Shown here: positions 1 to 64,000 of the stretch, in pieces
Numbering within the stretch: the stretch's first letter is position 1
How the letters are laid out: every line of letters starts with the position of its first letter
DNA from: a candidate division WOR-3 bacterium
Lineage (GTDB): Bacteria; Hydrothermota; Tepidihabitantia; Tepidihabitantales; JBDRVQ01
Direction of reading: 5' to 3'
Assembly (NCBI GenBank): GCA_039801905.1
Contig: JBDRVQ010000002.1
Span: 3,147-67,146, forward strand
DNA length: 64,000 nucleotides
Position numbers and translations under genes: made by a program
Notes under the pieces: generated by a model
Database searches by the model: none
Seen by the model: only the letters and a program-made list of their open reading frames with translations
Told to the model about the DNA's origin: nothing

Positions 1-1120
1 TACTAATTATCTCCTTAGATGTTGTCCCCCGGACAATAGAATCATCAACAACCAGAATCTTTTTGCCAACGATTTCGCTCTTTATTGGATTTAATTTTTG
101 CCGGACCGATGCCCTTCTTAAATCCTGGGTCGGCATAATAAAAGTCCTTTGGATGTAGCGATTTTTAATTAAACCTTCTCTTAATTTCACCCCCAAAACT
201 TCCGCCACGGTTGTCGCGGCTGCCCGGGCGGTATCAGGAACCGGAATGACCACATCCGGTTTTATCCCTTCCTTTAGGCACTCTTTCCCTAAGTATTCAC
301 CCAACCGCAGACGCGCCTCGTAAACCGAAATTCCATCCAGAACCGAATCCGGACGGGCAAAATAGACATATTCAAAAATGCAAGGAGAAAGACTCCCTTT
401 TACTACCTCCTCTTGGAATATCTGGCGGTTGGTATCAATAAATATCACCTCACCCGGTTTCACATCTCTTTCCAATTTATAACCCAAGAGGTCAAGGCAA
501 ACGCTCTCCGAAGCAAAGATATAGGAATCTCCTTTCCTACCCAAGATTAGGGGTTTTATCCCCTTTGGATCCCGAAAAGCAAAAAGTCCTCTGCCAGCAA
601 TCAATCCGACACAGGAATAACTACCTTCCACTTTTCGGAAGACCTCCCTCACTCCCCGGGCAATTAAAGAAAAGATATTTTTCTGATTCTTCTTTTGTTG
701 CCGGAGAAGGGCATCGGCAAAGATATTTAAGATTACCTCAACATCCGAATAGGAATTTAAAGACCAGAGCCTCTTTTCGGTTAATTCCTGCCGGAGGCGA
801 AAGTAATTGGTAACATTCCCATTGTGCGCCATTGCGATACCATAGGGGTTGGTCACGAAAAAGGGTTGGGTATCCTCACTTCCCCCACCCCCAATCGTTG
901 GGTACCGAACATGCCCAATTCCGATATTCCCCTGCAATCGCCTCAGGTTTTTTTCCTTAAAAACATCTAAAACTAAACCAACCCCCTTTTTGAGGTGGAA
1001 CATTCCATTATGGGTAATAATACCTGCCCCATCCTGCCCCCGATGTTGGAGGGATAAAAGACCTTCGTAAATCTCTTGAACCACATTCCCTTTTCCTAAA
1101 ATTCCTACGACGCCGCACAT
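1..1120 (-). CDS. purF: Amidophosphoribosyltransferase, N-terminal ~373 aa; the C-terminus runs off the window start
   Basis: The reverse complement of 1081-1120 reads ATG TGC GGC.. = MCGVVGILGKGNVVQEIYEGLLSLQHRGQDGAGIITHNGMFHLKKG (Ntn Cys2, QHRGQD motif). The reverse complement of 1-54 reads LVVDDSIVRGTTSKEIIS (PRTase motif). The gene was not in the ORF track because it is open at the window edge. It lies 12 nt downstream of the GlmL-like gene. Confidence 0.85.
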   Translation of the reverse strand, partial: MCGVVGILGKGNVVQEIYEGLLSLQHRGQDGAGIITHNGMFHLKKGVGLVLDVFKEKNLRRLQGNIGIGHVRYPTIGGGGSEDTQPFFVTNPYGIAMAHNGNVTNYFRLRQELTEKRLWSLNSYSDVEVILNIFADALLRQQKKNQKNIFSLIARGVREVFRKVEGSYSCVGLIAGRGLFAFRDPKGIKPLILGRKGDSYIFASESVCLDLLGYKLERDVKPGEVIFIDTNRQIFQEEVVKGSLSPCIFEYVYFARPDSVLDGISVYEARLRLGEYLGKECLKEGIKPDVVIPVPDTARAAATTVAEVLGVKLREGLIKNRYIQRTFIMPTQDLRRASVRQKLNPIKSEIVGKKILVVDDSIVRGTTSKEIIS

Positions 1121-1132
1121 AATAACTTTTGC

Positions 1133-2962
1133 TTAAATTTTGGGATAGAGATTAAGGGCGAGCGCCCATTTTTTCAGTGCCTCAATCCGTTTATTTTTAT
1201 CGGAGGGCAAATTAAAGGGTCTTCTCCCCCGGCAGTCAACAATTATCCCACAGACGCCCCCTTCCATCTCCGTCTCTATCTTCTTCCCCTTTCCCGGACC
1301 CAAATCAAACCCTTTCTCCGGAATAATCTCCATTTTTACTCTTTCATTCAAACCGAGCGGAATTAAGATTATCTCACCAAAATTTACTATCCGGGTCTCA
1401 ATCCTCCCTTCGGGTTGGAAAATTTTTAGGGTGAGGCATTTCTGCCCTTCTTTTCCTTCGCCGAGGGGAGCGATACAGGTGCCTAATTTAATTAGGCAAT
1501 CCCTTTCAAAGACATCCCGGGCTGCTTTCTCGTGTACTGTGGAAAGGACACCCAGATGGGGCATCATAAAGATGCTATCCACTGCCAATTTCGTGATTCC
1601 CTCTGGTAGGAAGGCGTCAATCATCATTAAAGCCGATTGGATCCGCCTCGGGGCATGAGAGAGAATTCCACCGGAACCGACAATTAAATTTAAGGAGAGT
1701 AAATTGACTAAGGTTTCACCCGTGAGGGTCTGGGCAAAGGCATCGGAGATTGTTCTTGCCTGCTGAACCCCTTTCAAACCTACCGCCATTGTTTTATGCT
1801 GTTCTAAGGCAAGACGCAAAGCCTCACGCGCTAATGCCTGCTCAATCATTAAATCTTCTAAGGATTGGGGGATGGTCGTTGGTCTAATCATCTTATTCCG
1901 GATCCGATTCCTTAAATCCTTCTCGCTAATCTCAAAAGGCACCCAACGCATAATATTTTCCACACCTGCTTCCACTAAAACATTAGAGATACTATAAGAC
2001 ATTCCCAAATTGGCACTCACCGTTCGGTTGAAAACCAATGGTTCCCCTTCTGCCTGATGGTCACGAAACACGGAAAAGACATCGGTCGTTGCCCCACCAA
2101 TATCCACACCCAAAATTTCAATATTTTCACTCCGGCCAATCTTCTCAATCAAAAGACCAACCGCCCCCGGCGTAGGCATAATTGGCGCATCGGTCCAGGA
2201 TTGGAGTTTTTTATAACCCGGGGCATGAGCCATCACATGTTCCATATACAAATCGTGGATGCGGTTTCGGGCGGGCTGGAGGTTCTCCCTTTCTAAAACC
2301 GGTCTTATATTCTCCACAACCACCAGAGCGGTCTTATCCTTTAAGATCTTAATAATATGCTCCCGGGCATTGACATTTCCGGCATAAATCACGGGCAACT
2401 CATAACCGGTTCCGAAACGGGGACGAGGATCAGATGCCCGGATCAATTCCGCCAGTTCCACAACATGGGAGATGGTGCCGCCATCAACACCGCCGGAAAG
2501 GAGAATCATATCCGGTCTCAGATGCCTTATTCTTTCAATCTTCTCGTGGGGTAGCCGCCCATCATTAGAGGCGATCACATCCATCACAATCGCTCCGGCA
2601 CCTAATGCCGCCCTTTGGGCACTTTCCGCGGTCATGGTTAAGACCACTCCTGCCACCATCATCTGTAAACCGCCACCCGCCGAAGAGGTTGAGACATAGA
2701 TATCAATTCCTTCCTTCTCATTCTTATAAGGCTTAATCAAATTCTCACCGTCTAAAATCTTGACGCCGCTCAATTCCTCCACTTCCCGCGTGGCATTGAG
2801 CACGCCCTTGGTCACATCTTCAAAAGGCGCCTCAACGGTTGTCGGCGCTTCTCCCCGTACAACCAGCCGATACTCTTCGCCCCGCTTCTCAATTAAAATG
2901 GCTTTGGTGGTTGTTGAGCCACAATCCGTGGCTAAAATCCTTTTCAGATCTTCTTTAACCAT
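1133..2962 (-). CDS. GlmL/MutL-family (glutamate-mutase-L-like) actin-fold ATPase, 609 aa
   Basis: N-terminus ILATDCGSTTTKAILIE resembles the GlmL 'IDFGSTFTK' phosphate-1 loop. Further glycine-rich loops follow (DIGGATTDVFSV, SGGVDGGT). The start overlaps the stop of the upstream 91-aa ORF. I could not run a family search. Confidence 0.5.
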   Translation of the reverse strand: MVKEDLKRILATDCGSTTTKAILIEKRGEEYRLVVRGEAPTTVEAPFEDVTKGVLNATREVEELSGVKILDGENLIKPYKNEKEGIDIYVSTSSAGGGLQMMVAGVVLTMTAESAQRAALGAGAIVMDVIASNDGRLPHEKIERIRHLRPDMILLSGGVDGGTISHVVELAELIRASDPRPRFGTGYELPVIYAGNVNAREHIIKILKDKTALVVVENIRPVLERENLQPARNRIHDLYMEHVMAHAPGYKKLQSWTDAPIMPTPGAVGLLIEKIGRSENIEILGVDIGGATTDVFSVFRDHQAEGEPLVFNRTVSANLGMSYSISNVLVEAGVENIMRWVPFEISEKDLRNRIRNKMIRPTTIPQSLEDLMIEQALAREALRLALEQHKTMAVGLKGVQQARTISDAFAQTLTGETLVNLLSLNLIVGSGGILSHAPRRIQSALMMIDAFLPEGITKLAVDSIFMMPHLGVLSTVHEKAARDVFERDCLIKLGTCIAPLGEGKEGQKCLTLKIFQPEGRIETRIVNFGEIILIPLGLNERVKMEIIPEKGFDLGPGKGKKIETEMEGGVCGIIVDCRGRRPFNLPSDKNKRIEALKKWALALNLYPKI

Positions 2963-3230
2963 TTTTCCCTACCTTCTCCCTTTGATTTTCCTCTTCTTCA
3001 ATACTCTGAATTAACTTCTCTAAGTTATTTCTATCCTCTAATATCTTAACGAACTCTTCATAAGAATTCAAGGGTAGAAGGGAAGTGACTATCGGTTGAA
3101 AAAAGACTAAAACCTGGGAGCCGATAAACGATAAGGGTTTTGCCGATTCTAAAAGGACAATGGCGATAGGTGTCAGACGCAATTCCACAACCCTTTTCGC
3201 TACCTTAGTGATTAATTCCTCAGTAGTCAT
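2955..3230 (-). CDS. Hypothetical 91-aa protein, translationally coupled between gcvPB and the GlmL-like gene
   Basis: ORF with ATG at 3230 directly abutting the gcvPB stop (3227). Its stop overlaps the start of the GlmL-like gene. No recognisable motif. Confidence 0.4.
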   Translation of the reverse strand: MTTEELITKVAKRVVELRLTPIAIVLLESAKPLSFIGSQVLVFFQPIVTSLLPLNSYEEFVKILEDRNNLEKLIQSIEEEENQREKVGKNG

Positions 3231-4663
3231 TTTTGGTAGCGCAATATCAAATCCCTTGCCGCTTTTGCCTCGTCCAATCTCTTCACCGGTGTCTGATGGG
3301 GTGCCTTCTGCAAAATCTCAGGGTTGGTCTTTGCTTCCTCGGCAATCTGAATCATCCTCTTGATAAATTCATCCAAGACTTCCTTAGATTCGGTTTCTGT
3401 CGGTTCAATCATCAGAGCCTCGTGGACAATCAAAGGAAAATACATTGTTGGGGCATGTAAGCCAAAATCTAATAGGCGTTTTGCCACATCCAATGCCCTT
3501 ACTCCGTATTTCTTTAAGTTTTCTGCAGAAAAGACACATTCGTGCATCGTTGGTGTTTTATAGGGTAAATGATAATAGCCTTCCAAAGACTTCCGGATAT
3601 AGTTGGCATTCAAGACCGCAGATTCCGCACAATCCCTTAAACCATCAGGACCGAGCATCCGGATATAAGTGAAGGCTTTAACGAGAACCAAGAAATTACC
3701 ATAAAATGCTTGGATTTTCCCAATACTCTTTCCCTTTTCCCAATCAAATCTAAACTTCTCCCCTTCTCTTATCAATCTGGGGATTGGTAGATACGGTTCC
3801 AAAAACTTTTTGGCGCAGACTGGACCAGCTCCTGGACCACCACCGCCGTGAGGGGTGGAAAAGGTCTTATGGAGGTTGAGATGGACCAGGTCAAATCCGG
3901 CATCACCCGGTCGGTGATAACCCAAATAGGCGTTAAGATTGGCTCCGTCTAAATATAAAAGGGTGCCGTAGGAATGGCAAATCTCGGCAATCTCTAATAT
4001 CCTCTCCTCAAAGATTCCTAAGGTATTGGGATTGGTCACCATCAAACAGGCGCAATCTTCACCAATCCTCTCTCTCAGTTTCGTTAAGGAAATCTGCCCG
4101 GTTTCATCAGAAGGAATAACTTCTACCCGATGGCCCGACATCGTGACACTTGCCGGATTGGTCCCGTGGGCGGAGTCCGGAATTAAAATCCGTTCCCTTT
4201 TCTCCCCTCTATCCTTAAAGTATTTCCGGACAATTAAAAGGGAAGTGAACTCACCATGGGCACCCGCCGCCGGTTGCAGGGTAATCGCATCCATTCCCAC
4301 AATGGTCAGAAGGAGTTTGCCCAATTCGCTCATTAAAAATAGATTTCCCTGAACCGTCTCTTCCTCTTGCCAGGGGTGGGTATTGGTAAAAGATGGAAAA
4401 GAGGCGATGGTCTCGTTCACCTTGGGATTATACTTCATCGTACAGGAACCGAGGGGATAAAATCCCTTATCCACATGGTGATTAAGGGTGGAAAGGTTGA
4501 CAAAATGCCTCACCACTTCTACTTCGCTCACCTCGGGGAGGGGTAAATTTTCTCTCAGATATTCTTTTGGTATAAAATCTGTCAGTTCCTTTTCTGGCAA
4601 ATCCAGGGGTGGGAGATAATAGCCCCTCTTCCCCGGCGTAGAATGTTCAAAGATTGTCTTCAT
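3227..4663 (-). CDS. gcvPB: Glycine dehydrogenase (decarboxylating) subunit 2
   Basis: 478 aa; typical GcvPB N-terminus ([18 protein letters not shown]). Glycine-rich GGGGPG loop and sequence are characteristic of GcvPB; the PLP lysine was not individually identified. The ATGA start overlaps the upstream ORF. Confidence 0.9.
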
Positions 4664-4857
4664 AGTCTCTTATAGGCTTTAAGGAAATTACTAATTGAAC
4701 GGTCGTAAGTTTTTTCTAAGTCCGGAGGGAAGAAGCAACCGGGGAGTTCTCCATTTTTCCGATGGTATAAAATACATTCGCAGCATCTACCCTTTTTAGA
4801 GCAAGGCTCATAAGTGCAGGTGCAATTTTTTAAGTTTTTATTGAGATTACATTCCAT
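4660..4857 (-). CDS. Cysteine-rich 65-aa protein (9 Cys; CxCx4Cx5CCxC..C pattern), possible zf-like 'cysteine-rich small domain'
   Basis: [43 protein letters not shown]. Overlaps the gcvPA stop by 11 nt and the gcvPB start by 4 nt. Its position inside a coupled operon argues it is real. Confidence 0.5.
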
Positions 4858-6205
4858 AACGAGCTCCTATTTCCTTTAAAGCGGAAACGAAGAAATCCAA
4901 CTCCTCTTTTGTCCTTTTTTCCGTAACCGCAACCAACAGAAGGTCTTCCCAATCCTCATTAAATCTTCCCAGATGGACACCTCCGAAAATCTTTTTCTCC
5001 CTTAAATCTTTAAGAATTTTGGGCCAGATTCCTTTTTTCCCTTTCAGGACAAATTCTTTGAAAAAGGGAAGGGGAAATGCCCGGCGGAAATTGGTCTCTT
5101 CTTCAATCCTTTCTAAGAGATAATGGGCTTTATGGAGACATTGACTCGCCACCTCTCTTAAACCCCTTTTCCCCAAAAGGGAGAGATAGATGGTCGCGGC
5201 TAAGGCGCAGAGCGCAGAATTGGTGCAGATATTGGAAGTTGCCCTTTCTCTCTTTATGTGTTGTTCTCTCGTCTGTAAGGTTAAGACATAACCCGGGTTG
5301 CCATCTCGGTCAATTGTCTTCCCAACCAACCTGCCAGGCATAAAACGAATGAACTCCTTCTTCGTGGTAAAAAGGCCGAGGTAAGGACCACCAAAAGAGG
5401 GAGGGATTCCTAAGGATTGCCCTTCCCCAACCGCAATGTCTGCTCCGTAATCACCCGGTGGTAAAATGATACCTAAAGAGATTGGGTCGCAAGAAAGAAG
5501 GAAGAGACAATCGTTTTTATGAATAATTGTTGCCATTTCTTTTACCGGTTCTAAAATGCCGAAGAAATTGGGATTTTGGACGACCACCGCCGAGAAGGAA
5601 GGGTCAACTATTTTCTCCAAAATATCTAACTCAATCCGGCCCTTGGGAGTTGGTAAATAAACTGGTTCAATTTCGGTTCCTTCTAAGTAGGTCTCAATCA
5701 CCATTTTATAAAGGGGATTGAGGGAATCAGCCAAAAGAATCTTCTTTTTCTTCTTAATCGCCACCGCCATCAGACAACCTTCGGCTAAGGCACTCGCCCC
5801 ATCGTACATTGAGGCATTGGCAATCTCCATATTGAAAAGTTCACAAATTAAAGATTGGAACTCAAAGATAGTTTGTAAAGTCCCCTGAGAGACTTCCGCC
5901 TGGTATGGGGTGTAGGCGGTATAATACTCGCTCCGCTGTAAGATATGGGGGATGACTGCGGGGATGATGTGGTCATAGACCCCACCGCCTAAAAAGTTAA
6001 TGAACTCATCAGTTGTCTCATTCTTCTCGCCAATCGCTTTTACCAATTTTCTCACCTCAAACTCGGAAAGAGACGGAGGGAGAGGGAGGTCCCCTTTCAA
6101 TAAAATTTTCTCTGGGATTTGGGAAAAGAGTTCAGAAAGAGAGGAGACGCCAATCCGGGCAAGCATCTCTCTCTTCTCCTCTTCGGTATGGGGGGTATAT
6201 TTCAT
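4847..6205 (-). CDS. gcvPA: Glycine dehydrogenase (decarboxylating) subunit 1
   Basis: 452 aa with GcvPA-type sequence ([16 protein letters not shown]..). 4-nt overlap with gcvH. Confidence 0.9.
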
Positions 6206-6600
6206 ACTTCTCCAATGTGCTTCTTATAATCTTCGGCTTTGAGAAGATTTTTCAATTCTTCTTTATTCTTAATTCTAATTTTAATAATCCAACCTCTACC
6301 ATAAGGCTCCTGATTAATAATTCCGGGGTCATTTTTTATTAAATCATTCACTTGGATTATTTCTCCGGAAACGGGTAGATACAAATCAGAAACCGTCTTC
6401 ACCGCTTCAATTGTCCCAAACCTCTCCCCTTGGTTTAACTCTTTTCCCATCTCCGTAATGTCCACATAAACGATATCGGAAAGTTCTTTCTGGGCAAAGT
6501 CAGTAATCCCGCAAAGGGCGGTGTTATCCTCTATTTTCACCCATTCGTGGGTTTTGGTATAAAATAAATCATCAGGGACCAAACTCATAATTCCTCCCAA
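6202..6600 (-). CDS. gcvH: Glycine cleavage system H protein (lipoyl carrier)
   Basis: 132 aa; TKTHEWVKIEDN..EAVKTVSDL carries the lipoyl-lysine motif. Confidence 0.9.
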   Translation of the reverse strand: MGGIMSLVPDDLFYTKTHEWVKIEDNTALCGITDFAQKELSDIVYVDITEMGKELNQGERFGTIEAVKTVSDLYLPVSGEIIQVNDLIKNDPGIINQEPYGRGWIIKIRIKNKEELKNLLKAEDYKKHIGEV

Positions 6601-7698
6601 TTATCCTCTTTTTAGGCTACCCATTTTATAAAAAGGTGTCTTAACAACTACCCCTTTTAATTCCTCTCCCCGAGGGGAAAGGAAGAAGAGGGGGGTACCA
6701 ATTTCCGAGTACTCTATTGCCACATAGCCCAAACCAATCGGTTTCTTCAAAGATGGGGAAAAACTGCCACTGGTAACAAAACCAATCTCCTCTCTCTTTT
6801 CGTTCAGAATCTTAAAATGCTCTCGGGCAACCCTCTCTCCTGCCACTTCAAAGCCGACTAACTTTCTCTTCAAGCCTCCTTTCTTTATTCCTTCTAAGGC
6901 AGGCTTACCGATAAAATCTCCCTTATTCAATTTGACAACAAATCCGAGACCCGCAGAAAGAGGATCGGTCTCCGCGGTGATATCATTGCCGTAGAGGCAA
7001 TATCTCATCTCCAACCTTAAAGTATTTCGGGCGCCTAAACCACAAGGGACTAAATTAAATTCTTTGCCCGCATTAAAGAGTGCCGGCCAAATCTTTGGTG
7101 CCTCGTCCTTGGAAAAATATAACTCAAAACCATCTTCCCCGGTATAACCGGTGCGTGAGACCAAACATTCTACCTCTGCGACCTTTACCCTCTTTGCCCA
7201 ATAGAATTTTATTTCCGAGAGTGAAGAGTTGGTTATTTTACCTAAAATCTCTTCTGCCTTTGGGCCTTGGAGGGCAAGTTGGGCAATCTCAAAAGTTCGG
7301 TCAATAATTTCTACTTCCCCAGAGAGATTCTTTTTTAACCAATTTATATCCTTTTCCCGATTTGAGGCATTAACTACTAATAAGAAATGGTCTTCTAAAT
7401 TATAAACCACTAAGTCATCAACAATCCCGCCGCTCTCATAACAGAAGACCGAATATTGCGCCTGGTAGGGCTTTAACTCCTTTACCGCATTGGTCGTGAC
7501 AAAGTCAACAAAATTTATAGCATCCTTTCCCCTAATCTCTACCCTTCCCATATGGGAGACATCAAAGAGACCACAAGAGTTCCTTACCGCCAGATGTTCG
7601 GGAATTATCCCTTGATAATATAAAGGCATCTCAAACCCAAAAAAATCAATCATCTTCCCCTGCCATTGGCAGTGGAAATCATAAAAAGGAGTTCTCAT
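6601..7698 (-). CDS. gcvT: Aminomethyltransferase (glycine cleavage T protein)
   Basis: 365 aa; GcvT-like throughout (MRTPFYDFH..GARNTLRLEM). Confidence 0.9.
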   Translation of the reverse strand: MRTPFYDFHCQWQGKMIDFFGFEMPLYYQGIIPEHLAVRNSCGLFDVSHMGRVEIRGKDAINFVDFVTTNAVKELKPYQAQYSVFCYESGGIVDDLVVYNLEDHFLLVVNASNREKDINWLKKNLSGEVEIIDRTFEIAQLALQGPKAEEILGKITNSSLSEIKFYWAKRVKVAEVECLVSRTGYTGEDGFELYFSKDEAPKIWPALFNAGKEFNLVPCGLGARNTLRLEMRYCLYGNDITAETDPLSAGLGFVVKLNKGDFIGKPALEGIKKGGLKRKLVGFEVAGERVAREHFKILNEKREEIGFVTSGSFSPSLKKPIGLGYVAIEYSEIGTPLFFLSPRGEELKGVVVKTPFYKMGSLKRG

Positions 7699-7710
7699 CT
7701 TTAATTTTTA

Positions 7711-7738
7711 ATAATAATAAAATATTAGAGATAGTCAA
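7711..7738 (-). promoter_or_regulatory. Candidate proximal sigma70-type promoter for the gcv operon (TTGACT-16-TATTAT, 12 nt before the ATG)
   Basis: Minus-strand read: ccTTGACTatctctaatattttatTATTATtaaaaattaaagATG. The DNA is AT-rich, so a chance match is possible. Confidence 0.35.
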
Positions 7739-7959
7739 GGATTTTTATTGGCAATAGGAGAGAAATGGGTTTTAACCCCTTCCTCAATTATTCGCTTAAA
7801 GGGATATTGAGTTCAGATATACTTCTTTTTCTATAAGAGGCGAGTAAGATTCTCATTTATCTTTGGTGGATGGGTTTTATATTCCCTTTCGGTCCTTGGC
7901 AAGCTGGGGAGAGGTATTTCCGGAGGCAATTTCCCACATAATTTGAATATATCTCCAGT

Positions 7960-8234
7960 ATCCAGATTAGGCTCCCATTTTTACTTAGGATTAAAGCCTT
8001 AGTTAAACACAGGATTAAACTCTTTATTATCCCTTCTATTAAACTCTGAATTAGACTTCCAATTATGCCCTCTTTTAGAGTATCTATTAAATCCTCAATT
8101 AAACCCTTTATTAAATCTCCGATTAAGTCTAAAATTATACCTTTTCTTAGACCTTATATTATGCCTTTCATTAAATCCCTGATACCATCCCCTGTATGCT
8201 ACACCCCTTTTTATAAAAATAAACCCCTCCTGTT
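7960..8234 (-). repeat. Composite intergenic element, copy 1: ~50-bp conserved core (8181-8234) plus ~220-bp array of ~12-bp-phased YTAAT(T) repeats (7963-8180)
   Basis: Core GATACCATCCCCTGTATGCTACACCCCTTTTTATAAAAATAAACCCCTCCTGTT on plus is the reverse complement of the core seen at 24419-24471 and 56503-56553, and is identical in orientation to 41098-41152. The array has TAAT/ATTAA motifs every 11-13 bp. Confidence 0.85.
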
Positions 8235-8359
8235 TGATAAAGTTCCTATTATTTAATGACATTTTAAGTTAACTATTAATTACCCGATAATACCTCCTTA
8301 ATCTCTCTTCTGATATAAGGGTTGGGATTAGAACCCAATAACTTACCTTAATAACTTCT

Positions 8360-8470
8360 TTTAACTTCTTCATAGCCCTCTATAATAAATACGGAAATAC
8401 CCCCCAATTTCTGACACTAAATTTCCCCCCTTTTTTATAAGTCTTTGATTTATAATAACTTATTTACTTT
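8360..8470. repeat. Second conserved intergenic module shared with 41215-41330
   Basis: CATAGCCCTCTATAATAAATACGGAAATACCCCCCAATTTCTGACAC is shared between the two loci. Flanking TACCCGATAA and CTTTGATTT..AACTTATTT also match. Confidence 0.7.
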
Positions 8471-8611
8471 AATGGAACTTAAAAAAATAATGTACTGCTT
8501 AGAGAGATTGTGAGAAATGTCCGGATTAATCGGCCTCATACATTTTTGAGTATTCTTAGAGATAAACCCCTAAAGTGGTAATAATCACTGTTTAACGCTT
8601 GCAGGAACATT

Positions 8612-8639
8612 TTGACAAAAAGTTAATGGTTTATATAAT
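8612..8639 (+). promoter_or_regulatory. Candidate promoter TTGACA-16-TATAAT upstream of the GH18 gene
   Basis: tTTGACAaaaagttaatggtttaTATAATt, 31 nt before the ATG at 8670. Confidence 0.45.
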
Positions 8640-8669
8640 TTATATAATACGGAATGAGAATTAGAGAAT

Positions 8670-10553
8670 TTGACGGCAAAAATAGGGTATGATAGCCAAA
8701 TCTTCTATTTTTTTCCTCCTTTCTTTTCTTTTCTTTTTGGTCAAACGCTTCCCAAAACCCAACACTGGTGGGAAGCAGAGAGGCACCGAAAGGAAGTAGA
8801 AGAAAGACAACCTTCGTCTATAATCAAACCGAGTCCATTGCGACTAAGGAAATTACCATCAATCACGCGGGAAATTTATGGCTATAACCCATACTGGGTT
8901 GATGAACGCTGGTTTCACTACGATTTATTAACTCGCATCGGTCTATTTGATGTGACTCTGGAACCAGATGGTTCAATCACCAATGCCCATAACTTTCCCG
9001 GTCGTTGGGCAAGAGTGATTGACCGGGCGCACCGCAATGGTGTGAAGTGCGAAATGGTGGCAACCTGTTTTGGCTGGTGGAATATTCACCAAGCAATCCG
9101 GGCTCCAGCCGCCATTCCTAATTTAGTAGCGTTGGCGGAATCGTCCGGAGTAGACGGAATTAATATTGATTTTGAAGATATTTTAAGTTCGGACCGCGAT
9201 ACAGTAGTCCTTTTTATGCAAAGGCTATCCGCCGCGTGCTGGGCTTCTGGCCTGGAATTGACGATGGCAACGATGCCCTTAGATTTCGCCAACGCCTATG
9301 ATTTCCGGGCGCTTGCCGAAACCACCGATGGTCTTTTTATTATGGGCTACAACTTCCACTGGCAAAGTTGTCCAGAGGCAGGACCAGTTGCCCCGCTCTT
9401 TGGCTGGGAATATTACGGAAATTTGCAAATGACCCTAAATGAATACCTGAACGAAATTGGCAACGGAAGAAAACTTTATTTAGGGGTGCCTTACTATGGT
9501 TTTCAGTGGCCAACCTTAGCGGAGACCACCCATTCTCGAACTTCTGGTCCGGGTGAGGTAATTTACTACGCAGAGGCGTCAAACCGGGCAAGAGAATATG
9601 GTTACCTCTGGGATGAGGAATCCCAGACACCTTGGTACCGATTTCACAGCGGGGTCTGGAATCAGGGTTGGTTTGACGATGATTCCAGTCTCTTTCTTAA
9701 ATACCAAGAAGTCCACGAACACGATCTCTTAGGCGCCGGTATTTGGGCGCTCGGCTATGATGGTCCTCGTCGAGAACTTTGGGCAACGCTGCGCGAGAGC
9801 TTTAACCGACCGCAGGAAGATTTCACTAACGGTGATTGTGAAATTTGGCAACTTGATACATCGGCAGTACCCAGCGATACCAGTCCGAATCCTTTAGGCT
9901 GGTATGAGGGGCGTAAAGCCCAATACCGACGCGAGACAGAAATCGTGCGAACCGGGAGCGCAAGCATTCGTCACATCCCGGATTCTCTCGGTTATCCTTG
10001 GCCGGTCACTTCCAGACTATTTCAGGATGTATTGGTGACACCCGGTCTTTTCTATGAGTTCTCCGGCTGGTCTTATAAGAATGACCACCGGGGTAACCGG
10101 ACTTATCTTCTTCTCCAGTGGTTTGACTCCACCCATAGGGTAATTGGCAGTGTCTCTTCCCAAGTGCTCAGTACCGACAGCGCTTCTTGGCGCTTTTTGA
10201 CCACCGGCCGGGTTATTGCTCCTTCCCATTCCCAATTCGCCCGCCTCTCCCCTTTAATTGAAGGCTGGGGCGGTGCGGACTTTTGGGACGACTTAGACTT
10301 CAGTCCGGGTAATAAGATTGAAGAAACAACCAGTCTTGATACCTGGGTTTTAAATCTCCCCACAGTTGTTCACCACAATTTAAGAATGCCCCTAATTAAA
10401 AGTAATTACCGAGTAGAACTTTTAAGCGCCACCGGTCAAAAGGTGATGGATTTGTCACCTGGTGGCAACAATATTTCCTTCCTACCAGCAGGCATCTATT
10501 TTATAAAAATCAATCCCGGAAACATCGCCAAAAAAATAATTTTAGCAGAATAG
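8670..10553 (+). CDS. Glycoside hydrolase family 18 (chitinase-like) protein with C-terminal T9SS sorting domain
   Basis: VDGINIDFEDI matches the GH18 DxxDxDxE catalytic motif. C-terminus ..NISFLPAGIYFIKINPGNIAKKIILAE is a Por/T9SS-CTD-like tail. The start and frame near 8670-8800 are uncertain (see findings). Confidence 0.65.
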   Translation: MTAKIGYDSQIFYFFPPFFSFLFGQTLPKTQHWWEAERHRKEVEERQPSSIIKPSPLRLRKLPSITREIYGYNPYWVDERWFHYDLLTRIGLFDVTLEPDGSITNAHNFPGRWARVIDRAHRNGVKCEMVATCFGWWNIHQAIRAPAAIPNLVALAESSGVDGINIDFEDILSSDRDTVVLFMQRLSAACWASGLELTMATMPLDFANAYDFRALAETTDGLFIMGYNFHWQSCPEAGPVAPLFGWEYYGNLQMTLNEYLNEIGNGRKLYLGVPYYGFQWPTLAETTHSRTSGPGEVIYYAEASNRAREYGYLWDEESQTPWYRFHSGVWNQGWFDDDSSLFLKYQEVHEHDLLGAGIWALGYDGPRRELWATLRESFNRPQEDFTNGDCEIWQLDTSAVPSDTSPNPLGWYEGRKAQYRRETEIVRTGSASIRHIPDSLGYPWPVTSRLFQDVLVTPGLFYEFSGWSYKNDHRGNRTYLLLQWFDSTHRVIGSVSSQVLSTDSASWRFLTTGRVIAPSHSQFARLSPLIEGWGGADFWDDLDFSPGNKIEETTSLDTWVLNLPTVVHHNLRMPLIKSNYRVELLSATGQKVMDLSPGGNNISFLPAGIYFIKINPGNIAKKIILAE

Positions 10554-10612
10554 TTTGATAAATGCCTTCTCGCTTTATTGACTTTTATTAATACCTTAAT
10601 ATATTATTAAGT

Positions 10613-11770
10613 ATGGGCTCATATTATTCTTCCCCACGCCATTACCTCTTTGCCCCGATCCTTGGAGTTTTTATTCTCCTCTTCTCCCTCCTCGGCTTCG
10701 GACGAAGTGAAGGAGAGAGGGAGGCAATGTTTTATAAAAAGTTGGAAGGGAATAAAGTTGTCTGCGAACTCTGCCCCCGCTACTGCTTAATTGAACCGCA
10801 TAAAAGGGGGTTCTGCCGGAACCGGGAAAACAGGAACGGTAGACTCTATTCCATCGTCTATGCTTATCCCTGCTCTGTCAATCGGGAGCCAATTGAGAAG
10901 GCACCATTTTTTCACTTTCTCCCCGGAGAACTCCGTCTCACCCTGGCAACCGTCTCCTGCAATCAACGTTGTAAATACTGTCAGAATTGGGAGATCTCCC
11001 AACGTAGTTTAGAAGAAGTACCCAGTTTCTATCTCCCTCCCGAAGAGGTGGTGAAGACCGCCAAGAAGTGGGGGGTGAAGATAATCTGCTTCACTTATAC
11101 CGAACCAATCGTCTTTTATGAATATATGTATGATATCGCCAAGTTGGCAAGAAAGGAAGGGATAAAATCAGTTGTGGTCACCGGGGGCTATATTAACGAA
11201 ATCCCTCTGAGGGAATTGTGTAAGGTGGTTGATGGAATAAAGGTTGATCTGAAGGGTTTTAACGAAGATTTTTACGAAAAGACCTGCTCCTCAACCCTCC
11301 AACCAGTCCTGGATGCCTTAAAGATAATTAGAGAGGAAGGAGTCTGGTTGGAAATTGTCAATCTGGTGGTACCTTCTCTCAATGATGACTTAAAAGAGAT
11401 AAAGAAGATGTGCCAGTGGATAAAGGAAAACTTGGGAGAAGATGTTCCTTTACATTTTACCCGCTTCTTCCCCAATTATAAGTTACAGCAACTACCGCCG
11501 ACCCCAATCAAGACCTTAGAAGCCGCGCACCAGGTGGCCAGGGAATGTGGTTTGAAGTATGTCTATCTGGGAAACTGCCCGGGGCATAAGTTTGAGAATA
11601 CCTATTGTCCGAAGTGCGGTACTCTTTTGATCAAGAGGGTCGGTATCACAATGACCGAAAACCACCTGAAAGATGGGAAATGTCCAAAATGCGGGGAGAA
11701 GATTCCGGGGATTTTTACTTTGATCCAAAAGAATATGACCTCTGCGGCAAGAAGAAAAAATGAAGAGTAA
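10613..11770 (+). CDS. AmmeMemoRadiSam-system-type radical SAM enzyme (AmrS-like). An alternative start at 10727 (MFYKKLEG) would remove a hydrophobic N-terminal extension
   Basis: KVVCELCPRYCLIEPHKRGFCRNRENRNGRLY..EPIEKAPFFHFLPG..SCNQRCKYCQNWEIS. This is the N-terminal Cys cluster plus the CxxxCxxC radical-SAM motif typical of AmrS/PflA-like activases. Confidence 0.65.
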   Translation: MGSYYSSPRHYLFAPILGVFILLFSLLGFGRSEGEREAMFYKKLEGNKVVCELCPRYCLIEPHKRGFCRNRENRNGRLYSIVYAYPCSVNREPIEKAPFFHFLPGELRLTLATVSCNQRCKYCQNWEISQRSLEEVPSFYLPPEEVVKTAKKWGVKIICFTYTEPIVFYEYMYDIAKLARKEGIKSVVVTGGYINEIPLRELCKVVDGIKVDLKGFNEDFYEKTCSSTLQPVLDALKIIREEGVWLEIVNLVVPSLNDDLKEIKKMCQWIKENLGEDVPLHFTRFFPNYKLQQLPPTPIKTLEAAHQVARECGLKYVYLGNCPGHKFENTYCPKCGTLLIKRVGITMTENHLKDGKCPKCGEKIPGIFTLIQKNMTSAARRKNEE

Positions 11771-12803
11771 GGTTTATTTTCTGCCGTTAGATAGCGGTAA
11801 AGACCTGAACGCTAATCGGGCGAAATATGTCTCATTTCTCAATTTTGTCTTTAATGAGACAAATTTTTTCTCTTCTATTCCCTCCCACAAAAAAATTGGG
11901 ATAAAAGTTCATTTCGGAGAGGAGGGGAGAGAAAATTACCTAAATCCGGAATACGTTCGGGAAGTTGTTCTCCTTTGCGGCGGTTCCGGCCTCCAGCCCT
12001 ATCTCTTAGAGACCGCCACCCTCTATCGGGGAAAGCGGCAGGAAGAGAAGAGCCATTTTGAATTAGCGCAGCAACACGGTTTTACCCTGCAGAAGGTTTT
12101 AGCCCCTATCATCTTTGTTGACGGGAAGCGGGGGGAGTTTTATTCCGAAATCAACGGTAAAAAAATTGGCCGCCGCTTGAAGGGGTTTAAATTCTTAATT
12201 AACCTCGCCCACTTTAAGGGACATATGGTTACCGGTTTTGGGGGGGCATTAAAGAATATCGGAATGGGTTTGGCGGCAAAAGGTGGGAAATTAGATATGC
12301 ATTCGGTCTCTATCCCCTACATTGATGAAAGTAAATGTTCCTTTTGCGGCACCTGTGCGGAATATTGTCCCAACGAGGCAATCATCTTTCGCCAGGGTCG
12401 CTATCTCATAAATAACAAATGCGTGGGGTGTAGCGGCTGTCTCACCATTTGCCCCAATTATGCAATTCAGATTAAATGGGATTCCAGTTCTGAAGAGTTA
12501 CAAAAAAAAGTTGCCGAATATGCCCATTCCATCTTAAAAGACCGGTTCTGCCTCCACTTCAACTTTTTAATTGACATCACCCCTAATTGTGATTGCTTTC
12601 CGAAAACCGAAGAGCCCATTGTTAAAGACATTGGGATTCTCGCTTCCTTTGACCCAGTCGCCTTAGATCAGGCGGGCTACGATATGGTTAAGGATAACAT
12701 TAAAGCCATCTATCCCCAAATTAATCCGGAGATTGTCTTAAAGGTGGGAGAGGAGTTAGGGATTGGTTCTCGGGAATACGAACTCTGCCCTTATGAAATT
12801 TAA
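11760..12803 (+). CDS. DUF362-family protein with 2x[4Fe-4S] ferredoxin domain
   Basis: CSFCGTCAEYCP and CVGCSGCLTICP cluster motifs. N-terminal region typical of DUF362. Overlaps the amrS stop. Confidence 0.5.
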   Translation: MKSKVYFLPLDSGKDLNANRAKYVSFLNFVFNETNFFSSIPSHKKIGIKVHFGEEGRENYLNPEYVREVVLLCGGSGLQPYLLETATLYRGKRQEEKSHFELAQQHGFTLQKVLAPIIFVDGKRGEFYSEINGKKIGRRLKGFKFLINLAHFKGHMVTGFGGALKNIGMGLAAKGGKLDMHSVSIPYIDESKCSFCGTCAEYCPNEAIIFRQGRYLINNKCVGCSGCLTICPNYAIQIKWDSSSEELQKKVAEYAHSILKDRFCLHFNFLIDITPNCDCFPKTEEPIVKDIGILASFDPVALDQAGYDMVKDNIKAIYPQINPEIVLKVGEELGIGSREYELCPYEI

Positions 12804-13536
12804 TATCTCCTTACCTATTTTTTCTGGCCCGATTGAACTCTTGCTTTATCTCATAAGAAAGGAGGAGGTCTCCATCTTTGAGATTCCCATCGCCACCGTC
12901 ACCAACCAATTTTTAGAGTTTATCCGGGGACTTTCGGAATTAAAAGACCAACCCTTCTATTCGGATCTCTCCGATTTCCTCTTAATGGCGACGGTTTTAA
13001 TCCGGATTAAATTGCGCAAACTTATCCCTACCTCTGAGGAAAAAAGCGAGGAGGTGACCGTTTCCATTTTTGAAATCTACGAAGAGTTTGAGAGGTATAA
13101 GAAATTGGCTTCCCTCTTATCTTCCTTAGAAGAAGAACGTTCCGCTCTCTTTACCCGTCCCAAAACAATTCCGACCGAAGAAGAGGAGTTGGATATCGTT
13201 GATTTGATGAAGATCTTCTACCATTTACAGAAGAAGGGGAAAGAGAAACTATTTATTGAAAAACCACCTTTCCGCTTGGAAGAGCGAATCGCCTTAGTTC
13301 GGGAGAAGATTGAAAAGATGCAAGCGGTGGGCAATGGAAAAGGAGAGAAGGAATTTCTCACCTTTTTTGGTCTTCTAAAAGAGGCGAAGGATATTAAAGA
13401 CATTGTCATCATCTTTTTTGCCCTGTTAGAATTGGCATTTTTGGGGGAAGTGAAATTAATCCAGGAAAAAGATTTTGGTGATATCCTGGTCATCCCCCTT
13501 AAGAAAAAAGGTAAGGAAGGAAGAAATGAGAATTGA
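12793..13536 (+). CDS. scpA: Segregation and condensation protein A (kleisin); the track's upstream start at 12763 is less likely
   Basis: FSGPIELLLYLIRKEEVSIFEIPIATVTNQFLEFI matches the ScpA N-terminal signature. Confidence 0.7.
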   Translation: MKFNISLPIFSGPIELLLYLIRKEEVSIFEIPIATVTNQFLEFIRGLSELKDQPFYSDLSDFLLMATVLIRIKLRKLIPTSEEKSEEVTVSIFEIYEEFERYKKLASLLSSLEEERSALFTRPKTIPTEEEELDIVDLMKIFYHLQKKGKEKLFIEKPPFRLEERIALVREKIEKMQAVGNGKGEKEFLTFFGLLKEAKDIKDIVIIFFALLELAFLGEVKLIQEKDFGDILVIPLKKKGKEGRNEN

Positions 13537-13870
13537 AAGGACCGGTTTTGGCTGGATAATCGTTGACGGTGTCAAATACACCTCGGACATTATCATCACC
13601 ACCAACGGTGAGATAAGAAATCGCTATGAAGATTTTTCTGGCTCCAGCCATTCCCTCTCCGAAAAAGAATTAGAAAAATTGCTGATCGGCAACCCAGAGG
13701 TGGTAATTATCGGGACGGGACAAAATGGTTGTCTCTCCCTATCTCCTGAGATAAAAGACTATTTAAAAAAGAAAGATGTGGAATTTATCTCCCTTCTCAC
13801 TCCAGAGGCGATAAGAGCCTTTAATCAAGAAAAGCGGAAAAAGTCCGCCCTCTTCCATCTCACCTGCTAA
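13526..13870 (+). CDS. Mth938-like (DUF498) domain protein
   Basis: MRIERTGFGWIIVDGVKYTSDIIITTNGEI..PEVVIIGTGQNG..ALFHLTC matches the Mth938 family pattern end to end. The start overlaps the scpA stop. The track's longer start at 13475 was rejected. Confidence 0.6.
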   Translation: MRIERTGFGWIIVDGVKYTSDIIITTNGEIRNRYEDFSGSSHSLSEKELEKLLIGNPEVVIIGTGQNGCLSLSPEIKDYLKKKDVEFISLLTPEAIRAFNQEKRKKSALFHLTC

Positions 13871-13874
13871 AATT

Positions 13875-14648
13875 ATGATTGAAATTGGTTGTTGCGGCTT
13901 TCCGGTAAGCCGAGCGCTATACTACAAGACTTTTAATTGTTGCGAAATCCAAGTTACTTTCTACACATTTCCCAATCTCTCCCTTTTGGAAAGATGGCGC
14001 CGGGAAGCCCCACCCGGTTTTTCCTTCATCTTAAAAGCATCCCAATTGCTCACCCATCCCCCTTCTTCTCCCACCTACAAACGCTTCCAACCCTCTTCTT
14101 TTCCCTTTCCCCTTAACGAAAAAAATTTAGGTTTCTTCCGTTTAACCAAAGAGACTAAAGCCGCCTGGGAGGAGACAAGAAAGAGGGCAGAAGTCCTAAA
14201 GGCAGAGATGATTATCTTTCAAACCCCACCCTCCTTCTCCGAAGAAGGAGAAAATGTCAAAAATATCTATTCCTTCTTCTCCAAAATTGACCGGGGAGAT
14301 TTAACCTTAGTCTGGGAAGCGAGAGGAAAGTGGCAGGATAAAACCTTAAAGAAAATCTCTCGGGAATTGAAATTGATTTTAGCCTTTGACCCAATGGTGA
14401 AACTGCCCATTTCTGGTCTCTTTCAAAAAAGAGGCAAAAACCCTTGTGCCTTTTATTTCCGTCTCCACGGCGGAAAAGGCTACCGTCATAAATTTTCTAA
14501 GGAAGAGTTAGAAAGAATTGCCCAGGAGGCAATTTCCCGAAAGAACGGTTATATTATGTTTAATAACATTACAATGTTTGAAGACGCAAAAAGAATGAAG
14601 AAGATAATGGAGGAACTCTCTAATGAATTACGAGAAAATAAAAGATGA
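13875..14648 (+). CDS. DUF72 (YecE-like) family protein
   Basis: [26 protein letters not shown] matches the DUF72 N-terminal pattern. Confidence 0.5.
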
Positions 14649-15534
14649 GATTTTACGATTAAAGAGAGAGAAGGGGGCGGTCATTTTAGTTCACAATTAC
14701 CAAAGACCCGAAATCTACGAAGTCGCTGACTTTATCGGTGATTCCCTTGACCTTTCTCTGCGGGCAAAGGAGACCGAAGCGAAAATTATCATCTTCTGCG
14801 GTGTCCACTTTATGGCGGAGACCGCTAAAATTCTAAATCCCCAAAAGATTGTTCTGATGCCCGATATTAATGCTGGTTGTCCGATGGCGGATATGGTGAG
14901 TAAGGAAGCACTTTTAAGAAAAAAGGAGGAGATTGGGGATTGTCTTATTGTCTCTTATATTAATACCACTGCGGAGGTGAAGGCGGAATCGGATATCATT
15001 TGCACCTCCGCCAACTGCGTGAAAGTCGTTCAATCCCTCCCGGTGGAAAAAAAGATTCTTTTTGTCCCAGATAAAAACTTAGCCCTTTATGTTGCCCAGG
15101 AGACCGGAAGGGAAAATATCATCCCCTGGGAAGGTTTCTGTTATGTTCATGCCCTTTGGTTTGAGCCCGAAGATGTAGACAATGCCCGAGTGAGATACCC
15201 AGAAGCAAAAATTCTTTGCCATCCGGAATGTCGACTTGAGGTCTTAAAAAAGGCGGATTATGTCGCCTCCACCAGCGGTATGGTTCGTCTCAGTAAGGAA
15301 TTGCCGGAAGTCGTCTTAGGAACCGAAGTCGGTTTAGTAAACCGAATAAAAAGGGAATACCCGGGGAAAAAGTGCTACCCCTTGAAGGAAAGTGCCATCT
15401 GTGCCAATATGAAAAAGACAACCTTGGAGAAGGTTCTTATTTCTCTAACCGAGATGAAATATCCGATTGAGGTGGCGGAAGAAGTTCGGTTCAGAGCGCA
15501 AAAAGCCTTAGAGCGGATGTTTGCTGTGCGATGA
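14623..15534 (+). CDS. nadA: Quinolinate synthase
   Basis: [41 protein letters not shown]. Confidence 0.9.
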
Positions 15535-17171
15535 AGATTGCTCTGGCTCAGATCAATCTCACCGTTGGTGATTTTATAAATAACCAGGAAAAGATTTTAG
15601 CCAGGATCAATTCGGCAAAGAAAGAGAGATGTGAGATTATCGTCTTTCCGGAATTAGCAACCACTGGTTACCCACCCCAAGACCTCCTTTTCCGAGAAGA
15701 CTTCATCACCGCCAATTGGCAACTCGCCCAAAGGATTATTAAAGAGAGTAAAGGGATCGGTATCGTTTTCGGGTGTGTGGAATGGGAGAAGAGAAAGTTC
15801 TCTCATCCGGATAGATCATTCTCTCCCTTCTTCCCAGGTGTCCTTTACAATTCTGCCCTCTTTGCCTACAATCAAAAGATTATCAGCCGGATAAGAAAAA
15901 TCAACCTTCCTTCTTACGACGTCTTTGATGAAAAGCGATATTTCCAACCCGGAAACAAGATAAGGGTATTAAAATTTATCGGGAGAAAAATTGGGATTAA
16001 TATCTGTGAAGATATCTGGGTGGAAAATGGGGTTTTAGAGAAGCAAAAATCTCTCGGTGCGGAGATAATAATTAACATCTCTGCTTCCCCATTTTATATT
16101 GGAAAATACGAAAGAAGAAAAGAGATGTTAAGGGAAAAGGCTAAGAAAAATCAGGTTTATCTTATCTATTGCAATTTGGTTGGTGGCCAGGATGATTTAA
16201 TATTTGATGGGGGCAGTTTTGTCTTTACTCCGGAAGGTAAATTGATTGCCTGCGGCAAGAGGTTTGAAGAAGATTTGGTCATTTTCTCTTTGGAGGAAAA
16301 GGAAAAAGAAGAAAAAGAGTGGCGCGTGGAGGAAGAGGTAGTGGCAGCTCTCGGACTGGGTCTAAAAGATTATTTACAAAAAAACGGTTTTAAGAAGGTC
16401 TGCTTGGGAATCTCCGGTGGTATTGACTCGGCGATTACTGCTGCCTTGGCGGTAAAGGCACTGGGGAGGGAAAGTGTCTTAGGGGTGATTATGCCCGGTC
16501 CTTATACACCAAAGTCCTCCCGTCGGGATGCCGAGTTGGTAGTAAAGAATCTCGGTATCTCTTATTGGGAAATAGATATTAGAGAGATCTATAACTCATA
16601 CTTAAAAACCCTAAAAAGATTCTTAAAGAAAGAAAGGGAAGTTGATACTACCTGGGAAAATATCCAAGCCCGGATCCGAGGAAATATCCTAATGGCAATT
16701 TCCAATAAATTCGGCCACTTAGTCCTCTCCACCGGCAATAAATCGGAAATGGCGGTTGGCTATACCACCCTTTACGGCGATATGGCGGGTGGCTTAGCCA
16801 TCATCGCTGATTTGCCGAAGTCACTAATTTACAAAGTGGCTCATTATCTCAATGAGACCTCAGAAAGAGAAGTAATCCCTAAGAGAATCGTCACCAAACC
16901 CCCTTCTGCGGAATTGAGACCGAATCAAAGGGATGAAGATGACCTTCTCCCCTATTCCCTCCTTGACGAAATCCTTCGTCTCTACATTGAAGAGAATTTC
17001 TCTCCCCCTCAGATTATAAAGAGAGGGTTTAAGAAAGAAGATGTGGAGAGAGTGGTGCGATTAGTGAACAAAAATGAGTACAAGAGAAGACAGGCACCTC
17101 TCCCCTTAAAAATTACTCACAAGGCATTCGGCTTTGGTCGCCGTATGCCTATCACCAATAAATTTATCTAA
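15531..17171 (+). CDS. nadE: Glutamine-dependent NAD+ synthetase (nitrilase domain + NAD synthase domain)
   Basis: N-terminal CN-hydrolase domain ([16 protein letters not shown]) and C-terminal [10 protein letters not shown]-loop. Overlaps the nadA stop. Confidence 0.9.
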
Positions 17172-17219
17172 AGATCTCCCTCCTTTTAGGGAGAAAGAGG
17201 TTGCGCAATGCCCGGATTT

Positions 17220-18326
17220 TTAACTCTTATAGCGCCGGGTTCCGTATTCAATCAGGTCGCGGAGTGCCTTCGGGTCCGAAGAGTTAGCGAGAGCGGTTTC
17301 ATAGTTAATCTTTCCCATCTTGTATAATTCCGCCAGATAGGCATCAAATGAGATACTACCTTCGGCACTGGAGGTCTGAATCGCCGATGGTAAATGTTCA
17401 ATCTTTTTCTCTCGGATGAGGTTTTTCACCGCGGGGGTTGCCATCATTATCTCAAAAGCGGCAATCCTACCTTTCCCTTCCGCCCGCAAAAGGAGTCTTT
17501 GGGAAAAGACCGCCAAAAGGGAGATAGAAAATTGGATTCTGATCTGGTCGCGAATTTCCGGGGGGAAGATATCAATAAATCTAGTGACGGTTTCCGGAGC
17601 ATTAGTAGTGTGAAGGGTGCCAATTACTAAATGTCCGGATTCCGCAGCCCAGACTGTTGCCTCCGCGGTTGCCAAATCCCGAATCTCGCCGACCAGAATC
17701 ACATTGGGATTAGAACGCAAGCCCTTCATTATCGCCTCGCGGAAGGAGGAGACATCCGTTCCTACTTCCCTCTGGGTAATGATTCCTGCCTTATGGTCGT
17801 GGATGAATTCAATCGGATCTTCAATCGTGAGCACATGTCTCGGTGAATTTAATATGTAGTCAATAAAGGTGGCTTGGGTTGTCGTCTTACCAGAACCAGT
17901 GGGACCAGTTACCAAAATCAGACCGTGGGGCCGATCTAAAAGAAATTTAATCTTCGGAATGAGATGGGGGAGAAAACCAATCTCCTCAAAAGTCATAATC
18001 TTTCTGGGAATGAGACGGAGAGCTAAACCGAAGTATCCCTTTTGTTTATAGATAGCAACCCGAAAACGAGCGATATTTTTATAATTGAAAGCAAAATCGC
18101 CACCGCCGCCATCCTCAATCTGCACCCTGAGATGTTTTGCCTGGCGCGAAACGATGTCCTTAAAACGGGAGGTAATTTCTGGGGTTAACGCAGCAGCGCC
18201 ATCAATTGGATAGAGTTTGCCATCAATTCTTAAAGTTGGTGGCCGCCCCACCGTTAAATGGATATCCGAGGCGTTGACCTCAATACACCGTGCTAAAAGG
18301 GAATCTAAATACTCTTCTTCATTCAT
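17220..18326 (-). CDS. pilT: Type IV pilus twitching-motility ATPase PilT
   Basis: GLILVTGPTGSGKTTT Walker A and PilT-type sequence throughout. Confidence 0.85.
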   Translation of the reverse strand: MNEEEYLDSLLARCIEVNASDIHLTVGRPPTLRIDGKLYPIDGAAALTPEITSRFKDIVSRQAKHLRVQIEDGGGGDFAFNYKNIARFRVAIYKQKGYFGLALRLIPRKIMTFEEIGFLPHLIPKIKFLLDRPHGLILVTGPTGSGKTTTQATFIDYILNSPRHVLTIEDPIEFIHDHKAGIITQREVGTDVSSFREAIMKGLRSNPNVILVGEIRDLATAEATVWAAESGHLVIGTLHTTNAPETVTRFIDIFPPEIRDQIRIQFSISLLAVFSQRLLLRAEGKGRIAAFEIMMATPAVKNLIREKKIEHLPSAIQTSSAEGSISFDAYLAELYKMGKINYETALANSSDPKALRDLIEYGTRRYKS

Positions 18327-18442
18327 AACACACCTATTACCTTATACTTAATAATTAAGTATACCCTACTTTTAATAAAAGTCAAGGAACTTTTCTCATA
18401 CTTAAACTTTCTCATCTCTTTAACATTAATAATAATTTTGAT

Positions 18443-18486
18443 AAAAGTCAATAGTCCATTGACTTTTTCCCGAAACTAAATAAAAT
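18443..18486 (+). promoter_or_regulatory. Perfect 10-bp inverted repeat (AAAAGTCAAT-n5-ATTGACTTTT) overlapping a TTGACT-16-TAAAAT promoter 5 nt before the metK ATG
   Basis: Read directly from the sequence. A third half-site AAAAGTCAAG lies at ~18377. Confidence 0.45.
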
Positions 18487-18491
18487 GGCTT

Positions 18492-22745
<4,254 letters not shown>

Positions 22746-22747
22746 AA

Positions 22748-24271
22748 TTATTTTAACTTCAACAACTTTTTTACCCGAGAGCCATTAAAAGATAGGAAAT
22801 AAATACCCGATGCCGTTCTTCTTCCGAAGGAATCTTTTCCGTCCCAGAAGAGCCGGTAGGTCCCGGCTTTCCCTCTTTTCCCAATTAACTCCCTGACCAG
22901 CCGGCCGTTTCCATCATAAATAGAAAACTTTACCTCCGATTCCCGGGAAAGAGAATAAAAGATAGAAATCGTCTGCGAAGTTGGATTAGGAAAGATAAGA
23001 AACCTTTCTCCGACGGTCGCAAGCGAATTCTTTTCTTTAATGGAAACAAAAGGCGTTGGTAAGTAATGGTAACCCAAATCAATCCTATCCGTATCATAAA
23101 CCGTATCACTTCTTGTTGTCCAACGGTGAATTAGAGAATCAAGATTCAAGGGAGAGGTCATCAAAAGAGTATCACCAGCATCAACACAAGGACTCTCTTC
23201 CGGTTGCCCAGCAGCAATCTGACTTAAATAATACTCACCAGAAGGTCCCGAAACAAATAAGGGGTCAAGAGAAAAAGCATGCGGTCCGGGTCGGCAGGCA
23301 TAATAATTATTCGGTAGATTTCCCCAAACATCGTTATAGTCAAAAATTAAAGTATCAAGAGTATCCGGTTGACAAGCAATCCCTCCCCCATAAGGAACAA
23401 TACCCGTAGCGATATTTCCCACAATGATATTATTCTTAATCACCGAACTCTTACTGCTTTTCACATAAATCGCTCCCCCATAAGGGATTGCTGTGGAACA
23501 CATATTGGCAAAAAAGGTATTATTAAAAACCAAAGCATTTGCCGAATCAATATACAAGGCACCACCATAAGCAAAACCACCAGTTGTCGCCCCAGCCCGA
23601 TTCCGCACAAAGAGATTGGAAAAGACAACCGGCATCCCCCCAATCAAACACAAAGCACCACCATACCAAAAACCACCACCCGCCGTATCAGCAATCACAT
23701 TCTCCAAAAAATAATTCTGATAAAAAACTCCCGAACCCGTACAATAGATACCACCGCCGTAACGCCAACCACCACCACCCGGACGCTCAATCTTATTCTG
23801 AGCGATTAAATTATAAGCAAAAGTTGGTGAGCCATCCGCATAAACCCCACCACCATAACCAAGAGCAGTAACAGTATTACCAACAATCCGATTCTCAAAA
23901 AATGTTGGACTTCCCCGACAGAAAATGCCCCCTCCGTAACCATAAAGACCACTCACCCGACCATTAGTAATAGTAAAACCGCGAATTACAGTAGCCGGCG
24001 TATAAACCATCGCATTCATCGTGATCACCCGAGCGGTATCGTTACCGTTAATAATCGTTACCTCCTGACCACCTTCACTCAAAAGCACAATCCTATCCCG
24101 GTTGGGCCAAAGGATATTCTCATAATAAATCCCCGGTGCCACCAAAACGGTATCACCACTCAAAGCCCCGTTCAATCCGGATTGAATCGTAAGCGAATCC
24201 CCCGGTACCCGAATCACGCGGGGATAGAGAAAAGAAAAGAAGAAAAAAAGAAAAAGAGATAACCTCTTCAT
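22748..24271 (-). CDS. Secreted right-handed beta-helix repeat protein with T9SS C-terminal sorting domain
   Basis: Signal peptide MKRLSLFLFFFFSFLYP, many YGGGI/YGGA turns, and a C-terminal ..GIYFLSFNGSRVKKLLKLK tail. Paralog of 32353-33903. Confidence 0.6.
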   Translation of the reverse strand: MKRLSLFLFFFFSFLYPRVIRVPGDSLTIQSGLNGALSGDTVLVAPGIYYENILWPNRDRIVLLSEGGQEVTIINGNDTARVITMNAMVYTPATVIRGFTITNGRVSGLYGYGGGIFCRGSPTFFENRIVGNTVTALGYGGGVYADGSPTFAYNLIAQNKIERPGGGGWRYGGGIYCTGSGVFYQNYFLENVIADTAGGGFWYGGALCLIGGMPVVFSNLFVRNRAGATTGGFAYGGALYIDSANALVFNNTFFANMCSTAIPYGGAIYVKSSKSSVIKNNIIVGNIATGIVPYGGGIACQPDTLDTLIFDYNDVWGNLPNNYYACRPGPHAFSLDPLFVSGPSGEYYLSQIAAGQPEESPCVDAGDTLLMTSPLNLDSLIHRWTTRSDTVYDTDRIDLGYHYLPTPFVSIKEKNSLATVGERFLIFPNPTSQTISIFYSLSRESEVKFSIYDGNGRLVRELIGKRGKAGTYRLFWDGKDSFGRRTASGIYFLSFNGSRVKKLLKLK

Positions 24272-24348
24272 TTTCCCTCCAACGCCTTTCTCTAAGACCC
24301 AAATTATACAAAGTTCACCAAAATAGTCAAATGGCGAGATAGATTATA

Positions 24349-24377
24349 GTTGACATTTCCCAAAAATCACCTATAAT
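24349..24377 (+). promoter_or_regulatory. Consensus sigma70 promoter TTGACA-17-TATAAT, 41 bp upstream of repeat-element core copy 2
   Basis: gTTGACAtttcccaaaaatcaccTATAATat. Both hexamers are perfect with a 17-bp spacer. Confidence 0.6.
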
Positions 24378-24418
24378 ATAATAAAAAAGAAGAGCAAAAG
24401 AATTTGATTAAATCCGAA

Positions 24419-24728
24419 AAGGGAGGGGTTTATTTTTATAAAAAGGGGTGTAGCATACAGGGGATGGTATCGGAGACCTAATTTTTAGCCTAATTGGGGC
24501 TCTAATAAATACCTTAAACCTTCGCTTAATCCACCTATTAAATAAAGGTTTAATCACCATATAAAATGGGGGTTTAATCCCTATAATAATGGAAGGCTTA
24601 ATCCGAAACCTAATTCCCTACCTAATCCCAGTGCTAACCAAGAATCTAATTGAGTAAATAATCTTCCGCCTAATTCTATCTCTTATTAATAGATTAATCC
24701 AGAGAGTAAAAGAAAGAGTAAGTTGACT
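24419..24728 (+). repeat. Composite intergenic element, copy 2: core 24419-24471, TAAT array ~24472-24700, ending at a TTGACT -35 box (24723-24728)
   Basis: Core AGGGAGGGGTTTATTTTTATAAAAAGGGGTGTAGCATACAGGGGATGGTATC. The array has YTAAT every 11-13 bp. Confidence 0.85.
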
Positions 24729-24756
24729 TCTCTCCTTTTTCTTTTACTCTTACTCT

Positions 24757-25392
24757 ATGAATCAATATAAAGAATTACTCAAAGAAATTGCCCCTTATAA
24801 TCTCCACCGAATGAAACTTAATCCGAAAAAAGCCTGCCTCTTAGTTATTGATATGCAGAATGATTTCTTAACCCCAGGTTCTGAGGTCTATATTCCAGAA
24901 GGAGAGGCAATTATCCCCAATATCAAAAAACTCCTTACTCTCTTCCGAAAGAAAAGATTACCCGTAATTTATACTGCCCACGTTCACAAAAACCCAAAAG
25001 TTGATGGTGGGATGACTGCGGAATGGTGGCCCGAATTAAAGGCGGGTCGGGTATTAAAAGCCGGGAGTAAAGGGGCGGAGATTCACCCAGCACTAAAACC
25101 AAAGGATGAGTTAGTTATTTATAAACATCGCTACTCCGCTTTTTATAATACTAATTTAGAAATCTGCCTTCGGGGTTTAAAAGTAACGGATTTGGTCATT
25201 ACCGGGGTGATGACGAATATCTGTTGTGAATCAACTGCTCGGGATGCCTTCTTTCGGGACTTTCGGGTATTCTTCTTAGCCGATGCCACCGCCAGCCCTT
25301 TTCCTGAACTCCATCTTGCTACCTTAAAGAATTTAGCCTATGCCTTCGCTTACATCACAACCACCGAAGAGATTATCCAAGTAATAAAATAA
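24757..25392 (+). CDS. Isochorismatase-family hydrolase (nicotinamidase-like)
   Basis: CLLVIDMQNDFLTPGS..LPVIYTAHVH..ITGVMTNICCESTARDA. Confidence 0.7.
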   Translation: MNQYKELLKEIAPYNLHRMKLNPKKACLLVIDMQNDFLTPGSEVYIPEGEAIIPNIKKLLTLFRKKRLPVIYTAHVHKNPKVDGGMTAEWWPELKAGRVLKAGSKGAEIHPALKPKDELVIYKHRYSAFYNTNLEICLRGLKVTDLVITGVMTNICCESTARDAFFRDFRVFFLADATASPFPELHLATLKNLAYAFAYITTTEEIIQVIK

Positions 25393-25427
25393 ATTTTAGT
25401 TGACCGCATCTCTTTTTTCCTGTATAA

Positions 25428-27152
25428 TTGAGTTTACTTAAAATGATTAAACTTCTTCTTGGTGATGAAGCCTGTGCCCGAGGCGCCTATGAGGCGGGTT
25501 GCCGGGTTGCTGCTGCCTATCCCGGAACACCTTCCACCGAAATCCTTGAGGCACTCGCAGAATATAAAGATGTTTATTGTGAATGGTCAACCAATGAGAA
25601 GGTTGCCTTAGAGGTTGCCTTTGGTGCCGCTAATGCTGGTGCGCGCTCTCTGGTGGCGATGAAGCATGTTGGCTTAAATGTTGCCGCTGACCCATTATTT
25701 TCTTCGGCTTATATTGGTGTGAAGGCGGGAATGGTAATTGTGACCTGTGATGACCCAGGCATGCATTCTTCCCAGAATGAACAGGATAACCGGTTTTATG
25801 GCTTAATGGCGAAAATTCCTGTGCTTTGCCCTTCGGATTCTCAGGAGGTGAAGGATTTTACAAAACTTGCCTTTGAAATCTCCGAGCAGTTTGAAATTCC
25901 CGTAATTTTAAGGATGACCACCCGGGTCGCCCATTCTAAATCACCGGTAAAACTGGAAGAAAGGGTTGAAGTTCCAATTAAGGGTTATAACTCTGAGGTC
26001 TGGCGGACCAATCTTTTGCCCCAATTTGCCCGCAGACGCCATATCACTCTGGAAGAAAAGTTAGAGAAATTGACGGAGTATGCGGAGAGTACCCCAATCA
26101 ATCGGTTTGAAGAGGGGAAAAGAAGTTTTGGGATTATTGCCGATGGGGTTGCGTATCTTTATGCCAAGGAGGTCTTTCCCAATGCCTCTTTCTTAAAGTT
26201 GGGGATGGTCTATCCCTTCCCGAGGAATTTGGTTAAAAATTTTGCCCAAAAGGTAAGAAAGGTTTATGTGGTAGAAGAGGTTGACCCGTTCTTAGAGATT
26301 TTGGCAAAAGCAAATGGAATTAAAGTTTTCGGCAAGGAGTTCTTGCCCCGCTGGGATGAGTTGAATCCCTTTATTGTCCGTAATGCCCTCTCTAAGAAGA
26401 AAAAGGAAGTAAAAAGGGAAGAGGTTATTCCGCGACCACCGGCTCTCTGCCCGGGTTGTCCCCACACCGGAATCTTTTATCTCTTACAGCGAAAGAATTT
26501 AATTTTAACGGGCGATATTGGTTGTTATACCCTTGGTGCCTTGGCACCCCATAAGGCGATGGATACTTGCATCTGTATGGGTGCCTCAATCACCTTTGCC
26601 CACGGCGCTGATAAAGCATTAGGGAAAAATGACTCCCGGCGGATTGTTGCTTTAATTGGTGATTCTACTTTTTTCCATATGGGTGTGCCCGGTTTGATTA
26701 ATGTCGGGTATAATAAGGGAAATGTCATTACGATTGTCTTTGATAATCGGACAACCGGGATGACCGGTCATCAGGACCATCCGGGAACCGGCAGAACCTT
26801 GATGGGTGAAGAGACGAAGATAATCAAAGTGGAAGATGTTGCCCGCGCCTGTGGGATTGAAAAAGTTTACACCTTAGACCCTTATCAAATTAGGGAGAAT
26901 CGGAAATTATTTCGGGAGATATTGGCTCAAGAAGGGCCGGCGGTGGTCGTCTCTTCTCGCCCCTGCGCCCTTTTGGTGCCGAGGAAGGAAGCAAAAAGGG
27001 TTATCGCTGATTTGTGTAGTGGTTGTAAGTTATGTTTACAGTTGGGTTGTCCCGCGATTATGTTTAAGGAAGAAAAAGCGGTAATTCAAGATGCCTTCTG
27101 TGTCGGTTGCGGAATGTGCCAGGAGTTATGCCAGAAAGGGGCAATTGTATGA
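25428..27152 (+). CDS. iorA: Indolepyruvate:ferredoxin oxidoreductase alpha subunit (TPP enzyme plus 2x[4Fe-4S]); alternative start at 25443
   Basis: LLGDEACARGAYEAGCRVAAAYPGTPSTEI.. and C-terminal CSGCKLCLQLGCPAI / CVGCGMCQELC. Confidence 0.85.
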   Translation: MSLLKMIKLLLGDEACARGAYEAGCRVAAAYPGTPSTEILEALAEYKDVYCEWSTNEKVALEVAFGAANAGARSLVAMKHVGLNVAADPLFSSAYIGVKAGMVIVTCDDPGMHSSQNEQDNRFYGLMAKIPVLCPSDSQEVKDFTKLAFEISEQFEIPVILRMTTRVAHSKSPVKLEERVEVPIKGYNSEVWRTNLLPQFARRRHITLEEKLEKLTEYAESTPINRFEEGKRSFGIIADGVAYLYAKEVFPNASFLKLGMVYPFPRNLVKNFAQKVRKVYVVEEVDPFLEILAKANGIKVFGKEFLPRWDELNPFIVRNALSKKKKEVKREEVIPRPPALCPGCPHTGIFYLLQRKNLILTGDIGCYTLGALAPHKAMDTCICMGASITFAHGADKALGKNDSRRIVALIGDSTFFHMGVPGLINVGYNKGNVITIVFDNRTTGMTGHQDHPGTGRTLMGEETKIIKVEDVARACGIEKVYTLDPYQIRENRKLFREILAQEGPAVVVSSRPCALLVPRKEAKRVIADLCSGCKLCLQLGCPAIMFKEEKAVIQDAFCVGCGMCQELCQKGAIV

Positions 27153-27916
27153 GGGTGGTAGATGTCAATTGGGAAAATGTTGATGATTTCATTATGGTCT
27201 GTATCCCGGAGGCAAAAAGGAATCACCCTGCATTTCAAGAAGGCTGGCGGATTAAGAAAGATTATCTAAGAAATCGTTTGGCAAAGAATCTTCCTTGCGG
27301 GAAGATTGCCTATTTGGGAGACGAACCGGTGGGGATGATTCAATTTCTTCCTCAGGAGGAGGCGATTGAAATTCAATGCATATTTGCTTCTAAATATCAA
27401 GGTCAGGGGATTGGCACAAGTCTATTGAAAAATCTAATTACTGACTTGCAAAAGCCTCTCCCCTATCTAAATCATAAGACCCCAAGGGGAATTTTTACCT
27501 ACGCCTTTGAAACCGGTGCCGGTTATCCCCAACACCTCTTTTACCAAAAAAATGGGTTTAAACCAGTCTCTCAGGAAAACCCTTATTTACTTTACTTCCC
27601 ATTAGAAAAAGATTGGGTTTATGAACCACCTTTGGAAAAAGAATACCGACCTCTGCCGGAAGATAAAAACCAGGCAATAATCTTCTATCAACCAAACTGT
27701 CCCTGGTCAATCTATTTTACGGAAATGACCGAAGAAAAAATAAAAGAGGTAGCAAAGGACATTCCGATAAGAAGGATAAATCGGGAAGAAGAGAAGGAGG
27801 AGGTAGCAAAAAGGGGAAATGTCCCCTACCTTCTGGTAAACGGCAAGCCGATAAGAACTTTTGTTTTAGACCAAGAGAATTTTCTTAAAGAGGTAAGGGA
27901 GGCTTGGCAGGGATGA
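27149..27916 (+). CDS. GNAT-family N-acetyltransferase domain fused to a thioredoxin/glutaredoxin-like C-terminal domain, inserted between iorA and iorB
   Basis: GNAT motif region EIQCIFASKYQGQGIGTSLLKNL. C-terminal IFYQPNCPWSIYFT..VPYLLVNGKPI resembles a Trx-fold. ATGA overlap with the iorA stop. The track start 27107 is upstream and in frame. Confidence 0.5.
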   Translation: MRVVDVNWENVDDFIMVCIPEAKRNHPAFQEGWRIKKDYLRNRLAKNLPCGKIAYLGDEPVGMIQFLPQEEAIEIQCIFASKYQGQGIGTSLLKNLITDLQKPLPYLNHKTPRGIFTYAFETGAGYPQHLFYQKNGFKPVSQENPYLLYFPLEKDWVYEPPLEKEYRPLPEDKNQAIIFYQPNCPWSIYFTEMTEEKIKEVAKDIPIRRINREEEKEEVAKRGNVPYLLVNGKPIRTFVLDQENFLKEVREAWQG

Positions 27917-28506
27917 AAAAAGATAGTAATACCAATATTATTATCTGTGGGACCGGAGGGCAAGGGATTTTATTACTCTCTGACCTTTTAGGTTCGGTCG
28001 CCTTAAAGGAAGGTTTGGATATAAAAAAGAGTGAAGTGCACGGGATGGCGCAAAGAGGTGGCAGTGTCATTACCCATTTGCGATTTGGCGAAAAGGTCTA
28101 TTCCCCATTAATTGAAGAAGGGACCGCCCATTTTCTCATTTCCTTAGAAAAGTTAGAGGCATTAAGATATCTCCATTTCCTTTCGCCCAAGGGAATTTTA
28201 ATCTCTGACACCTTAGAGATTGAACCTTTGCCCGCTTTAATCGGTGAAATGGAATACCCCAAAGATATTGAAACTCGGATAAAGGAGAGATTAAAGAAGG
28301 TTTATTTTATTCCTGCCTTTCAGGTGGCAAAGGAATTGGGTGAGCCGAGAGTGCAGAATATGGTGATGCTCGGTTTTTTGTCTAATTTCTTGCCCTTTAA
28401 GGAAGAAACCTATCAAATGGCAATTAAAGAGTTGGTAAAAGAAAAATTTTGGGAAATAAATTTTCAAGCCTTAGAAAAGGGTAAAAGCCTGGCAAAAAGG
28501 AGATAA
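27904..28506 (+). CDS. iorB: Indolepyruvate oxidoreductase beta subunit
   Basis: IIICGTGGQGILLLSDLLG..VHGMAQRGGSV. Confidence 0.85.
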   Translation: MAGMKKDSNTNIIICGTGGQGILLLSDLLGSVALKEGLDIKKSEVHGMAQRGGSVITHLRFGEKVYSPLIEEGTAHFLISLEKLEALRYLHFLSPKGILISDTLEIEPLPALIGEMEYPKDIETRIKERLKKVYFIPAFQVAKELGEPRVQNMVMLGFLSNFLPFKEETYQMAIKELVKEKFWEINFQALEKGKSLAKRR

Positions 28507-28508
28507 AG

Positions 28509-31235
28509 ATGAAACGCTATCTTCTCGGCGCGATTTTTCTCGCGTTTTTAATCTGCCCAATTTATGGGGCATTTCGTTCCCATTATTCTATGGGACAAAC
28601 TTATCCCTTTACGCCGCTTCCTGATGCTTCCGCCCACTTAATCTCTTTCTCCAATGGTTTTATGATTGATACCCGTTTTGGGGAACCGAATTTGCCAGAA
28701 AACCTAAAAATTCTGGAGCAAGAAGGTAAAATTTACCACATCATTCAGTTTAAGGAGCCGGTGCGAAAAGATTTCTTACGAGAACTGGAAAGATTTGGGA
28801 TTAAGACTCTTGGTTATCTTCCCTATTATGCGGTCTTAGCGAAGATTGATGGGAAAGAAAAGGAAATCATCGCTTCCCTTCCTTTCGTCAATTGGGTTGG
28901 AATTTTCCAGCCAGCATATAAGATTCAGGATGTGCTTCTCAGTGCCCAGGGAATAAAAGAGATCGCGATTCAGGTGACGCCTGGGGAAGAGATTTTTCCC
29001 ATCGTGAATTTGATAAAAGAGAGGGGTGGTCAGATTGATGAAATTATGGTTACAGAATTCGGTAAGACAATCAAGGCGACTGTTGATGCGGAGATGATTC
29101 CGGCCATTGCCCATTTACCCGAAGTTTTATGGCTCCAGGAATGGACTGAACCAACCGTTTGCAATGATAATTGTCAGTGGGTTGTCCAGACCGGTTGGCG
29201 GGCTACCGCTCCTCCCCAAAATGATACCATCGCCCGTCGAGTTTGGACCAGAGGCGTAAGGGGCGAGAGAGTAATCCTTTCTACTACTGATACCGGATTG
29301 AACATCACTGGACCCGGACATGATATGTTCCGAGACCCGAATCTACCAGTGACCCCACCCGGAGTTTGGCCCACCCACCGCAAGGTCGTTGCCTATAAGG
29401 TCTACGGCACAAATAATACAACCGAAGACCTTTATCACGGTAGCCATGTTAACGGCACAGTCGCAGGAGATGATTCCATAAATGGTGGCACAAGTTATTA
29501 CGATGGAATGGCGATAAAGGCGCGTCTTTATTTTGTTGATGTGGAAAGGTCTGGTAGTCTTAATGTGCCGAACGATTTAACCACAGTTTGGGACACAGTC
29601 TATGCCGGTCGGGGATTACCCGATTCCCTCCGGCCGATAACCCAACACTCTGGCAGTTGGGGTTGGTCTAACTCCTCTGGCACCTATCTATTGCAGGATG
29701 CTTCAACTGATGCCTTTTCCTGGCTCAATAAAGACTTTCTTAACATTATGGCTGCGGGTAACGAATCAAGTAGAAGAAGGATTAGGAATCCGGGGATTGC
29801 CAAAAATGTGATCACTGTTGGTGCCTTAAATAACGGCACAGGTTCTAACACCATCGCTAGTTTCTCTTCCCGGGGACCGACTCAGGACAACCGGATAAAA
29901 CCAACCGTCTGTGCCCCGGGAGTAAATCTCTGGTCAGCAAACCGTACTGGAACCAATTCCTATCAGCAGATGTCTGGAACAAGTATGGCAACACCCGCAG
30001 TTAATGGTGCGGTTGGTCTAATGCGTTCTTATTTAAGGCAGGGTTATTATCCATCGGGCGAAGCCAACCTCTCTGATGCCCTTGATTACATCAGTGCCGC
30101 CTTATTGAGAGCAATGGCAATTGTTTCCGCGGACCCGAATGTTGGTTCTTATGTTGTTCCGGATAGTAATATCGGCTGGGGAAGAATTGATGTTGACTCG
30201 GTCCTTTACTTCACTGGGGACTTAAGAAAACTATATCTCAAAGACGATACATTTGGTCTCATAACCGGACAATATAAAGAAGAATTTTTCTCCGTTGATA
30301 CTGCGATACCTTTAAGAATTGCTTTGGTCTGGACCGATACCGCAGCGGCTCCCAATGCCAATCCAACTTTGGTTAATGACCTAAACTTAGAAGTGACCGC
30401 TCCCAACGGCACCTATTACCGAGGAAATCAATACAGTGCTGGTCAATCTATCCCCAATCCGAGTAATTGGGATAACCGAAATGTGGAAGAGTGCGTTCGC
30501 GTTAACTCACCACTGACCGGTCTCTGGCGCATCCGGGTTTATGGTCAGCAGGTTAGAACCAGTCGTGCTCAACCCTTTGCCTTTGCCATCACCGGCGCGA
30601 TCACCCCTTACCAACCGGATGTTGGTGTTCTTTCAATTATTGCTCCAACCGGACAGATTGATTCCGGAACCGTTGTCATTCCCAAAGCCGAAGTGAAAAA
30701 CTTTGGTGAGCAAGCGGTAGATTTTAATGTGAAATTTACTATCGGTAATTTCTATGAGGAAGATACCTCAATCACCCTTAATGCCGGAATGATTGATACG
30801 GTGATTTTTCCACAATGGATTGCCGAGCCCCTTGGCGTCCATATCGTCAAATGTACCACCGAACTTATGGGTGATATTAACCCAGCCAATGACCTGATGG
30901 TTGATTCCGTAGAAGTAATACCCTATGTTGGCATCAAAGAGATGGGAAAAGTTAAGTCGCTAACGACCTTGAAAGGTATCACACCCAATCCCTTCTCTTC
31001 CCAGACCGCACTGGAATTTATCCTCGCCCCCGAAGAAGAAATTTCTTTGGCGATTTATAACTCCTCTGGCTCTTTAATCCGAAAAATTGCTGCAAAACCT
31101 AACTCAGGGGTCTATAAGATAATCTGGGATGGTACTGATAATGAAGGAAAGAAGGCTCCCGCGGGTATCTATTTCTTCTCTCTTAAAACCAGAGATCTCT
31201 CCTTAACCCGGAAGGTCTTAAAGATAAACAACTAA
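28509..31235 (+). CDS. Secreted subtilisin-family (S8) serine protease with CARDB-like domain and T9SS C-terminal sorting domain
   Basis: Catalytic triad contexts TTDTGLN (Asp), HGSHVNGTVAGD (His) and SGTSMATPAVNG (Ser). C-terminal ..ITPNPFSSQTALEF..GIYFFSLKT..KVLKINN tail. Confidence 0.85.
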   Translation: MKRYLLGAIFLAFLICPIYGAFRSHYSMGQTYPFTPLPDASAHLISFSNGFMIDTRFGEPNLPENLKILEQEGKIYHIIQFKEPVRKDFLRELERFGIKTLGYLPYYAVLAKIDGKEKEIIASLPFVNWVGIFQPAYKIQDVLLSAQGIKEIAIQVTPGEEIFPIVNLIKERGGQIDEIMVTEFGKTIKATVDAEMIPAIAHLPEVLWLQEWTEPTVCNDNCQWVVQTGWRATAPPQNDTIARRVWTRGVRGERVILSTTDTGLNITGPGHDMFRDPNLPVTPPGVWPTHRKVVAYKVYGTNNTTEDLYHGSHVNGTVAGDDSINGGTSYYDGMAIKARLYFVDVERSGSLNVPNDLTTVWDTVYAGRGLPDSLRPITQHSGSWGWSNSSGTYLLQDASTDAFSWLNKDFLNIMAAGNESSRRRIRNPGIAKNVITVGALNNGTGSNTIASFSSRGPTQDNRIKPTVCAPGVNLWSANRTGTNSYQQMSGTSMATPAVNGAVGLMRSYLRQGYYPSGEANLSDALDYISAALLRAMAIVSADPNVGSYVVPDSNIGWGRIDVDSVLYFTGDLRKLYLKDDTFGLITGQYKEEFFSVDTAIPLRIALVWTDTAAAPNANPTLVNDLNLEVTAPNGTYYRGNQYSAGQSIPNPSNWDNRNVEECVRVNSPLTGLWRIRVYGQQVRTSRAQPFAFAITGAITPYQPDVGVLSIIAPTGQIDSGTVVIPKAEVKNFGEQAVDFNVKFTIGNFYEEDTSITLNAGMIDTVIFPQWIAEPLGVHIVKCTTELMGDINPANDLMVDSVEVIPYVGIKEMGKVKSLTTLKGITPNPFSSQTALEFILAPEEEISLAIYNSSGSLIRKIAAKPNSGVYKIIWDGTDNEGKKAPAGIYFFSLKTRDLSLTRKVLKINN

Positions 31236-31243
31236 TAAGAAAA

Positions 31244-31276
31244 AGGGGTAGGAAGAATTATTTGCTTCCTACCCCT
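31244..31276. terminator. Bidirectional intrinsic terminator hairpin between the convergent protease and archease genes
   Basis: AGGGGTAGGAAG-aattatttg-CTTCCTACCCCT forms a 12-bp perfect stem. It is flanked by A-run and T-run sequence. Confidence 0.6.
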
Positions 31277-31284
31277 CTAAATTT

Positions 31285-31698
31285 TTAGACATCAAAAATG
31301 ACGGTTGCTTTATACTGGGAATCTTCTTTTTTAATCTGGAACATATGGTAGGTTGGGGTCTTTATCTCAATCTTCAAAGGATGCCTCTTCGGATCAAATT
31401 TCTCACCAGTAATTTTCGCTAAAAGGGAGTTTTTTTCCAGAGAAATCTTCTTAACCCTTTTGCCGACAAAGTATTCCGTAGCAAAAAGAAAGAGGAGTTC
31501 CCTTAACCAATCCATAAATAAATCTTCTAAGGATTCCGCAGTTATCTTTATCTCTCTCTCTTCTCGCTCTTCAATAATTTCAATATCAGTGATATTATCA
31601 AAAAGGGCATAAAGCCCATTGGCAAATAGTTCCTCCAAGTCTTTACCAAAGATTTCTACGCCTAAATCCGAAGTATGATTCAGATACCGGTATCTCAT
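31285..31698 (-). CDS. Archease
   Basis: MRYRYLNHTSDLGVEIFGKDLEELFANGLYALF.. matches the archease family N-terminus (HTADxGxxxxGxxLEELF). Confidence 0.7.
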   Translation of the reverse strand: MRYRYLNHTSDLGVEIFGKDLEELFANGLYALFDNITDIEIIEEREEREIKITAESLEDLFMDWLRELLFLFATEYFVGKRVKKISLEKNSLLAKITGEKFDPKRHPLKIEIKTPTYHMFQIKKEDSQYKATVIFDV

Positions 31699-32219
31699 AT
31701 CCCTTTTGCCAGAAGGGACTTGTATCTTTTGGCTAAAAGATAGTAACTCTCGGCTACCTTCTTAATCCAATTAACCTCTTCTGGTTTTACCTCTCTTTTC
31801 ACCCGCGCCGGAATTCCGGCAACTAAGGTTCCGGCAGGCACAACAGAATCCTCCAAAAGGACACTGCCCGCGCCAACGATTGAATTCTTCCCGACCTTTA
31901 CCCGATTTAATAAAATTGAACCCATTCCGATCATACACTCATCTTCAATTTGGCAGCCGTGCAGAATTGCCCGGTGCCCAACCGAAACTAAATCGCCAAT
32001 GATTACCGGCGGTTCGCCTTCATCAACATGGATCATAGTCAAATCTTGAATATTGGTCATTTTCCCGATAATAATCCGATTGACATCCGCCCGAATTGTG
32101 GTACCAAACCAAATGCTTGATTTCTCTCTTATCTCACAATCGCCAATGATTATGGCGTTGGGCGCAATAAAGACATCTTCTCCAATTTTTGCCTTCTTCT
32201 CATAAAATGGATAAAGCAT
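31695..32219 (-). CDS. Gamma-carbonic-anhydrase-family hexapeptide-repeat protein
   Basis: Left-handed beta-helix hexapeptide repeats, e.g. ..IAPNAIIIGDCEIREKSSIWFGTTIRAD.. (gamma-CA/YrdA-like). Confidence 0.8.
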   Translation of the reverse strand: MLYPFYEKKAKIGEDVFIAPNAIIIGDCEIREKSSIWFGTTIRADVNRIIIGKMTNIQDLTMIHVDEGEPPVIIGDLVSVGHRAILHGCQIEDECMIGMGSILLNRVKVGKNSIVGAGSVLLEDSVVPAGTLVAGIPARVKREVKPEEVNWIKKVAESYYLLAKRYKSLLAKGI

Positions 32220-32303
32220 AATAGAATGATATTCAACTTCTTCTCTCTGTCAATCTTTCATGAGTTTTTACCGGTCTTCTCAGATAGTCCCACTCTAAAA
32301 ATT

Positions 32304-32352
32304 ATTGATTTTTTATTATCTTCAGTTAAAATTTAAGATATAAGGAGGAAAT
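32304..32352 (+). promoter_or_regulatory. Candidate promoter (TTGATT-16-TAAAAT) and strong SD (AAGGAGG) upstream of 32353
   Basis: ..TTGATTttttattatcttcagtTAAAATttaagatatAAGGAGGaaatATG. Confidence 0.4.
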
Positions 32353-33903
32353 ATGAAGAGGCTAATCTTTTTATCTATTATCTTTGGTATCTCCTTTGCC
32401 CGGATAATTGTTGTTCCGGATTCCGCACCAACGATTCAGGGTGGCTTAAATCTTGCCTTATCTGGGGATACGGTCTTGGTCAAGCCCGGCCAATATCGGG
32501 AGAATATCACTTGGCCCAATCGGGATGGGATTAAACTCTATTCTCTATCCGGTCCGGATTCCACAATCATCAATGGTGGTGGCAACGGACGGGTAATCAA
32601 TATCCCTTCGGGAATTACCCGAGCAACGGAAATTCGTGGCTTCAAAATCATAGGGGGTAAAGCTAATTCCGGTGCCGGTATTTATGCCGGTGGTTCCCCA
32701 ACTATTATCAGAAATAAAATTTGTAATAATACCTGCGCTGGTGGCCGAGATTATGGCGGTGGTATTTTTTGCTATTACGGCACTTCACCCTTAATCATCG
32801 GTAACGAAATTACCGATAATACCTGCTCGGATACCGCAACCTGGAATTATGGGGGCGGCATTTATGTTGATATGAACTCCACCGCGGAGATTTGCTATAA
32901 CCTAATCGCCCGCAATACCTGCTCTCAGGGTTATTGGAACTACGGGGCAGGGATTTATGTTGACTTACGAGCCTCTCCCCTAATCTATCAGAATGTGATT
33001 AAAGAGAATATTAACACCCTTGGTGACCGAGGACACGGGGCTGGGATTTATGTTAGTTATCAGGCTAATGCTCTCATCTTCTCTAATCTTATTATTGATA
33101 ACCGAAACACCTCTGGGTCTTGGAATTACGGTGGTGGAATTAAAGTTGATGGTAGGGCGAAAATTATTAATAATACAATAGCGGGAAATATCTGTTCGGG
33201 TGGCTATTGGGCTTATGGCGCCGGTATTTATATTGAAAGCGACACTTCCATCATCAAAAATAATATCATCGTTCAGAATAGTTCTACTCTTGGTTCCGGT
33301 ATTTACAATAATGGCATAGTAATCAATCGCTATAATGACATCTGGAATAATATTGGTGGCAATTACTATGGCTGTTCTCCGGGACCGGGTGAAATTTCTT
33401 TAGACCCAATCTTTGTTAGTGGTCCCTATGGACCCTATTATCTCAGTCAGACTGCTGCTGGTCAACCGGTAAATAGCCCTTGTGTTGATGCTGGTGATAC
33501 CTTATTGGGTACAACCCCATTAAATTTTGATTCGCTACTTCGCTCTTGGACGACCCGCACTGATTCCGTTCCGGACCTTTCGGTTTTAGATATGGGTTAT
33601 CACTATCCCCGAACTCAACCTTATGTCGGAATTTCTTCCATCTCCTCTAAAACTCCCATCCCTTTCCAAGTCTTCCCCAATCCTTTTCGCCATTTTGTAA
33701 AATTCTCACCGCTAATGAAACCGGCTCCGGCTCAAATTGAAATAACTGATATCTCGGGGAAAATTGTCTATCAATCAGCCTCCTTTAACTATCTCTGGAA
33801 AGGCGTTAATAATTTAGGTCGGCCGCTACCGGCGGGCATCTACTTCTACCAAATTAGGTATAAGAATCGTAACCATTCGGGACGGCTGATAAAGATTGAT
33901 TGA
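32353..33903 (+). CDS. Secreted right-handed beta-helix repeat protein with T9SS C-terminal domain (paralog of 22748-24271)
   Basis: N-terminal and C-terminal blocks align with the 22748 protein (..LSGDTVLVKPGQYRENITWPNRD.. and ..SLDPIFVSGPYGPYYLSQTAAGQPVNSPCVDAGDTLL..). C-terminal tail ..AGIYFYQIRYKNRNHSGRLIKID. Confidence 0.6.
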   Translation: MKRLIFLSIIFGISFARIIVVPDSAPTIQGGLNLALSGDTVLVKPGQYRENITWPNRDGIKLYSLSGPDSTIINGGGNGRVINIPSGITRATEIRGFKIIGGKANSGAGIYAGGSPTIIRNKICNNTCAGGRDYGGGIFCYYGTSPLIIGNEITDNTCSDTATWNYGGGIYVDMNSTAEICYNLIARNTCSQGYWNYGAGIYVDLRASPLIYQNVIKENINTLGDRGHGAGIYVSYQANALIFSNLIIDNRNTSGSWNYGGGIKVDGRAKIINNTIAGNICSGGYWAYGAGIYIESDTSIIKNNIIVQNSSTLGSGIYNNGIVINRYNDIWNNIGGNYYGCSPGPGEISLDPIFVSGPYGPYYLSQTAAGQPVNSPCVDAGDTLLGTTPLNFDSLLRSWTTRTDSVPDLSVLDMGYHYPRTQPYVGISSISSKTPIPFQVFPNPFRHFVKFSPLMKPAPAQIEITDISGKIVYQSASFNYLWKGVNNLGRPLPAGIYFYQIRYKNRNHSGRLIKID

Positions 33904-33933
33904 CAAGGAATTTTTCCAGAATAAAATACAGGT

Positions 33934-34845
33934 ATGGAAAAGCAATTGTTAGAGATTGAAGGATTTAAGGTTGGGGAACCTCTATTCTTAAAGAACTTAA
34001 TTCTCTTCCCTCTCACTAATGGGAATAAAGACTTCGGAAGGGTAGAAATTCTTTCGGAGGCAAAAGAAAAGAAGCATATTGAAGTCCGGGAATTGGCTTC
34101 TCCCAAGATTGATACCGTAATTATTAAAAATAAATCTCCCCACCGGGTTTTCGCCTTAGACGGCGAAGGAATTATTGGTGCCCTTCAAGACCGGGTGATA
34201 AATACCTCCGCCTTAATTGCGGAAAAGAGCGAAATAGAAATTCCGGTCAGTTGTGTGGAAGAGGGGCGTTGGAGTGGCAGTCACGAGTTCCTGAGGGCGC
34301 GAACAATTTCTTATCCTTCTTTACGGGCAATTATCTGTTCTACGGTCTCTTCTTCTCTCCATAAGACAAAAAAATTTGCAACCGACCAAAACCAGATTTG
34401 GAGTAGTATCAAAAAGAAAATAGAGAGTTTTAAGATTACTTCCCGTACCTCTTCTCTTAGGGACATCTATTCTTCTTTCCGAAGACATTTAGAAAGTTAT
34501 CAAGAAGAAGTTGCATTTCTTAAAGACTTAAATGGCCTCTTGGTCTTTGCTGGCGGCAGACTTCTCTGTCTTGATCTATTTGCGAATAAGAAATTATTTA
34601 ACAAATTGAAAGACCAACTCATTACCAGTTACGCCCTTGATGCCTTAGAGATAAAAACCTCTGCTCCTCCCCGGGTCGGTGAGGCAAAAAGATTATTCCG
34701 AGAGATAAAAGAAGCAAAGGTTAAAACTTTCCCTTCTTTTTCTTTGGGAGATGAGATAAGATTTGAGACAAAAGACCTCATCGGCCGGGGCTTAGTATTC
34801 AATAACTCTCTTTTCCATCTCTCCGCTTTCCCAAAGATTAATTGA
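33934..34845 (+). CDS. Conserved hypothetical protein (303 aa)
   Basis: Long ORF with a strong SD context and no motif I can assign. A distinctive IPVSCVEEGRWSG segment is present. Confidence 0.45.
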   Translation: MEKQLLEIEGFKVGEPLFLKNLILFPLTNGNKDFGRVEILSEAKEKKHIEVRELASPKIDTVIIKNKSPHRVFALDGEGIIGALQDRVINTSALIAEKSEIEIPVSCVEEGRWSGSHEFLRARTISYPSLRAIICSTVSSSLHKTKKFATDQNQIWSSIKKKIESFKITSRTSSLRDIYSSFRRHLESYQEEVAFLKDLNGLLVFAGGRLLCLDLFANKKLFNKLKDQLITSYALDALEIKTSAPPRVGEAKRLFREIKEAKVKTFPSFSLGDEIRFETKDLIGRGLVFNNSLFHLSAFPKIN

Positions 34846-35060
34846 CGTCTTTCATCAAAATAAAACCTTACCATTATTGAGATGGAAATTTTATCGATAA
34901 TGGGAATATTTTTCGTATTTATTCTTCATACCTCTTATATACCTCACCGCCAATCCGTTCTTTCTTTACCAATTTCATTGTAGGAAAGGAAGTAATTATG
35001 CAAAGTAGAAATAGCCCTTAAAAAGCAATCTAATATTTCATATTATATTCCTCTCCGGTA

Positions 35061-35378
35061 TCATTCGGTCCAACCGGTATTGATCTCTATTTCCATTAGT
35101 GTATAACAAAAAGTCCCTCTTGAAGAAAGCCTGCCGTGATGCAACAAATCAATCTCCGTATAGCCAATCGGGCTTTCTTTTGCTTTGTAAAATAACTCTC
35201 CACCGGGATTTGCTTTTTGATCGGGATGTGGCTTATATCGCCATTTTAACCTTGTATACTTTTTGAGGATATTTATGATTATAAAGATTCCCTCCGGTAG
35301 TTTTAGTATGGGGGAGTCTATATCTTTTTCCGCCTGAGTCGGTAAGATTACTTTTGATGAAAACCGCTCTCTTGCCAA
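35061..35378 (-). CDS. Questionable small ORF (105 aa) in an AT-rich 577-bp intergenic region; possibly a gene remnant
   Basis: ORF only; no motif or RBS evidence. Confidence 0.2.
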   Translation of the reverse strand: MARERFSSKVILPTQAEKDIDSPILKLPEGIFIIINILKKYTRLKWRYKPHPDQKANPGGELFYKAKESPIGYTEIDLLHHGRLSSRGTFCYTLMEIEINTGWTE

Positions 35379-35422
35379 GAGAAAAAAAATTATTATAATA
35401 AAAAGTTAAAACGGGAGGAAAA

Positions 35423-36274
35423 ATGGATATTCAAAGAGTAGGTGTCATTGGCGCCGGTACGATGGGTGCCGGAATTGCTCAGGTATTTTCTTTTTACGGC
35501 TATAAGGTCATCCTCATTGACCTTGACCAAAAATTCCTGACCCGGGCTCTCAATACGATTGAGGGTGGATTAAAGCGAATGCTGGAGAAGGGAAAGATTT
35601 CGGAAGCCAAATTAAAGGAGACGATGGCAAATATCACCTCGACTACCGATGATACTCAACTAAAAGATTGTTCGATTGTCGTGGAAGCGGTAGTGGAAGA
35701 TGTGGGCGTGAAGAAGGAGGTTTTCAAAAGATTAGACTCCATCCTCCCTCCTTCCTCTCTCATCACCTCTAACACCTCCACAATTTCCATCACTACCTTG
35801 GCCGCTGCCACTTCCCGGCCGGAGAAGGTCTGCGGAATGCACTTTATGAACCCCGTGCCGGTAATGCAATTAGTAGAAGTGATTAAAGGTTTACAAACCG
35901 CGGAGGAGACAATCCAAATCGTGGTTAATTTGGCAAAGAAGTTGGAGAAGACCCCGGTCGTAGTTAACGACTCCCCCGGCTTCGTCTCCAACCGCATTCT
36001 CCTTCCGATGATCAACGAAGCCATCTATTGCCTCTATGAAGGAGTGGCAACCAAGGAAGCGATTGACACGGTGATGAAATTGGGAATGAATCACCCCATG
36101 GGACCGCTCCAACTGGCTGATTTAATTGGTCTTGACATCTGTCTGGCAATCCTTAATGTTCTATATCAAGACCTGGGAGACCCGAAATATCGTCCTTGTC
36201 CCCTCTTGAAGAAAATGGTTGCCGCTGGTTATTTGGGTCGGAAGACAAAAAAGGGATTTTATGAGTACGGGTAA
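35423..36274 (+). CDS. hbd: 3-hydroxybutyryl-CoA dehydrogenase
   Basis: [16 protein letters not shown] Rossmann motif and HAD C-terminal domain. Confidence 0.9.
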
Positions 36275-36518
36275 AAGGTTTGCGTATAAGATACAAGTCT
36301 TAGAAGTCCACCTCAATCCGATTCTCACTTTAGCCCGCTGGAAGATCACGGATGAGAGCGGTAATGTCTATAAAGAGTTCCAAGAGATTATTAACTATCT
36401 TAATCGTTTGGGAGAAGAGGGATGGGAGTTGGTTGATTGTATATCGGGTTCAGACCAGCAGGGAACAATCACCAAAGTTTTGATGTTCTTCAAAAAGGAG
36501 AAGCAAGATGGTTTTTAA
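36261..36518 (+). CDS. DUF4177-family small protein
   Basis: [39 protein letters not shown] resembles the DUF4177 pattern. Starts 14 nt before the hbd stop. Confidence 0.45.
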
Positions 36519-36981
36519 TCCCATAGATTTATCCCTTCTCTTTTTAGTTTCCACCGCCGCCGGTATCCAATTCCTGCGGGGAAAAAATAATTTCTCACTC
36601 CTCTTCTTTGAAACCTTGGCGGTAATTGGAGCGGGCAAAATTGCCTATGATGCCGCAAAGTTACACTATCCTTTTGGCCTCTTCTTTTTCCCGACTCTCG
36701 TCATCTTTCTCATTCTGGCACGCCTCCTTTGGGGATTCTTCCCTTTCTCCTTAGGCACATTTGAAGTAATCTTTAGCTTCTTCTTCGGCATCGTTTGGGG
36801 TTGGGCATTCGGTTTCGGCATCGTCCGCTCGCTCTTTCCCCTCATCCAAAAAAACCCGACCCTGCTCCAAATGCTCGTCAAATCCTGGATGGCTTCGCAG
36901 ATTGTCTCTCTTGGTTTTATCCGAGAATTTCTCGCTCTCCTTGTCCAAGCGAAATATCACAACCTGCCCGCTAAATACTAA
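36508..36981 (+). CDS. Hypothetical polytopic membrane protein
   Basis: Four to five hydrophobic helices. Overlaps the DUF4177 stop. Confidence 0.4.
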   Translation: MVFNPIDLSLLFLVSTAAGIQFLRGKNNFSLLFFETLAVIGAGKIAYDAAKLHYPFGLFFFPTLVIFLILARLLWGFFPFSLGTFEVIFSFFFGIVWGWAFGFGIVRSLFPLIQKNPTLLQMLVKSWMASQIVSLGFIREFLALLVQAKYHNLPAKY

Positions 36982-37030
36982 ATTGTAAAATGCGCTCTTG
37001 ACAGAAAACCATATCCCTTTATAATAAGGG

Positions 37031-37645
37031 ATGAAAAGATATTTCTTTTTCTTATTCCTTTTCCTTTTTTGCTGTGCCCCCCTGCAAGTAGTTACTCCTC
37101 CAACCTTTGTCATCCGGCCCTTGGAAAGGGAGTTGCCAGTGAGTATCGCCAAATTTTTGGGCGAATTCCAAATTACCTTCTATTGGATCGTGAAGGAAGA
37201 GGATTATTCCGGAAGAAGAAACACGCCCCTTTATCTGACAAACGGAAAACTTTTGGGCTATTTCCCTCGGGAGTTTGTGCGCGACTTCAAAATTGAATCC
37301 TGTGGCAAACTGAAAGATGGAAGATTAATCAGTTGGCTAAAAAAACAACAGCGGGTAAAGATTGTTGATAAGTTATTAGGACACGGCCATTTTCTCGTTC
37401 CTCTAAAATCTTTAGCCTCCGACCCTCAAATCCTCCCGCTCGGCTTGCAAGTATTTATCCCTGCTGTCTGCCGGATGAAAATTGGGGAGGAGTTCCATTC
37501 GGGTATTTTTTATACCCACGACATTGGGTCAAAAATTATTGGTAAAAAGATAGACATCTTTCTCGGTGAGAAAGAGAATATTAAATATTTTTCCGCCGCC
37601 AACATCAAAAGTGGGCAAAAGGTTGAACTTTACCTCTTGGAGTAA
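37031..37645 (+). CDS. Lipoprotein with 3D (MltA-like) domain
   Basis: Signal/lipobox-like N-terminus. The C-terminal HDIGSKIIGKKIDIFLG fits the 3D-domain DxGxxIxGxxIDxF pattern. Confidence 0.45.
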   Translation: MKRYFFFLFLFLFCCAPLQVVTPPTFVIRPLERELPVSIAKFLGEFQITFYWIVKEEDYSGRRNTPLYLTNGKLLGYFPREFVRDFKIESCGKLKDGRLISWLKKQQRVKIVDKLLGHGHFLVPLKSLASDPQILPLGLQVFIPAVCRMKIGEEFHSGIFYTHDIGSKIIGKKIDIFLGEKENIKYFSAANIKSGQKVELYLLE

Positions 37646-37660
37646 GAGGAAAATTTATCA

Positions 37661-38485
37661 TTATTTACAATAGGTAGCCAAAAGATCATTGGGCACTTTC
37701 ATCTCCTGAAATAATTGGCGCTCTTTTTTTTTGTCCGCAACCAGAAGAATCTCTTCTAACTCTTTCTGCCACCATTTTCGGCTTAAATCATCTAAGGTAA
37801 GAAATTTAACATTCGGTTGCGCTTTCAAAATAGAGATCAGAGTTTGAAAATCCTTCACCGAATAATCGGTAAAATATCTTGCCTCCGGAACAATCCGATG
37901 GAAGAGAAGGATGGCAAAGCGATGTCTCTTTACGTATCGCAAAATCTCCTCAATCTCGGTTCCTTTCCGGACCTCCCGTGCCGGAAGGCGGTAGGGAGAA
38001 AAGAAATTTACTTCCCCCCAACCAACCGAACGGCCTAAGAGGTATCCGCTATAAAGAAGAGAGCGCAAGACGTCCTGGTCATACCGACCATAAGGGTAAA
38101 TAAATATTTTTATCTCTTTTTGAAAAATTGATTCCAACTCCTTTTTAGAGTAAAAGACCTCTTCCCAAAGTGCCGCGGAGTCCAATTTTGTCAAATGGCG
38201 ATGAGTGCGGGAATGACTGGCAATCTCGCAACCCGAAGCGAGCATCTCTTTAATCTCCGGGATGGTTAAATAGGAGTAAGGAGAAAAATTGCGCCGGGAC
38301 CAAGAAAGGGTTTTGGTGATGAGCCCGATAGTGAAGGGAATTTTTTCTTGTTTCAAAATCGGGTAGGCGTATTTATAAACCGCATAATAACCGTCATCAA
38401 AATTTATCACCACATAATTGGTATCGGCAAAGAGAAAAAGAGAGAAGAGAAGAAAAGATGAAAATAAAAAGCGGAAAGAGGTCAA
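37661..38485 (-). CDS. Polysaccharide deacetylase (NodB-homology) family protein
   Basis: ..NFDDGYYAVYKYAYPILKQEKIPFT..EIASHSRTHRHL.. matches NodB motifs 1 and 2. Confidence 0.7.
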   Translation of the reverse strand: MTSFRFLFSSFLLFSLFLFADTNYVVINFDDGYYAVYKYAYPILKQEKIPFTIGLITKTLSWSRRNFSPYSYLTIPEIKEMLASGCEIASHSRTHRHLTKLDSAALWEEVFYSKKELESIFQKEIKIFIYPYGRYDQDVLRSLLYSGYLLGRSVGWGEVNFFSPYRLPAREVRKGTEIEEILRYVKRHRFAILLFHRIVPEARYFTDYSVKDFQTLISILKAQPNVKFLTLDDLSRKWWQKELEEILLVADKKKERQLFQEMKVPNDLLATYCK

Positions 38486-39300
38486 AAATCAAACCTCCCC
38501 TTTTTTAATTCCCAAAGGTAAGAACTAGGAATCCGAACTTTGCCAATTAATATCTCCCCTTTTCTACCACCGTGACAATCAGACCCACCCGTAACCAAAA
38601 GGTTCTCCTGCCTTGCTATTGCCAGAAGGGATTCTGTCTTAACGGAAGAGTGTTCGGGGTGCCAGACTTCAATCCCCATGACTCCGGATCTTATCGCCTC
38701 CGGAAGAATTTTCTCCCCGGGATAGGTTCCCGGATGTGCCAGAATCGGTATCCCTTTGTATTTCTTGATTAAAGCAACCCCTTCGTGCAAACTAACTTCC
38801 ATCTTGGGCACATAAGCCGGGCAGTGGTAGCCAATAAATTTCATAAAGGCTTCATTAAGATCACTCACGTAGCCATCCTCCATTAGAACCTGTGCGATAT
38901 GGGGTCTCCCAACGCTGCCCCCTCCGGCTACCGCCAAAACCCTTTCCATCTCTATCTTTATTCCTTGACTGGACAATTTCCCAATTATCTTCTTTGCTCT
39001 TTCCAACCGCTGCCTTTGTGCCCTCTCTAAAAAATCAAGGAGTTCCGAATTACGATAATCAATGAAATATCCGAGGATATGGATGTCAATATTATCAAAA
39101 AGACAACTTAACTCAAGGCAGGGCACTACTTCTATCCCCAAAACTTCTCCCGCCTTCTTTGCTGGTTCAATCCCGCCGACCGCATCGTGGTCGGCAATGG
39201 CGATGGCAGAAAGATTTAATTCCTTTGCCTTCTTCACCACCTCCTCGGGGGTTAAAAGACCATCGGAATAGGTGGTGTGGATGTGTAAATCACAACCCAT
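38482..39300 (-). CDS. PHP-family metal-dependent phosphoesterase
   Basis: MGCDLHIHTTYSDGLLTPEEVVKKAKELNLSAIAIADHD. A longer start at 39327 is possible. Confidence 0.75.
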   Translation of the reverse strand: MGCDLHIHTTYSDGLLTPEEVVKKAKELNLSAIAIADHDAVGGIEPAKKAGEVLGIEVVPCLELSCLFDNIDIHILGYFIDYRNSELLDFLERAQRQRLERAKKIIGKLSSQGIKIEMERVLAVAGGGSVGRPHIAQVLMEDGYVSDLNEAFMKFIGYHCPAYVPKMEVSLHEGVALIKKYKGIPILAHPGTYPGEKILPEAIRSGVMGIEVWHPEHSSVKTESLLAIARQENLLVTGGSDCHGGRKGEILIGKVRIPSSYLWELKKGRFDF

Positions 39301-39301
39301 T

Positions 39302-40810
39302 CTATCCCAAGAGCCGCTGCAAAACAATCTCTTCTGTCTTCTTTTGGAGAGCCTCCGCTTGGGAGAGAAGTCTCTTTGCCCCCCGCTCTTTCTCTTCCCG
39401 ATATTCTTTATCCTTTATACCTAAGAGGTTAATGAGAACATTAAGGTAGGCCCCTTTCGCCGCGGAGAGGAGAAAATTGGCGCCGCAGCCGGCATCGGTG
39501 ATAGAATTTTTATTACATTTTTCCGCATTTACCTTTGCCAACTCCAAACCGTTCACCGCCTTCTCCAAGACCTCATAGGGAACGACCACCGCTCCCTTTA
39601 AAGCCTCTTCTATTGCCCGCTCCCTCTCCTCTTTCTTTTCTTTAGGGATTTTATAAGCATCCATCACCCGATTGAATGCTTCACTATCAAGATCAATGAG
39701 GTGATAGAATCGGGAAGAGAGGACTTCCAATTGCGAACGGAGATCCTTCATATCCTCTTCCACATTTTCGTAGCCTTTTTTCCCAATTGTTAAACTGGCG
39801 GTCATTACCAAAAGGGATGTGCCGATACAACCCACCAACGCCGAAGCGGCACCACCTCCTGGGGTTGGCGTTGCCGAAGCGAGTTCTGCTAAAAAGGAAG
39901 CAAGGCTCTTCGTTTGGGGTAAGCGATTTTCTAAAATCTGGTCAAACTTAAAACTGTCAAGTTGTAAATAATAAACCGCCGAATCCAATAAGGCAGCAAT
40001 CGGACAGAGCCCAACAATCTCCGACTCTTTAATCGTTACCCCATACCTTTCCGCCTCCCTCTTTACCGTTTCAAATACCCGATAGAGAGGCGTTGCCTGG
40101 TAATTGGTCATATTGATGGAAACCTGGACGCAATTCTTCTCCTTAATCTCAAAACCGAGTGCTTTAACATAACGGAAGCCACCATCCTTAAAGCGAATCG
40201 CCTTAGCAATCTTTTTAGCAATTGTTAGGTCCGTAGTATTTAAGTTGATATTATAGGCAATCAAAGGGAAGCGTGCCCCAACGACTGTTGCTCCGGCGGT
40301 GGGATGAACTTCTGGTTTTCCAAAATCCGGTACCCGGGCCGGGTCTTTTTTTATCTCCTCCCGCAGGGTTTCAAACTCACCCTTTCGGATATTTGCCAAA
40401 TCAACCCTCTCCGGACGGGTAGCCGCCTGTTCGTAAAGATAGACCGGGATTTTTAACTCATCGGCAATCCTCTTACCCAATCTTCTTGCTAATTCCACAC
40501 ATTCTTCCATTGTCACCCCGGAGATTGGTACAAAGGGAATAACATCAGTTGCCCCAATCCGCGGATGTTCACCCTGATGCTTATTTAAGTCAATCAATTC
40601 CGAGGCGGTTTTGGTTAAACGGAATGCCGCTTCTAAACAAGCCTCCGGCTCGCCGATAAAAGTAATCACTGCTCGGTTATGGTCAGAATTCATCTCCGTA
40701 TCCAAAAGAAAAATATCCGGAACCGAAAGGACCGCGGAAACAATCTCATCAATAACTTCTTTTCTCCTTCCTTCACTAACATTCGGCACACATTCCACAA
40801 TTTTTCGCAT
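39302..40810 (-). CDS. Bifunctional glutamate formimidoyltransferase / formiminotetrahydrofolate cyclodeaminase; likely leaderless start at 40810
   Basis: MRKIVECVPNVSEGRR (FTCD N-terminal signature) and a C-terminal cyclodeaminase domain (GGGAASALVGCIG..). The track's longer start at 40825 would overlap the predicted -10 box. Confidence 0.8.
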   Translation of the reverse strand: MRKIVECVPNVSEGRRKEVIDEIVSAVLSVPDIFLLDTEMNSDHNRAVITFIGEPEACLEAAFRLTKTASELIDLNKHQGEHPRIGATDVIPFVPISGVTMEECVELARRLGKRIADELKIPVYLYEQAATRPERVDLANIRKGEFETLREEIKKDPARVPDFGKPEVHPTAGATVVGARFPLIAYNINLNTTDLTIAKKIAKAIRFKDGGFRYVKALGFEIKEKNCVQVSINMTNYQATPLYRVFETVKREAERYGVTIKESEIVGLCPIAALLDSAVYYLQLDSFKFDQILENRLPQTKSLASFLAELASATPTPGGGAASALVGCIGTSLLVMTASLTIGKKGYENVEEDMKDLRSQLEVLSSRFYHLIDLDSEAFNRVMDAYKIPKEKKEERERAIEEALKGAVVVPYEVLEKAVNGLELAKVNAEKCNKNSITDAGCGANFLLSAAKGAYLNVLINLLGIKDKEYREEKERGAKRLLSQAEALQKKTEEIVLQRLLG

Positions 40811-40813
40811 GGG

Positions 40814-40843
40814 TAAATATACCAAACTCTAATCCCCTGTCAA
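40814..40843 (-). promoter_or_regulatory. Candidate promoter TTGACA-18-TATTTA, 3 nt upstream of the FTCD ATG, directly abutting the end of repeat-array copy 3
   Basis: Minus read: ..gagaaaagTTGACAggggattagagtttggtaTATTTAcccATGcgaaaaattgtggaatgt. Confidence 0.4.
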
Positions 40844-40859
40844 CTTTTCTCTCGGGGAG

Positions 40860-41152
40860 AAAGCACTTCGCTTTGCTCCGAGATTTCACTCCCGATTAGA
40901 CTTTTAATTAGTCTTCCAATTAAACCTCTCATTAGGCTCCTCATTACATCCCGGCTTAGACTTCCCTTTATTTCCCCGATTACCCTTTGCTTTACTCCCA
41001 AGGTTAAACTTGGGATTAGGCAAAAGATTAGGCTATTTATTAGACTAATTATTATTCTATCAATTATTCTTCTAATTAGTCCTCAAATTAAACCCCCGAT
41101 ACCATCCCCTGTATGCTACACCCCTTTTTATAAAAATAAAACCCTCCTGTTT
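40860..41152 (-). repeat. Composite intergenic element, copy 3: core 41098-41152 plus ATTAG/ATTAA array 40860-41097
   Basis: The core is identical in orientation and sequence to copy 1. The array has repeats every ~12 bp. Confidence 0.85.
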
Positions 41153-41214
41153 TTTCCTCCTTTTTCTTTTTGGTTCATTGCCCTACCCGATAACCCTCCT
41201 ATTATAGTGCTAAC

Positions 41215-41330
41215 TTATTCATATTCATAGCCCTCTATAATAAATACGGAAATACCCCCCAATTTCTGACACCAAATCTTCCCCTTTTCTCTAACCCTTT
41301 GATTTTTAAGAACTTATTTTTGGGATTTCT
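41215..41330. repeat. Second conserved module, copy matching 8360-8470
   Basis: The 47-mer CATAGCCCTCTATAATAAATACGGAAATACCCCCCAATTTCTGACAC is shared between the two loci. Confidence 0.7.
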
Positions 41331-41348
41331 AAATAATAATGCTCATGT

Positions 41349-41795
41349 TTAGTAGGTTGCCTTGTAATCAATTTTGATATTAACCTCGGTCACCTTCCCT
41401 TTTTCCACCCGAACCGGAAAGATAAAACCATCCCCGTCAAAAAGATTGGCATAGAAAAGTCCCCTTTCCCGAACAAAGAGGGAGTATTCTCCAGGAGGAA
41501 GGGCTAAGAAGAAGTAGCCATTCTGATCGGTAATTACCGAATCAATAAGCGGAGAGTTGATTTTGGTATAAAAGGTACTCTTCCCTTCCTCTTTAAGGCA
41601 ATTTAAAAGATTGACCTTCTTAAACACAAGAACGGTCTTTGGTTCGTAATAGATTCTCCCTTGAGAAGGAGGCATAAAATCTCCCTCCCAAATCTCTACC
41701 CTCCCTTTTATCCCTTCCTTAATTTCTCTTTTCACCCCTTTTCCCGCACAGCCTCCGAGGAGTAGGAGAAAAATAAGAAATAGTAATCGCATCAA
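41349..41795 (-). CDS. Lipoprotein with carboxypeptidase-regulatory-like (CarboxypepD_reg) beta-sandwich domain
   Basis: LLLGGC lipobox; ..ITDQNGYFFLALPPGEYSLFV. Confidence 0.5.
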   Translation of the reverse strand: MMRLLFLIFLLLLGGCAGKGVKREIKEGIKGRVEIWEGDFMPPSQGRIYYEPKTVLVFKKVNLLNCLKEEGKSTFYTKINSPLIDSVITDQNGYFFLALPPGEYSLFVRERGLFYANLFDGDGFIFPVRVEKGKVTEVNIKIDYKATY

Positions 41796-41849
41796 TAAGG
41801 ATAAAGTAAAAAAAACCTTCCGTCAAGAGAAGGGGAATTTCTCTTCTCC

Positions 41850-41877
41850 TTGACAATCCTTTATCTTTAATTATGAT
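41850..41877 (+). promoter_or_regulatory. Candidate promoter TTGACA-16-TATGAT, 6 nt before the pepP ATG (leaderless-type)
   Basis: ccTTGACAatcctttatctttaatTATGATtagagaATG. Confidence 0.4.
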
Positions 41878-41883
41878 TAGAGA

Positions 41884-42936
41884 ATGGAAAGATTAGCCCG
41901 TTTGACGGAAATTCTGAAAAGGGAAGGGATTTCCTCTTTTCTTTTTACCGATTTGTTGAATATCCGGTATTTAACCGGTTTTACCGGCTCTTCGGCTTAT
42001 CTTTTATTGGCCGATGGCAAAAGTATCTTCTATACCGACTTTCGGTATCAGGAGCAGGTGAAAAGAGAGGTGAGGGCGGATAAAATTGAAATCGTTAAGA
42101 AAAACTTCTTCTCTTTTCCACCAAAAGAATTGAAGAAATTAAAAAAATTAGCCTTTGAGGAGCATTCTTTAACCTATAAATCATATTCCCTTTTAAGGGA
42201 GAAACTGCCAAAGGTTAAGTTAATTCCCTTTCGGGATGTGGTGGCGGACTTACGGATAAAAAAGGATGAGAAGGAGATTGATTTAATAAAAAAGGCAGCG
42301 GCAATAACCGATTCGGTCTTTTCCGCCATTCTCAATTTTATAAGACCCGAAATGACAGAAAGGGAAGTGGCGCGGAAAATTGATTATTTAATTAAGGAAA
42401 AGGGAGAAGTTGCTTTTCCCACAATCGTTGCCAGTGGGGAAAATTCCGCTCTCCCCCACGCCCAACCCACCGAGAAGAAGATAAGAGAAGGGGAACCGAT
42501 CATCCTTGATATCGGAGCAGCCTTTCAAGGTTATGCCTCGGATCTGACCCGGACCATCTTTCTGGGAAAAGTGCCCGAAAAGATGAGAGAGATTTACCAA
42601 ATTGTCAAGAGGGCTCAGGAAAATGCCCTCTCCCAAATGAAAGCAGGCAGGAAGACCAAGATGATTGATAGTTTAGCCCGAGATTATATAAAAGATAGGG
42701 GTTATGGTAACTACTTTGGCCATAGTTTAGGTCATGGTGTCGGTTTAGCAGTCCACGAAAAGCCCACTCTCTCTTACCTCTCTAATGAAAAATTGCTCGC
42801 TGGTTTTGTCGTGACCGTAGAACCCGGGATCTATCTCCCCGGTTTGGGTGGGGTGAGAATTGAAGATTTGGTTTTAATAAAAGATGAAGGGATTGAGATT
42901 TTATCAAAAAGTGAAAAGGAGTTACTGGTGCTATGA
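41884..42936 (+). CDS. pepP: Xaa-Pro aminopeptidase (M24 family)
   Basis: M24 metal-ligand contexts ..HGVGLAVHEKP.., VEPGIY, and an N-terminal creatinase-like domain. Confidence 0.8.
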   Translation: MERLARLTEILKREGISSFLFTDLLNIRYLTGFTGSSAYLLLADGKSIFYTDFRYQEQVKREVRADKIEIVKKNFFSFPPKELKKLKKLAFEEHSLTYKSYSLLREKLPKVKLIPFRDVVADLRIKKDEKEIDLIKKAAAITDSVFSAILNFIRPEMTEREVARKIDYLIKEKGEVAFPTIVASGENSALPHAQPTEKKIREGEPIILDIGAAFQGYASDLTRTIFLGKVPEKMREIYQIVKRAQENALSQMKAGRKTKMIDSLARDYIKDRGYGNYFGHSLGHGVGLAVHEKPTLSYLSNEKLLAGFVVTVEPGIYLPGLGGVRIEDLVLIKDEGIEILSKSEKELLVL

Positions 42937-43493
42937 TTACCCCAAATGACTTTCGCTTTGGTACAATCATTAAATTGGAAGGGGAGATTTACGAAGTGAT
43001 TGGCTTCCAGCATATCAAAATCGCCCAGAGGCGGGCTTTCGTCAAAACGAAATTAAAGAATCTGTTGACTGGTCGGGTGATAGAAAAGAACTTAGATTCT
43101 GAGGAACCGATTGTAGAACTGGAAGTGGAAAGAAGGAAAGGGCAGTTCCTCTACCGAGAGGAAGATGCCTATTATTTTATGGACTTAGAAACTTATGAAA
43201 CCCTTCCCCTAAGTAAAGAAAATTTGGGGGATAAGGTCTATTACCTGAAGGAGAACTTAGAGGTAAATCTTCTTTTCATTGAGGGAAAATTTATGGAGAT
43301 TGAATTACCTTTCTTTGTGGAATTGCGAGTGGTGGAGACCGAACCTGATTTCAAAGGCGATACCGCCTCCGGTGGAGGCAAGCCAGCAAAATTGGAGACC
43401 GGCTTGGTAATTGATGTTCCTTATTTTGTTGTGCCGGGTGACATCGTGAAAATTGACACCCGTTCCAATACCTATATTGAAAGAGTGCGTTGA
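42933..43493 (+). CDS. efp: Elongation factor P
   Basis: MITPNDFRFGTIIKLEGEIYEVIGFQHIKIAQRRAFVKTKLKNLLTGRV. Confidence 0.9.
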   Translation: MITPNDFRFGTIIKLEGEIYEVIGFQHIKIAQRRAFVKTKLKNLLTGRVIEKNLDSEEPIVELEVERRKGQFLYREEDAYYFMDLETYETLPLSKENLGDKVYYLKENLEVNLLFIEGKFMEIELPFFVELRVVETEPDFKGDTASGGGKPAKLETGLVIDVPYFVVPGDIVKIDTRSNTYIERVR

Positions 43494-44800
43494 TGTTTAA
43501 GAAAATTCTCATCGCCAACCGGGGAGAGATTGCGGTACGGATCATCCGAACCTGTCGGGAATTGGGGATTAAAACCTGCCTCGTCTATTCTGAGGCGGAT
43601 AAAGAAAGTCTACCGGTAAAATTGGCGGATGAGGCGATCTGCATTGGGAAATCACACCCGAAGGAGAGTTATCTTTTACTCTCCCGTATCCTCTCCGCGG
43701 TGGAAATCTCTGGGAGCGATGCCCTCCATCCCGGTTATGGTTTTTTAGCGGAAAATGCGGATTTGGTGGAAGCCTGTCAGGAAATGAAGATTACCTTTAT
43801 TGGTCCCCCTCCCCAATTCCTCCGCCTTTTTGCGGACAAACTCGCAGCGAAAAAGAAAATGGCGGAAATTGGCATCCCGGTTATTCCGGGAAGTGATGTC
43901 TTAAAGGATGAAGAGGAGGCAAAGGCAAAAGCAAAGGAGATTGGCTACCCCGTGATTCTGAAAGCCTGCGCTGGTGGCGGAGGCAAAGGGATGAAGATTG
44001 TCCGTGAGGAAAAGGAGATGGCTTCCTCCTTTCAAAGAGCAACCGCCGAGGCGAATAGTGCCTTTGAGGACCCCAGAATTTATTTAGAAAAATTATTCAC
44101 CCAATTCCGCCATATTGAAGTCCAAATCCTCGCCGATAATTACGGTAACTGCCTCTTCTTCCCAGAGAGGAACTGCACAATCCAAAAAAATTTCCAAAAG
44201 GTGATTGAGGAAACACCTTCTCCGGGAATAAAAAACGAAGATAGGGATTTACTCCAAAGATTAGTTAAATCCCTTGTCGTCAAGACCGGTTACCAAAATG
44301 TTGGGACAATGGAATTTCTGGAAGTGGACGGTAATTTTTATTTTATGGAAATCAATACCCGAATCCAGGTTGAGCATCCGATAAGTGAAGAGGCCTCCGG
44401 GGTTGATATCATAAAGAACCAAATTCTAATCTCTGCGGGCGAAAGGTTTGAGGAAAAAACCTATGAGCCTCTATTTTGGTCAATGGAAGCCCGGGTTACG
44501 GGGAAAAATCAAGGGAAGATAAATCTTCTCCTTTTGCCGGGTGGTCCTTTTGTCCGTATTGATACCCACATTTATCAAGGTTATAATTTTTCTACCATCT
44601 ACGACCAACTCCTTTTGAAACTGATCGTCCGGGGTAAAGACCGAGAAGAGACGAGGAGGAGAATGGTGCGTGCCCTATCGGAATTAAAAGTTGAAGGAAT
44701 TGAAACTAATCAGGAAGAGTTAGTTAAAATTTTAGAAAGCGAGAGATTCCGCCAGGGTGATTACAAGATTGACTACTATGATTCTCAATCTTTATTCTAG
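43490..44800 (+). CDS. accC: Biotin carboxylase (ATP-grasp)
   Basis: MFKKILIANRGEIAVRIIRTCRELGI..GGGGKGM..EMNTRIQVEHP. Confidence 0.85.
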   Translation: MMFKKILIANRGEIAVRIIRTCRELGIKTCLVYSEADKESLPVKLADEAICIGKSHPKESYLLLSRILSAVEISGSDALHPGYGFLAENADLVEACQEMKITFIGPPPQFLRLFADKLAAKKKMAEIGIPVIPGSDVLKDEEEAKAKAKEIGYPVILKACAGGGGKGMKIVREEKEMASSFQRATAEANSAFEDPRIYLEKLFTQFRHIEVQILADNYGNCLFFPERNCTIQKNFQKVIEETPSPGIKNEDRDLLQRLVKSLVVKTGYQNVGTMEFLEVDGNFYFMEINTRIQVEHPISEEASGVDIIKNQILISAGERFEEKTYEPLFWSMEARVTGKNQGKINLLLLPGGPFVRIDTHIYQGYNFSTIYDQLLLKLIVRGKDREETRRRMVRALSELKVEGIETNQEELVKILESERFRQGDYKIDYYDSQSLF

Positions 44801-45503
44801 TCCCCAGGAGATTGAAGATAAAGAAATTTTCCGCGACAAATCGGTTCTCTTTTTGGACGCTTTCCAATCCTCCCCCCTCTTTCTTTCTGCCCTTCTCTGC
44901 GCCGCCAAGGCGATTATCCCTACTCTTGATGTGGAAATGGCGATAAAGGTCTTCAAATCTTCTTATTCCAATAAAGACGGTCTCCTCATCGGAGAAAGAG
45001 ATTATGAGAAGATTGAAGGTTTCCATTACGGCACAAACTTCCTCGCGGTGGCAAAGGAGATTTGGGAAGGAAAGTCAATTATCTATTATGAACCTTATTC
45101 CTGTTCCTCCCTTCTCCTCACCGAAGCGGCAAAAAGGGTCTATATCGGATCATTTCTCAACCGGACTAAAGTCTGCGAAAAGTTAAAAGATTGGGAAGAG
45201 GTCCAGATTATTACGGTTGGGCTAAAGGGAAGAAGACCCGCCTTAGAGAATATTCTCTTAGCAGGAAGCATCATTGAAAAACTCTCTTATAAAGGTTTAG
45301 AGATGAATGACTCTGCCCAAATCGCCTTTGCCGCTTTTCGGAATCTCCGCCGGAGATTAAAATCAACCCTCTTCTCTACGGAGAGGGCAGTTGCTTTGAT
45401 CGCGCGGGACCGAAAGGAGGAGATAGAAAAAAGTATCCAGGTAGACGCTATTCCGCTCTTACCCGTATTTTCCGAAAACCGGATTGTCCTTTCTGAAGAG
45501 TAA
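44757..45503 (+). CDS. 2-phosphosulfolactate phosphatase (ComB) family protein
   Basis: ..VLFLDAFQSSPLFLSALLCAAKAIIP..LLIGERDYEKIEGFHYGTNFL resembles the ComB pattern. The start is either 44757 or 44778. Confidence 0.5.
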   Translation: MITRLTTMILNLYSSPQEIEDKEIFRDKSVLFLDAFQSSPLFLSALLCAAKAIIPTLDVEMAIKVFKSSYSNKDGLLIGERDYEKIEGFHYGTNFLAVAKEIWEGKSIIYYEPYSCSSLLLTEAAKRVYIGSFLNRTKVCEKLKDWEEVQIITVGLKGRRPALENILLAGSIIEKLSYKGLEMNDSAQIAFAAFRNLRRRLKSTLFSTERAVALIARDRKEEIEKSIQVDAIPLLPVFSENRIVLSEE

Positions 45504-45518
45504 GAAGAAAATTCTAAG

Positions 45519-47048
45519 GTGATCGAAAAATGGTTGAAGATTGGGATTTTAATCTCATCCTTAGTTTTGCCTCTAACCCTTGCCTTTTTCATCTACGACA
45601 CTTATCAAACAACCGCTTCCTGCCTTGATGCCTTATCCCATCTCTACATCGCCAAGAATGTAATTGACAATGGAGAAAATTCCGGAATTAAAAACTTAGG
45701 AACAGTTTGGTTACCCCTTTACCATATTTCCCTTATTCCCTTTATTTTCTCAAATCAACTCTATTTTACCGGATTTGCCGGGACCATCTTGGGCAGTATC
45801 CTTTTATTTTTTACCGTCTTCCTGATTTTAAGTTTTCTCCCTTTCCCCGAAAATATCTTTGCTTCCCTTCTCTTTATCCTCCACCCTTATCTTCTTATCG
45901 CCACCGTCACCCCTATGACCGAAATCCTTGCTATTTTTCTCCTTCTTTTTACTACCTATCACCTCCACCAATTTCTAAAAGATGGGAGAGGGATGGGAAG
46001 ATTAGGGATTGGTGTAGTCCTCGGTACCCTAACCCGTTACGAATTTTATCCCATTCCGTTTCTCATCCTTCCCTTTCTCATCCTTAGGAAAAAGGGAAAT
46101 TGGCGAAAAATAATACCGACTGTCCTCTTTCTCTTTTCCGGAATCTTTTTTTGGCTTATTTGGAATCAACTACTCTTCGCCGACCCTCTCTTCTTTTTTC
46201 GTCATCCTGTAACAAAAGATACTGCGGGAAAACTTATCTATGCCCAATCTTTAAGAAAAGTGGTGTATTTTAATTTAAGTATCCTAAAAGAATTATTCGG
46301 TATTCTACCCTTCTTTTCCCTCTTGGGCATCGCCTTTTTAAGCATTAAAAGAAAGTTTCACCTCCTCCTTCCTCTTTTGCTCCTCATTACTCCATTCTTT
46401 ACCCATCTCTTTCTTGCCTACCAAAATATCAGCCTCGGTTATGCCCGTTTCTTCCTTCTCTCCTTCGCGGGCATACTTTTATCCAGTTTTCTTTTCTGCC
46501 GAGAAATTACTAATCTCGCCCTCCTTAAAAAATTTAAGGTAATTCGCTTCCTGCCCTTAATCATCTTTATCCTTTACTTACCAACCTTAAAAGAAAATTA
46601 TTCCGTGTTAAAGGTTGGGAAAAATCATTACCAACATAAAATAAACCTTCCCGATTTGGATGTAAATTATCAAAAGGTGAATTATTACTTAAAAACCTTT
46701 CGTAACCTCTTTTCCAATATGGATTTAACATCCGCTCATCTTTTAATCCCCTTTAATCAAGAATTTCAGACTATTTCCTTTGCTCTCCGTTTAACTCCCG
46801 AGCAGTTATTTGACCCCTATGACGGAGAATTTATCTTAAAGGTTATGGAAAAACCTTGGGAATTTTGCGACAACCTCCTTCTAACCGATACCCTTACCCC
46901 CTTCTGCCCAATTTTCCAAAAATACTACCAAGGTAAATACTTTCTCTTCTTATTCTGGCAAGATGAGGAATACCAAAAAACCATTCTTAATCACTTTTCT
47001 TTGGTCAAAAAAGAAAATGGTTTAAGACTCTACCAAAAAGTCCGTTGA
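45519..47048 (+). CDS. PMT_2/ArnT-like polytopic membrane glycosyltransferase
   Basis: About 11 predicted TM helices. N-terminal loop motif LDALSHLYIAKNVIDNGE (D..Y..A.N). Confidence 0.5.
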   Translation: MIEKWLKIGILISSLVLPLTLAFFIYDTYQTTASCLDALSHLYIAKNVIDNGENSGIKNLGTVWLPLYHISLIPFIFSNQLYFTGFAGTILGSILLFFTVFLILSFLPFPENIFASLLFILHPYLLIATVTPMTEILAIFLLLFTTYHLHQFLKDGRGMGRLGIGVVLGTLTRYEFYPIPFLILPFLILRKKGNWRKIIPTVLFLFSGIFFWLIWNQLLFADPLFFFRHPVTKDTAGKLIYAQSLRKVVYFNLSILKELFGILPFFSLLGIAFLSIKRKFHLLLPLLLLITPFFTHLFLAYQNISLGYARFFLLSFAGILLSSFLFCREITNLALLKKFKVIRFLPLIIFILYLPTLKENYSVLKVGKNHYQHKINLPDLDVNYQKVNYYLKTFRNLFSNMDLTSAHLLIPFNQEFQTISFALRLTPEQLFDPYDGEFILKVMEKPWEFCDNLLLTDTLTPFCPIFQKYYQGKYFLFLFWQDEEYQKTILNHFSLVKKENGLRLYQKVR

Positions 47049-47070
47049 CTTTTTAGAAATTGGTCATAAG

Positions 47071-48432
47071 ATGAACCTTATGGGTAAGCGGAAAGAAATT
47101 TGGCGGCTCCGCTACCTTCTAATTTTAGCCTTTTCCCTCCGTTTCTTATTTTTTATCTTCAATCAGAACTACACCTACACCTACTACGTCGGGGAGGAGA
47201 TTCCCGAAGAGGCGGAATATTTTAAACAAATGATTCCTCCTTTTGATTCTCAAGAATTTTTAGTCTTGGCGAAAAACCTCGCCAACCAACACCGATTCAC
47301 CTGGGCGGAACTTCCCAATACCTTTCGCACTCCTCTCTATCCCACTTTTATCGCCCTCTTCGGTCGTTTTGCCTTTCATCCCCTTTTTGCCAATTTTCTA
47401 AAACCTTCTGGCGATACAGAAGCCACCCGCATCCCTCTTTTTCTCTTTTTCCAAATCCTTATCGGAACGATTTCCGTCCTTTTCCTCTTTTTCATCGGTA
47501 AAGACCTGTTTGGCGAAGAAGGGGGACTAATCTCTGCTTTTCTCTTAGCGATTGATATCCCAAACATCTTATTCAACAGTCTGGTAATGAGTGAGACCTT
47601 ACTCCTCTTCTTTCTCATTCTCGGCACATTTCTTCTCTTCCGAAATCAATTTTTCTTTTCCGGAATCGCCTTTTCTCTTGCCGCTCTGACCAAGCCCATT
47701 GCCTTATATATCTTTCTTCCGGTATTTTTCTTCCTTTTATTCTCAAAAAAGGTTAAATCGGCAATTAAGTTTCTCATCGCTTTTTCTCTTCTCACCTTCA
47801 TCTGGATGGCGAGAAATTATCGTTACTACAAAACATTCGCTTTCACCTCCATTGACGGCTACAATCTCCTTTATCATAACCTTCCCGCCCTGGAGATGAA
47901 GTTGATGGGTGTTAACTTCTACGATGCCAAGGAAGAGGTTTGGCGAAGGGTTAAAGAAGAGATGAAAGATACTAATCCATTTGTCCTTTCCCAAATCGCC
48001 GGTCGCTACGCTAAAAAGAGGATCCTCCTCCATCTTCCCCGCTACACGCTCATCCACCTCAAAGGGATGTTTTTGCCCTTATTAGGCATCAAGTCGGATG
48101 ATTTGGTCTTAAGGCTCATTCGGCATAAAGAAAAAAATGGCAAAGTCCGACAATCCCTTTCCGATACCACATTACCTCCCTTCTTAAAAGGCTTAATCTT
48201 CATTTTGGGGAGCTGGGAGATAGCAATTATTTTAATCGGACTTTTCTTATTTCTTCTCTCCCTCTTTCGCTTAGAAACCCGTTACTCTATTCTTCTTCTC
48301 TTTTTACTAATGCTTTATTTCCTCTTTATCTCTTCCCCCCTGCCGGATGGTCGGTTCCGTCTCCCCTCTCTTCCTTTCCTCTATTTAGGTGTCGCATCAT
48401 TCTTCCGGAAGAGAGAGTTTAATCCTATTTAA
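47071..48432 (+). CDS. PMT_2/ArnT-like polytopic membrane glycosyltransferase (second paralog)
   Basis: Multi-TM; EFLVLAKNLANQHRFTW loop motif. Confidence 0.45.
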   Translation: MNLMGKRKEIWRLRYLLILAFSLRFLFFIFNQNYTYTYYVGEEIPEEAEYFKQMIPPFDSQEFLVLAKNLANQHRFTWAELPNTFRTPLYPTFIALFGRFAFHPLFANFLKPSGDTEATRIPLFLFFQILIGTISVLFLFFIGKDLFGEEGGLISAFLLAIDIPNILFNSLVMSETLLLFFLILGTFLLFRNQFFFSGIAFSLAALTKPIALYIFLPVFFFLLFSKKVKSAIKFLIAFSLLTFIWMARNYRYYKTFAFTSIDGYNLLYHNLPALEMKLMGVNFYDAKEEVWRRVKEEMKDTNPFVLSQIAGRYAKKRILLHLPRYTLIHLKGMFLPLLGIKSDDLVLRLIRHKEKNGKVRQSLSDTTLPPFLKGLIFILGSWEIAIILIGLFLFLLSLFRLETRYSILLLFLLMLYFLFISSPLPDGRFRLPSLPFLYLGVASFFRKREFNPI

Positions 48433-49389
48433 TTTCTTTTGATGTTCCAAGAAGGTTTTAGAAAAGATATGCCGACCGTCACCCGCGGCGAAAAAAAAGA
48501 GATAATCAGTCTTTGCCGGACGAAGAACCGCCATTAAAGATTTCTTCCCCGGATTACAAATTGGTGTTGGTGGTAAACCGTAATGGAGATAGGTGTTATA
48601 GGGAGAATCAATTGTCAAGTCAATGCTATTTAACCTTTCTTTATGTAAAGAGAGGGCATATTCAACAGTGGGACAGGATTCTAACTTCATCCTTTTCTTT
48701 AACCGATTTAAAAAGACCCCAGCAATTATCGGCCTTTCGCTATCCAGAACCGCCTCCTTTTCCACAAGGGAAGCAAGGATGATTACCAGAGAATCACTAA
48801 AAGGAGAGGGAATGGACTCCCGGAGGCTTTTATACACCTTAAAAAAATGCCCCACCATCTTCTCCATTATTGAGTAGGGAGAAGAAGGGATATTAAATTC
48901 GTAGGTATTGGGGAAAAGAAAACCTTCGGCTTGGGGAAAAGGGATACCCAAAACTCTGAGAAAAGCCGAATCCGTTGCCGCTAAAAGGAAAGAATCTTTC
49001 TTCACCACCCCTTCTTTCTCTAAGACCTCACCAATCTTTTCTTTTGTCCAACCTTCAGGGATAGTAATCGTTACCCTTTCCTTTCCCCCCTTTTTTAAGA
49101 TTCGGTAGGCAAAAAATTCTGAAATCCCTTTTGGCAGAAGATATTTCCCACCCTTCATTTTCCTTTCTCCACCGAAGAGTTTTGTGGCGAAGAGAAAAAG
49201 AAATTTATTCTCAATTATCCCCTTCTCTTTTAAAATCTCGCCAATTTTTTTGGTTGGTGTCTCGTAGGGGATAATTAAAGGAGTCCATTCTGCGGGAGAG
49301 GGAATCCCGGTGAAAAAGATGTAATGGAGACTCAGAAAGAGAAAAGTGAGAAAAAGGAGAATGAGGAACGGTTTTTTTAGTTCCCTCAC
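48397..49389 (-). CDS. mltG: Endolytic murein transglycosylase MltG (YceG-like)
   Basis: N-terminal TM helix; ..LESCPTVEYAL..LTIDSPYNTYLHYGLPPTPICNPG. Confidence 0.8.
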   Translation of the reverse strand: MRELKKPFLILLFLTFLFLSLHYIFFTGIPSPAEWTPLIIPYETPTKKIGEILKEKGIIENKFLFLFATKLFGGERKMKGGKYLLPKGISEFFAYRILKKGGKERVTITIPEGWTKEKIGEVLEKEGVVKKDSFLLAATDSAFLRVLGIPFPQAEGFLFPNTYEFNIPSSPYSIMEKMVGHFFKVYKSLRESIPSPFSDSLVIILASLVEKEAVLDSERPIIAGVFLNRLKKRMKLESCPTVEYALSLHKERLNSIDLTIDSPYNTYLHYGLPPTPICNPGKKSLMAVLRPAKTDYLFFFAAGDGRHIFSKTFLEHQKKLNRIKLSLPEE

Positions 49390-51992
49390 CGGGTCAAATC
49401 AATACCGACTTCCCCTTTTTCTTCCTTAATTCGAGCTTGGGCGGCCGCTAAACGAGCAATCGGCACTAATGGGGTATCGCAACTGACATAAGTAAACCCG
49501 ATTTGGTGGCAAAATTCAATACTCCTTGGGTCGCCCCCGTGCTGACCGCAGATGCCAATCTTAAAATCTTTCCTCACCTCCCTCGCCTCCTTTACCGCCA
49601 TTTCTATCAATCTTCCCAAGCCATTTTTATCCAAGGTGATGAATGGGTCAGAAGAAAGAATCTTCTTTTCTAAATAGTAAGGAAGAAACCGGGGATAGTC
49701 ATCGCGGGAAAACCCAAATACCATCTGGGTCAAATCGTTTGTCCCGAAGGAGAAGAAATCAGCATACTGGGCGATTGTCTTAATGGTGAGACAAGCCCTT
49801 GGTGTTTCAACCATTGTCCCAACTTTATATTCCACCCGAACTTTAGTTTTCTTAAATACCTCCTCGGCCACCTTTTCAATAATTGCCCTCTGATTTTTCA
49901 ACTCTTCTTCGGTGATGGTTAGCGGTATCATAATTTCTGGCAAAACCGAAATTCCTTTCTTTTTTAATCGACAAGCGGCTAAAAATATCGCTCGGGCTTG
50001 CATCTCGGTTATCTCCGGATAGGCAATTCCCAACCGACAACCCCGAAAGCCCATCATCGGATTCTCTTCTTTTAGTTCCGCTATTTTTTTGAAAATAACA
50101 TCTGGCTTAATACCAATCTTCTTTGCCAATTTTTTAACCTCATTTAAGGAAGTGGGCAGAAATTCGTGGAGGGGTGGGTCAAGAGTTCTAATTGTTACCG
50201 GTAAACCGGCCATCGCCTTAAAAAGACCTTCAAAATCTTTCCTTTGGTAAGGAAGGAGTTTGGCAAGAAATTTCTTTCGTTCCCGAGTATCCTCACTTAA
50301 AATCATCATCTGGAAGTATCTAATCCGGTCCGGATGGAAAAACATATGTTCGGTTCGGGCTAAACCAATCCCTTCCGCACCCAAATCTCTTGCCCGGGCT
50401 GCCTCTTTTGGCTTATCCGCATTCGCCCAGACACCCAATTTTCGGAACTTGTCGCAAAGGGATAAAAAATCTTTCAACTCTTGGGTCATCTCCGGCTCTA
50501 CCAAAGGAACTTCCGCAAAAACAATTTCTCCCGTAGAACCATTTATTGAAATCACCTCCCCTTCCCTCCGCTTGCAGACTTTTTTTGGTTCCTTAGGATT
50601 TTGGACATAAATCATTCTCCTCTTCTCATCAATTCTAATCCCATTCGCCCCAACGATACAGGGCTTTCCCATCCCCCGGGCAACAACCGCGGCGTGCGAA
50701 GTCTTACCACCAGTAGTCGTTAAAAACCCATTTGCCTTCTCCATTCCTGCAATCTCATCCGCCTTGGTAAACTCCCGAACCAAAATAACCTTAACCCCTT
50801 CCTTTGCCTTTTTTATTGCCCCTTCCGAAGAAAGGACAATCTCGCCAACCGCACAACCCGGGGAAGCAGGAATCCCAGTAGTTACGGGTTGGTATTTAAA
50901 TTTTGGGTCAAAGACCGGATTAAGAAGCGAAATGATATCTTCCTCGGTCATCCGCATAATCGCTTCTTCTTCGGCTAAAAGGCCATCCTTTAACATATCC
51001 ACCACTACCTTCAATTTTGCCTGAGGACTTCTCTTTGCGGAACGGGTCTGGAGAAAATACAAAACCTCATTCTCAATCGTAAACTCAATATCCTGCATAT
51101 CCCGAAATTCCCGCTCAATTTTTCCTACTTCCCTTTTTAATTCCTCATAGACATTGGGCAAATAATCTCTCAGTTTATCAATTGGCTCTGGGGTTCTAAT
51201 CCCGGCAACCAAATCTTCCCCTTGCGCCCGCAAGAGAAACTCCCCATAAATCTTTTTCTCCCCAGTCGCTGGGTCCCGGCTGAAAACAACACCGGTTCCA
51301 GAACGGTCGTTTAAGTTACCAAAGACCATCGCCTGGATATTGACGGCAGTTCCCAGATTATCAGGAATCTTATAGATTCGCCTGTATTCTATGGCTCGGG
51401 GATTATTCCAAGACTTAAAAACCGCGACAATTGCCGAGAAGAGATTAGTGAAAGGGTCTTGGGGTAATTTCCCGCGTAAAATCTTCTTATACTGAGCAAT
51501 CGCCTCTTTTCCTTCCAAATTCAAACTTAAAAACTTCTCCCGCTTTATCCCTAAGACAACATCAGAAAATATCTCAAGGAAACGCTGATAGAGATGATAA
51601 GCAAATTCTTCTCCCGACCTTTGGGCTAAGACGGAGCAAATTTCATCGTTAATCCCCAAGTTAAGAATCGTATCCATCATTCCCGGCATAGAAAATTTTG
51701 AACCACTGCGCACCGAAAGGAGAAGTGGATTTTCCAAACTCCCAAATTTCTTATTCGTCTTCTTTTCTAAATACCCTATCCCCTCTTCTACCTCTTCTTC
51801 TAAGCCATCCGGAATTTTTCCCTTTTCCAAATAATAGACCGAAGCCTTGGGAGAGATAATAAAAAAGGGAGGAACGCGGAAACCAGCCTTTGCCAAAAGG
51901 TAAAGGCCAGCCCCTTTACCACCAAGGAGTTCTTTTATCTCTTCTCCTTTTAATTCTAAATTATCTTCTAAGAAATAGACCCATTTCCTCAT
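49386..51992 (-). CDS. ppdK: Pyruvate, phosphate dikinase
   Basis: 868 aa; TTGGKTSHAAVVARGMGKPCIVG phospho-His region and a PEP-utilising C-terminal domain. Confidence 0.9.
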   Translation of the reverse strand: MRKWVYFLEDNLELKGEEIKELLGGKGAGLYLLAKAGFRVPPFFIISPKASVYYLEKGKIPDGLEEEVEEGIGYLEKKTNKKFGSLENPLLLSVRSGSKFSMPGMMDTILNLGINDEICSVLAQRSGEEFAYHLYQRFLEIFSDVVLGIKREKFLSLNLEGKEAIAQYKKILRGKLPQDPFTNLFSAIVAVFKSWNNPRAIEYRRIYKIPDNLGTAVNIQAMVFGNLNDRSGTGVVFSRDPATGEKKIYGEFLLRAQGEDLVAGIRTPEPIDKLRDYLPNVYEELKREVGKIEREFRDMQDIEFTIENEVLYFLQTRSAKRSPQAKLKVVVDMLKDGLLAEEEAIMRMTEEDIISLLNPVFDPKFKYQPVTTGIPASPGCAVGEIVLSSEGAIKKAKEGVKVILVREFTKADEIAGMEKANGFLTTTGGKTSHAAVVARGMGKPCIVGANGIRIDEKRRMIYVQNPKEPKKVCKRREGEVISINGSTGEIVFAEVPLVEPEMTQELKDFLSLCDKFRKLGVWANADKPKEAARARDLGAEGIGLARTEHMFFHPDRIRYFQMMILSEDTRERKKFLAKLLPYQRKDFEGLFKAMAGLPVTIRTLDPPLHEFLPTSLNEVKKLAKKIGIKPDVIFKKIAELKEENPMMGFRGCRLGIAYPEITEMQARAIFLAACRLKKKGISVLPEIMIPLTITEEELKNQRAIIEKVAEEVFKKTKVRVEYKVGTMVETPRACLTIKTIAQYADFFSFGTNDLTQMVFGFSRDDYPRFLPYYLEKKILSSDPFITLDKNGLGRLIEMAVKEAREVRKDFKIGICGQHGGDPRSIEFCHQIGFTYVSCDTPLVPIARLAAAQARIKEEKGEVGIDLTR

Positions 51993-52004
51993 ATCTGCTC
52001 CTTC

Positions 52005-52238
52005 TTATCTTTTAATTCTAAAGATTATATTTAAAATTATTGTTAATAAGAGAGAAAGGATTAAAGAAGTCACCAAAGGAAAATAGAAGGTAAAATTTTT
52101 CTTCTTCCAAAGGATATCCCCGGGCAAACGAAAGAATCCAATTTTCGGAAGCAAAAATAGAGCCAAACCAAAAATGAGGAAAATTAAGCCGAAGAAGATT
52201 AAAAATTTCGCCACGGGCGTTAAAAAATCATTCCCCAT
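52005..52238 (-). CDS. DUF2905-family small membrane protein
   Basis: ..LPGDILWKKKNFTFYFPLVTSLILSLLLTIILNII matches the DUF2905 signature (LPGDI..NFTFYFP). Confidence 0.65.
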   Translation of the reverse strand: MGNDFLTPVAKFLIFFGLIFLIFGLALFLLPKIGFFRLPGDILWKKKNFTFYFPLVTSLILSLLLTIILNIIFRIKR

Positions 52239-52461
52239 CTTTTATCTTCTGAGCGAGAAAATCTTTTAGTATCTCTTCGGCTTCGGGAAAATCCTCTTCC
52301 GCCACTTGAATTTCCCCCCATTCCGGTCGCATCACCATCGCCAAACCATCATACCAAGGGATTTGGTAGGACTTAACAAAAACTTTAATTCCCTTACTTT
52401 CTAAAAGATGCTGTAAAAAGATGGCTTCATTTTCATCCTTTGGTTTGTATAAAACCTTCAT
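52228..52461 (-). CDS. DUF2007-like small protein
   Basis: MKVLYKPKDENEAIFLQHLLESKGIKVFVKSYQ..EIQVAEEDFPEAEEILKDF resembles the DUF2007 pattern. Confidence 0.5.
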   Translation of the reverse strand: MKVLYKPKDENEAIFLQHLLESKGIKVFVKSYQIPWYDGLAMVMRPEWGEIQVAEEDFPEAEEILKDFLAQKIKDGE

Positions 52462-53477
52462 CTATTCTGCTTTATTACCTCCTCGGCGATGAGAACCGCA
52501 TTGGTCGCGGCTCCCCGTCTCAGATTATCCGCCACCACCCAAAGATGGAGCCCTTTTGGGTTATCCTCATCAACCCTGATCCGACCGATATGAACCAAAT
52601 CCTTTCCCCGAACATCCGCGGGTGTGGGATAGCCATCCCGGTGGAGAAAGAGATATTCCTCTTTTTCTAAACAGGGATAAATATCTTCCATCTTCACCTC
52701 TTCTTGAAATTCACAATAAAGGGAGATTGAATGCCCAACCGTGATTGGCACCCGAACACAGGTGGCAGAAATTTTTAATTCGGGAAGTCCAAGAATCTTT
52801 CTCGTCTCCTCCCGAACCTTTCTCTCCTCCCGACTCATTCCCTTCTCATCAAAATTTCCAATCTGAGGGATGAGATTGTCCCCAATTACACAAGGGAAAG
52901 GCGAATCCTCTGCCTTTTCTATCTTCTGGCGCATCACTAAAAATTCGGTCTCATAAAAAAATTCCGCTAAGGCATCTCGTCCTGCCCCGGAGACTGACTG
53001 GTAAGAGGAAAGAATAACTCTTTCTAAATGGTAAATTTTAGTGAGGGGGAAAAGGGCTAAGACCAATTGGATAGTTGTGCAATTGGGATTGGCGATAAGA
53101 TTCTTATGCTCTTTAATCCTTTCTGAATTAATCTCGGGAACAATTAAAGGCACATCCGGTGCCAAACGGAACGCTGGGGAGTTATCAATAACGATTGCCT
53201 TCTCCTTTAACTTGGGAACCAATTCCAACGCCTTATCTTCCTCGCCGCAAAAAAAGACAAGACCGTTTTCTGCCAAATCTAATGCCTTATCCATCCCCTG
53301 AATCTCATATCCTTTATTTTGAAAAAAAATCCTCTCCCCTTCCCTTTTTTCACTGGCAAAGAAAAAGAACTCAGGATTTTTCCCAAAGGAAGGAAAATTC
53401 CTCTCCTCCATCACCTGTAAAAGAGTTTGACCGACAAGTCCAGTTGCTCCCAAGACCAAAATTTTCTCTGCCATCAA
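52458..53477 (-). CDS. asd: Aspartate-semialdehyde dehydrogenase
   Basis: ILVLGATGLVGQ.. Rossmann N-terminus and ..YQSVSGAGRDA.. around the active-site region. Confidence 0.9.
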   Translation of the reverse strand: MMAEKILVLGATGLVGQTLLQVMEERNFPSFGKNPEFFFFASEKREGERIFFQNKGYEIQGMDKALDLAENGLVFFCGEEDKALELVPKLKEKAIVIDNSPAFRLAPDVPLIVPEINSERIKEHKNLIANPNCTTIQLVLALFPLTKIYHLERVILSSYQSVSGAGRDALAEFFYETEFLVMRQKIEKAEDSPFPCVIGDNLIPQIGNFDEKGMSREERKVREETRKILGLPELKISATCVRVPITVGHSISLYCEFQEEVKMEDIYPCLEKEEYLFLHRDGYPTPADVRGKDLVHIGRIRVDEDNPKGLHLWVVADNLRRGAATNAVLIAEEVIKQNR

Positions 53478-53588
53478 AAGATTATAAGGGAAAATTAAAA
53501 TTTTTCAACTTAGTGATAAGATTTAACCAGAACTCACCGCGAATAGTTGCCTTGACAAACGAATATTTTTTTTCATATAATTTTAATT

Positions 53589-55928
53589 ATGGAAAATAGG
53601 GAGGTAGCAATGCTTAAATCTCTCTCTATATTTTTCTTATTTTTTCTTGCCTTCGGGGCAAAAGATATTAGTCTTCCGAGCGAACAACCAATAAATCTCC
53701 AAACGCCTGAGACCGACCAAATATCTATTCCCCTTCTCTTAAACTATCAAGGTAAAATTACCGATAATATAGGTAATCCCGTTCGGGACTCTTCCTATTC
53801 CGTAACCTTTCGCTTATTTAATGTCCCTTCGGGGGGAACTGCTTTCTGGAATGAAACCCAGACCATTCAGACCCGAGCCGGTCTCTTCCATACCCTTTTA
53901 GGTAGTGTCACGCCAATCCCTTCTTTACCCCTTGATGGCAACTTATATTTAGAGATGCAGGTCAATCCCAATCCGGCAATGACGCCAAGAGTTAGAATTG
54001 TGAGTTCCGCCTATTCTTATATCGCAAGAAAGTCGGATAGCACAAATTACTTAAATCAGATGGGTGCTTCTACGGGACAGGTCTTAAAATGGAACGGAAC
54101 AACCTGGGCGCCGGGAAACGATGAAGTTGGTGGTGATAATGCTTGGGTGAGAGGAACACCGGATTCGGTCCTTTACACAATAAGGCGATTGGGTATTGCC
54201 CGTGGCGGTTCTAATAATATGCTTTACGGTTCTTATCGGTATACCCATACTAACTTAGGGGTTAGTTGCACTACCGGAACATCAGGGCAGAATTATTATT
54301 ATTGCACGGTTGGCGGTGGGATAAGTAATAAGGCGAGCGGCAATTGGGCAACAGTTAGCGGTGGTGGTTATAATACAGCGAGTATGGCTCAATCAACGGT
54401 TGGGGGCGGTTATTTTAATACGGCAAGTGGTGATTATGCCGTGATTGGTGGTGGAGTGAGTAACCGAGCGAGTGGCTATTCTTCCAGCATTACAGGTGGT
54501 TATAATAATACCGCAACCGCCGACTACGCCACAGTGGCTGGTGGTTATTGCGACTCAGCAAAAGGTAAATATGCAGGTGCCCTTTCTGGCTATCACAATG
54601 TAGCAGGAAGTGCGCTTGGTGATAGTGGAGCGGTGGTCGCGGGTGGTTATAATAACAACGCGAGGAGCATCTATACATTTATTGGCGGCGGTAGAAATAA
54701 CGCCACACTCAATAGTGGAGCGACAGTGAGCGGGGGCATAGGTAATGTCGCAAGCGGTAATCTCGCTACAATTGGTGGTGGCCAAGAAAATTTCGCCAGT
54801 AACTATTACACAACGGTAAGCGGCGGCTTCGGTGATACCGCCACCGGGTATTTAGCAACAATTGCTGGCGGAAGAGGGAATATTGCGAGTGGCAATTACT
54901 CAACGGTTAGCGGTGGTGTTTGGAATCGGGCATTTGGTAATTACGCGACGGTTTCCGGTGGTGACCGGAATATAGCAAACGGTAACTACGTCACAATTGG
55001 CGGTGGCGGCGGAAATAGAGCCAGCGTCAATTATTCGACAGTGGGCGGCGGGTATGAGAACTTTGCCGATAGTTCCTATGCGACAATTGGGGGTGGAAAT
55101 CAAAATCTCGCGCCTCGGGTTTATGCCACAATTGGTGGCGGAAGTGAGAATTTTGCCAATGGTCCTTATGCGACGATTGGTGGCGGATGGAAAAATTGGG
55201 CAACTGGCGACCTTGCTACAATTGGCGGTGGCTACGGAAATATGGCGAGTATTGATTACGCAACAGTTGCTGGTGGATATTGTGATACTTCCGCCGGTCC
55301 ATCAAGTTTCACAACCAATTCCCACTCCGTAGTCTATTTTATTTATGGCAACTCCGCTGCCTTTAATGGCCAGGCCGCAACCGCCTCCAATCAACTTCGC
55401 TGCGGCACACTTTCCAAAGCCGGTGGAAGTTTTACCATTGACCATCCCCTTGATCCATATAATAAAATCCTGAACCACTACTTCATTGAAGGACCGGAGA
55501 TGCTCAATATCTATCGGGGCAGTGTTGTCCTTGATGCCTCAGGCAGAGCGGAGGTGAGACTGCCTGATTACTTCTCCGCCCTGAACCGAAATCCACACAT
55601 CCAGTTGACCGGTGTTGGCTCTTCTGATGTCTATGTTGCCGAAGATATTAAAGGCAACGTCTTTGTCATTGGCGGTAAGCCGAGAACAAAAGTCTACTGG
55701 CTTGTAACCGGTGAACGGCAGGATATCTCAGCCGAGGCAATAAGAAGGTTAATGCCCGTTGAACAACCAAAGATTGGTGAACTTAAAGGAAGGATGCTTG
55801 ATGACGACTTCCTTGTTGGCTGTATGGAGCAGTTGGAGCGAGAAGGAAAGGCAAGTGGCATTGATTTCCGAACCGCAGCAGGGAGAAACAGGTATCAAGA
55901 TACGAAAAGGAGGATGAAAGGTGAATAA
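53589..55928 (+). CDS. Secreted protein with ~20 tandem ~20-aa Gly-rich beta-roll repeats (YadA-head/tail-fibre-like, consensus N-Y-ATIGGG--N-A-G) and a C-terminal 'IDHPLDP' tail-fibre-like domain
   Basis: Signal peptide MLKSLSIFFLFFLAFG; repeat region aa ~230-560; C-terminus ..GGSFTIDHPLDPYNKILNHYFIEGPEMLNIYRG... I could not run a family search. Confidence 0.5.
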   Translation: MENREVAMLKSLSIFFLFFLAFGAKDISLPSEQPINLQTPETDQISIPLLLNYQGKITDNIGNPVRDSSYSVTFRLFNVPSGGTAFWNETQTIQTRAGLFHTLLGSVTPIPSLPLDGNLYLEMQVNPNPAMTPRVRIVSSAYSYIARKSDSTNYLNQMGASTGQVLKWNGTTWAPGNDEVGGDNAWVRGTPDSVLYTIRRLGIARGGSNNMLYGSYRYTHTNLGVSCTTGTSGQNYYYCTVGGGISNKASGNWATVSGGGYNTASMAQSTVGGGYFNTASGDYAVIGGGVSNRASGYSSSITGGYNNTATADYATVAGGYCDSAKGKYAGALSGYHNVAGSALGDSGAVVAGGYNNNARSIYTFIGGGRNNATLNSGATVSGGIGNVASGNLATIGGGQENFASNYYTTVSGGFGDTATGYLATIAGGRGNIASGNYSTVSGGVWNRAFGNYATVSGGDRNIANGNYVTIGGGGGNRASVNYSTVGGGYENFADSSYATIGGGNQNLAPRVYATIGGGSENFANGPYATIGGGWKNWATGDLATIGGGYGNMASIDYATVAGGYCDTSAGPSSFTTNSHSVVYFIYGNSAAFNGQAATASNQLRCGTLSKAGGSFTIDHPLDPYNKILNHYFIEGPEMLNIYRGSVVLDASGRAEVRLPDYFSALNRNPHIQLTGVGSSDVYVAEDIKGNVFVIGGKPRTKVYWLVTGERQDISAEAIRRLMPVEQPKIGELKGRMLDDDFLVGCMEQLEREGKASGIDFRTAAGRNRYQDTKRRMKGE

Positions 55929-56430
55929 GTTAGCCCTTATTTTAAGCCTTTTCTTTCTTCTCACCTATGCCCAATACGAATGCGATTGGAACTTGGTAAG
56001 TTCTGGTGGAACAAGTATGAGCGTCGGAAATCTCTCTGCCCAGGTCTCAGTTTCCCAAACCGCAGTTGGTATTATCCAGAATGCTATCCAGGTGGCCCAG
56101 ATTGGTTTCTGGGTGATTGATACCGCCCTTGTTGGAATTAAGGAAATCTCTTCTCAAAAACTTCCCTTAAAGACGGAACTCTTCCCGATAAGACCAAACC
56201 CATTCTCTAAAAATACCCTAATCTCTTATTCCCTATCAGAAGAAACGAATGTCTCAATTATTATTTACAATACCTGTGGAGAACTGATAAGAAATCTCTC
56301 CTTTCCCAGGGTGAAACCAGGAATATATTCCTTTACCTTCTCCGGAGAGAAACTGGGAAGGGGAGTCTACTTCTTAAACTTCTCAGCAGGAAGATATAAG
56401 GCAGTAAGGAAGATTATCCTTATGAGATAG
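55921..56430 (+). CDS. Small secreted protein with T9SS C-terminal sorting domain, translationally coupled to the repeat protein
   Basis: Signal peptide; C-terminal ..IRPNPFSKNTLISYSL..GVYFLNFSAGRYKAVRKIILMR. Overlaps the upstream stop by 8 nt. Confidence 0.55.
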   Translation: MNKLALILSLFFLLTYAQYECDWNLVSSGGTSMSVGNLSAQVSVSQTAVGIIQNAIQVAQIGFWVIDTALVGIKEISSQKLPLKTELFPIRPNPFSKNTLISYSLSEETNVSIIIYNTCGELIRNLSFPRVKPGIYSFTFSGEKLGRGVYFLNFSAGRYKAVRKIILMR

Positions 56431-56431
56431 G

Positions 56432-56460
56432 TTGACAAATTATAAGTATTAGTTTATAAT
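56432..56460 (+). promoter_or_regulatory. Consensus sigma70 promoter TTGACA-17-TATAAT, 42 bp upstream of repeat-element core copy 4
   Basis: gTTGACAaattataagtattagttTATAATt. Confidence 0.6.
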
Positions 56461-56502
56461 TAGAGTAAACTAAAAAGCGGATAAGGATTGGTTTCCAAAA
56501 GA

Positions 56503-56790
56503 AGGGAGAGTTTATTTTTATAAAAAGGGGTGTAGCATACAGGGGATGGCATCCGGGGTCTAAATAGGGGTTTAATAAGAAGGATAATAGAAAGTCTAAT
56601 TAAGGGGATAATAGAGACTCTAATAGAAGATATAATATAATGGTTAATAGAGGTGGTAATTGGGTGGTTAATTGGGAGTCTAACCTAAGGTCTAATGATA
56701 ACCCTAATTGGAACAATAACCGAAGGTCTAATTGCGAGACTAATTGAGAAAATAACTGAGGGCTTAATAAAGTTAATCTCCGGATTGACT
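56503..56790 (+). repeat. Composite intergenic element, copy 4: core 56503-56553, TAAT array ~56554-56784, ending at TTGACT (56785-56790) of a TTGACT-16-TAGAAT proximal promoter
   Basis: Core GAAGGGAGAGTTTATTTTTATAAAAAGGGGTGTAGCATACAGGGGATGGCATC. The array has GKYYTAAT units. Confidence 0.85.
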
Positions 56791-56838
56791 TTTTTTAATA
56801 GTTTGATAGAATAAAGGTTAAGAAAAAGAGGAGTTATT

Positions 56839-57030
56839 ATGCCAGTACCAAAGAGAAGACATTCAAAGACACGTGGGCGAAAACGCCGAACCCACTGGAA
56901 ATTAGACCCACCAAACTTAACCAGTTGCCCCCACTGCCATGAACCGAAACTTCCTCATCATATCTGCCCCCATTGTGGTTGGTATGCGGGAAGGGAGGTT
57001 ATGGTCGCAAAGAAAAAAGAAGAGAAGTGA
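56839..57030 (+). CDS. rpmF: 50S ribosomal protein L32
   Basis: [42 protein letters not shown]; SD AAGAGGAG 7 nt upstream. Confidence 0.9.
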
Positions 57031-57052
57031 AATCTAATAAATCGTTATCCCG

Positions 57053-58081
57053 ATGAATCAGGAAGGGGTTGATAAGAAAGTGAAGGTCGCCTTAGATGCG
57101 ATGGGGAGTGACCTTGCCCCAGAACCAGAATTGGCTGGAACACTTCTCGCCTTAGAGGAAGATAAGGATTTAGAAGTAATTTTGGTGGGAAGAGAAGAGA
57201 TCTTAAAAAGATTTCTCCAGAATTATCCAAAAATTAAAATCTATCCCGCGCAAGAAAGAATTATGATGGATGATTCCCCAACCGAGGTCCTCCGGAAAAA
57301 ACCGGATTCCTCTTTAGCCAAAGCAGTTTATCTCTTAAAAACAAAAGCGGTGGATGCCATAGTTAGTGCCGGAAATACTGGTGCTTTAATCGCCTATTCT
57401 TTAACCGTCCTCGGTCGGATCCCAGGAGTTCTAAGACCAGCAGTTGCCATATTAATCCCTCAGGTGAGTGGTTATTCCTTATTGACCGATGTTGGTGCCC
57501 ATCCTGATCCAAAACCAATTCATCTCTACCAATTCGCGAAAATGGCTTCCCTCGTCGCCGCTTATCTCTTCCATAAGCCCAATCCCCGGGTTGGTTTATT
57601 AAATGTCGGCCGGGAAGAGAATAAAGGAAGCGAGTTAATCCAAAATACCTACCAACTGTTAAAAGAATCGGAATTAAACTTCATTGGTAATATTGAAGGT
57701 TGTGATGTTTTTAAGGGACTGGCGGATGTCATCGTCTGCGACGGGTTTGTTGGCAATATCATCCTCAAATTTGGCGAAGGGCTTTTGGAGATTTTAACCA
57801 AGGGGATAAAAGATTATCTCTCTTCGGAGACAAAATACCGGATGCGCCGCTGGCTGGCAAAACCGGTCCTCCAAGAGTTTGTCTCCCGGCTTGATTATGA
57901 AGAACAAGGAGGCGGTTTATTATTGGGGGTTAACGGCGTGGTAGTCATCTCCCATGGTCGCTCCGGACCAAAGGCGATTAAAAACGCCCTCCATACCGCT
58001 TCCCTATTCTATCGCGAGAAGGTGATTGAAAATTTGAGAAACTCCTTCGCCCAAGAGAAATCTTTAACCACCGAAGAATGA
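57053..58081 (+). CDS. plsX: Phosphate acyltransferase PlsX
   Basis: KVALDAMGSDLAPE..VSAGNTGALIA..VGNIILKFGEG. Confidence 0.9.
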   Translation: MNQEGVDKKVKVALDAMGSDLAPEPELAGTLLALEEDKDLEVILVGREEILKRFLQNYPKIKIYPAQERIMMDDSPTEVLRKKPDSSLAKAVYLLKTKAVDAIVSAGNTGALIAYSLTVLGRIPGVLRPAVAILIPQVSGYSLLTDVGAHPDPKPIHLYQFAKMASLVAAYLFHKPNPRVGLLNVGREENKGSELIQNTYQLLKESELNFIGNIEGCDVFKGLADVIVCDGFVGNIILKFGEGLLEILTKGIKDYLSSETKYRMRRWLAKPVLQEFVSRLDYEEQGGGLLLGVNGVVVISHGRSGPKAIKNALHTASLFYREKVIENLRNSFAQEKSLTTEE

Positions 58082-59151
58082 GAAGACTAATCCTCTTTTC
58101 TACTCTTTTCTTCCTATTTTGTCAAAAATCACCCGTGGGCTTTGAGGAGATGGCAAGAGGAAACCTTTCCCACTTCCAAGAAACCCTTAACCCACGCGAT
58201 TCCTTATCTTTTGGTATCTTTTATCCTTGTGGCAATGCCTCCTTTCTCTTTCTGGGGAAAAATGCTAAATATGAGAGTCGGGTTCTCTTCTCTTTTCCCA
58301 TAAACGACTCCGCTCGGGAGAATATCACAAAAATTTCCCTTTGGCTTTATACCCAGGATACCACCCCCTACCAATTTCGGATTTATCCCTTAACTACCCA
58401 GTGGTCGGCGAATGCCACCTGGCGGATGGCGGCTCCGGATATTCAATGGATTCATCCGGGTGGTGATTTTCTCAACCTGCCAATCGCCGAAGGAAGAGTA
58501 GTAAAGGATTCATTTTCCTTAGAGGTCCCCTTAAACCTCTTAGATACCATCCTTTCCACCACTGGTTTCATCCTCATCCCGGAAGAGAACCGAGATTTCA
58601 ATTTTGCCTCATTTAAGAAAACTGCAAAGTTAATTTTTACCTACGGTGATAAAAACCGAACCTTCCTCTCTTCTTTTGCCACTTACATTACTAATTTCTT
58701 AGACACCATTCCTGATTCCTTTATCATTGGCTCCGGCTATGTCTTTCGCACCTACCTCTCTTACCCCTTCTCCTTAGGAAAAGAGAATAAAATTGCCGAA
58801 GGAGAAATCTCCCTTCTCTTAGACCCCGCCTCTTCTTATTTTATCCGCGACACCTTAGAGATTGCTATTTTCCAACTGAAAGAGAACTTTTGGTCCAGAA
58901 GGGAGAAGACGGAGTATTACGAAATCCCAATTGCCCGAAAGACAGTTATCCTGCCCAATGATACCCTCATCCGGATTCCGATAAAAACCCTTTTGGAAAA
59001 CTGGCAAAAGGAACCCGAGAAAAACTTTGGTCTCTATCTCAGCCTCTATCCCCAATACCAATTCCCCTCTTATCTGACAATAAAAAGGGATACCCTCTCT
59101 TTCCGAATTAACTTCACCTATATCCCACCGGTTAAGGACCGGTTCCCATGA
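58078..59151 (+). CDS. Hypothetical secreted protein/lipoprotein; possibly a DNRLRE-like carbohydrate-binding-type domain (uncertain)
   Basis: N-terminal signal with Cys (..LFFLFCQKS). The ..ISLWLYTQDTTPYQFRIYPLTTQWSANATW segment fits an 'L.L.V...Y.V..W.E..VTW' type motif. ATGA overlap with plsX. Confidence 0.35.
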   Translation: MRRLILFSTLFFLFCQKSPVGFEEMARGNLSHFQETLNPRDSLSFGIFYPCGNASFLFLGKNAKYESRVLFSFPINDSARENITKISLWLYTQDTTPYQFRIYPLTTQWSANATWRMAAPDIQWIHPGGDFLNLPIAEGRVVKDSFSLEVPLNLLDTILSTTGFILIPEENRDFNFASFKKTAKLIFTYGDKNRTFLSSFATYITNFLDTIPDSFIIGSGYVFRTYLSYPFSLGKENKIAEGEISLLLDPASSYFIRDTLEIAIFQLKENFWSRREKTEYYEIPIARKTVILPNDTLIRIPIKTLLENWQKEPEKNFGLYLSLYPQYQFPSYLTIKRDTLSFRINFTYIPPVKDRFP

Positions 59152-60260
59152 AGAGAAAATTGCTATTCACTATTCTCCTTTTTGGGAATTGGCTCTTTGG
59201 CCAATCCTTCTTTTCTTCTCGGGGTTTGGGAGAGGAAATCCTCTCTTATGATGCCTACCAATCTTCTATTGGTAAAAGTTATATCTTCTCTTATGAAAAT
59301 CCTTCCTTTCCCCTTAAATTTAATAGCACAGTTACCATCGGTAATATCACCCAGCAGGTCTTTTTTGCCCAAGAAAAAGAAGATAAAAGATTTCTTTATC
59401 ACTTCCAAATTGATTATGTCAAAATCTCCATCCCAACCTTTTACCAGACCAATCTTGGTTTGGGGCTGAGAAGACGCTTCTCTCAAGATTTTGACATCTA
59501 TTCTGAAACTGCTGGTGGTTACTATTGGCATATTATTGGTAAAGGAGGAATAAATTCAGTATCTCTCTCCTTAGGAAAGAGATACAAAGATTTTTTCTCT
59601 CTTGGCTTTTCCTATCAATATCTCTTTGGAGGTAGTGAAGAGGAATGGTCTTTTGAGACCAAAGAGATTTCTCTCACCCAAGAGACCATCTTTGGTCAAT
59701 ATCAAGGCTTCTCTTACCAATTCTCCCTTTTAGGTAGAATTGGTCCTCTCCAATTGGGTAGCGCACTGGAAATCTTTTCGCCAATTAAGTATCTTGGCTA
59801 TCTATCCGTTCCCTCAGAAACTACCGAAAAAAAGATTAGCCTGCCCCTAATTTTTAATTTCGGCAGCGCTTACAATTTTAGCGAATACCGTTCCCTCCTC
59901 TTCGGTCTCAACTTTAAGAACTGGAAAAAGATAAAATTAGATGGTGAAGTAGACCCTAATTTTACCAGTGGTTTTCTCTTCTCTTTGGGATTTAGCGATT
60001 ACTGGCAGGAGAAAATTCCTTTCCGCTTCGGATACAGCGAAAACTTCTGGTATCTTTTAACCAAAGCCGGAAAAAGGATTGGCGAAAGTTCCTTAAACTT
60101 TGGCACCTCAATCAAAATTCCCAAGTTTGGTTTCTTTGACCTCAATTTAGAAACCTTTTACCGCCGGGGTGATGCCTTAAAAGAATTTGGGATTAAAATC
60201 CTTTTCAGCCCCCGATACGACGAAACCTGGAAGAAACGAGAACGACGCTGGGGTTATTAA
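59148..60260 (+). CDS. Hypothetical secreted (possibly outer-membrane beta-barrel) protein
   Basis: Signal peptide MKRKLLFTILLFGNWLFGQ. Alternating amphipathic beta-strand-like segments. C-terminal aromatic residue (..RRWGY). ATGA overlap with the upstream gene. Confidence 0.35.
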   Translation: MKRKLLFTILLFGNWLFGQSFFSSRGLGEEILSYDAYQSSIGKSYIFSYENPSFPLKFNSTVTIGNITQQVFFAQEKEDKRFLYHFQIDYVKISIPTFYQTNLGLGLRRRFSQDFDIYSETAGGYYWHIIGKGGINSVSLSLGKRYKDFFSLGFSYQYLFGGSEEEWSFETKEISLTQETIFGQYQGFSYQFSLLGRIGPLQLGSALEIFSPIKYLGYLSVPSETTEKKISLPLIFNFGSAYNFSEYRSLLFGLNFKNWKKIKLDGEVDPNFTSGFLFSLGFSDYWQEKIPFRFGYSENFWYLLTKAGKRIGESSLNFGTSIKIPKFGFFDLNLETFYRRGDALKEFGIKILFSPRYDETWKKRERRWGY

Positions 60261-60794
60261 CTAATATAGCCATTTATTATATTCCGGCAAATGCTTCATA
60301 TCTTCATACAACCAGACCATTCGGTCGCAAAACCATAACTTGCTAAAAAAAGAAACAAAACCTCCAAAAATTGTTGGCCATAATATCAGTTGGTATAAAC
60401 CCCAAATAAAAAATATCATCCCCAATAGGGAAATTAAAGAGAGGATATTCGGTAAAATCTGGTGCTGATTTGGCACCGGTATTCTCTTCCGATTCATCCA
60501 AACCCTTTCGCCCAAGACCGCCTTTCCTGCCCAGTTATTAGTACTTTTTGGTTTTGGAAAAATTCTCGGATTGAGCCACAACCAGAAAAGGACCAAAGTG
60601 ATTGGAAGAACTGACCACCACCCGAGCCAGACCCGACTCCAAAATGCTATTCCTAAGAGTGGTATCCCAGAAAAACGAGAATAGACACTTAAAGGGTTAG
60701 TATGTCTAAACCAGACCTCCTCATCAAACTTAAAAACCTTGCTTATCCTATCCTCTATCGTCATCACATCCAATTTATAATCAGTTTTTCCCAA
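60261..60794 (-). CDS. Hypothetical Trp-rich polytopic membrane protein
   Basis: ORF with several hydrophobic segments (..GIPLLGIAFWSRVWLGWWSVLPITLVLFWLWL..). Convergent with the upstream gene, with no intergenic gap. Confidence 0.35.
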   Translation of the reverse strand: MGKTDYKLDVMTIEDRISKVFKFDEEVWFRHTNPLSVYSRFSGIPLLGIAFWSRVWLGWWSVLPITLVLFWLWLNPRIFPKPKSTNNWAGKAVLGERVWMNRKRIPVPNQHQILPNILSLISLLGMIFFIWGLYQLILWPTIFGGFVSFFSKLWFCDRMVWLYEDMKHLPEYNKWLY

Positions 60795-60999
60795 TTGTCA
60801 AACATAATTAGGAGAAAACTCGGAAAAAGTGTGAATTGTTTAATAAAGACTACCCAACCAATTGAAAAAGGGATATGTTTAGGAATGTCTGAACTTATTT
60901 CCGAAGGTCAATTCGCAGAGAAATCCCTTGTAGTTAAGTCGCCCGCCACCCGCGAAGTGGGGTGGCGAGGTCTCGCCTCGTAGAGGCGAATAAGACTTT

Positions 61000-61037
61000 T
61001 ATCTAAAATAAAAAAGGCGGGAGGATTTCCTCCCGCC
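61000..61037 (-). terminator. Rho-independent terminator for the 61057-64000 gene
   Basis: Minus-strand read: GGCGGGAGG-aaat-CCTCCCGCC followed by TTTTTTATTTT. Confidence 0.7.
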
Positions 61038-61056
61038 TCTCCTCTTACCCTTCGGG

Positions 61057-64000
61057 CTACTTCACAACGATTAACTTTCTATCTTCTTTGTATCCGCCTG
61101 AGGCGGATTCAAACCGTAAGAGATAGATTCCGGCCGGTAGTTTCTTTATCGTAAACTCACCCTTATCGCTCTTTGCAGAGTAAACCAAGTTGCCTAAGGT
61201 GTTATAGACTTTGAGAATCGCAACTTCTTTCTTCGGCAGGTTGTAGTAAACCTTGGTTAAGCCTTTGGTCGGATTGGAGTTAATCTGGATAAAAGTCTTA
61301 CGACTTAATTCCTGGGTCCCAATATTCGATGAAGGAAGGGCTAAAGTTAAATCTTCACCGGTATACTTCCAGATAGAAAGGGTATTATTTCCCTTTAAGG
61401 CATAGATTGTGCCATCGGTCCAAGTGCAGAGTCCACCACCACCCTTCACATATTTCTTATCTGGCATCTTGGGGATTGTCTCTAAGCCTGCCCATTTGGT
61501 CGTTGGGTCAAATGACCAGAACTCTTTGGTATTATTTCCCTTGAAGGCATAAATCTTACCGCTCTTTAAGGTCATTGCCGCACCTTCGCCAACTTTCTTC
61601 TTCTTATTCCACATTGGATGAGTGAAAGGCATTCCGGAATCCTTTTCCCAGGTATTAGCCGAGATGTCATACTTGTAGAACTCATTATACTTACCCCTTA
61701 AAGCATAGAGGGTATTATCATCATAGGCGATTAAACAAGAGCCATCGCTATAACCTTTACCGATATAAGTGCCTTCTGGTGCTTTTGGTAGAGTCTCAAT
61801 CCAAGTGTTATTGGTGCAGTCAAAGGCATAAAACTCATTGGTCTTTGAACCCTTTAAGAGATAGACAAAACCATTAACATAAGCCATTCCCGTGCCACCT
61901 TTCAGAGCCTTGCCACCACCCGCTGGAATTGGTGGTAATGATTCCCAAGCGTTAGTTTCGGTATCATAGCGCCAGAACTGTAGGGTATTTGTGCCAGAAG
62001 CAAAGTAGAGGTATTTTGTGCCGTCATAGACCATACCGGTTCCTTTCTTCACTCCTTTCTTACCCGCAATTGGCACCGAATCCAGTTGCGTTATGGCATT
62101 CTCTGGAATAAAGGAGTAGAAATCTTTCGTATTATTTCCCTTCACAATGTAGATCTTATTCCCACCGGAAACAATCAGACCACCGGATTTAATTCTTTTG
62201 TTTGACGGCGCAAGGGGTAAGTCAGAAACTTTTACCCAAGCAGTGGTGGGAATTTTCGGACGGACATTAACGATTTTCCTTTGACAATCATTCTCCGGTT
62301 GGACATCGCCATTAAGCATCGTTGAACATTGGGCAAGGAAATCACCAACCTTCTCCGGTAGCCAGAGGTCAAAATCAATGATTGTTTCCAAATCCGGAGA
62401 TAGCGAAGAAATCTCTCTCATACTGTAATAATCGCTAATTTGGAAAATGACGCCAAAAGAAGCAGGTTCGGAACCAAAGTTCTTTATCTTGGCTTTTGGC
62501 GTCATTGCCATTCCGGAATCCACAGTATCAGAAGGGGCAAGAATTTCTATCACCCCAACATCTAAAACCCGAACATATACCGAACCGATAATTTTATCAT
62601 TTTCCTGCCTCTGGTCACCAAAAAGTTGGGTCGTGCATTTGACCGAAATTTCGCCTGCTGGTTCGGCGGTCCAATCGGAGAAAGAGATAATTCTCTCTTC
62701 ATCGGGCAAAAGTTCCGAAACGACCATTTCTGCGGCATAATCGCCAATCAAAAGGAAGGTGTTAAAAGATACAGGAGTGTTGCCAAAATTTTTCACCTTG
62801 ATCTGCGGGGTAATGACCGAGCCGAGGTCAATGGTATCAATTGGGGCTAAAATCTCAATTGGGGAAACATCTAAAACTTGGACAAATACCGAATCAATTT
62901 TTTTATCGTTTCCGGGTTGATTGTCACCGGATAGTTCGGTTGTGCAGGTGACCGCAATCTTTCCCCGCGGACTCGCAAACCAGTTGGGAAAGGTTAAATA
63001 CCGATAGGTAAGAGGGGTGTGATTAATAACCGTCGCCGTGTAGTTATAATCTATGCCAATCTTCATCCGCACCGTATAAGTTTCTACGGTATTGCCATAA
63101 TTATAAACCGAACAAGCCGGTGTGATAACCGTTCCGGAGTCAATTATCCCAGTGGGCATTAAAATCTTTGTGCAGCCAACATCCTTTATCCCGATCCTTC
63201 TCACCTCAACTGACCCGGTCTGCCGGTCATTACTTAGCACCATATCATTAGAAAGTCGGGTGGAACAACTTACCAAATGGGTACCCAGTTGGTTGGCATT
63301 CCAAACCGGAAAGGTTAGATAAATCTTAGTTAATGGCTGATGATTAGAAACCGTAGCCGTTTGGTCATAAAATGTGCCAATCTTCATTCGCACCGTGTAA
63401 TTTTCTGTTGTGCCACCGAAATTATAAACAGTGCAAGCGGGGGTGATAATAATTCCTGAGTCCAAAACACCCGTTGGTGAAGAAATGGCAATTACCCCAA
63501 CATCGTGTAAAACAATGGGATTGGAGCCGATGGTGATAGAAAAGTTTACCGCCTGGGTCATCGTCTGGCCATCGTTTAAATAAGTTAGTTCTAACCTTAA
63601 AGGGATATTTCTCCCGGGCTCGGCTTGGGGTAAGCAATAGAAACGGAATTGATTGGTTCGGTTATCCGTAGAATCTCTCCTTCGGCATCTGGGGAAAGAC
63701 TTAATACTATCAAGAACGATAACCATTGGGTCAAGGGATTTCAATTTACCGCTAACGGCATAGGCAGAATCCAAGGGATGGATTGCCCGATTCCTTACTC
63801 GGAACCAGACTGAAGCGGTTTCTCCGGGGTCCAATTGTAAAGTTCGGTTGCCATTTAGGGAATCGTTAATAAAAACTTGCCTGGGCTCAAAGAAGACACC
63901 GGCAATGCGTGTTAGATATAAATTATTAGGACGATTCCGGCGACACTCATTATGAATATAAGCCGAATCATTCCAACCCTGCCAGAAATCCAAGGAACAC
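61057..64000 (-). CDS. Large secreted protein: tandem CARDB-like Ig domains plus Kelch-type beta-propeller repeats plus T9SS C-terminal sorting domain. The N-terminus probably runs off the window end
   Basis: About 100-aa repeats (..VLDVGVIEILAPSDTVDSG..PKAKIKNFGSEPASF..). Kelch-like repeats (..IYALKGNNT..FWSYD..TNAWE..). C-terminal ..KLPAGIYLLRFESASGGYKEDRKLIVVK tail. The track start at 63993 abuts the window end, so the true N-terminus may lie beyond it. Confidence 0.6.
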   Translation of the reverse strand, partial: CSLDFWQGWNDSAYIHNECRRNRPNNLYLTRIAGVFFEPRQVFINDSLNGNRTLQLDPGETASVWFRVRNRAIHPLDSAYAVSGKLKSLDPMVIVLDSIKSFPRCRRRDSTDNRTNQFRFYCLPQAEPGRNIPLRLELTYLNDGQTMTQAVNFSITIGSNPIVLHDVGVIAISSPTGVLDSGIIITPACTVYNFGGTTENYTVRMKIGTFYDQTATVSNHQPLTKIYLTFPVWNANQLGTHLVSCSTRLSNDMVLSNDRQTGSVEVRRIGIKDVGCTKILMPTGIIDSGTVITPACSVYNYGNTVETYTVRMKIGIDYNYTATVINHTPLTYRYLTFPNWFASPRGKIAVTCTTELSGDNQPGNDKKIDSVFVQVLDVSPIEILAPIDTIDLGSVITPQIKVKNFGNTPVSFNTFLLIGDYAAEMVVSELLPDEERIISFSDWTAEPAGEISVKCTTQLFGDQRQENDKIIGSVYVRVLDVGVIEILAPSDTVDSGMAMTPKAKIKNFGSEPASFGVIFQISDYYSMREISSLSPDLETIIDFDLWLPEKVGDFLAQCSTMLNGDVQPENDCQRKIVNVRPKIPTTAWVKVSDLPLAPSNKRIKSGGLIVSGGNKIYIVKGNNTKDFYSFIPENAITQLDSVPIAGKKGVKKGTGMVYDGTKYLYFASGTNTLQFWRYDTETNAWESLPPIPAGGGKALKGGTGMAYVNGFVYLLKGSKTNEFYAFDCTNNTWIETLPKAPEGTYIGKGYSDGSCLIAYDDNTLYALRGKYNEFYKYDISANTWEKDSGMPFTHPMWNKKKKVGEGAAMTLKSGKIYAFKGNNTKEFWSFDPTTKWAGLETIPKMPDKKYVKGGGGLCTWTDGTIYALKGNNTLSIWKYTGEDLTLALPSSNIGTQELSRKTFIQINSNPTKGLTKVYYNLPKKEVAILKVYNTLGNLVYSAKSDKGEFTIKKLPAGIYLLRFESASGGYKEDRKLIVVK

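Follow-up and report, generated by a model that had tools for sequence, protein, structure and literature searches.

Candidate division WOR-3 bacteria carry a conserved seven-gene operon, gcvT-gcvH-gcvPA-DUF6485-gcvPB-orf91-MutL-like ATPase, which is predicted from its reading frames to be translationally coupled around the gene for a 65-amino acid cysteine-rich protein. Profile and homology matches identify this protein as an ordinary full-length member of an already catalogued but uncharacterized family, DUF6485 (PF20095); nothing at the protein level distinguishes it from other members, and its genomic position before gcvPB alone is special. The protein is very probably metal- or redox-active, folding around a predicted metal-thiolate center. 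A first-pass annotation of the window (the whole 64-kb stretch of DNA analyzed here) had recognized a real, conserved cysteine-rich microprotein and an insertion that is indeed unusual and lineage-wide, but was not borne out on its family, its link to B12, the naming of a downstream protein as GlmL-like, and the number of cysteines.

An insertion between gcvPA and gcvPB in WOR-3

All seven genes lie on the minus strand, beginning with gcvT (aminomethyltransferase, 6601–7698; Pfam GCV_T, 1.6e-92) and followed by gcvH for the lipoyl carrier H-protein (6202–6600; GCV_H, 5.2e-44), gcvPA for glycine dehydrogenase subunit 1 (4847–6205; GDC-P, 5.5e-130), the DUF6485 gene (4660–4857), gcvPB for glycine dehydrogenase subunit 2 (3227–4663; GcvP2_C, 7.9e-30, plus GDC-P), orf91 (2955–3230), and, last of the conserved block, a gene for a 609-amino acid MutL/GlmL-family (PF13941) actin-fold ATPase-like protein (1133–2962; Pfam MutL, 1.5e-130). 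These matches agree with the earlier naming of the two flanking genes as gcvPA and gcvPB. The open reading frame proposed between them is genuine, with exactly the coordinates given before, an ATG start, a family match, and 449 homologs (E ≤ 1e-3). It also overlaps both neighbors as claimed: its first 11 nt, from the ATG at 4857, fall within the end of gcvPA (stop codon ending at 4847), and its TGA stop runs into the gcvPB ATG at 4663, a 4-nt overlap of the form ATGA that is a signature of translational coupling. A Shine-Dalgarno sequence, AGGAG (4868–4864, minus strand), is found 6 nt upstream of the ATG within the 3' end of gcvPA, and GGAG-like motifs precede the orthologs in most other gcv-linked loci. 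Synonymous codon differences from the closest orthologs number 23–24 and nonsynonymous differences 9–12. A spurious reading frame was ruled out by homology, the Shine-Dalgarno site, and this codon-substitution pattern. The gene was missed by precomputed gene calls in three related contigs.

The WOR-3 gcv operon contains no lpd, as is also the case for many normal gcv operons, and neither lipA, lplA, trxB, nor a second DUF6485 copy was found within the window. A weakly supported promoter-like site lies upstream of gcvT (7738–7711, minus strand), the promoter and terminator scans having given nothing above chance, and no glycine riboswitch 5' of gcvT was matched by Rfam in positions 1–12000 at E ≤ 0.1.

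The position before gcvPB recurs in 11 other WOR-3-type loci. Ten of these have the order gcvPA-DUF6485-gcvPB (L001–L004, L008, L009, L045, L166, L169, and L170), and the block from DUF6485 through the MutL-like gene is complete in the window and in L002, L003, L008, L009, L166, L169, and L170; contig ends account for the partial operons of L001, L004, and L045. In the variant locus L168, DUF6485 is still joined to gcvPB, the following reading frame, and the MutL-like gene, with gcvPA not upstream. Placement of DUF6485 in these loci is always tightly spaced or overlapping, and the gcvPA proteins of loci with the insertion are only 49–71% identical. Locus L036 (Elusimicrobiota), drawn from the same data set, served as a control: here gcvPA and gcvPB lie next to each other, their matched regions ~75 nt apart; the insertion is thus unusual, as the first-pass annotation had supposed, and comparison with gcvP in other genomes shows it to be conserved in the whole WOR-3 lineage.

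It is possible, and in our view only slightly less likely than the lipoyl role favored below, that this position is a historical accident and that the protein is a generic housekeeping zinc-cluster protein, for example a structural or a nucleic-acid- or translation-associated one, unrelated to glycine cleavage and preserved in place because an essential operon does not easily lose a gene from its interior. The window protein is basic (12 K+R versus 7 D+E), as would suit such a role, and the absence of fusions to another domain among 150 listed representatives points the same way. Moreover, gcv-linked DUF6485 proteins are 60–84% identical to one another and 65–81% identical to non-gcv members, and since they are not closer to each other than to the latter there is no gcv-specialized subfamily, which also favors a housekeeping function. 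Arguing against an accident are the retention of the placement, always tight or overlapping, over the deep divergence recorded in gcvPA, and the rearranged locus L168, in which DUF6485 has stayed with gcvPB.

The DUF6485 family and its predicted metal center

The window protein matches Pfam DUF6485 with 37.8 bits against a gathering threshold of 24, residues 7–63 aligning to model positions 2–66 of 70, and the same gene in a public WOR-3 contig that is 98–100% identical carries the precomputed tag PF20095. Homologs are 60–84% identical to the window protein and span numerous bacterial and archaeal phyla, most of them anaerobic; all 120 homologs among the matches listed bear the PF20095 tag, many under the name "DUF6485 family protein," and the UniRef name is "cytosolic protein." The HMM search that the first-pass annotation had suggested therefore gives a clear match, although not to the "cysteine-rich small domain" family that it had in mind: no Pfam family other than DUF6485 was matched even at E ≤ 10, and no NCBIfam model at E ≤ 0.01. 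A literature search for "DUF6485" or "PF20095" found no paper.

Members are stand-alone, single-domain cytosolic proteins of ~65 amino acids that share with the window protein its length, nine Cys/His positions, and a TYDRS motif. Of 515 representative clusters, the 150 listed contain no domain fusion; all of the listed ones are at most 132 amino acids long, and one is a tandem duplicate; the N-terminal extensions of some members look like miscalled starts rather than signal peptides. The family is almost confined to lineages that we take, from their record titles, to be anaerobes. An association with mobile elements was ruled out, as there was no phage match and the family is nearly absent from plasmids, the one plasmid-labeled replicon being from Chloroflexota.

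The cysteine arrangement described previously, CxCx4Cx5CCxC...C, is correct (C12, C14, C19, C25, C26, C28, and C41), but the count of nine cysteines is not: there are eight, C3 being the eighth, and His32 brings the conserved residues of ligand type to nine. In an alignment of 121 sequences, no variation occurs at C3, C12, C25, C26, C28, H32, or C41, and conservation at C14 and C19 is at least 90%; the columns of TYDRS (T50 to S54 in the window protein), which belong to a longer conserved E-K/R-TYDRS motif, are each invariant or at least 90% conserved. Of 270 sequences, 212 have the full CCCCCCCHC ligand pattern, distant representatives included; most of the exceptions lack only the N-terminal columns and are probably fragments or products of miscalled starts. 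Co-loss of cysteine pairs, by which ligands might have been grouped by metal, was uninformative because all nine positions are essentially invariant in the 270 sequences. Conservation of the non-cysteine framework is likewise very strong and extends to five aromatic residues as well as TYDRS.

We consider a metal-thiolate center very probable because the eight cysteines and one histidine are invariant across bacteria and archaea. From sequence, the ligand count fits a polynuclear metal-thiolate cluster with about nine ligands, which may be trinuclear and of the Zn3 type, or else an Fe-S cluster with extra thiols. The AF2 model is confident (pLDDT 91), compact, and largely helical, and it has no fold match in the PDB by Foldseek and only noise in BFVD (E ≥ 8); at the sequence level, too, the profile matched nothing in the PDB at E ≤ 10. 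Known clusters of comparable composition include Zn3Cys9 of the CXC and pre-SET domains and Zn4Cys9His2 of the bacterial metallothionein SmtA. DUF6485 resembles these in ligand density (nine Cys/His in ~40 residues) and in having CxC and CC motifs with no paired CxxC knuckles, but differs from them in its largely helical model and highly conserved nonligand residues, and has no detectable sequence or fold similarity to them.

Genomic contexts and the lipoyl-H-protein cycle

Contexts of DUF6485 are lineage-specific and no single neighbor dominates across the family, about half of the neighbor set having been tallied by BLAST clustering only. Omnitrophota have the order def-DUF6485-lipA-trxB at 5 loci from genomes and 6 from metagenomes, and no intergenic DNA separates the end of DUF6485 from the start of lipA at five of the seven junctions inspected (ATGA in three, an 11-nt overlap in one, and a 0-nt gap in one), the other two having a 43-nt gap. 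The Omnitrophota operon also includes the unrelated housekeeping genes ackA, panD, and def. Locus L021 has lipA 0.9 kb upstream of DUF6485, and in L167 a gene for a MutL-like protein stands beside one for an LplA-type lipoate ligase. Among other neighbors are RidA in Elusimicrobia, mnmE in Nitrospirota, an NTPase in Dehalococcoidia, CutA1 directly upstream in Edwardsbacteria, a cation-efflux protein upstream at one locus, and a flavin reductase in Moorella, where ArsR regulators and a heavy-metal P-type ATPase are encoded ~2 kb away; further translation or tRNA neighbors are aIF2-gamma, a tRNA methyltransferase, and pseudouridine synthases. In Halothermothrix the gene is monocistronic.

We tentatively favor, with well short of even confidence, a redox or adaptor role for this small metal-thiolate protein in the lipoyl-H-protein cycle of anaerobes. 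Because the DUF6485 stop is fused to the gcvPB start, joint production with the gcvPB product, the PLP-carrying beta subunit of glycine decarboxylase, would be expected, and in Omnitrophota the gene appears likewise fused to the start of lipA, with trxB following. LipA and GcvP have in common that they work on the octanoyl/lipoyl arm attached to a lysine of the H-protein. The task may be electron transfer to or from dihydrolipoyl-H, or alternatively support of the enzymes that dock the H-protein arm, and the protein may be one of general use, placed in one operon or another depending on the lineage. Canonical glycine cleavage includes the L-protein (dihydrolipoamide dehydrogenase), and in Eubacterium acidaminophilum a thioredoxin system is coupled to glycine decarboxylase. 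Any likeness of DUF6485 to those carriers is a functional analogy only: it is rich in thiols, is encoded with a TrxB-type reductase in Omnitrophota, and could shuttle electrons of dihydrolipoyl-H, but it has neither a thioredoxin fold nor a WCGPC motif.

This lipoyl theme draws on the Omnitrophota lipA loci, the lipA gene of L021, and the LplA-type ligase of L167. The link stands on two solid lineages and a weak one, and once the post hoc selection of the theme is allowed for, its statistical support is not compelling. Counting against a lipoyl role are the heterogeneous contexts outside WOR-3 and Omnitrophota, the unrelated housekeeping genes of the Omnitrophota operon, the lack of a gcv-specialized subfamily, and the consideration that synteny inertia alone could keep a gene in place between those for two essential subunits. 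We know of no metalloprotein requirement for GcvP or the canonical glycine cleavage system.

The same survey bears on the alternatives. Contexts that vary by phylum and often feature translation or tRNA genes (def and mnmE in addition to aIF2-gamma and the RNA-modifying enzymes above) would suit a housekeeping zinc-cluster protein; however, such genes are so common that they are expected as chance neighbors, and the tight coupling to lipA, encoding another enzyme acting on the H-protein, is independent of that to gcvPB. Metal-homeostasis neighbors (CutA1, the cation-efflux protein, and ArsR with the P-type ATPase) and the presence of nine Cys/His ligands within 39 residues would be in accord with a bacterial metallothionein-like buffer that stores or detoxifies metal ions in a Zn, Cd, or Cu thiolate cluster. 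We regard this as very unlikely, given that the conserved framework of five aromatics and TYDRS is unlike metallothioneins, that the window protein has no Pfam metallothionein match at E ≤ 10 and no PDB sequence or fold match, and that most loci have no adjacent metal-sensor gene.

An Fe-S protein of anaerobes, acting as a low-potential electron donor or a cluster carrier, also seems unlikely, if less so. NfuA in Escherichia coli re-loads the auxiliary cluster of LipA, and DUF6485 could similarly re-load this sacrificial cluster, its presence in gcv operons then reflecting the need for lipoylated H-protein. The bias of the family toward anaerobes, the translational coupling to lipA in Omnitrophota, the several radical-SAM or Fe-S proteins among DUF6485 neighbors, and the eight cysteines, which could hold one or two clusters, are all consistent with such a role, and like the carriers NfuA and IscU the protein is small, cysteine-rich, and, in Omnitrophota, encoded directly before lipA. 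It has no Nfu or IscU homology, however, the ferredoxin-type motif CxxCxxCxxxC is absent from the window protein, Fer4, Nfu, and HiPIP profiles gave no Pfam match to it at E ≤ 10, and no Fe-S protein in the PDB has a matching fold. Furthermore, the WOR-3 gene is coupled to gcvPB, whose product has no Fe-S cluster, rather than to a gene for a lipoylation enzyme, lipA and lplA being absent from the window.

The MutL-like ATPase and the B12 question

The MutL-like ATPase has orthologs that are 73–100% identical, almost all from WOR-3 metagenome-assembled genomes. It falls below the NCBIfam cut-offs of NF040745 (239 versus 475 bits), NF040744 (237 versus 600 bits), and TIGR01319 (168 versus 204 bits), so the "GlmL-like" protein of the first-pass annotation is a PF13941 member only, short of the GlmL equivalog (239 of 475 bits) and also of the Or-4 cut-off. 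A literature search on GlmL and PF13941 returned nothing relevant. The preceding reading frame, orf91, which shares 4 nt with gcvPB and 8 nt with the MutL-like gene, encodes a conserved protein of 91–106 amino acids, and orthologs with 51–83% identity occupy the corresponding position in L002, L003, L008, L009, L045, L166, and L168–L170. It has no significant Pfam or NCBIfam match, the sole Pfam trace being Leptin (15.6 bits, E = 0.015), below the 25-bit cut-off.

The first-pass annotation had connected the microprotein to cobalamin chemistry, as a cysteine-rich small domain protein linked through the downstream GlmL-like chaperone of a B12 mutase. A PF13941 protein does reside in the same conserved operon, but DUF6485 is the only cysteine-rich family matched, the MutL-like protein is under the GlmL and Or-4 equivalog cut-offs, and most DUF6485 genes have no MutL-like neighbor. 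No B12-binding or mutase genes were found within 7–10 kb in six related loci (L165–L170), nor do the neighbor tallies listed for other DUF6485 loci contain such families, the nearest item being one methionine-synthase-like neighbor (S-methyl_trans plus Pterin_bind). The cobalamin reading is thereby largely refuted, and we consider it extremely improbable.

A different part for these genes is conceivable, although we think it improbable: DUF6485, orf91, and the 600-amino acid MutL-like ATPase may form an unrecognized accessory module of the WOR-3 two-subunit glycine decarboxylase, with DUF6485 as a new class of metal-thiolate partner for GcvP and LipA. Such a module, dependent on ATP and a metal cluster, might replace the L-protein, might couple dihydrolipoyl-H to ferredoxin or thioredoxin-type carriers, or might activate or repair the P-protein.

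Conservation within DUF6485, a family of small metalloprotein-like members, is very strong, with 60–80% identity between bacterial and archaeal phyla, and its placement in front of gcvPB across WOR-3 and of lipA in Omnitrophota offers a first concrete experimental handle, namely the H-protein, lipoyl metabolism, and glycine cleavage of anaerobes. Should the lipoyl link prove false, the correction of the B12 interpretation would still stand. If it is true, the family would supply an extra component for one of the most studied multienzyme systems and be relevant to the way in which glycine cleavage, or the reductive glycine pathway, operates in anaerobes that lack a classical L-protein, and an accessory module, if real, would mean a variant form of the glycine cleavage or synthase system in anaerobes.

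A DUF6485 gene between gcvPA and gcvPB

The small gene lies exactly where the first-pass annotation had placed it, at 4660..4857 on the minus strand, between gcvPA (Pfam GDC-P, 5.5e-130) and gcvPB (GcvP2_C plus GDC-P), and encodes 65 aa from an ATG start. The cysteine pattern described there, CxCx4Cx5CCxC...C, is correct, but the protein contains eight cysteines (positions 3, 12, 14, 19, 25, 26, 28, and 41) rather than nine. A Shine–Dalgarno sequence, AGGAG (4868-4864, minus strand), can be read 6 nt upstream of the start. The reported overlap with both neighbors is also borne out: the ATG sits 11 nt inside the 3' end of gcvPA and the TGA stop shares bases with the gcvPB ATG (CTATGAAG), a classic signature of translational coupling. 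Upstream of gcvPA are gcvT and gcvH, downstream of gcvPB are a 91-aa ORF (orf91) and a MutL-like gene, and all are on the minus strand with overlapping or near-zero junctions.

The sole family match was Pfam DUF6485 (PF20095), with a score of 37.8 bits (cut-off 24; E = 2.8e-9). No other Pfam family at E<=10 and no NCBIfam model matched, and the proposed kinship with the "cysteine-rich small domain" family falls away. We found 449 homologues among 5.8 billion proteins; the 120 listed are 62–86 aa long, 63–84% identical, and all carry PF20095. Sources include WOR-3, Elusimicrobiota, Omnitrophota, Chloroflexota, Atribacterota, Nitrospirota, Bacillota (Moorella and Halothermothrix), and several archaeal lineages, which we take to be overwhelmingly anaerobic groups. 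Plasmids and phages essentially lack the gene. When 1.84 billion representatives were searched exhaustively with a profile, only 515 clusters were recovered; among the 150 listed, none exceeds 132 aa and no domain fusion was found. One listed representative, P0121 (128 aa), has two DUF6485 domains in tandem and is the sole multi-domain form among them. Where the N-terminus is extended, the extra residues resemble the product of a miscalled start, not a signal peptide.

Across 121 aligned sequences, C3, C12, C25, C26, C28, H32, and C41 are invariant and C14 and C19 are conserved at 90% or more, as are Y16, E27, Y31, G36, E37, G40, P44, T50, Y51, D52, S54, and F58; the non-ligand residues G23, P39, F43, E48, and R53 are also invariant. 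The complete C-C-C-C-C-C-C-H-C pattern occurs in 212 of 270 sequences when distant representatives are included, most of the others missing N-terminal columns only, probably as fragments or miscalled starts. Codon changes relative to the closest orthologues are mainly synonymous (23–24 vs. 9–12 non-synonymous), and a GGAG-like motif precedes most gcv-linked orthologues. It is a small protein, translated and under strong constraint, whose nine metal-ligand residues are essentially invariant.

AlphaFold2, given the family alignment, produced a confident, compact model of four short helices (pLDDT 91.1, pTM 0.72). A profile search of PDB sequences (E<=10) and a Foldseek search of PDB each returned zero matches, BFVD gave noise only, and no paper naming DUF6485 or PF20095 was found. 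We infer that the protein folds around a metal–thiolate centre. The nine ligands would fit a trinuclear Zn3-type cluster, for which Zn3Cys9 domains and SmtA-like clusters are precedents, or an Fe-S cluster with spare thiols; the anaerobe bias mildly favours an oxygen-sensitive centre. That the protein is an Fe-S carrier or donor seems quite improbable to us, and a metallothionein-like buffer more improbable still.

Placement across lineages

Among 80 species-representative genome loci with a DUF6485 gene, seven have the order gcvPA-DUF6485-gcvPB (L001-L004, L008, L009, and L045), five titled WOR-3 and two being MAGs. Their identity to the window is 49–71% for gcvPA and 64–84% for DUF6485, and, where the contig extends further, orf91 and then the MutL-like gene always come next. 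Locus L169, found via the MutL-like protein, has the identical seven-gene order, as do L166 and L170; there, the 201 nt that seem to be empty between gcvPA and gcvPB contain a DUF6485 ORF missed by the gene calls. At L168, a diaminopimelate dehydrogenase gene replaces gcvT, gcvH, and gcvPA upstream, and an uncalled DUF6485 ORF still adjoins gcvPB-orf-MutL, indicating that the gene travels with gcvPB. The insertion is indeed unusual, as only about 75 nt separate the matched regions of unsplit gcvPA and gcvPB in a control locus (L036). None of the remaining 73 genome loci and none of the 80 metagenome loci has a gcv neighbor. The wedge position is conserved inside one lineage.

Contig CBFGKE010000006.1 (GCA_965649285.1) is 98–100% identical to the window across the operon, and its precomputed calls include the 65-aa gene tagged PF20095; the window protein is thus a catalogued, ordinary member of a known, uncharacterised family, and what is undocumented is its genomic context. 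Precomputed calls in L166, L168, and L170 leave "gaps" of 200–320 nt before gcvPB, each containing an intact uncalled DUF6485 ORF (5995-6210, 5103-5303, and about 5000-5209, respectively), so the family is under-annotated. In L166 and L170 an apparent TTG start lies just 5' of the R-E-C N-terminus.

Outside gcv loci, DUF6485 neighborhoods are lineage specific. The Omnitrophota-type order, def-DUF6485-lipA-trxB, occurs in five genome loci (L032, L042, L051, L055, and L061) and six metagenome loci (including L118, L138, L144, L154, and L155), and can extend 5' with ackA-panD; an NCBIfam equivalog confirms LipA. The DUF6485 stop and lipA start overlap or abut at five of seven junctions inspected (ATGA in L055, L118, and L154; 11-nt overlap in L051; 0-nt gap in L144), with 43-nt gaps in L042 and L138, which predicts co-translation of lipoyl synthase and a thioredoxin-reductase-like gene with the mini-protein. 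In L021, a MAG locus, lipA is about 0.9 kb upstream. Other arrangements are DUF6485-RidA in Elusimicrobia (five loci), mnmE-DUF6485 in Nitrospirota, a 341-aa methionine-synthase-like gene, DUF6485, and an NTPase in Dehalococcoidia, flavin reductase-DUF6485 in Moorella, a monocistronic gene in Halothermothrix, and CutA1-DUF6485 in Edwardsbacteria, yet with a protein 81% identical to that of the window. Since gcv-linked members resemble one another (60–84% identity) no more than they resemble non-gcv members (65–81%), sequence comparison suggests that molecular function is probably the same in every context.

The MutL-like protein and cobalamin

A cobalamin connection had been proposed by way of the downstream MutL/GlmL-family protein (PF13941; 609 aa, 1133-2962, minus strand), which overlaps orf91 by 8 nt; orf91 (2955-3230, minus strand), with no significant family match, in turn overlaps gcvPB by 4 nt. 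Both genes are present behind gcvPB in every WOR-3-type locus extending far enough. The MutL-like protein, however, scores below the thresholds for GlmL (239 vs. 475 bits), Or-4 (237 vs. 600), and TIGR01319 (168 vs. 204), and no B12-binding or mutase gene was found within 7–10 kb in a window-like contig and five related loci, nor such families in the listed neighbor tallies, where one methionine-synthase-like neighbor (S-methyl_trans plus Pterin_bind) comes nearest. We consider the B12 model scarcely credible.

This ATPase-like protein is 73–100% identical across the 120 clusters listed, and the window copy is matched at 100% identity by an entry from the WOR-3 MAG that contains contig CBFGKE010000006.1. 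At L167 (7001-9544), a 75% identical orthologue away from gcv genes has the gene for an LplA-type lipoate-protein ligase (PF21948/PF03099) directly after it. This is a further hint that lipoyl proteins, not cobalamin, are what this MutL-like clade is linked to; combined with the gcv and lipA associations, it points towards lipoyl chemistry.

Regulation and proposed function

Between gcvT and a divergent GH18-family gene lie about 970 nt of AT-rich intergenic DNA (7699-8669). Several short, imperfect tandem repeats of 12 nt (8014-8167) occur here, as does a perfect -35/-10 match (8612-8639, plus strand); no glycine riboswitch or other Rfam family was detected there, which argues against riboswitch-based regulation of the gcv operon. 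Just downstream of the GH18 gene, which adjoins the gcv operon, a gene for a radical-SAM protein (385 aa) precedes, with a short overlap, one for a protein (347 aa) that combines DUF362 with a 4Fe-4S ferredoxin domain (10613-12803, plus strand).

DUF6485 has junctions of the coupling type with gcvPB in WOR-3 and with lipA in Omnitrophota. The H-protein's octanoyl/lipoyl arm, carried on a lysine, is acted on by GcvP and LipA alike, and the gene after lipA encodes a TrxB-type reductase, favouring a role for DUF6485 as a small redox or adaptor protein of the lipoyl-H cycle. Coupling of glycine decarboxylase to the thioredoxin system has been described for Eubacterium acidaminophilum, a loose functional analogy. 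We advance this metal–thiolate redox/adaptor function tentatively, with low confidence, because two solid lineages stand behind the lipoyl theme, unrelated housekeeping genes are also present in the Omnitrophota operon, and the theme was chosen post hoc, which weakens any statistic on it. The main rival, a housekeeping zinc protein of generic function that owes its place in the operon to inherited accident, we regard as only slightly less probable. Of the original interpretation, a metal or redox micro-protein in an unusual position stands, and the family assignment and B12 link do not. As far as we could find, the seven-gene WOR-3 operon and the parallel lipA coupling elsewhere are an undescribed, testable lead.

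Follow-up and report, generated by a model that had tools for sequence, protein, structure and literature searches.

The window analysed here, a 64-kb stretch of DNA from a hot-spring WOR-3 bacterium, contains four copies of a real and statistically solid family of interspersed intergenic repeat that is, as far as we can tell, undescribed, and no description of such an element was found in the literature on dodecamer or WOR-3 repeats. The element is a lineage-restricted, interspersed, non-coding mosaic repeat of one thermophilic WOR-3 lineage, in which a conserved core is joined to a long array of very short motifs. Comparison of sequences between and within species indicates that the motif and its register are under purifying selection at a resident copy and that the spacers are neutral, and something probably binds one motif per 12 nt, cooperatively, starting from the core. 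The reading that is tentatively put first is that an unstructured non-coding RNA, or alternatively its DNA, may serve an oligomeric protein, which would be nucleated at the core, as a multivalent platform.

Anatomy of the core and the array

A sequence-only reading of the window had reported four composite copies, each with a core and a phased TAAT array, and this is borne out: the 39-nt core CCATCCCCTGTATGCTACACCCCTTTTTATAAAAATAAA is identical in all four, and it occurs exactly four times in the 64 kb as against none in 100 shuffles. The phased array and its 12-bp phasing also stand, but the dimensions that had been given (a motif every 11-13 bp, 18-20 units, 220-280 bp) need correction, for the period is exactly 12 and there are 18-19 units, amounting to 216-228 bp per array, on one side of each core. 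The cores and arrays are as follows.

8185-8223 (plus), 41102-41140 (plus), 24429-24467 (minus) and 56511-56549 (minus): exact matches to the 39-mer core CCATCCCCTGTATGCTACACCCCTTTTTATAAAAATAAA
7966..8181, minus strand: array of copy 1, 18 units of 12 nt (ATTA followed by 8 variable positions on the plus strand), in register with the core
8182..8235, minus strand: core of copy 1, ATACCATCCCCTGTATGCTACACCCCTTTTTATAAAAATAAACCCCTCC, its G-tracts being on the opposite, core-to-array strand
40883..41098, minus strand: array of copy 2, 18 units
41099..41152, minus strand: core of copy 2
24419..24470, plus strand: core of copy 3
24471..24698, plus strand: array of copy 3, 19 units
56503..56552, plus strand: core of copy 4
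56553..56768, plus strand: array of copy 4, 18 units

The ATTA motifs in the arrays are spaced at exactly 12, 24 or 36 bp with zero drift, and the units of all four copies can be printed in a 12-nt register anchored on the core without an indel. An exact ATTA occupies 13-14 of 18 phased positions in each array, compared with a background maximum of 3-4 elsewhere in the window on both strands, and a phase scan of both strands of the 64 kb revealed no core-less or further arrays. Over 72 units the weights of the motif are A1 78%, T2 100%, T3 99% and A4 96%; positions 5-12 of the unit are nearly free, with a weak C/Y preference at 7-10. Between copies, the 8-nt spacers resemble one another no more closely in register (26-41% identity) than with a shift of one unit (28-43%), and so only the unit consensus is common to the copies, whereas the core is identical. 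The 12-nt phase runs on into the core itself (ATAC.., GTAT.., CCTT.., AATA..). On the core-to-array strand the core has conserved G-tracts, GGAGGGG-N16-GGGG-N9-11-GGGG, which suggest a candidate G-quadruplex, and the array motif, ATTA on one strand, would read UAAU in a putative transcript running from core to array. The composition of the spacers is strand-biased in the arrays of the window species.

Long and short forms

The copies fall into two forms. In the short form (copies 3 and 4), which measures about 330 bp, a sigma-70 promoter is followed by about 45 nt, the 50-nt G-tract core and 18 x 12-nt units. In the long form (copies 1 and 2), of about 500 bp, the promoter is replaced by a linker and a second conserved block, box 2, which is about 110 nt long and shows 94% identity over 65 nt between the two copies.

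24350..24377, plus strand: element promoter of copy 3, 12/12 consensus TTGACA-16-TATAAT, aimed at the core
24702..24751, plus strand: 17-bp hairpin of copy 3, directly after the array and overlapping the putative isochorismatase host promoter
56432..56460, plus strand: element promoter of copy 4, 12/12 consensus TTGACA-17-TATAAT, starting 1 nt past the stop codon of the upstream gene
56770..56805, plus strand: A/U-rich hairpin of copy 4, 10 bp, then U7 (terminator-like), at the distal end of the array and overlapping the -35 of the rpmF promoter
8236..8368, minus strand: variable linker of copy 1 between core and box 2, with AAGGAGGTATTATCGGGTA, which is common to copy 2
8369..8492, minus strand: box 2 of copy 1, homologous to part of the 150-nt block of a related organism and to L163
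41153..41344, minus strand: linker and box 2 of copy 2 (box 2 = 41224-41344), ending at the stop codon of the upstream 148-aa gene

Only five perfect 12/12 sigma-70 promoters exist in the whole window. In both short-form copies of the window (3 and 4) and in two copies from elsewhere (L001 and L002) such a promoter stands 42-45 nt away from the core, and one is also present with the L160 copy of a sister species, in which the 12/12 hexamers of the copy 4 promoter are kept. No recognisable sigma-70 promoter was found in the long-form copies 1 and 2 or in the copies of the related organism. A hairpin with a U-run, or a long hairpin, stands directly after the array in copies 4 and 3, L164, L141, L148 and array 2 of L139; some of these terminator-like hairpins could be host terminators of upstream genes. 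One variant of the linker carries a second short-period array, consisting of five 7-nt repeats ACGCYYT.

Host genes and host promoters

The order core, array, gene start is found in all four window copies. Pfam assigns the flanking genes to GcvT, FTCD, isochorismatase with an IorA-like protein, and L32-PlsX, in agreement with the downstream genes that had been named from the sequence alone, and the genes neighbouring the window copies are GcvT, GH18, FTCD, isochorismatase, a beta-helix protein, L32 and PlsX. The constant orientation to the following gene that had been remarked upon also extends beyond the window, since the array side faces a gene start in seven of eight copies of the related organism and, with the window included, in 11/12 (p = 0.003); for the block side the figure is 8/11. 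The supposed specificity for metabolic operons is not supported by this comparison. After the related organism's copies come genes for an asparaginase, OmpA-family proteins, a CCA/poly(A) polymerase operon, Fe-S/CCG and zinc-ribbon proteins and a cas6/csm operon, and the genes following the elements are of diverse classes.

Each of the four downstream genes has its own promoter between the array and the start codon (the isochorismatase one is putative), and at least two of these host promoters are predicted to give leaderless mRNAs.

7711..7738, minus strand: host gcvT promoter, TTGACT-16-TATTAT, conserved in the element-free relative L284
40816..40843, minus strand: host FTCD promoter, TTGACA-16-TATATT, with the ATG 5 nt after the -10 (a leaderless start), present in the element-free L127 and L128
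TTGACT (24723) -16- TACTCT (24745), plus strand: putative host isochorismatase promoter, 6 nt before the ATG (24757)
56785..56812, plus strand: host rpmF promoter, TTGACT-16-TAGAAT with TG

The rpmF promoter is ancestral, as L163 and L164, relatives that lack the array, possess it too. From the distal end of the array to the -35 hexamer the distance is 16-47 bp in copies 2, 3 and 4, L141 and L142, and the array of copy 1 lies about 220 bp from the gcvT promoter. Helical phasing of the array to the host -35 was considered and rejected, the distances from the last motif (16, 39, 24, 47 and 20 bp) being unphased. For the 220 nt that separate array 1 from the gcvT promoter, a glycine riboswitch was likewise rejected, as this stretch has no Rfam match and its homologue in L284 is the remnant of a gene.

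Promoter, core, array and gene all point the same way, as would be expected if the element were a mobile promoter with a long 5' leader, its promoter driving the operon and the array adjusting stability or translation as an unstructured leader rich in A/U and purines. Copy 3, with no convincing terminator and a weak host promoter (TACTCT as its -10), would suit such a role, and several GGAG-like stretches can be picked out by eye in the putative transcript. However, host promoters stand between array and start codon, those of rpmF, FTCD and gcvT are ancestral and two are leaderless, copy 4 has its hairpin and U7 before the gene, and the array of the related organism is pyrimidine-rich in the same sense. 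Since the exact 12-nt register and the constant number of units would also be left unexplained, a mobile promoter and leader is considered improbable.

The related proposal from the sequence-only reading, a long structured 5' leader, was abandoned, together with a riboswitch. The four putative transcripts show no excess folding (z-scores against shuffles of +0.26, +0.61, +1.11 and -1.46), the element matched no Rfam family, whether at gathering thresholds or with E < 5, and the host promoters lie downstream of the array. Covariation, which had been proposed as a check, gave no supported structure on either strand in nine aligned copies from the related organism, the covariation term being positive on both strands.

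Distribution among relatives

A graded series of WOR-3 relatives was gathered via homologues of FTCD, PlsX and GcvT. At the FTCD locus the element is missing from the 91% and 86% relatives, and in L128 the stop codon of the preceding gene and the conserved FTCD promoter are about 25 bp apart; copy 2 of the window is therefore an indel of about 500 bp that takes up all of the space between the two genes. In the 86% relative the gcvT promoter is retained at its locus, with no element within 1 kb, and at rpmF the element sits just upstream of the -35 of the ancestral proximal promoter. No array was found in about 122 kb from four related organisms, compared with four in 64 kb here. In a relative with 80% FTCD identity arrays adjoin its 3D-domain gene. 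Closer to the window species, the proteins of the window have identical counterparts in MAGs JBDRVO01, JBDRVR01 and CBFGIZ01, and MAG JBDRVU01 also carries the core.

Searches with a degenerate core pattern yielded about nine distinct further copies from the related organism (Ga0129301/Ga0209102) and one from a third organism, and the phase scan added one more copy, L164. The related organism has at least ten homologous copies, in which 17-19 units of 12 nt are combined with one of two linker variants and with a conserved block of about 150 nt whose outer end is sharp; its core, ATACCATCCC..CTGTAGC.CTCCCCC..AAAAATCCCCTCC, is homologous to that of the window. Part of this block, and an array-less remnant upstream of the L163 rpmF gene, are homologous to box 2 of the window. 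Two organisms beyond the window species have the homologous core, the 12-nt period and about 18 units; the phased motif is AATAG (CTATT on the other strand) in the related organism, GTAAG in a single array, and either ATAGCA or ATACCA in the third organism. The strand bias of the spacers in the window species is opposite to that in the L139 arrays, and in L002 synteny breaks beside the core.

An origin from a phage or plasmid was rejected, since blastn against plasmids and phages gave no match and the core pattern was absent from viral contigs. The exact 21-mer core found nothing in a metagenome scan, and scans of viral contigs for the array alone (TTA x8 and CTATT x6) gave, among the matches listed, nothing but ordinary tandem and coding repeats and were of no use in searching for the family.

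Selection on the motif and the register

The sister species represented by L160 (PlsX 93%) has kept copy 4 at the orthologous site, and the two arrays can be compared unit by unit. The motif has diverged at 3/72 positions (4%) and the spacers at 40/144 (28%), with 171/882 (19%) for fourfold-degenerate sites in five flanking genes; by Fisher's test the motif differs from the spacers (p = 2e-5) and from the fourfold sites (p = 4e-4), and the spacers are modestly higher than the fourfold sites (28% vs 19%, p = 0.03). There are no indels over 216 bp, the same 18 units are present in the same order with point substitutions only, and the core is nearly unchanged, its two differences both being at the outer G-rich end. 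Nine paralogous copies of the related organism gave a similar picture, the mean pairwise difference being 0.04-0.11 for the motif CTATT, 0.05 for the core and 0.20-0.38 for the spacers, and variability by unit position climbs monotonically after the motif with no 3-nt periodicity. No variants in the array were found among the population MAGs.

Purifying selection on motif and register together with neutral spacers excludes a decaying repeat, concerted evolution and hypermutation. Concerted evolution of the minisatellite kind is also at odds with the homogenisation of only 4-5/12 positions and with the constant unit number, and hypermutation of spacers with the invariance of the population MAGs and with a sister-species spacer divergence that is only modestly above the fourfold rate.

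The same comparisons bear on whether this is a purely selfish MITE- or BIME-like repeat, in which core, block and motifs would be mobilisation sites for a transposase or recombinase and the position upstream of genes would reflect target preference with no host function. Much of the distribution fits: it is patchy (0 arrays in ~122 kb against 4 in 64 kb), orthologous sites at FTCD, gcvT and rpmF are empty, the related organism holds 10 or more copies, synteny is broken beside the core of L002, and the make-up is mosaic, with short, long and array-less variants. The MITE-like character that had been suggested is right in that the element is short, non-coding, multi-copy, interspersed and present or absent among relatives. 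It is not matched by terminal inverted repeats, of which none are common to the copies, the two ends being unrelated in a nine-copy alignment, nor was a target-site duplication seen between filled and empty FTCD, rpmF and gcvT sites, where the intergenic DNA of the relatives is too diverged to show short ones. No transposase is linked to any copy, the one beside L001 being only a degenerate 61-aa fragment. A REP/BIME identity was rejected because there is no excess folding and the array faces gene starts in 11/12. Moreover, resident copies keep motif, register, core and promoter across a species split, unlike dead transposons, and a purely selfish repeat is accordingly thought unlikely.

A period that is a multiple of three, free of indels, might also indicate a decayed or unusual coding repeat with a four-residue period, or a guide array of the CRISPR or TIGR kind. 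The earlier statement that stops occur in all sense frames is correct for at least three of the four copies, but one frame is open through copy 2, as it is through the L131 and L139 arrays. These open frames lie on pyrimidine-rich strands, where composition makes stop codons rare, and the third 'codon' positions are invariant and the variability is not 3-periodic. CRISPR arrays consist of near-identical direct repeats of ~23-50 nt and unique spacers of similar length that are acquired at one end. Here only 4-5 nt are conserved per 12-nt unit and neither a CRISPR-DR family nor any other in Rfam matches the element, which upholds the view that it is not CRISPR-like; spacer turnover is contradicted by the 7-8-nt spacers, which drift neutrally, by orthologous arrays that keep their unit order between species and by invariant population MAGs. 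TIGR-Tas arrays are reportedly made of tandem ~36-nt units with two spacers and stand beside a Nop-domain Tas gene, whereas the period here is 12 nt and no such gene is among the neighbours (GcvT, GH18, FTCD, isochorismatase, beta-helix, L32 and PlsX). A coding repeat or guide array is thus close to excluded.

A proposed platform for an oligomeric protein

The suggestion that the array is a binding array has fared better and would fit the selection seen on motif and spacing. If the preferred reading is correct, the strong promoter of the element would drive transcription from core to array, yielding an unstructured non-coding RNA that would end at the hairpin/U-tract just before the -35 of the next gene. 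An oligomeric protein would assemble on this putative RNA, or be sequestered by it, the RNA acting as a multivalent platform, and the conserved core would nucleate an assembly in which each protomer occupies 12 nt, a TRAP-like logic on a larger scale. The copies would have arrived by insertion immediately upstream of host promoters.

The 12/12 conserved promoter, the bias in polarity, the strand-biased and structure-poor sequence and the terminator-like ends are the grounds on which a transcript is favoured over DNA as the substrate, though only as a tentative first choice, an array of duplex DNA being nearly as likely. In support of the RNA platform, the exact register and invariant motif are under selection both at the L160 orthologue and in nine paralogues, and the design is conserved with a changed motif in two further organisms. 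The spacing of the 12/12 promoters from the core is held at 42-45 nt in copies 3, 4, L001 and L002, and the promoter of the L160 copy is 12/12 also. Hairpins or U-runs follow the array in copies 4 and 3, L164, L141, L148 and array 2 of L139, co-orientation with the next gene (11/12) would be expected if antisense read-out were selected against, and arrays that are predicted to be unstructured and have strand-biased spacers point to single-stranded RNA. Several observations run counter to it. A sigma-70 promoter cannot be recognised in the long forms (copies 1 and 2) or in the copies of the related organism, the terminator-like hairpins could belong to upstream host genes, and the strand bias of the spacers is opposite in the window species and the L139 arrays. 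Strong selection on each copy is more easily explained by a role in cis than by an RNA acting in trans from many copies. No candidate binding protein was found among the window ORFs that were scanned, namely the genes flanking the four copies and ten further ORFs. Finally, strict spacing and a place upstream of the -35 fit a double-stranded DNA array equally well.

In that alternative, which is possible, a protein would nucleate at the core and polymerise along some 18 phased sites upstream of the host promoter, with an activating, silencing or insulating effect. At 12 bp per protomer it would wind around the helix, in the manner of omega, ParR and TubR on iterons or of DnaA on weak boxes beside a strong one. 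The strict, indel-free spacing and the selected motif are as expected, and so are the 16-47 bp between the distal end and the -35 in copies 2, 3 and 4, L141 and L142, the selection on an individual copy at an orthologous locus, which suggests a role in cis, the linker variant with its ACGCYYT array and the long forms without a recognisable promoter. It is harder to reconcile with a pure DNA site that short forms preserve between species a 12/12 promoter directed through core and array, for which such a site has no need, and that the spacers are strand-biased, which is not expected of a duplex. The distance from the last motif to the -35 is unphased (16, 39, 24, 47 and 20 bp), the array of copy 1 is 220 bp from its promoter, and a 12-bp period is off the helical repeat.

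Taken more broadly, the RNA platform and its DNA counterpart may belong to a new class of nucleoprotein platform, in which the core nucleates one protomer per 12 nt on an abundantly expressed, unstructured RNA or on displaced or duplex DNA, the motif co-evolves with its reader (ATTA <-> AATAG <-> ATAGCA) and the element, once transposed upstream of promoters, is then selected. Interspersed bacterial repeats are usually treated as selfish or structural, and against that background the WOR-3 module has an unusually clean functional signature: 4-5-nt motifs and exact spacing over about 18 units, neutral spacers, a unit number that is constant in three species, and motif switches. This signature predicts a specific reader protein, and with it an ordered assembly spanning about 216 nt. 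The host phylum is uncultured and thermophilic, with almost no known regulatory biology. The arrays offer a route to the reader protein, and they also make it possible to ask whether host promoters can receive a ready-made regulatory platform from a mobile element.

Comparison with known systems

The BIMEs of E. coli, the pneumococcal BOX elements and the Correia elements of Neisseria resemble the WOR-3 element in being multi-copy, non-coding, intergenic, lineage-restricted and mosaic in their variants, and they can carry promoters or protein-binding sites. Unlike them, the WOR-3 element has no palindromic REP units or terminal inverted repeats, has a strictly phased 12-nt array with a selected 4-5-nt motif, and has its place at 5' ends (upstream of -35 boxes) and not at 3' ends.

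Sponge RNAs such as CsrB/RsmZ (for CsrA) and CrcZ (for Hfq) offer a second parallel, since an RNA of ~300-400 nt with its own strong promoter and terminator and ~6-22 short motifs is much what the putative WOR-3 transcript would be. Their motifs (GGA or A-rich), however, are irregularly placed in hairpin loops, and the WOR-3 motifs are exactly spaced with no predicted structure, in many copies at different loci and with no Rfam match. A sponge of the CsrB/RsmZ type was rejected on the absence of an Rfam match at E < 5 and on the motif, which is UAAU or CUAUU and not GGA.

In its logic the element comes closest to TRAP sites and to arrays of iterons or weak DnaA boxes in which nucleation starts at a strong site. 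The Bacillus trp leader has 11 (G/U)AG triplets, set 2-3 nt apart, that are wrapped around the 11-mer TRAP ring; a TRAP-like protein was not found for the WOR-3 element. Very short motifs, free spacers of fixed length and a homo-oligomer with one motif per protomer would be common to both, if the WOR-3 array does act at the RNA level; the WOR-3 element differs in its period of 12 nt rather than 5, its ~18 units, its conserved and putatively nucleating core, its multiple copies and its apparent mobility.

Among DNA arrays, the 11-bp repeats of R1 parC, the 12-bp repeats of tubC, the omega heptads and the weak DnaA boxes of oriC are similarly direct repeats of fixed period. Arrays of this kind are read cooperatively by a polymerising DNA-binding protein, often at promoters, and in oriC nucleation proceeds from a strong site at the end. 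A plasmid centromere or iteron array was rejected for the WOR-3 element, as no par or rep genes lie beside any of ~14 copies and there is no similarity to plasmids or phages. Inspection by eye for the DnaA box TTATCCACA, IHF sites, Fur hexamers, -10 elements, boxA and rut sites found each to fit only a minority of units or only a single species, and none of these candidates was taken up. Iteron, centromere and oriC arrays have 4-12 well-conserved units and are single-copy, beside par/rep genes or at oriC, in contrast to the 18 units, 4-5 conserved bases and dispersed copies of the WOR-3 element, some of which have a consensus promoter.

Element loci in related genomes

Copy 3 has a counterpart in MAG JBDRVU01 that keeps its array, core and promoter at 94% (L002 690-790 compared with window 24271-24420). 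The gene that lies beyond the promoter, however, is a different one from that in the window: a rearrangement breakpoint adjoins the copy 3 element in this MAG. At the rpmF locus of a relative with 79% PlsX identity (L163), a core-like sequence and a box 2 homologue were found upstream of rpmF at 9300-9650, and no array accompanies them; they point the opposite way to copy 4, which occupies this locus in the window.

Variants and neighbourhood of the related element

The linker between core and block is not constant among copies of the related element, in which the phased motif is AATAG. In the copies on L148 (~10240-10290) and L152 (~400-450) a different linker contains five tandem 7-nt repeats, ACGCYYT, which constitute a second short-period motif array in the same element family. 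Another related-element locus, L139, carries at 4540-5270 three tandem arrays with a different unit consensus in each, the core of the middle one being shortened and diverged. In order, the consensus types are:
first array: short AATAG-type
second array: GTAAGG/GATAGA with a 6-nt sub-period
third array: AATAG

At L164/L165 13496-13960 the related element is complete, and an 85-aa gene lies directly downstream of it. Beyond that gene come cas6, a HEPN gene and a csm operon of type III-A; the 20-kb locus holding cas6/csm showed no CRISPR array.

Other repeats and phased arrays

Five unrelated metagenome contigs (L144, L146, L149, L153 and L156) were chance hits of the degenerate core pattern and carry no 12-nt array; they share ~150 nt of conserved C/G-tract sequence, after which come (GTGAGT)n repeats. 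Other phased arrays are found on the minus strand of a viral contig (L040, ~8650-8830), with 13 units of 12 bp of the form ATTA-N4-ATCA with variable middles, and on L026 and L044, with 24-bp units (TTAAT...GGGG).

Other features of the window

Several weak sub-threshold Rfam matches (CsrC/Ysr186, HrrF, mir-483) overlap at 61006-61198 (-), at the 3' end of a 978-aa gene, where they probably reflect a structured terminator region. A weak fluoride-riboswitch-like match at 44005-44071 (+), scoring 23 bits against a gathering threshold of 34, lies inside an ORF and is probably spurious.

Canonical sigma-70 promoters with 5-7 nt between the end of the -10 and the start codon occur at:
24723-24759
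36998-37025
40816-40843 (-)
53552-53581

Leaderless mRNAs seem to be common in this organism and are predicted for FTCD, the 3D-domain protein, isochorismatase and a 779-aa repeat protein. The last (ORF 53589-55928) has no Pfam match and contains at least nine tandem repeats of 45 bp (15 residues) at 54310-55286. The sole dense SNP cluster between the population MAGs falls in its gene, just beyond the repeats (L003 55496-55568).

Follow-up and report, generated by a model that had tools for sequence, protein, structure and literature searches.

A TAA array in strict 12-nt phase marks a copy of an undescribed, probably non-coding element upstream of an isochorismatase-family gene in a WOR-3 bacterium

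Upstream of an isochorismatase-family gene of a candidate division WOR-3 bacterium, a perfect sigma-70 promoter (P1) is followed by a conserved core, a long array of evenly spaced TAA triplets and a second promoter (P2) that ends just before the start codon. The question raised by this locus is what the stretch between the two promoters does, and to which unit each promoter belongs. The original prediction had taken P1 and P2 as tandem promoters of one region, with the array both transcribed from P1 and acting as the upstream region of P2. We analysed the locus in a 64,000-nt stretch of contig JBDRVQ010000002.1 (positions 3,147 to 67,146), referred to below as the window. The organism is named in the records as candidate division WOR-3 bacterium, and the further MAGs are JBDRVO, JBDRVP, JBDRVR, JBDRVT, JBDRVU, CBFGIZ and CBFGKE. 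The JBDRVO-VU MAGs derive from Jinze/Tengchong spring samples, and the locus is present in the Logan runs SRR27730040 and SRR27730042. As a description the predicted architecture is correct; its main inference needs revision. The locus is one copy (copy 2) of an undescribed, probably non-coding element that lies upstream of an ordinary gene in this hot-spring bacterium. Its features are the following.

22748-24271, minus strand: upstream gene, annotated as a beta-helix/Por_Secre_tail protein
24303-24330, minus strand: divergent promoter TTGACT-16-TATAAT (11/12), serving the upstream gene and back to back with P1
24350-24377, plus strand: P1, with TTGACA (24350-24355), a 16-nt spacer and TATAAT (24372-24377), 12/12
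24378-24421, plus strand: A-rich leader from P1 to the core, sequence not conserved
24422-24478, plus strand: invariant 57-nt core GGAGGGG-TTTATTTTTATAAAAA-GGGGTGTAGCATACAGGGGATGGTATC..., with ATG at 24464 and a 5-codon frame up to the first TAA
24479-24721, plus strand: array of 21 twelve-nt units, 19 of them with TAA, in phase with the core
24703-24750, plus strand: inverted repeat, 5′ arm 24703-24718, 3′ arm 24735-24750, with the -35 in the loop
24723-24750, plus strand: P2 of leaderless type, with TTGACT (24723-24728), a 16-nt spacer and TACTCT (24745-24750)
24757-25392, plus strand: isochorismatase-family gene (PF00857), its ATG 6 nt past the P2 -10, no Shine-Dalgarno sequence

From 24422 onward the core reads GGAGGGGTTTATTTTTATAAAAAGGGGTGTAGCATACAGGGGATGGTATC, with the ATG at 24464. 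P1 had been described as TTGACA-17-TATAAT starting at 24349; both hexamers are in place, but the spacer is 16 nt and the promoter starts at 24350, and the 41 bp given between P1 and the core is a value that hinges on the chosen core start. The hexamers of P2, its 16-nt spacer and its position 6 nt before the isochorismatase ATG were found as described, and no GGAGG-like sequence precedes that ATG, which confirms the reported absence of a Shine-Dalgarno sequence. The claim that the array abuts the following -35 holds for copy 2, where 1 nt follows the last TAA, but not for copy 4 (~17 nt) or copy 3 (~52 nt); the ~225 nt reported between the array of copy 1 and its proximal -35 were confirmed.

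The core and the array recur together as a family of at least five elements within ~57 kb, in one WOR-3 species cluster. Each element combines a near-invariant core of 57 nt with a downstream run of 17-21 TAA triplets that keep a fixed register to it and a period of exactly 12 nt. Four copies are located in the window, with their core ATGs at 8188 (minus), 24464 (plus), 41105 (minus) and 56546 (plus). The features of copies 1, 3 and 4 are listed here.

7967-8230, minus strand: copy 1, with core 8230-8174 and 18-unit array 8173-7967
7738-7711 and 7698-6601, minus strand: P2 and gcvT, ~225 nt downstream of copy 1
8369-8433, minus strand: conserved block upstream of the 'long' copies (1 and 3), second instance at 41224-41288
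40896-41147, minus strand: copy 3, with core 41147-41091 and 17-unit array 41090-40896
40843-40816, minus strand: P2 downstream of copy 3, together with a hairpin and the FTCD gene (ATG 40810)
56432-56812, plus strand: copy 4, with P1 56432-56460 (12/12), core 56504-56560 and 18-unit array 56561-56767
56772-56796, plus strand: 7-bp hairpin and U7 downstream of the copy 4 array, overlapping the -35 of P2 (56785-56812); rpmF follows at 56839-57030

A 21-mer from the core matches four times in the window (0 expected), and all 37 runs of seven TAA triplets at 12-nt spacing fall inside the four arrays, with none seen in 100 shuffles. Across 106 units from six independent arrays, the triplet positions are T in 101, A in 104 and A in all 106, and the unit consensus of the family is RGYYTAATYRRR. 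Alignment of the four copies shows that past the core the conserved columns are T-A-A, often with a further T, every 12 columns in a common register, and that the aligned copies differ in length only through an insertion of 12 nt in copy 2. Only the TAA, the phase and the core are common to paralogous arrays. The sense strand is weakly structured, and it is purine-rich and C-poor in five of the six arrays; the spacers of copy 2 are C-richer than those of the rest of the family. Just left of the window lies a fifth, degenerate copy (L140, 11100-11250) with ~12 TAA units and no canonical core, and a sixth locus was found upstream of an HU gene in a sister MAG (L002). Contigs built from short reads end in breaks at the arrays (L001, L003, L126, L127). 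All six loci are co-oriented with the next gene, these genes being gcvT, isochorismatase, FTCD, rpmF, HU and one without known function. Regular placement of the copies every ~16 kb is refuted by the fifth element, which lies 8.7 kb from copy 1. RNA folding of the core gave no stable or covarying structure (z about 0), the one small hairpin (AUAC/GUAU) being broken in copy 4. Two further readings of the core were dropped: a G-quadruplex, for which the loops are too long and the G tracts not conserved, and an internal sigma-70 promoter (TAGCAT 7 nt before the ATG), the -35 of which is not conserved.

Among other species-representative genomes, the core 21-mer occurs in one only. The core was not found in JGI metagenome contigs, for which a second scan matched just a eukaryotic telomere, nor in viral contigs, plasmids or phages; the array pattern taken without the core is unspecific and gives >120 matches in AT-rich viral contigs. 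Relatives with 68-86% protein identity have no element at the orthologous isochorismatase and rpmF loci, and a core HMM run over ~110 kb of DNA from related WOR-3 genomes returned nothing. Rfam gave 0 matches at gathering score in the window, chance-level matches only for copies 1 and 2 at E up to 10, and no glycine riboswitch in the 225 nt before gcvT. A tRNA or tRNA-like nature was rejected, as ARAGORN found none, and a likeness of the core to a tRNA 5′ half, with a T-arm-like GGGTTCTAATCCC upstream of copy 1, was judged to be chance. A literature search for regulatory RNAs described for WOR-3 returned nothing.

P1 is probably a genuine promoter, because its hexamers stay intact while its spacer diverges. 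In copy 4 both hexamers are identical in the window and in two further lineages (L143, L003), with substitutions in the spacer and the leader of the alignment; the alignment of copy 2 with L004 likewise shows kept hexamers and diverged flanks. Promoters with a 12/12 match number only five in the window, and two of these precede cores. The distance from the -10 end of P1 to the core ATG is 87 nt in copy 2 and 86 nt in copy 4, and 85, 91 and 85 nt in the orthologues L004, L003 and L143, respectively. Between P1 and core, the leader is held at ~41-46 nt in five copies or orthologues, its sequence being divergent. It is from this promoter conservation that we infer transcription from P1; in copy 2 the predicted start lies near 24384, and the first ATG 3′ of P1 is that of the core. 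Within 100 nt of the cores of copies 1 and 3 no strong sigma-70 promoter was found, and these two copies have instead a common 65-nt upstream block, 94% identical.

P2 of copy 2 matches the consensus at 8/12 positions, has a weak -10 (3/6) and is absent from the consensus-scan list. Its geometry is a habit of this genome, in which near-consensus promoters end with their -10 located 5-8 nt before the ATG of leaderless genes; at least nine other long ORFs of the window have the same arrangement with 10-12/12 promoters, including FTCD (copy 3). The ATG at 24757 aligns with the start of isochorismatase homologues, some of which have a Shine-Dalgarno leader instead. The predicted tandem promoters are thus backed indirectly, by P1 hexamers kept in three lineages, by the leaderless geometry of P2 and by the match of this ATG to the homologues.

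The part assigned to the array in the original prediction was not supported. In a sister MAG with an identical isochorismatase-family protein (L125), the same TTGACT is preceded, at 4 nt, by the end of a CRISPR array with 29-nt repeats, behind which the hexamers and spacing of P2 are kept. The rpmF P2 of copy 4 (TTGACTTTTTTTAAT...) is present as well in L145 and L146, relatives without the element. Since P2 persists where the array is replaced or absent, it is the isochorismatase gene's own promoter, and the array is not needed for it. The distance from the array to the -35 of P2 ranges from 1 to ~225 nt with no fixed phase, and on this variable spacing, together with the persistence of P2 without the array, a role of the array as an UP-element or activator of P2 was rejected. 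P2 is a typical leaderless promoter of the genome, independent of the array. P1 and P2 therefore belong to two units, the element and the isochorismatase gene, and not to one promoter region.

The best comparison for determining what is conserved within an array is that of copy 4 with the orthologous copy of L143, a lineage with 93% identity in PlsX; it covers 216 nt, in a data set with a comparative depth of two or three close lineages. The two sequences differ by 42 substitutions and 0 indels. Only 1 of 54 TAA positions is changed vs. 39 of 144 spacer positions 4-11 (27%), a difference with Fisher p = 1.6e-5 and binomial p = 8e-7. At four-fold degenerate sites of four flanking genes 60 of 504 positions differ (12%), so the spacers drift at least as fast as silent sites; they diverge faster with p = 3e-5. 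The core is identical except for one base. The substitution spectrum is ordinary, with 28 transitions and 14 transversions, and not A-specific, which rules out DGR-like diversification of the spacers. Copy 2 and L004 are identical from mid-array on, which marks a recombination junction, and because of this their comparison is otherwise uninformative. Taken as sequence comparisons, these data indicate that only the TAA and its 12-nt phase are under selection, a point that the original prediction had missed and that we regard as the key to the element.

Which molecule would be read with such economy is answered best, in our view, by a transcript. We favour, with a probability of about 0.5, a ~0.35-kb ncRNA whose (UAA-N9)n tail would bind many subunits of a putative oligomeric protein in the manner of TRAP or CsrB. 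P1 would start transcription ~80 nt upstream of the core ATG, and the 17-21 UAA triplets, in fixed register to the core, would be a track for the subunits of one RNA-binding oligomer. This predicted protein would assemble into a ring or filament in which each subunit takes up 12 nt and reads little beyond UAA, and the core would nucleate or position it. The RNA could titrate or scaffold the protein in trans, or couple its occupancy to 3′-terminal hairpins in cis. A protein-binding transcript fits best because it accommodates the low information per unit, the ruler, the free spacers, the register with the core, P1, the co-orientation with genes and the purine-rich, weakly structured strand. Oligomeric proteins that bind single-stranded RNA (TRAP, CsrA, Hfq) typically read units of this kind, with some 3 nt of information in 12 and free spacers, which is not typical of double-strand operators. 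Against the RNA reading, no dedicated gene adjoins any copy, and no candidate for the binding protein was found. Also counted against it are the missing core fold, the lack of a P1-like promoter in copies 1 and 3 and the lack of a canonical terminator in copies 1-3. A bolder version, which we hold only tentatively, would make the core and (UAA-N9)17-21 the assembly track of a new bacterial ribonucleoprotein, nucleocapsid-like or TRAP-like, with no known homologue.

The same period might be read in the DNA. A protein would then nucleate at the core, which has a TTTATAAA palindrome, and polymerise along the 12-bp TAA repeats; the filament, lying between P1 and the downstream promoter, would be a roadblock or an insulator, or it would organise the chromosome, like TubR, ParR or omega. 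The TubZRC system is a known case of filaments formed on 12-bp iterons, and the strict period, the fixed register with the core, the arrays adjoining promoters, the density of at least five elements in ~57 kb and a core without RNA fold would all suit such a structure. However, with 3 bp constrained in each 12-bp unit and the rest at or above the neutral rate, a duplex-binding protein would have little to recognise. Neither the distance nor the helical phase to the P2 -35 is fixed, and P2 is kept without the array. The purine bias of the sense strand and the co-orientation of all six loci with transcription and P1 also speak against a DNA site, as does the lack of an adjoining partition or regulator gene. 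We consider action at the DNA level possible, though rather unlikely.

Equally doubtful is a cis-acting leader or attenuator, in which P1 would read into the downstream gene and a UAA-bound protein would decide on the 3′-terminal hairpin, as TRAP does at the trp leader. The hairpins at the array ends bear directly on this proposal. For copy 2, a purine-rich segment complementary to the region before the ATG had been suggested to occlude initiation in the long transcript. The complementarity is real and longer than described: AGAGTAAAAGAAAGAG (24703-24718) pairs with CTTTTTCTTTTACTCT (24735-24750) over 16 nt (94%), and the hairpin has a 17-bp stem with an MFE of -20 kcal/mol at 37 °C and z = -2.3, 5 of 200 shuffles being as stable. 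Its 5′ arm consists of the last two array units and its 3′ arm of the P2 spacer and -10. Of the occlusion proposal, the hairpin stands, but only copy 2 has it, and its 3′ arm is nothing more than promoter sequence of P2; in L125 this arm is present although the 5′ arm is missing, and L004 is identical to the window at the hairpin. A long P1 transcript would in any case offer no Shine-Dalgarno sequence for the isochorismatase ATG. The copy 2 stem is A/U-rich and the organism comes from a hot spring, at the temperatures of which such stems are doubtful.

Copy 4 has a weak terminator-like hairpin, formed by the pairing of its last TAA-containing stretch with the ancestral -35, with the ancestral T7 behind it. 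Its stem is an A/U-rich one of 7 bp with U7, and the 17-bp stem of copy 2 has no U tract; copy 3 has a different hairpin, before its -35. Array ends tend toward local pairing, without a common design. A scan for canonical terminators found none after the array in copies 1-3, and canonical terminators are no commoner than chance anywhere in the window.

A cis leader would make sense of several of these observations, in that the 5′ arm of the hairpin is built from the last, degenerate TAA units in copies 2, 3 and 4, U7 follows the copy 4 hairpin, all elements are co-oriented with the next gene and no canonical terminator occupies the gap between array and gene in copies 1-3. Yet the downstream genes (gcvT, isochorismatase, FTCD, rpmF, HU and the one without known function) are functionally unrelated, and all of them are served by a strong or leaderless promoter of their own. 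As the leaderless ones lack a Shine-Dalgarno sequence, poor translation would be expected from a long transcript. Hairpin position and sequence vary among copies, the U7 and -35 of copy 4 are ancestral promoter sequence that is found in L145 without the element, and copy 1 sits 225 nt from its promoter.

Translation offers a far less probable explanation, and protein coding itself was rejected in all six frames. The TAA frame is that of the core ATG and reads M-V/A-S-G/E-x-stop, after which every fourth codon is a stop. None of ATG, GTG and TTG occurs in the L-I frame (YTA-ATN), which is preceded by TAG in the core and has internal stops in four of six arrays (7 observed vs. ~7.7 expected from position-specific composition). 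Bottom-strand frames are open only to the extent predicted by pyrimidine richness and have no start codons. In both other top-strand frames, and in all three bottom-strand frames but one, the invariant A and T occupy the third position of codons; in that last bottom-strand frame the triplet is an invariant TTA Leu codon. The synonymous/non-synonymous counts are 12/21 for the best array frame vs. 46/25 for plsX, and no frame is coding-like. A homologue search with the sole ATG-started ORF returned nothing.

What might be translated, with very little probability, is the 5-codon ORF opened by the core ATG (M-V/A-S-G/E-x), the TAA ladder serving as its stops, or else a peptide with a 4-residue repeat (S/G-L-I-K/E). 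A ladder of in-frame stop codons behind such an ORF could possibly have a role tied to the ribosome or release factors. Every TAA is indeed in frame with the core ATG, the sole hypervariable site of the core is a Ser wobble base (TCA/TCG/TCC), the unit consensus reads RGY-YTA-ATY-RRR, and a related genome has a 12-nt repeat open as (x-L-G-S)n. However, GGGG lies directly against the ATG and leaves no usable Shine-Dalgarno spacing, and the mini-ORF is invariant at its two other wobble positions. Neither the L-I frame, with its internal stops and lack of a start codon, nor any other frame shows a coding-like synonymous excess, no called ORF homologue was found, and eighteen stops have no known use.

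It is just as improbable that the element is a functionless decayed minisatellite or a selfish intergenic repeat of BOX/REP type: its confinement to one species cluster, its absence at orthologous sites in relatives, the core-less degenerate copy and the recombination junction inside copy 2 would fit, but neutral decay would erase the TAA and the phase at the rate of the spacers, and 53 of 54 TAA positions are kept without indels where 27% of spacer positions have changed.

The element belongs to no Rfam family and is none of the known systems that it recalls, namely CRISPR, TIGR, TRAP sites, CsrB/Rsm RNAs, rut sites and iteron centromeres. With protein-binding repeat RNAs it may have a working principle in common; by this analogy it would work like these without being a member. 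TRAP sites consist of 9-11 GAG/UAG triplets with 2-3-nt spacers. Those of the Bacillus trp leader and the trpG/trpP mRNAs resemble the element in having many trinucleotides with non-conserved spacers on what is here a predicted transcript. In TRAP one oligomer subunit reads each triplet and binding competes with nearby hairpins, and the same is proposed here. Unlike TRAP sites, the element has 17-21 UAA triplets, spacers of exactly 9 nt, a 57-nt core, a dedicated promoter and several unrelated loci, and no trp link was found for it. CsrB and RsmX/Y/Z are multicopy intergenic sRNA genes of ~0.1-0.4 kb with their own promoters, ~5-22 short motifs and drifting sequence between motifs, and the element, as a proposed RNA gene, would resemble them in these points. 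Their motif is a GGA in hairpin loops at irregular spacing, whereas the element has UAA in a strict 12-nt period on what would be a largely unstructured RNA. The core stretch AUACAGGGGAUGGU presumably resembles the CsrA SELEX consensus RUACARGGAUGU. In common with rut sites, the element has a ~12-nt periodicity, a short pyrimidine-containing motif (YY before UAA in most units) and what would be poorly structured, untranslated RNA; rut sites, however, are C-rich and G-poor with a constrained YC, and the element has G-rich, C-poor spacers in five of six arrays, a drifting YY and conservation of UAA only.

Iteron arrays (12-bp TubR/tubC, ParR/parC, omega heptads) likewise have a fixed short period next to promoters and are bound cooperatively as a filament. 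Most of each iteron is conserved, and the arrays sit on plasmids beside partition or regulator genes; in the element 3 of 12 bp are conserved, its loci are scattered over the chromosome, and no copy was found to adjoin a gene for a cognate binding protein or for partition. CRISPR and TIGR arrays are similar to the element in that a promoter and leader are followed by short conserved elements with variable '9-nt spacers'. CRISPR repeats are 23 nt or longer, in contrast to a 'repeat' of 3-5 nt and spacers with a degenerate consensus here, and CRISPR membership was rejected, as only TAA(T) recurs every 12 nt and there are no identical 23-50-nt repeats. In the sister MAG L125 it is a CRISPR array that occupies the site of copy 2. 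Orthologous arrays of the element differ by point substitutions, unlike the spacer turnover of CRISPR and TIGR. In TIGR arrays (PMC12045711), units of ~36 nt contain two alternating repeats of 8-12 nt with box C/D motifs and 9-nt spacers, and a Nop-domain Tas gene lies next to the array. The element has a single 3-5-nt motif, no alternating repeats and housekeeping neighbours, and its membership in TIGR was rejected as well.

The practical result of the analysis is that P1 is assigned to the element and P2 to the isochorismatase gene. The heavy reliance on consensus promoters 5-7 nt before the ATG of leaderless genes matters for the annotation of this WOR-3 genome. The element would provide a defined bait for finding its putative binding protein. 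If our reading is true, it would be a natural case of selection acting on only a trinucleotide and a 12-nt ruler over >200 nt, and would point to a new oligomeric nucleic-acid-binding protein in the uncultured thermophilic phylum WOR-3.

Comparison of the copy 2 region (window 24300-24870) with its counterpart in the orthologous lineage L004 (640-1206) showed that the two are unrelated upstream of P1, the predicted promoter of the element. Divergence extends across the leader to the middle of the TAA array (TAA triplets every 12 nt); from there through the isochorismatase gene the sequences are 100% identical. The copy 2 element thus contains a recombination junction. At the same locus of a sister MAG, whose isochorismatase protein is identical to that of the window, we observed a CRISPR array (L125 1-215; GCA_039802025.1, JBDRVP010000023.1) located 4 nt ahead of the TTGACT -35 common to the window and ending at the exact site where the TAA array of the window ends. 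It consists of a 29-nt repeat, GTTCCAATCTGCCAAAGAGGAATTTGAAC, and 38-nt spacers; a search of the window with this repeat found no copy.

The ATG frame of the core, the element's 57-nt conserved part, contains a mini-ORF, M-V/A-S-G/E-x-TAA (window 24464-24481 and equivalent positions in the other copies). The sole hypervariable base of the otherwise invariant core is the third position of its Ser codon (TCA/TCG/TCC). In a different frame, a start codon followed by a stop (GTG-TAG) is found 16 nt further upstream.

Copies without P1 carry a 65-nt block 150-200 nt upstream of the core; within this block, a perfect TATAAT lies antisense to the element. The block recurs at ~400-450 of the short-read contig L001 and, in a diverged version, at ~11010-11040 of L140, which extends to the left of the window and holds a fifth, degenerate element:

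Window 8369-8433 (copy 1) and 41224-41288 (copy 3): 65-nt block, 94% identity between both
L140 10990-11260: fifth element, degenerate, ~470-600 nt before the window begins

Apart from the block-like sequence, the fifth element comprises ~12 TAA units, partly irregular, with no canonical core; a 430-aa gene without a Pfam match follows downstream in the same orientation. As short-read contigs of several assemblies (L001, L003, L126, L127) stop within or next to arrays, the number of copies counted in the MAGs is probably too low.

Other periodic repeats were also seen. A distinct 12-nt array, G-Y-N-R-C-Y-Y-S-G-K-R-R, opens a contig (L138 1-192; GCA_039801565.1, JBDRUX010000002.1) upstream of an isochorismatase gene with 68% identity; one plus-strand frame is open, reading (x-L-G-S)n, and the array may be a genuine repeat protein or a further periodic element. 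At least nine repeats of 45-nt period (GG.G..N.AS-type; window 54310-55286) lie within a 779-aa ORF (53589-55928) located ahead of a Por_Secre_tail protein; the product of this ORF is probably a repeat-rich secreted protein.

Glycine riboswitches are often present in gcvT operons. The ~225 nt separating the copy 1 array from the gcvT promoter (window 7740-7965, minus strand) matched neither this nor any other Rfam family at E up to 10.

Near-consensus sigma-70 promoters stop 5-8 nt short of the ATG at long ORFs of the window, for example:

Window 10578-10613, 18459-18492, 32253-32219, 33900-33934, 36998-37031: leaderless-type promoters
Window 40843-40808, 41850-41884, 53508-53472, 53552-53589: further leaderless-type promoters

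In some relatives the same genes have a Shine-Dalgarno leader instead. Given this promoter spacing, the window's organism appears to make frequent use of leaderless mRNAs.

What the first reader, a model, noticed from the sequence alone, without database searches (positions are those of the whole stretch)
40808..41200. Copy 3 sits upstream of a leaderless formiminotransferase-cyclodeaminase gene; the array ends on the -35
Read on the minus strand, the array (41097 down to 40860) is followed at once by TTGACA (40843-40838), an 18-bp spacer, TATTTA, then 3 nt and ATG (40810) encoding MRKIVECVPN. The FTCD start in the ORF track (40825) would overlap the -10, so 40810 with a leaderless mRNA is more plausible. 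A candidate distal -10 TATAAT (minus strand, plus-strand coordinates 41191-41196) lies ~50 bp upstream of the core but lacks a good -35.
Basis: partly seen in the sequence, partly recalled or inferred. Interest (0 to 1): 0.6.

Follow-up and report, generated by a model that had tools for sequence, protein, structure and literature searches.

The report
Phased 12-bp DNA track, capsid-like proteins
The FTCD gene does start at a conserved leaderless promoter, which is ordinary for this bacterium; the repeat array beside it is a later insertion, a strictly 12-bp-phased TAA track that elsewhere in this lineage follows two genes resembling the coat proteins of archaeal filamentous viruses, which bind exactly 12 bp of DNA per dimer.

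Summary
**Promoter.** The sequence features are real, with two corrections.
- The -10 is TGgTATATT (40824-40816), 16 bp after TTGACA (40843-40838), not TATTTA after 18 bp.
- The distal TATAAT is at 41206-41201, not 41191-41196.

ATG 40810 is the FTCD start. It aligns with Met1 of rat FTCD. Orthologues keep TTGACA-16-TATATT-5/7 nt-ATG. Twelve of 22 promoter-linked genes in the window have the same leaderless layout.

**The array is not part of that promoter.** The closest syntenic relative has only 23 bp there. Copy 3 is therefore a roughly 480-bp lineage-specific insertion.

**What the element is.** It has a 51-bp conserved core followed by 17-19 units of exactly 12 bp. TAA is 96-100% invariant in the units and there are no indels. 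There are four copies in the window. I found no support for a coding or known-RNA reading.

In related WOR-3 genomes, including the assembly that holds copy 3, core and array follow two paralogous genes, A and B (about 120 aa each). Their predicted folds, and weak sequence matches for B, point to the major capsid proteins of Adnaviria viruses (SIRV2, AFV1). Those dimers cover exactly 12 bp of A-form DNA.

**Best reading (inferred, about 0.5):** the array is a DNA assembly track for an A/B filament. No bacterial homologue of this fold is mentioned in the ICTV profile I read.

The parts
40838..40843 (-). -35 hexamer TTGACA of the FTCD promoter
   Evidence: Conserved in the orthologous loci L200-L203.
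40816..40824 (-). Extended -10, TGgTATATT. It follows the -35 by a 16-bp spacer and lies 5 nt upstream of the A of ATG.
   Evidence: 11 of 12 consensus matches plus the TG. TATATT is identical in L200, L201 and L203.
39302..40810 (-). FTCD coding sequence (502 aa plus stop). The inferred leaderless start is the A at 40810.
   Evidence: Met1 of PDB 1tt9 aligns with this Met, E 5.6e-103; public gene calls give 502 aa with FTCD_N, FTCD and FTCD_C domains.
40893..41096 (-). Copy 3 array: 17 units of exactly 12 bp (RRRGYYTAATNR). TAA is present in 17 of 17 units and TAAT in 12 of 17.
40844..40892 (-). Degenerate tail of the insertion. It holds two decayed units (to 40869) and an imperfect inverted repeat, TCTCGG...CCGAGA (40883-40850).
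   Evidence: No terminator-like site was found here.
41097..41147 (-). Conserved core, GGAGGGTTTTATTTTTATAAAAAGGGGTGTAGCATACAGGGGATGGTATCG. It sits in a fixed register with the array.
   Evidence: About 38 nt are invariant in all copies. The array's TAA lies at anchor offset 29+12k in all four window copies.
41148..41348 (-). Left part of the insertion. It holds the 65-nt cassette 5' module (41288-41224), an 8-codon stub of gene A, a remnant of the gene B 3' end (about 41200-41183), and the stray TATAAT (41206-41201).
   Evidence: repeat D8; tblastn to the L002 ORFs.
41349..41792 (-). Upstream lipoprotein-like gene (147 aa), itself leaderless. It marks the left edge of the insertion site.
   Evidence: Its orthologue abuts the FTCD promoter in L200.
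7964..8230 (-). Copy 1: core (8230-8180) plus 18 units. It also carries the 65-nt module and a gene remnant, and lies upstream of gcvT-gcvH-gcvP.
24350..24700 (+). Copy 2: a perfect TTGACA-16-TATAAT promoter (24350-24377), core (24422-24472) and 19 units. It lies upstream of a leaderless isochorismatase-family gene.
56432..56770 (+). Copy 4: a perfect TTGACA-17-TATAAT promoter (56432-56460), core (56504-56554) and 18 units. It lies upstream of rpmF.

Best explanation
Two unrelated things abut in this region.

**1. The FTCD promoter.** FTCD is transcribed from an ancestral sigma-70-type promoter. The layout is TTGACA (40843-40838), a 16-bp spacer, TGgTATATT (40824-40816), then 5 nt to ATG 40810. 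The mRNA therefore starts at or within a base of the start codon. This leaderless layout is the commonest one in this genome. This part is close to shown; I put it at about 0.9.

**2. The insertion.** Everything between the lipoprotein gene's stop codon and that -35 (41348-40844) is a lineage-specific insertion of a 'solo' copy of a dispersed element.

- The element has a 51-bp conserved core followed by 17-19 units of exactly 12 bp. Each unit carries an invariant TAA, and the track is in a fixed register with the core.
- In its full form the element is: gene A, gene B, core, array.
- A and B are paralogous basic proteins of about 120 aa. They are predicted to have the fold of the major capsid proteins (MCPs) of archaeal filamentous viruses (realm Adnaviria).
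- In virions, dimers of those proteins wrap A-form double-stranded DNA with exactly 12 bp per dimer.

**Inferred mechanism.** A/B heterodimers made from the intact cassette elsewhere in the same genome nucleate at the core. They then polymerise along the track, one dimer per 12-bp unit, with the flexible TAA step setting the register. The result would be a short nucleoprotein solenoid of about 17-19 dimers. That is roughly one turn of an SFV1-like helix or two turns of an AFV1-like helix.

At copy 3 this particle would sit 25-50 bp upstream of the FTCD -35. It could insulate or modulate that promoter, but it is not needed to define it.

**Shown versus inferred.**
- Shown: the sequence anatomy, the insertion, the linkage of the array to genes A and B, and the fold similarity.
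- Inferred: DNA binding, the one-dimer-per-unit register, and any effect on FTCD expression.
For: **Promoter**
- Consensus scan: 11 of 12 matches plus TG.
- The N-terminus aligns with rat FTCD Met1. Public gene calls give 502 aa.
- The layout is conserved in L200-L205 and L215.
- Twelve of 22 promoter-linked ATGs in the window lie 5-7 nt after the -10.

**Insertion**
- None of 80 FTCD loci from metagenomes carries an array.
- L200 keeps the lipoprotein-FTCD synteny with a 23-nt gap between the stop codon and the -35.
- Copy 3 is nearly identical (0-2 substitutions in the flanks, none in core or array) in MAGs that share an identical FTCD protein.

**Array anatomy**
- TAA lies at offset 29+12k from the core anchor in all four window copies, with no indels.
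- Logo from 137 units: T 96%, A 99%, A 100%, then T 69%. All other positions carry at most about 0.5 bit.
- Only period 12 fits, and no such array appears in shuffles.
- There are 16-19 units in every copy, including the divergent families.

**Linkage to genes A and B**
- The order A, B, core, array is seen in L002, L280, L281 and L282.
- It is also seen in the divergent paralogous cassettes L283/L284 and L289.
- Copies 1 and 3 and L001 carry remnants of the cassette's 5' module and of the gene B 3' end.
- In L291 the genes and the array have decayed together.
- An intact A-B cassette (L280) lies in the same assembly as copy 3 (L287).

**Fold of A and B**
- Gene A, AlphaFold2 model, pLDDT 86. 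The top Foldseek hit in the PDB is the SIRV2 MCP, 3j9x: E 8.7e-3, probability 1.0, TM-score 0.70 over 122 columns. SSRV1, AFV1, SIFV and AFV6 MCPs follow. The SIRV coat C-terminal domain matches at rmsd 1.4 A over 75 columns.
- Gene B, pLDDT 79. The top PDB hits are the AFV1 and SIRV2 MCPs. The top hits among predicted viral structures include the TTV1, ARV1, SIRV and SSRV1 coat proteins, with rmsd 1.2-1.9 A.
- All 6 members of the B family hit Pfam Sulf_coat_C (best E 0.0086). Two also hit MCP_C, the filamentous archaeal virus coat family (E 0.0031).
- A profile of the B family searched against PDB sequences finds AFV1 ORF132 as its best hit.
- B aligns with SIRV2 MCP residues 52-90 at 31% identity.
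- A and B are paralogues: hhalign E 1e-5.
- Both are basic. The first 30 residues of B carry a net charge of +9.

**Literature**
- There are 12 bp of A-form DNA per MCP dimer in SIRV2 and AFV1 (PMC5517147) and in SFV1 (PMC6105669).
- Paired paralogous MCPs that form heterodimers are the rule outside the Rudiviridae (PMC12282232).
Against: - No binding data exist.
- Every similarity of A and B to the viral MCPs is below a formal significance threshold. Foldseek E-values range from 0.009 to about 6, and the Pfam scores are below the gathering cut-offs. Small helical bundles can match by chance.
- Viral MCPs bind DNA without sequence preference, so a sequence-phased track has no precedent for this fold.
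- Two independent solo loci (copies 2 and 4) keep a perfect consensus promoter that reads into the core. This holds in both genomes, although the flanking sequence has diverged. In cassettes the array lies downstream of A and B. The array is therefore probably always transcribed in one direction. An RNA or R-loop role explains that better than a pure DNA-binding role does.
- The period of 12 is also a multiple of 3. In one divergent cassette (L283) the array is an intact 69-codon ORF with a Shine-Dalgarno sequence and an ATG.
- I could not identify the cassette's own promoter.
Confidence: 0.5

Rival explanations
1. The core and array act as RNA. They would be transcribed from the consensus promoters upstream of copies 2 and 4, or by read-through from the A-B genes. 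Three forms are possible. One is an unstructured, periodic UAA platform that binds or titrates a protein. Another is an alternative long 5' leader for the downstream gene. The third is an R-loop, whose RNA:DNA hybrid is A-form-like and could be what A and B bind.
For: - There are perfect 12-of-12 promoters 45-55 nt upstream of the core in copies 2 and 4. They are retained in the orthologous loci L004 and L003 although the flanks have diverged. They account for two of only five perfect promoters in the window.
- The array always points the same way as the transcription entering it.
- No terminator-like site separates the array from the next gene.
- The copy 4 array folds worse than its shuffles, z = +2.06, as expected for a single-stranded platform.
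- The core carries four G-runs on the non-template strand, and most arrays are purine-rich on that strand, 0.61-0.64.
Against: - No Rfam family matches, even at E up to 1.
- There is no conserved fold and no covariation in the core. The one candidate hairpin breaks in L001 without a compensating change.
- The purine bias is not universal: copy 2 is 0.46 and L289 is 0.53.
- The fold predicted for the linked proteins is known to bind double-stranded DNA, not single-stranded RNA.
- Copies 1 and 3 lack a recognisable sigma-70 promoter upstream of the core.
Confidence: 0.2
2. The array is, or recently was, a protein-coding gene. It would be a third gene of the cassette, encoding a small repetitive protein, (x-L/I/V-I/M-x)n. 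The solo copies would then be pseudogenes.
For: - In L283 the array is an intact 69-codon ORF with GGGGG, a 4-nt spacer and an ATG, and it was called as a gene.
- The same 'LI' frame is open across the whole array in L002 and L001, and it is open after one early stop in copies 1 and 3.
- The period of 12 nt equals 4 codons.
- A few changes at the core-array junction are synonymous in this frame: GGT/GGC and AGG/CGG.
Against: - The window family has no start codon in this frame, and a TAG lies directly upstream. There are 1-2 in-frame stops in each of copies 1-4.
- The open frame follows automatically from the RRR-RGY-YTA-ATN consensus.
- TAA is far more conserved than the encoded residues. Leu is always NTA, whereas the FTCD coding sequence shows other Leu codons such as CTT and TTG.
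- In L289 the second residue of the repeat is T, I, R, V, K or S.
- Substitutions between homologous arrays show no 3-nt periodicity.
- The L283 peptide has no homologue among 5.8 billion protein clusters.
Confidence: 0.07
3. The element is a selfish or hitch-hiking repeat with no function at the FTCD locus. It spreads by duplication or recombination into intergenic DNA, and its position next to the -35 is incidental.
For: - Copy 3 is an insertion that the closest relatives lack.
- The same A-B cassette has different flanks in different MAGs.
- Three of the four loci in the JBDRVU MAG lie at contig ends, as multi-copy repeats tend to.
- Decayed copies exist.
- The promoter works equally well on paper without the element.
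Against: - Paralogous arrays share almost nothing except the TAA, the 12-bp phase and the unit count. That pattern implies long-term purifying selection on those features rather than recent copying.
- The core is invariant over about 38 nt in copies whose arrays have diverged completely.
- No transposase, integrase, terminal inverted repeat or target-site duplication was found.
- This reading is compatible with the main explanation, because the element could be both mobile and functional.
Confidence: 0.15
4. The array is a run of in-frame stop codons. A five-codon mini-ORF in the core, ATG GTA TCG GGG GTT TAA, sets a frame in which UAA(U) recurs every fourth codon. This would act on terminating ribosomes or on release factors.
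For: - The ATG at anchor offset 14 is in frame with every TAA in all window copies.
- TAA is the most conserved triplet, and T is the preferred next base. From my own knowledge, UAAU is a strong termination context.
- The variable third base of the Ser codon (TCG, TCA, TCC) is synonymous.
Against: - The ATG is absent in the L289 family, where GCA occupies that position.
- The G-run directly abuts the ATG, which leaves no spacer for a Shine-Dalgarno interaction.
- TAG replaces TAA only once, in L003 outside the 137-unit set, and TGA never.
- One stop codon would be enough, so 18 have no rationale.
Confidence: 0.03

Closest known systems
Nucleocapsids of Adnaviria (SIRV2, AFV1, SFV1): dimers of the major capsid protein wrapping A-form double-stranded DNA
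   Same: - There are two adjacent paralogous genes for small basic alpha-helical proteins (122 and 111 aa here; the two AFV1 MCPs are named ORF132 and ORF140).
- The predicted fold matches over the full length (TM-score 0.70 to 3j9x). The C-terminal bundle matches at rmsd 1.2-1.4 A.
- Weak Pfam and HMM matches point to the same family.
- The DNA step per dimer in virions, 12 bp, equals the period of the array.
   Different: - These genes are chromosomal, in a bacterium (candidate division WOR-3), with no other viral genes nearby. In the ICTV profile I read, the fold is described only in archaeal viruses.
- Viral MCPs coat a whole 17.6-41.5-kb genome without a known sequence register. Here the presumed substrate is a dispersed track of about 210 bp with a sequence-encoded phase and a conserved core at one end.
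- Sequence similarity is below the family thresholds.
Iteron centromeres of type II and type III plasmid partition systems, such as R1 parC bound by ParR and tubC bound by TubR (from my own knowledge, not tested here)
   Same: These are arrays of about 10-12-bp direct repeats in strict register. A small DNA-binding protein coats them as a helical filament. They lie next to or overlap a promoter and are encoded beside the binding protein's gene.
   Different: - No partition NTPase (ParM, TubZ or ParA) is present.
- There are many chromosomal copies rather than one per replicon.
- The repeat units share only TAA rather than a full iteron.
- The predicted protein fold is neither ribbon-helix-helix nor winged helix.
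Leaderless mRNA promoters (from my own knowledge, described for example in Actinobacteria and Deinococcus-Thermus)
   Same: The -10 hexamer lies 5-7 nt upstream of the ATG, and there is no Shine-Dalgarno sequence. The arrangement is widespread within one genome.
   Different: Nothing unusual. The only addition is that this WOR-3 lineage uses the layout for about half of its promoter-linked genes in this window.
Protein-sponging RNAs with repeated short motifs, such as CsrB/RsmZ (a rival model; from my own knowledge)
   Same: Many copies of a short motif sit in a transcript driven by a strong promoter. The core contains AUACAGGGGAUGGU, which resembles the CsrA SELEX consensus RUACARGGAUGU.
   Different: - The spacing is rigid at 12 nt with no indels, whereas sponge RNAs have variable spacing and place their motifs in hairpin loops.
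- There is no Rfam match and no conserved structure.

Membership tests
Sigma-70-type leaderless promoter (FTCD) | -35 and -10 hexamers close to consensus, with a 16-18-bp spacer | tested here: met
   TTGACA-16-TATATT with an upstream TG, 11 of 12 matches.
Sigma-70-type leaderless promoter (FTCD) | The start codon lies at the expected transcription start (about 5-8 nt after the -10), with no Shine-Dalgarno sequence | tested here: met
   There are 5 nt between the -10 and the A of ATG. No GGAGG is present. The same geometry occurs at 12 genes in the window.
Sigma-70-type leaderless promoter (FTCD) | The true N-terminus is at that ATG | tested here: met
   Met1 of rat FTCD aligns with it. Orthologues begin M(R/P)KIVECVPN.
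Sigma-70-type leaderless promoter (FTCD) | An experimentally mapped 5' end at the start codon | not testable with these tools
   No transcriptome data were available.
Adnaviria SIRV2-like major capsid protein (Pfam PF12193 Sulf_coat_C, PF21660 MCP_C) | Sequence match above the family's gathering threshold | tested here: not met
   All 6 members of the B family hit PF12193 (best E 0.0086), and 2 of 6 hit PF21660 (E 0.0031). The one member tabulated scores 13.1 bits against a cut-off of 25.2, so the matches fall below gathering. The A family has no hit.
Adnaviria SIRV2-like major capsid protein (Pfam PF12193 Sulf_coat_C, PF21660 MCP_C) | A long N-terminal helix followed by a C-terminal four-helix bundle | tested here: met
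   AlphaFold2 models have pLDDT 86 (A) and 79 (B). The top Foldseek hits for both are Adnaviria MCPs: TM-score 0.70 to 3j9x, and rmsd 1.2-1.4 A to the SIRV coat C-terminal domain. These are predicted structures, and the E-values are weak.
Adnaviria SIRV2-like major capsid protein (Pfam PF12193 Sulf_coat_C, PF21660 MCP_C) | A dimer (a heterodimer of paralogues outside the Rudiviridae) as the building block | tested here: inconclusive
   A and B are adjacent, overlap by ATGA, and are paralogous (hhalign E 1e-5). Dimer formation was not modelled.
Adnaviria SIRV2-like major capsid protein (Pfam PF12193 Sulf_coat_C, PF21660 MCP_C) | Wraps double-stranded DNA in the A-form with 12 bp per dimer | not testable with these tools
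   The only evidence is indirect: the linked array has an exact 12-bp period, against 12 bp per dimer in the literature.
Adnaviria SIRV2-like major capsid protein (Pfam PF12193 Sulf_coat_C, PF21660 MCP_C) | Encoded by a virus with a linear genome and terminal inverted repeats | tested here: not met
   The cassettes sit among housekeeping genes, and no other viral genes were called nearby.
Known RNA family (Rfam 15) | A covariance-model match | tested here: not met
   There are 0 matches at gathering threshold in the window, and none at E up to 1 over copies 1 and 3 apart from one chance sRNA hit elsewhere.
Protein-coding gene (array as an ORF) | A start codon, an uninterrupted frame, and substitutions with codon-position bias | tested here: not met
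   There is no start codon, and copies 1-4 carry in-frame stops. Substitutions show no 3-nt periodicity. No protein homologues were found. The exception is the intact ORF in L283.
Partition centromere (parC or tubC iteron array) | A linked partition NTPase and one locus per replicon | tested here: not met
   No NTPase lies in any cassette. There are four arrays in 64 kb.
Transposable element or MITE | A transposase or terminal inverted repeats with a target-site duplication | tested here: not met
   None was seen at the copy 3 junctions when compared with the empty site in L200. A and B have no transposase-like Pfam hits.

The most novel reading that the evidence does not exclude
This bacterial lineage (candidate division WOR-3) carries cellular homologues of the Adnaviria major capsid protein. 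In the ICTV profile I read, that fold is described only in archaeal filamentous viruses and no cellular relative is mentioned. The bacterium would use an A/B heterodimer as a sequence-positioned chromatin particle. The dimers would assemble on dispersed tracks of about 210 bp whose exact 12-bp TAA phase encodes one dimer per unit. They would convert the DNA, or a transcription-dependent RNA:DNA hybrid, to A-form immediately upstream of promoters. This would provide both a candidate cellular relative or ancestor of a viral realm's hallmark protein and the first sequence-encoded assembly signal for it.
Probability: 0.4. Interest if true: 0.9.

Novelty: categorically new. Interest (0 to 1): 0.8.

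Why it matters
The promoter result is routine annotation. It fixes the FTCD start codon and shows that leaderless initiation is the usual mode in this WOR-3 lineage.

The element matters for three reasons if the inference holds.

1. **Virus origins.** The ICTV profile I read describes the hallmark capsid fold of the realm Adnaviria only in archaeal viruses and mentions no cellular relative. A chromosomal bacterial gene pair with this fold bears directly on where that realm's capsid protein came from.
2. **A testable assembly rule.** The exact match between the 12-bp period of the array and the 12-bp footprint of the viral capsomer predicts one dimer per TAA-marked unit. A single footprinting or cryo-EM experiment on a 300-bp fragment could check this.
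3. **A new kind of bacterial DNA organisation.** It would be short, sequence-positioned A-form nucleoprotein particles placed beside promoters.

It also has a practical side. These arrays break MAG assemblies and generate spurious ORF calls on both strands.

Tried and rejected
- **Known RNA families.** Rfam gave nothing at gathering threshold or at E up to 1.
- **RNA structure.** Single-sequence folds of eight cores are inconsistent. Array fold z-scores are -1.4 and +2.06. The one candidate hairpin is not supported by covariation.
- **G-quadruplex in the core.** I rejected this because the G-runs are not conserved in copies 2 and 4.
- **Coding on either strand.** Both the forward 'LI' frame and the reverse 'IK' frame are mostly open. 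Both have stops, lack start codons, and are explained by the consensus.
- **Stop-codon array or mini-ORF.** The ATG is not conserved in L289.
- **Wider distribution.**
  - The exact core 21-mer occurs only in one WOR-3 MAG in genome contigs, and nowhere in the metagenome contigs.
  - Periodic TAAT and TAAY patterns in viral contigs were swamped by ordinary satellites, so I did not use them on the metagenomes.
- **Homologues of the L283 array ORF.** None were found.
- **Families for genes A and B.** PHROGs gave nothing useful.
- **The cassette's own promoter.** I could not assign a sigma-70 or sigma-54 promoter from the conserved 65-nt module. An ECF-like TGTCAG-N17-CGTA is only a guess.
- **Glycine riboswitch between copy 1 and gcvT.** There is no Rfam signal.
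- **Look-ups that returned nothing.** P0003, P0015 and P0018 are not on record.


Full report
**1. What is in the sequence**

All of the following reads on the minus strand.

- The conserved core GGAGGGTTTTATTTTTATAAAAAGGGGTGTAGCATACAGGGGATGGTATCG occupies 41147-41097.
- Seventeen units of exactly 12 nt follow (41096-40893). Every unit carries TAA at unit positions 7-9.
- Two decayed units and an imperfect inverted repeat fill 40892-40844.
- TTGACA lies at 40843-40838.
- ATG lies at 40810 and opens MRKIVECVPN.

The consensus scan reports TTGACA-16-TATATT (40821-40816) with an upstream TG, 11 of 12 matches. That leaves 5 nt before the A of the ATG.

**2. The FTCD start and promoter**

- The ORF-track start (TTG 40825) adds five residues, MVYLP. 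Met1 of rat FTCD (PDB 1tt9) aligns with the next residue, the Met encoded at 40810 (E 5.6e-103).
- Public gene calls on contigs carrying the identical protein give 502 aa.
- I fetched 80 FTCD loci from metagenomes.
  - The closest ones, at 80-86% protein identity, read TTGACA-16-TATATT followed by 5 or 7 nt and ATG. Their spacers differ in sequence.
  - Those at 72-73% identity read TTGATT (TTGAAT in L205), a 15-bp spacer by my own count, TATCAT, then 6 nt to the ATG.
  - More distant homologues have AAGGAG 6-8 nt upstream of the ATG instead.
- Within the window, 12 of 22 ATGs that open ORFs of at least 100 aa and have a good upstream promoter lie 5-7 nt after the -10. Both neighbours of copy 3 are among them.

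Leaderless FTCD is therefore well supported, and it is ordinary for this organism.

**3. The array is an insertion, not part of the promoter**

- None of the 80 FTCD loci contains a TAA-phased array.
- L200 is the closest relative and keeps the same upstream lipoprotein gene. There, the stop codon is separated from TTGACA by 23 nt. In the window the same interval is 505 nt (41348-40844).
- Copy 3 is nearly identical in MAGs that share an identical FTCD protein. Two of them differ by one or two bases in the flanks, and none differs in the core or array.
- The offset from the core anchor to the next gene's -35 is 273, 276 and 253 nt in copies 2, 3 and 4. These share no common phase.
- In L280 and L282 the array is followed by a convergent gene rather than a promoter.

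The juxtaposition with the -35 therefore reflects insertion into a very short intergenic region.

**4. The element family**

- The window holds exactly four copies. Their anchors are at 8202(-), 24450(+), 41119(-) and 56532(+), and each has 17-19 units. No such array appears in 50 shuffles, and no period other than 12 fits.
- TAA lies at offset 29+12k from the core anchor in all four copies, without a single indel.
- A logo from 137 units gives T 96%, A 99%, A 100%, then T 69%. The consensus is RRRGYYTAATNR, and all other positions are weak.
- Paralogous arrays share essentially nothing else.
- Copies 2 and 4 have perfect TTGACA-16/17-TATAAT promoters 45-55 nt upstream of the core.
- Copies 1 and 3 instead carry a shared 65-nt module and short gene remnants.
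- The core 21-mer occurs elsewhere only in a candidate division WOR-3 MAG. Three of its four loci there lie at contig ends.

**5. Full-length form**

- In L002, L280, L281 and L282 the core and array lie 60-100 nt downstream of two genes that overlap by ATGA. Gene A is 122 aa and gene B is 111 aa. The 65-nt module precedes them.
- More divergent cassettes have the same layout, with 16-18 units. These are L283/L284, where B is 50% identical, and L289.
- In L289 only GTYTAA is conserved, and the base after TAA varies freely.
- L289 comes from the same assembly as FTCD locus L201, which has no array. The family is therefore older than the copy 3 insertion.
- L291 shows truncated A and B genes together with a partly decayed array. 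Its MAGs also carry copy 3.
- An intact cassette (L280) lies in the same assembly as copy 3 (L287).
- Both protein families are tiny and were found almost only in WOR-3.

**6. What A and B are**

- AlphaFold2 models are confident, with pLDDT 86 for A and 79 for B.
- For A, the best PDB match is the SIRV2 major capsid protein, 3j9x: E 8.7e-3, probability 1.0, TM-score 0.70 over 122 columns. The MCPs of SSRV1, AFV1, SIFV and AFV6 follow.
- For B, the best PDB matches are the AFV1 and SIRV2 MCPs. The best matches among predicted viral structures include the coat proteins of TTV1, ARV1, SIRV and SSRV1, at rmsd 1.2-1.9 A over about 75 columns.
- At the sequence level:
  - All six B-family members hit Pfam Sulf_coat_C, and two hit MCP_C. 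The scores are below the gathering thresholds.
  - The best PDB sequence hit of the B profile is AFV1 ORF132.
  - hhalign places B on SIRV2 MCP residues 52-90 at 31% identity.
- A and B are paralogues and both are basic. The first 30 residues of B carry a net charge of +9.
- No single one of these scores is significant on its own. Their agreement on one small family, from two paralogues and four methods, is what carries weight.

**7. The 12-bp coincidence**

- Cryo-EM studies report that the asymmetric unit of these virions is an MCP dimer plus 12 bp of A-form DNA. This holds for SIRV2 and AFV1 (PMC5517147) and for SFV1 (PMC6105669).
- There are 9.3, 14.7 and 17.14 units per helical turn in AFV1, SIRV2 and SFV1.
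- Outside the Rudiviridae the dimer is a heterodimer of two paralogous MCPs (PMC12282232).
- The array next to A and B has a period of exactly 12 bp and 16-19 units.

My inference is that the array is a DNA track on which A/B heterodimers assemble one per unit. Assembly would nucleate at the core, with the flexible TAA step setting the register. Solo tracks would be bound in trans.

**8. Rivals**

- **A role as RNA or an R-loop is the strongest rival.** The solo arrays keep consensus promoters that read into them, and the arrays always point with transcription. Against it, there is no Rfam match, no conserved fold and no universal purine bias.
- **Coding is unlikely.** There are no start codons in the window family, there are in-frame stops, and the open frames follow trivially from the consensus. 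TAA is more conserved than any encoded residue. Substitutions show no codon-position pattern, and there are no protein homologues. One divergent copy is an intact ORF.
- **A stop-codon array is unlikely.** It fails because the core ATG is not conserved.
- **Selfish spread** is compatible with any of these.

**9. Verdict**

The array is not part of the promoter.

What is there is a solo copy of a previously undescribed element. Its full form pairs Adnaviria-MCP-like genes with a 12-bp-phased DNA track. The ICTV profile describes this fold only in archaeal viruses, and my literature searches found no description of such an element. The mechanism is inferred, not shown.

Noticed in passing
L071 1-1750 (IMGVR_UViG_3300028569_000044): A viral contig carries about ten tandem units, each a 12-nt-period TAATTG array with variable 6-nt spacers. 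On the reverse strand each unit reads ATGAAYTTCACAAAACCAATAAAA followed by (CAATTAnnnnnn)n. That is a series of small ORFs, MNFTKPIK...(QLxx)n. It is another case of an invariant hexamer at an exact 12-nt period, here probably coding.
   Followed up: partly
window, whole; for example 10578, 18459, 33900, 36998, 41850, 47045 and 53552 (+); 60801, 53508, 41826 and 32253 (-): Leaderless gene starts are pervasive. Twelve of 22 promoter-linked ATGs lie 5-7 nt after a -10 hexamer. ORF tracks that extend to the first upstream TTG or GTG will often over-call N-termini in this genome.
   Followed up: yes
L280, L281 and L282: The identical gene B protein (P0002) has different neighbours in three MAGs. 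L280 and L282 share their downstream genes, L281 and L282 share their upstream genes, and L281 has the HU gene downstream, as L002 does. Either the cassettes are recombination breakpoints or the repeats cause chimeric assemblies.
   Followed up: no
L001 about 320-240, L002 about 4915-4860, L003 about 1965-2050: A separate REP-like repeat, TTAAGTCGCTCGCCTTTGGCGAAGTCTCGCC...GGCGGATAAGAC, with two short GC-rich hairpins lies between gene B (or its remnant) and the core in some copies (L001, L002). In L003 it lies upstream of the consensus promoter. Copies 1-4 in the window lack it.
   Followed up: no
window 8336-8319; L001, L280, L289 and L291 upstream of gene A: A conserved small hairpin, GGGTTCTAATCCCAACCC, lies between the 65-nt module and the gene A ribosome-binding site. 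It is retained in the copy 1 remnant.
   Followed up: no
window 8065-8256 (+) and 40840-41001 (-): ORFs of 63 and 53 aa lie inside arrays, one on each strand. The periodic consensus generates them, and they are almost certainly spurious.
   Followed up: yes
window 54310-55286 (+): A coding repeat with a 45-nt period (nine or more copies) lies in a 779-aa ORF. A gene with a Por_Secre_tail domain follows it. This looks like a repetitive secreted or surface protein.
   Followed up: no
window 7700-7960 (-): About 270 nt of unassigned sequence lie between the end of the copy 1 array and gcvT. The gcvT promoter (TTGACT-16-TATTAT) ends 12 nt before the ATG. No glycine riboswitch or other Rfam family was detected.
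   Followed up: partly
L291 2300-3110: A decayed cassette occurs in MAGs that also carry copy 3. Gene A is reduced to 48 aa and gene B to 84 aa. Several array units have lost their TAA, which suggests that the genes and the adjacent track decay together.
   Followed up: partly
L001, L003 and L004 (JBDRVU MAG): Three of the four core matches in this MAG lie within about 1 kb of a contig end. The element probably breaks short-read assemblies, so copy numbers in MAGs are underestimates.
   Followed up: no
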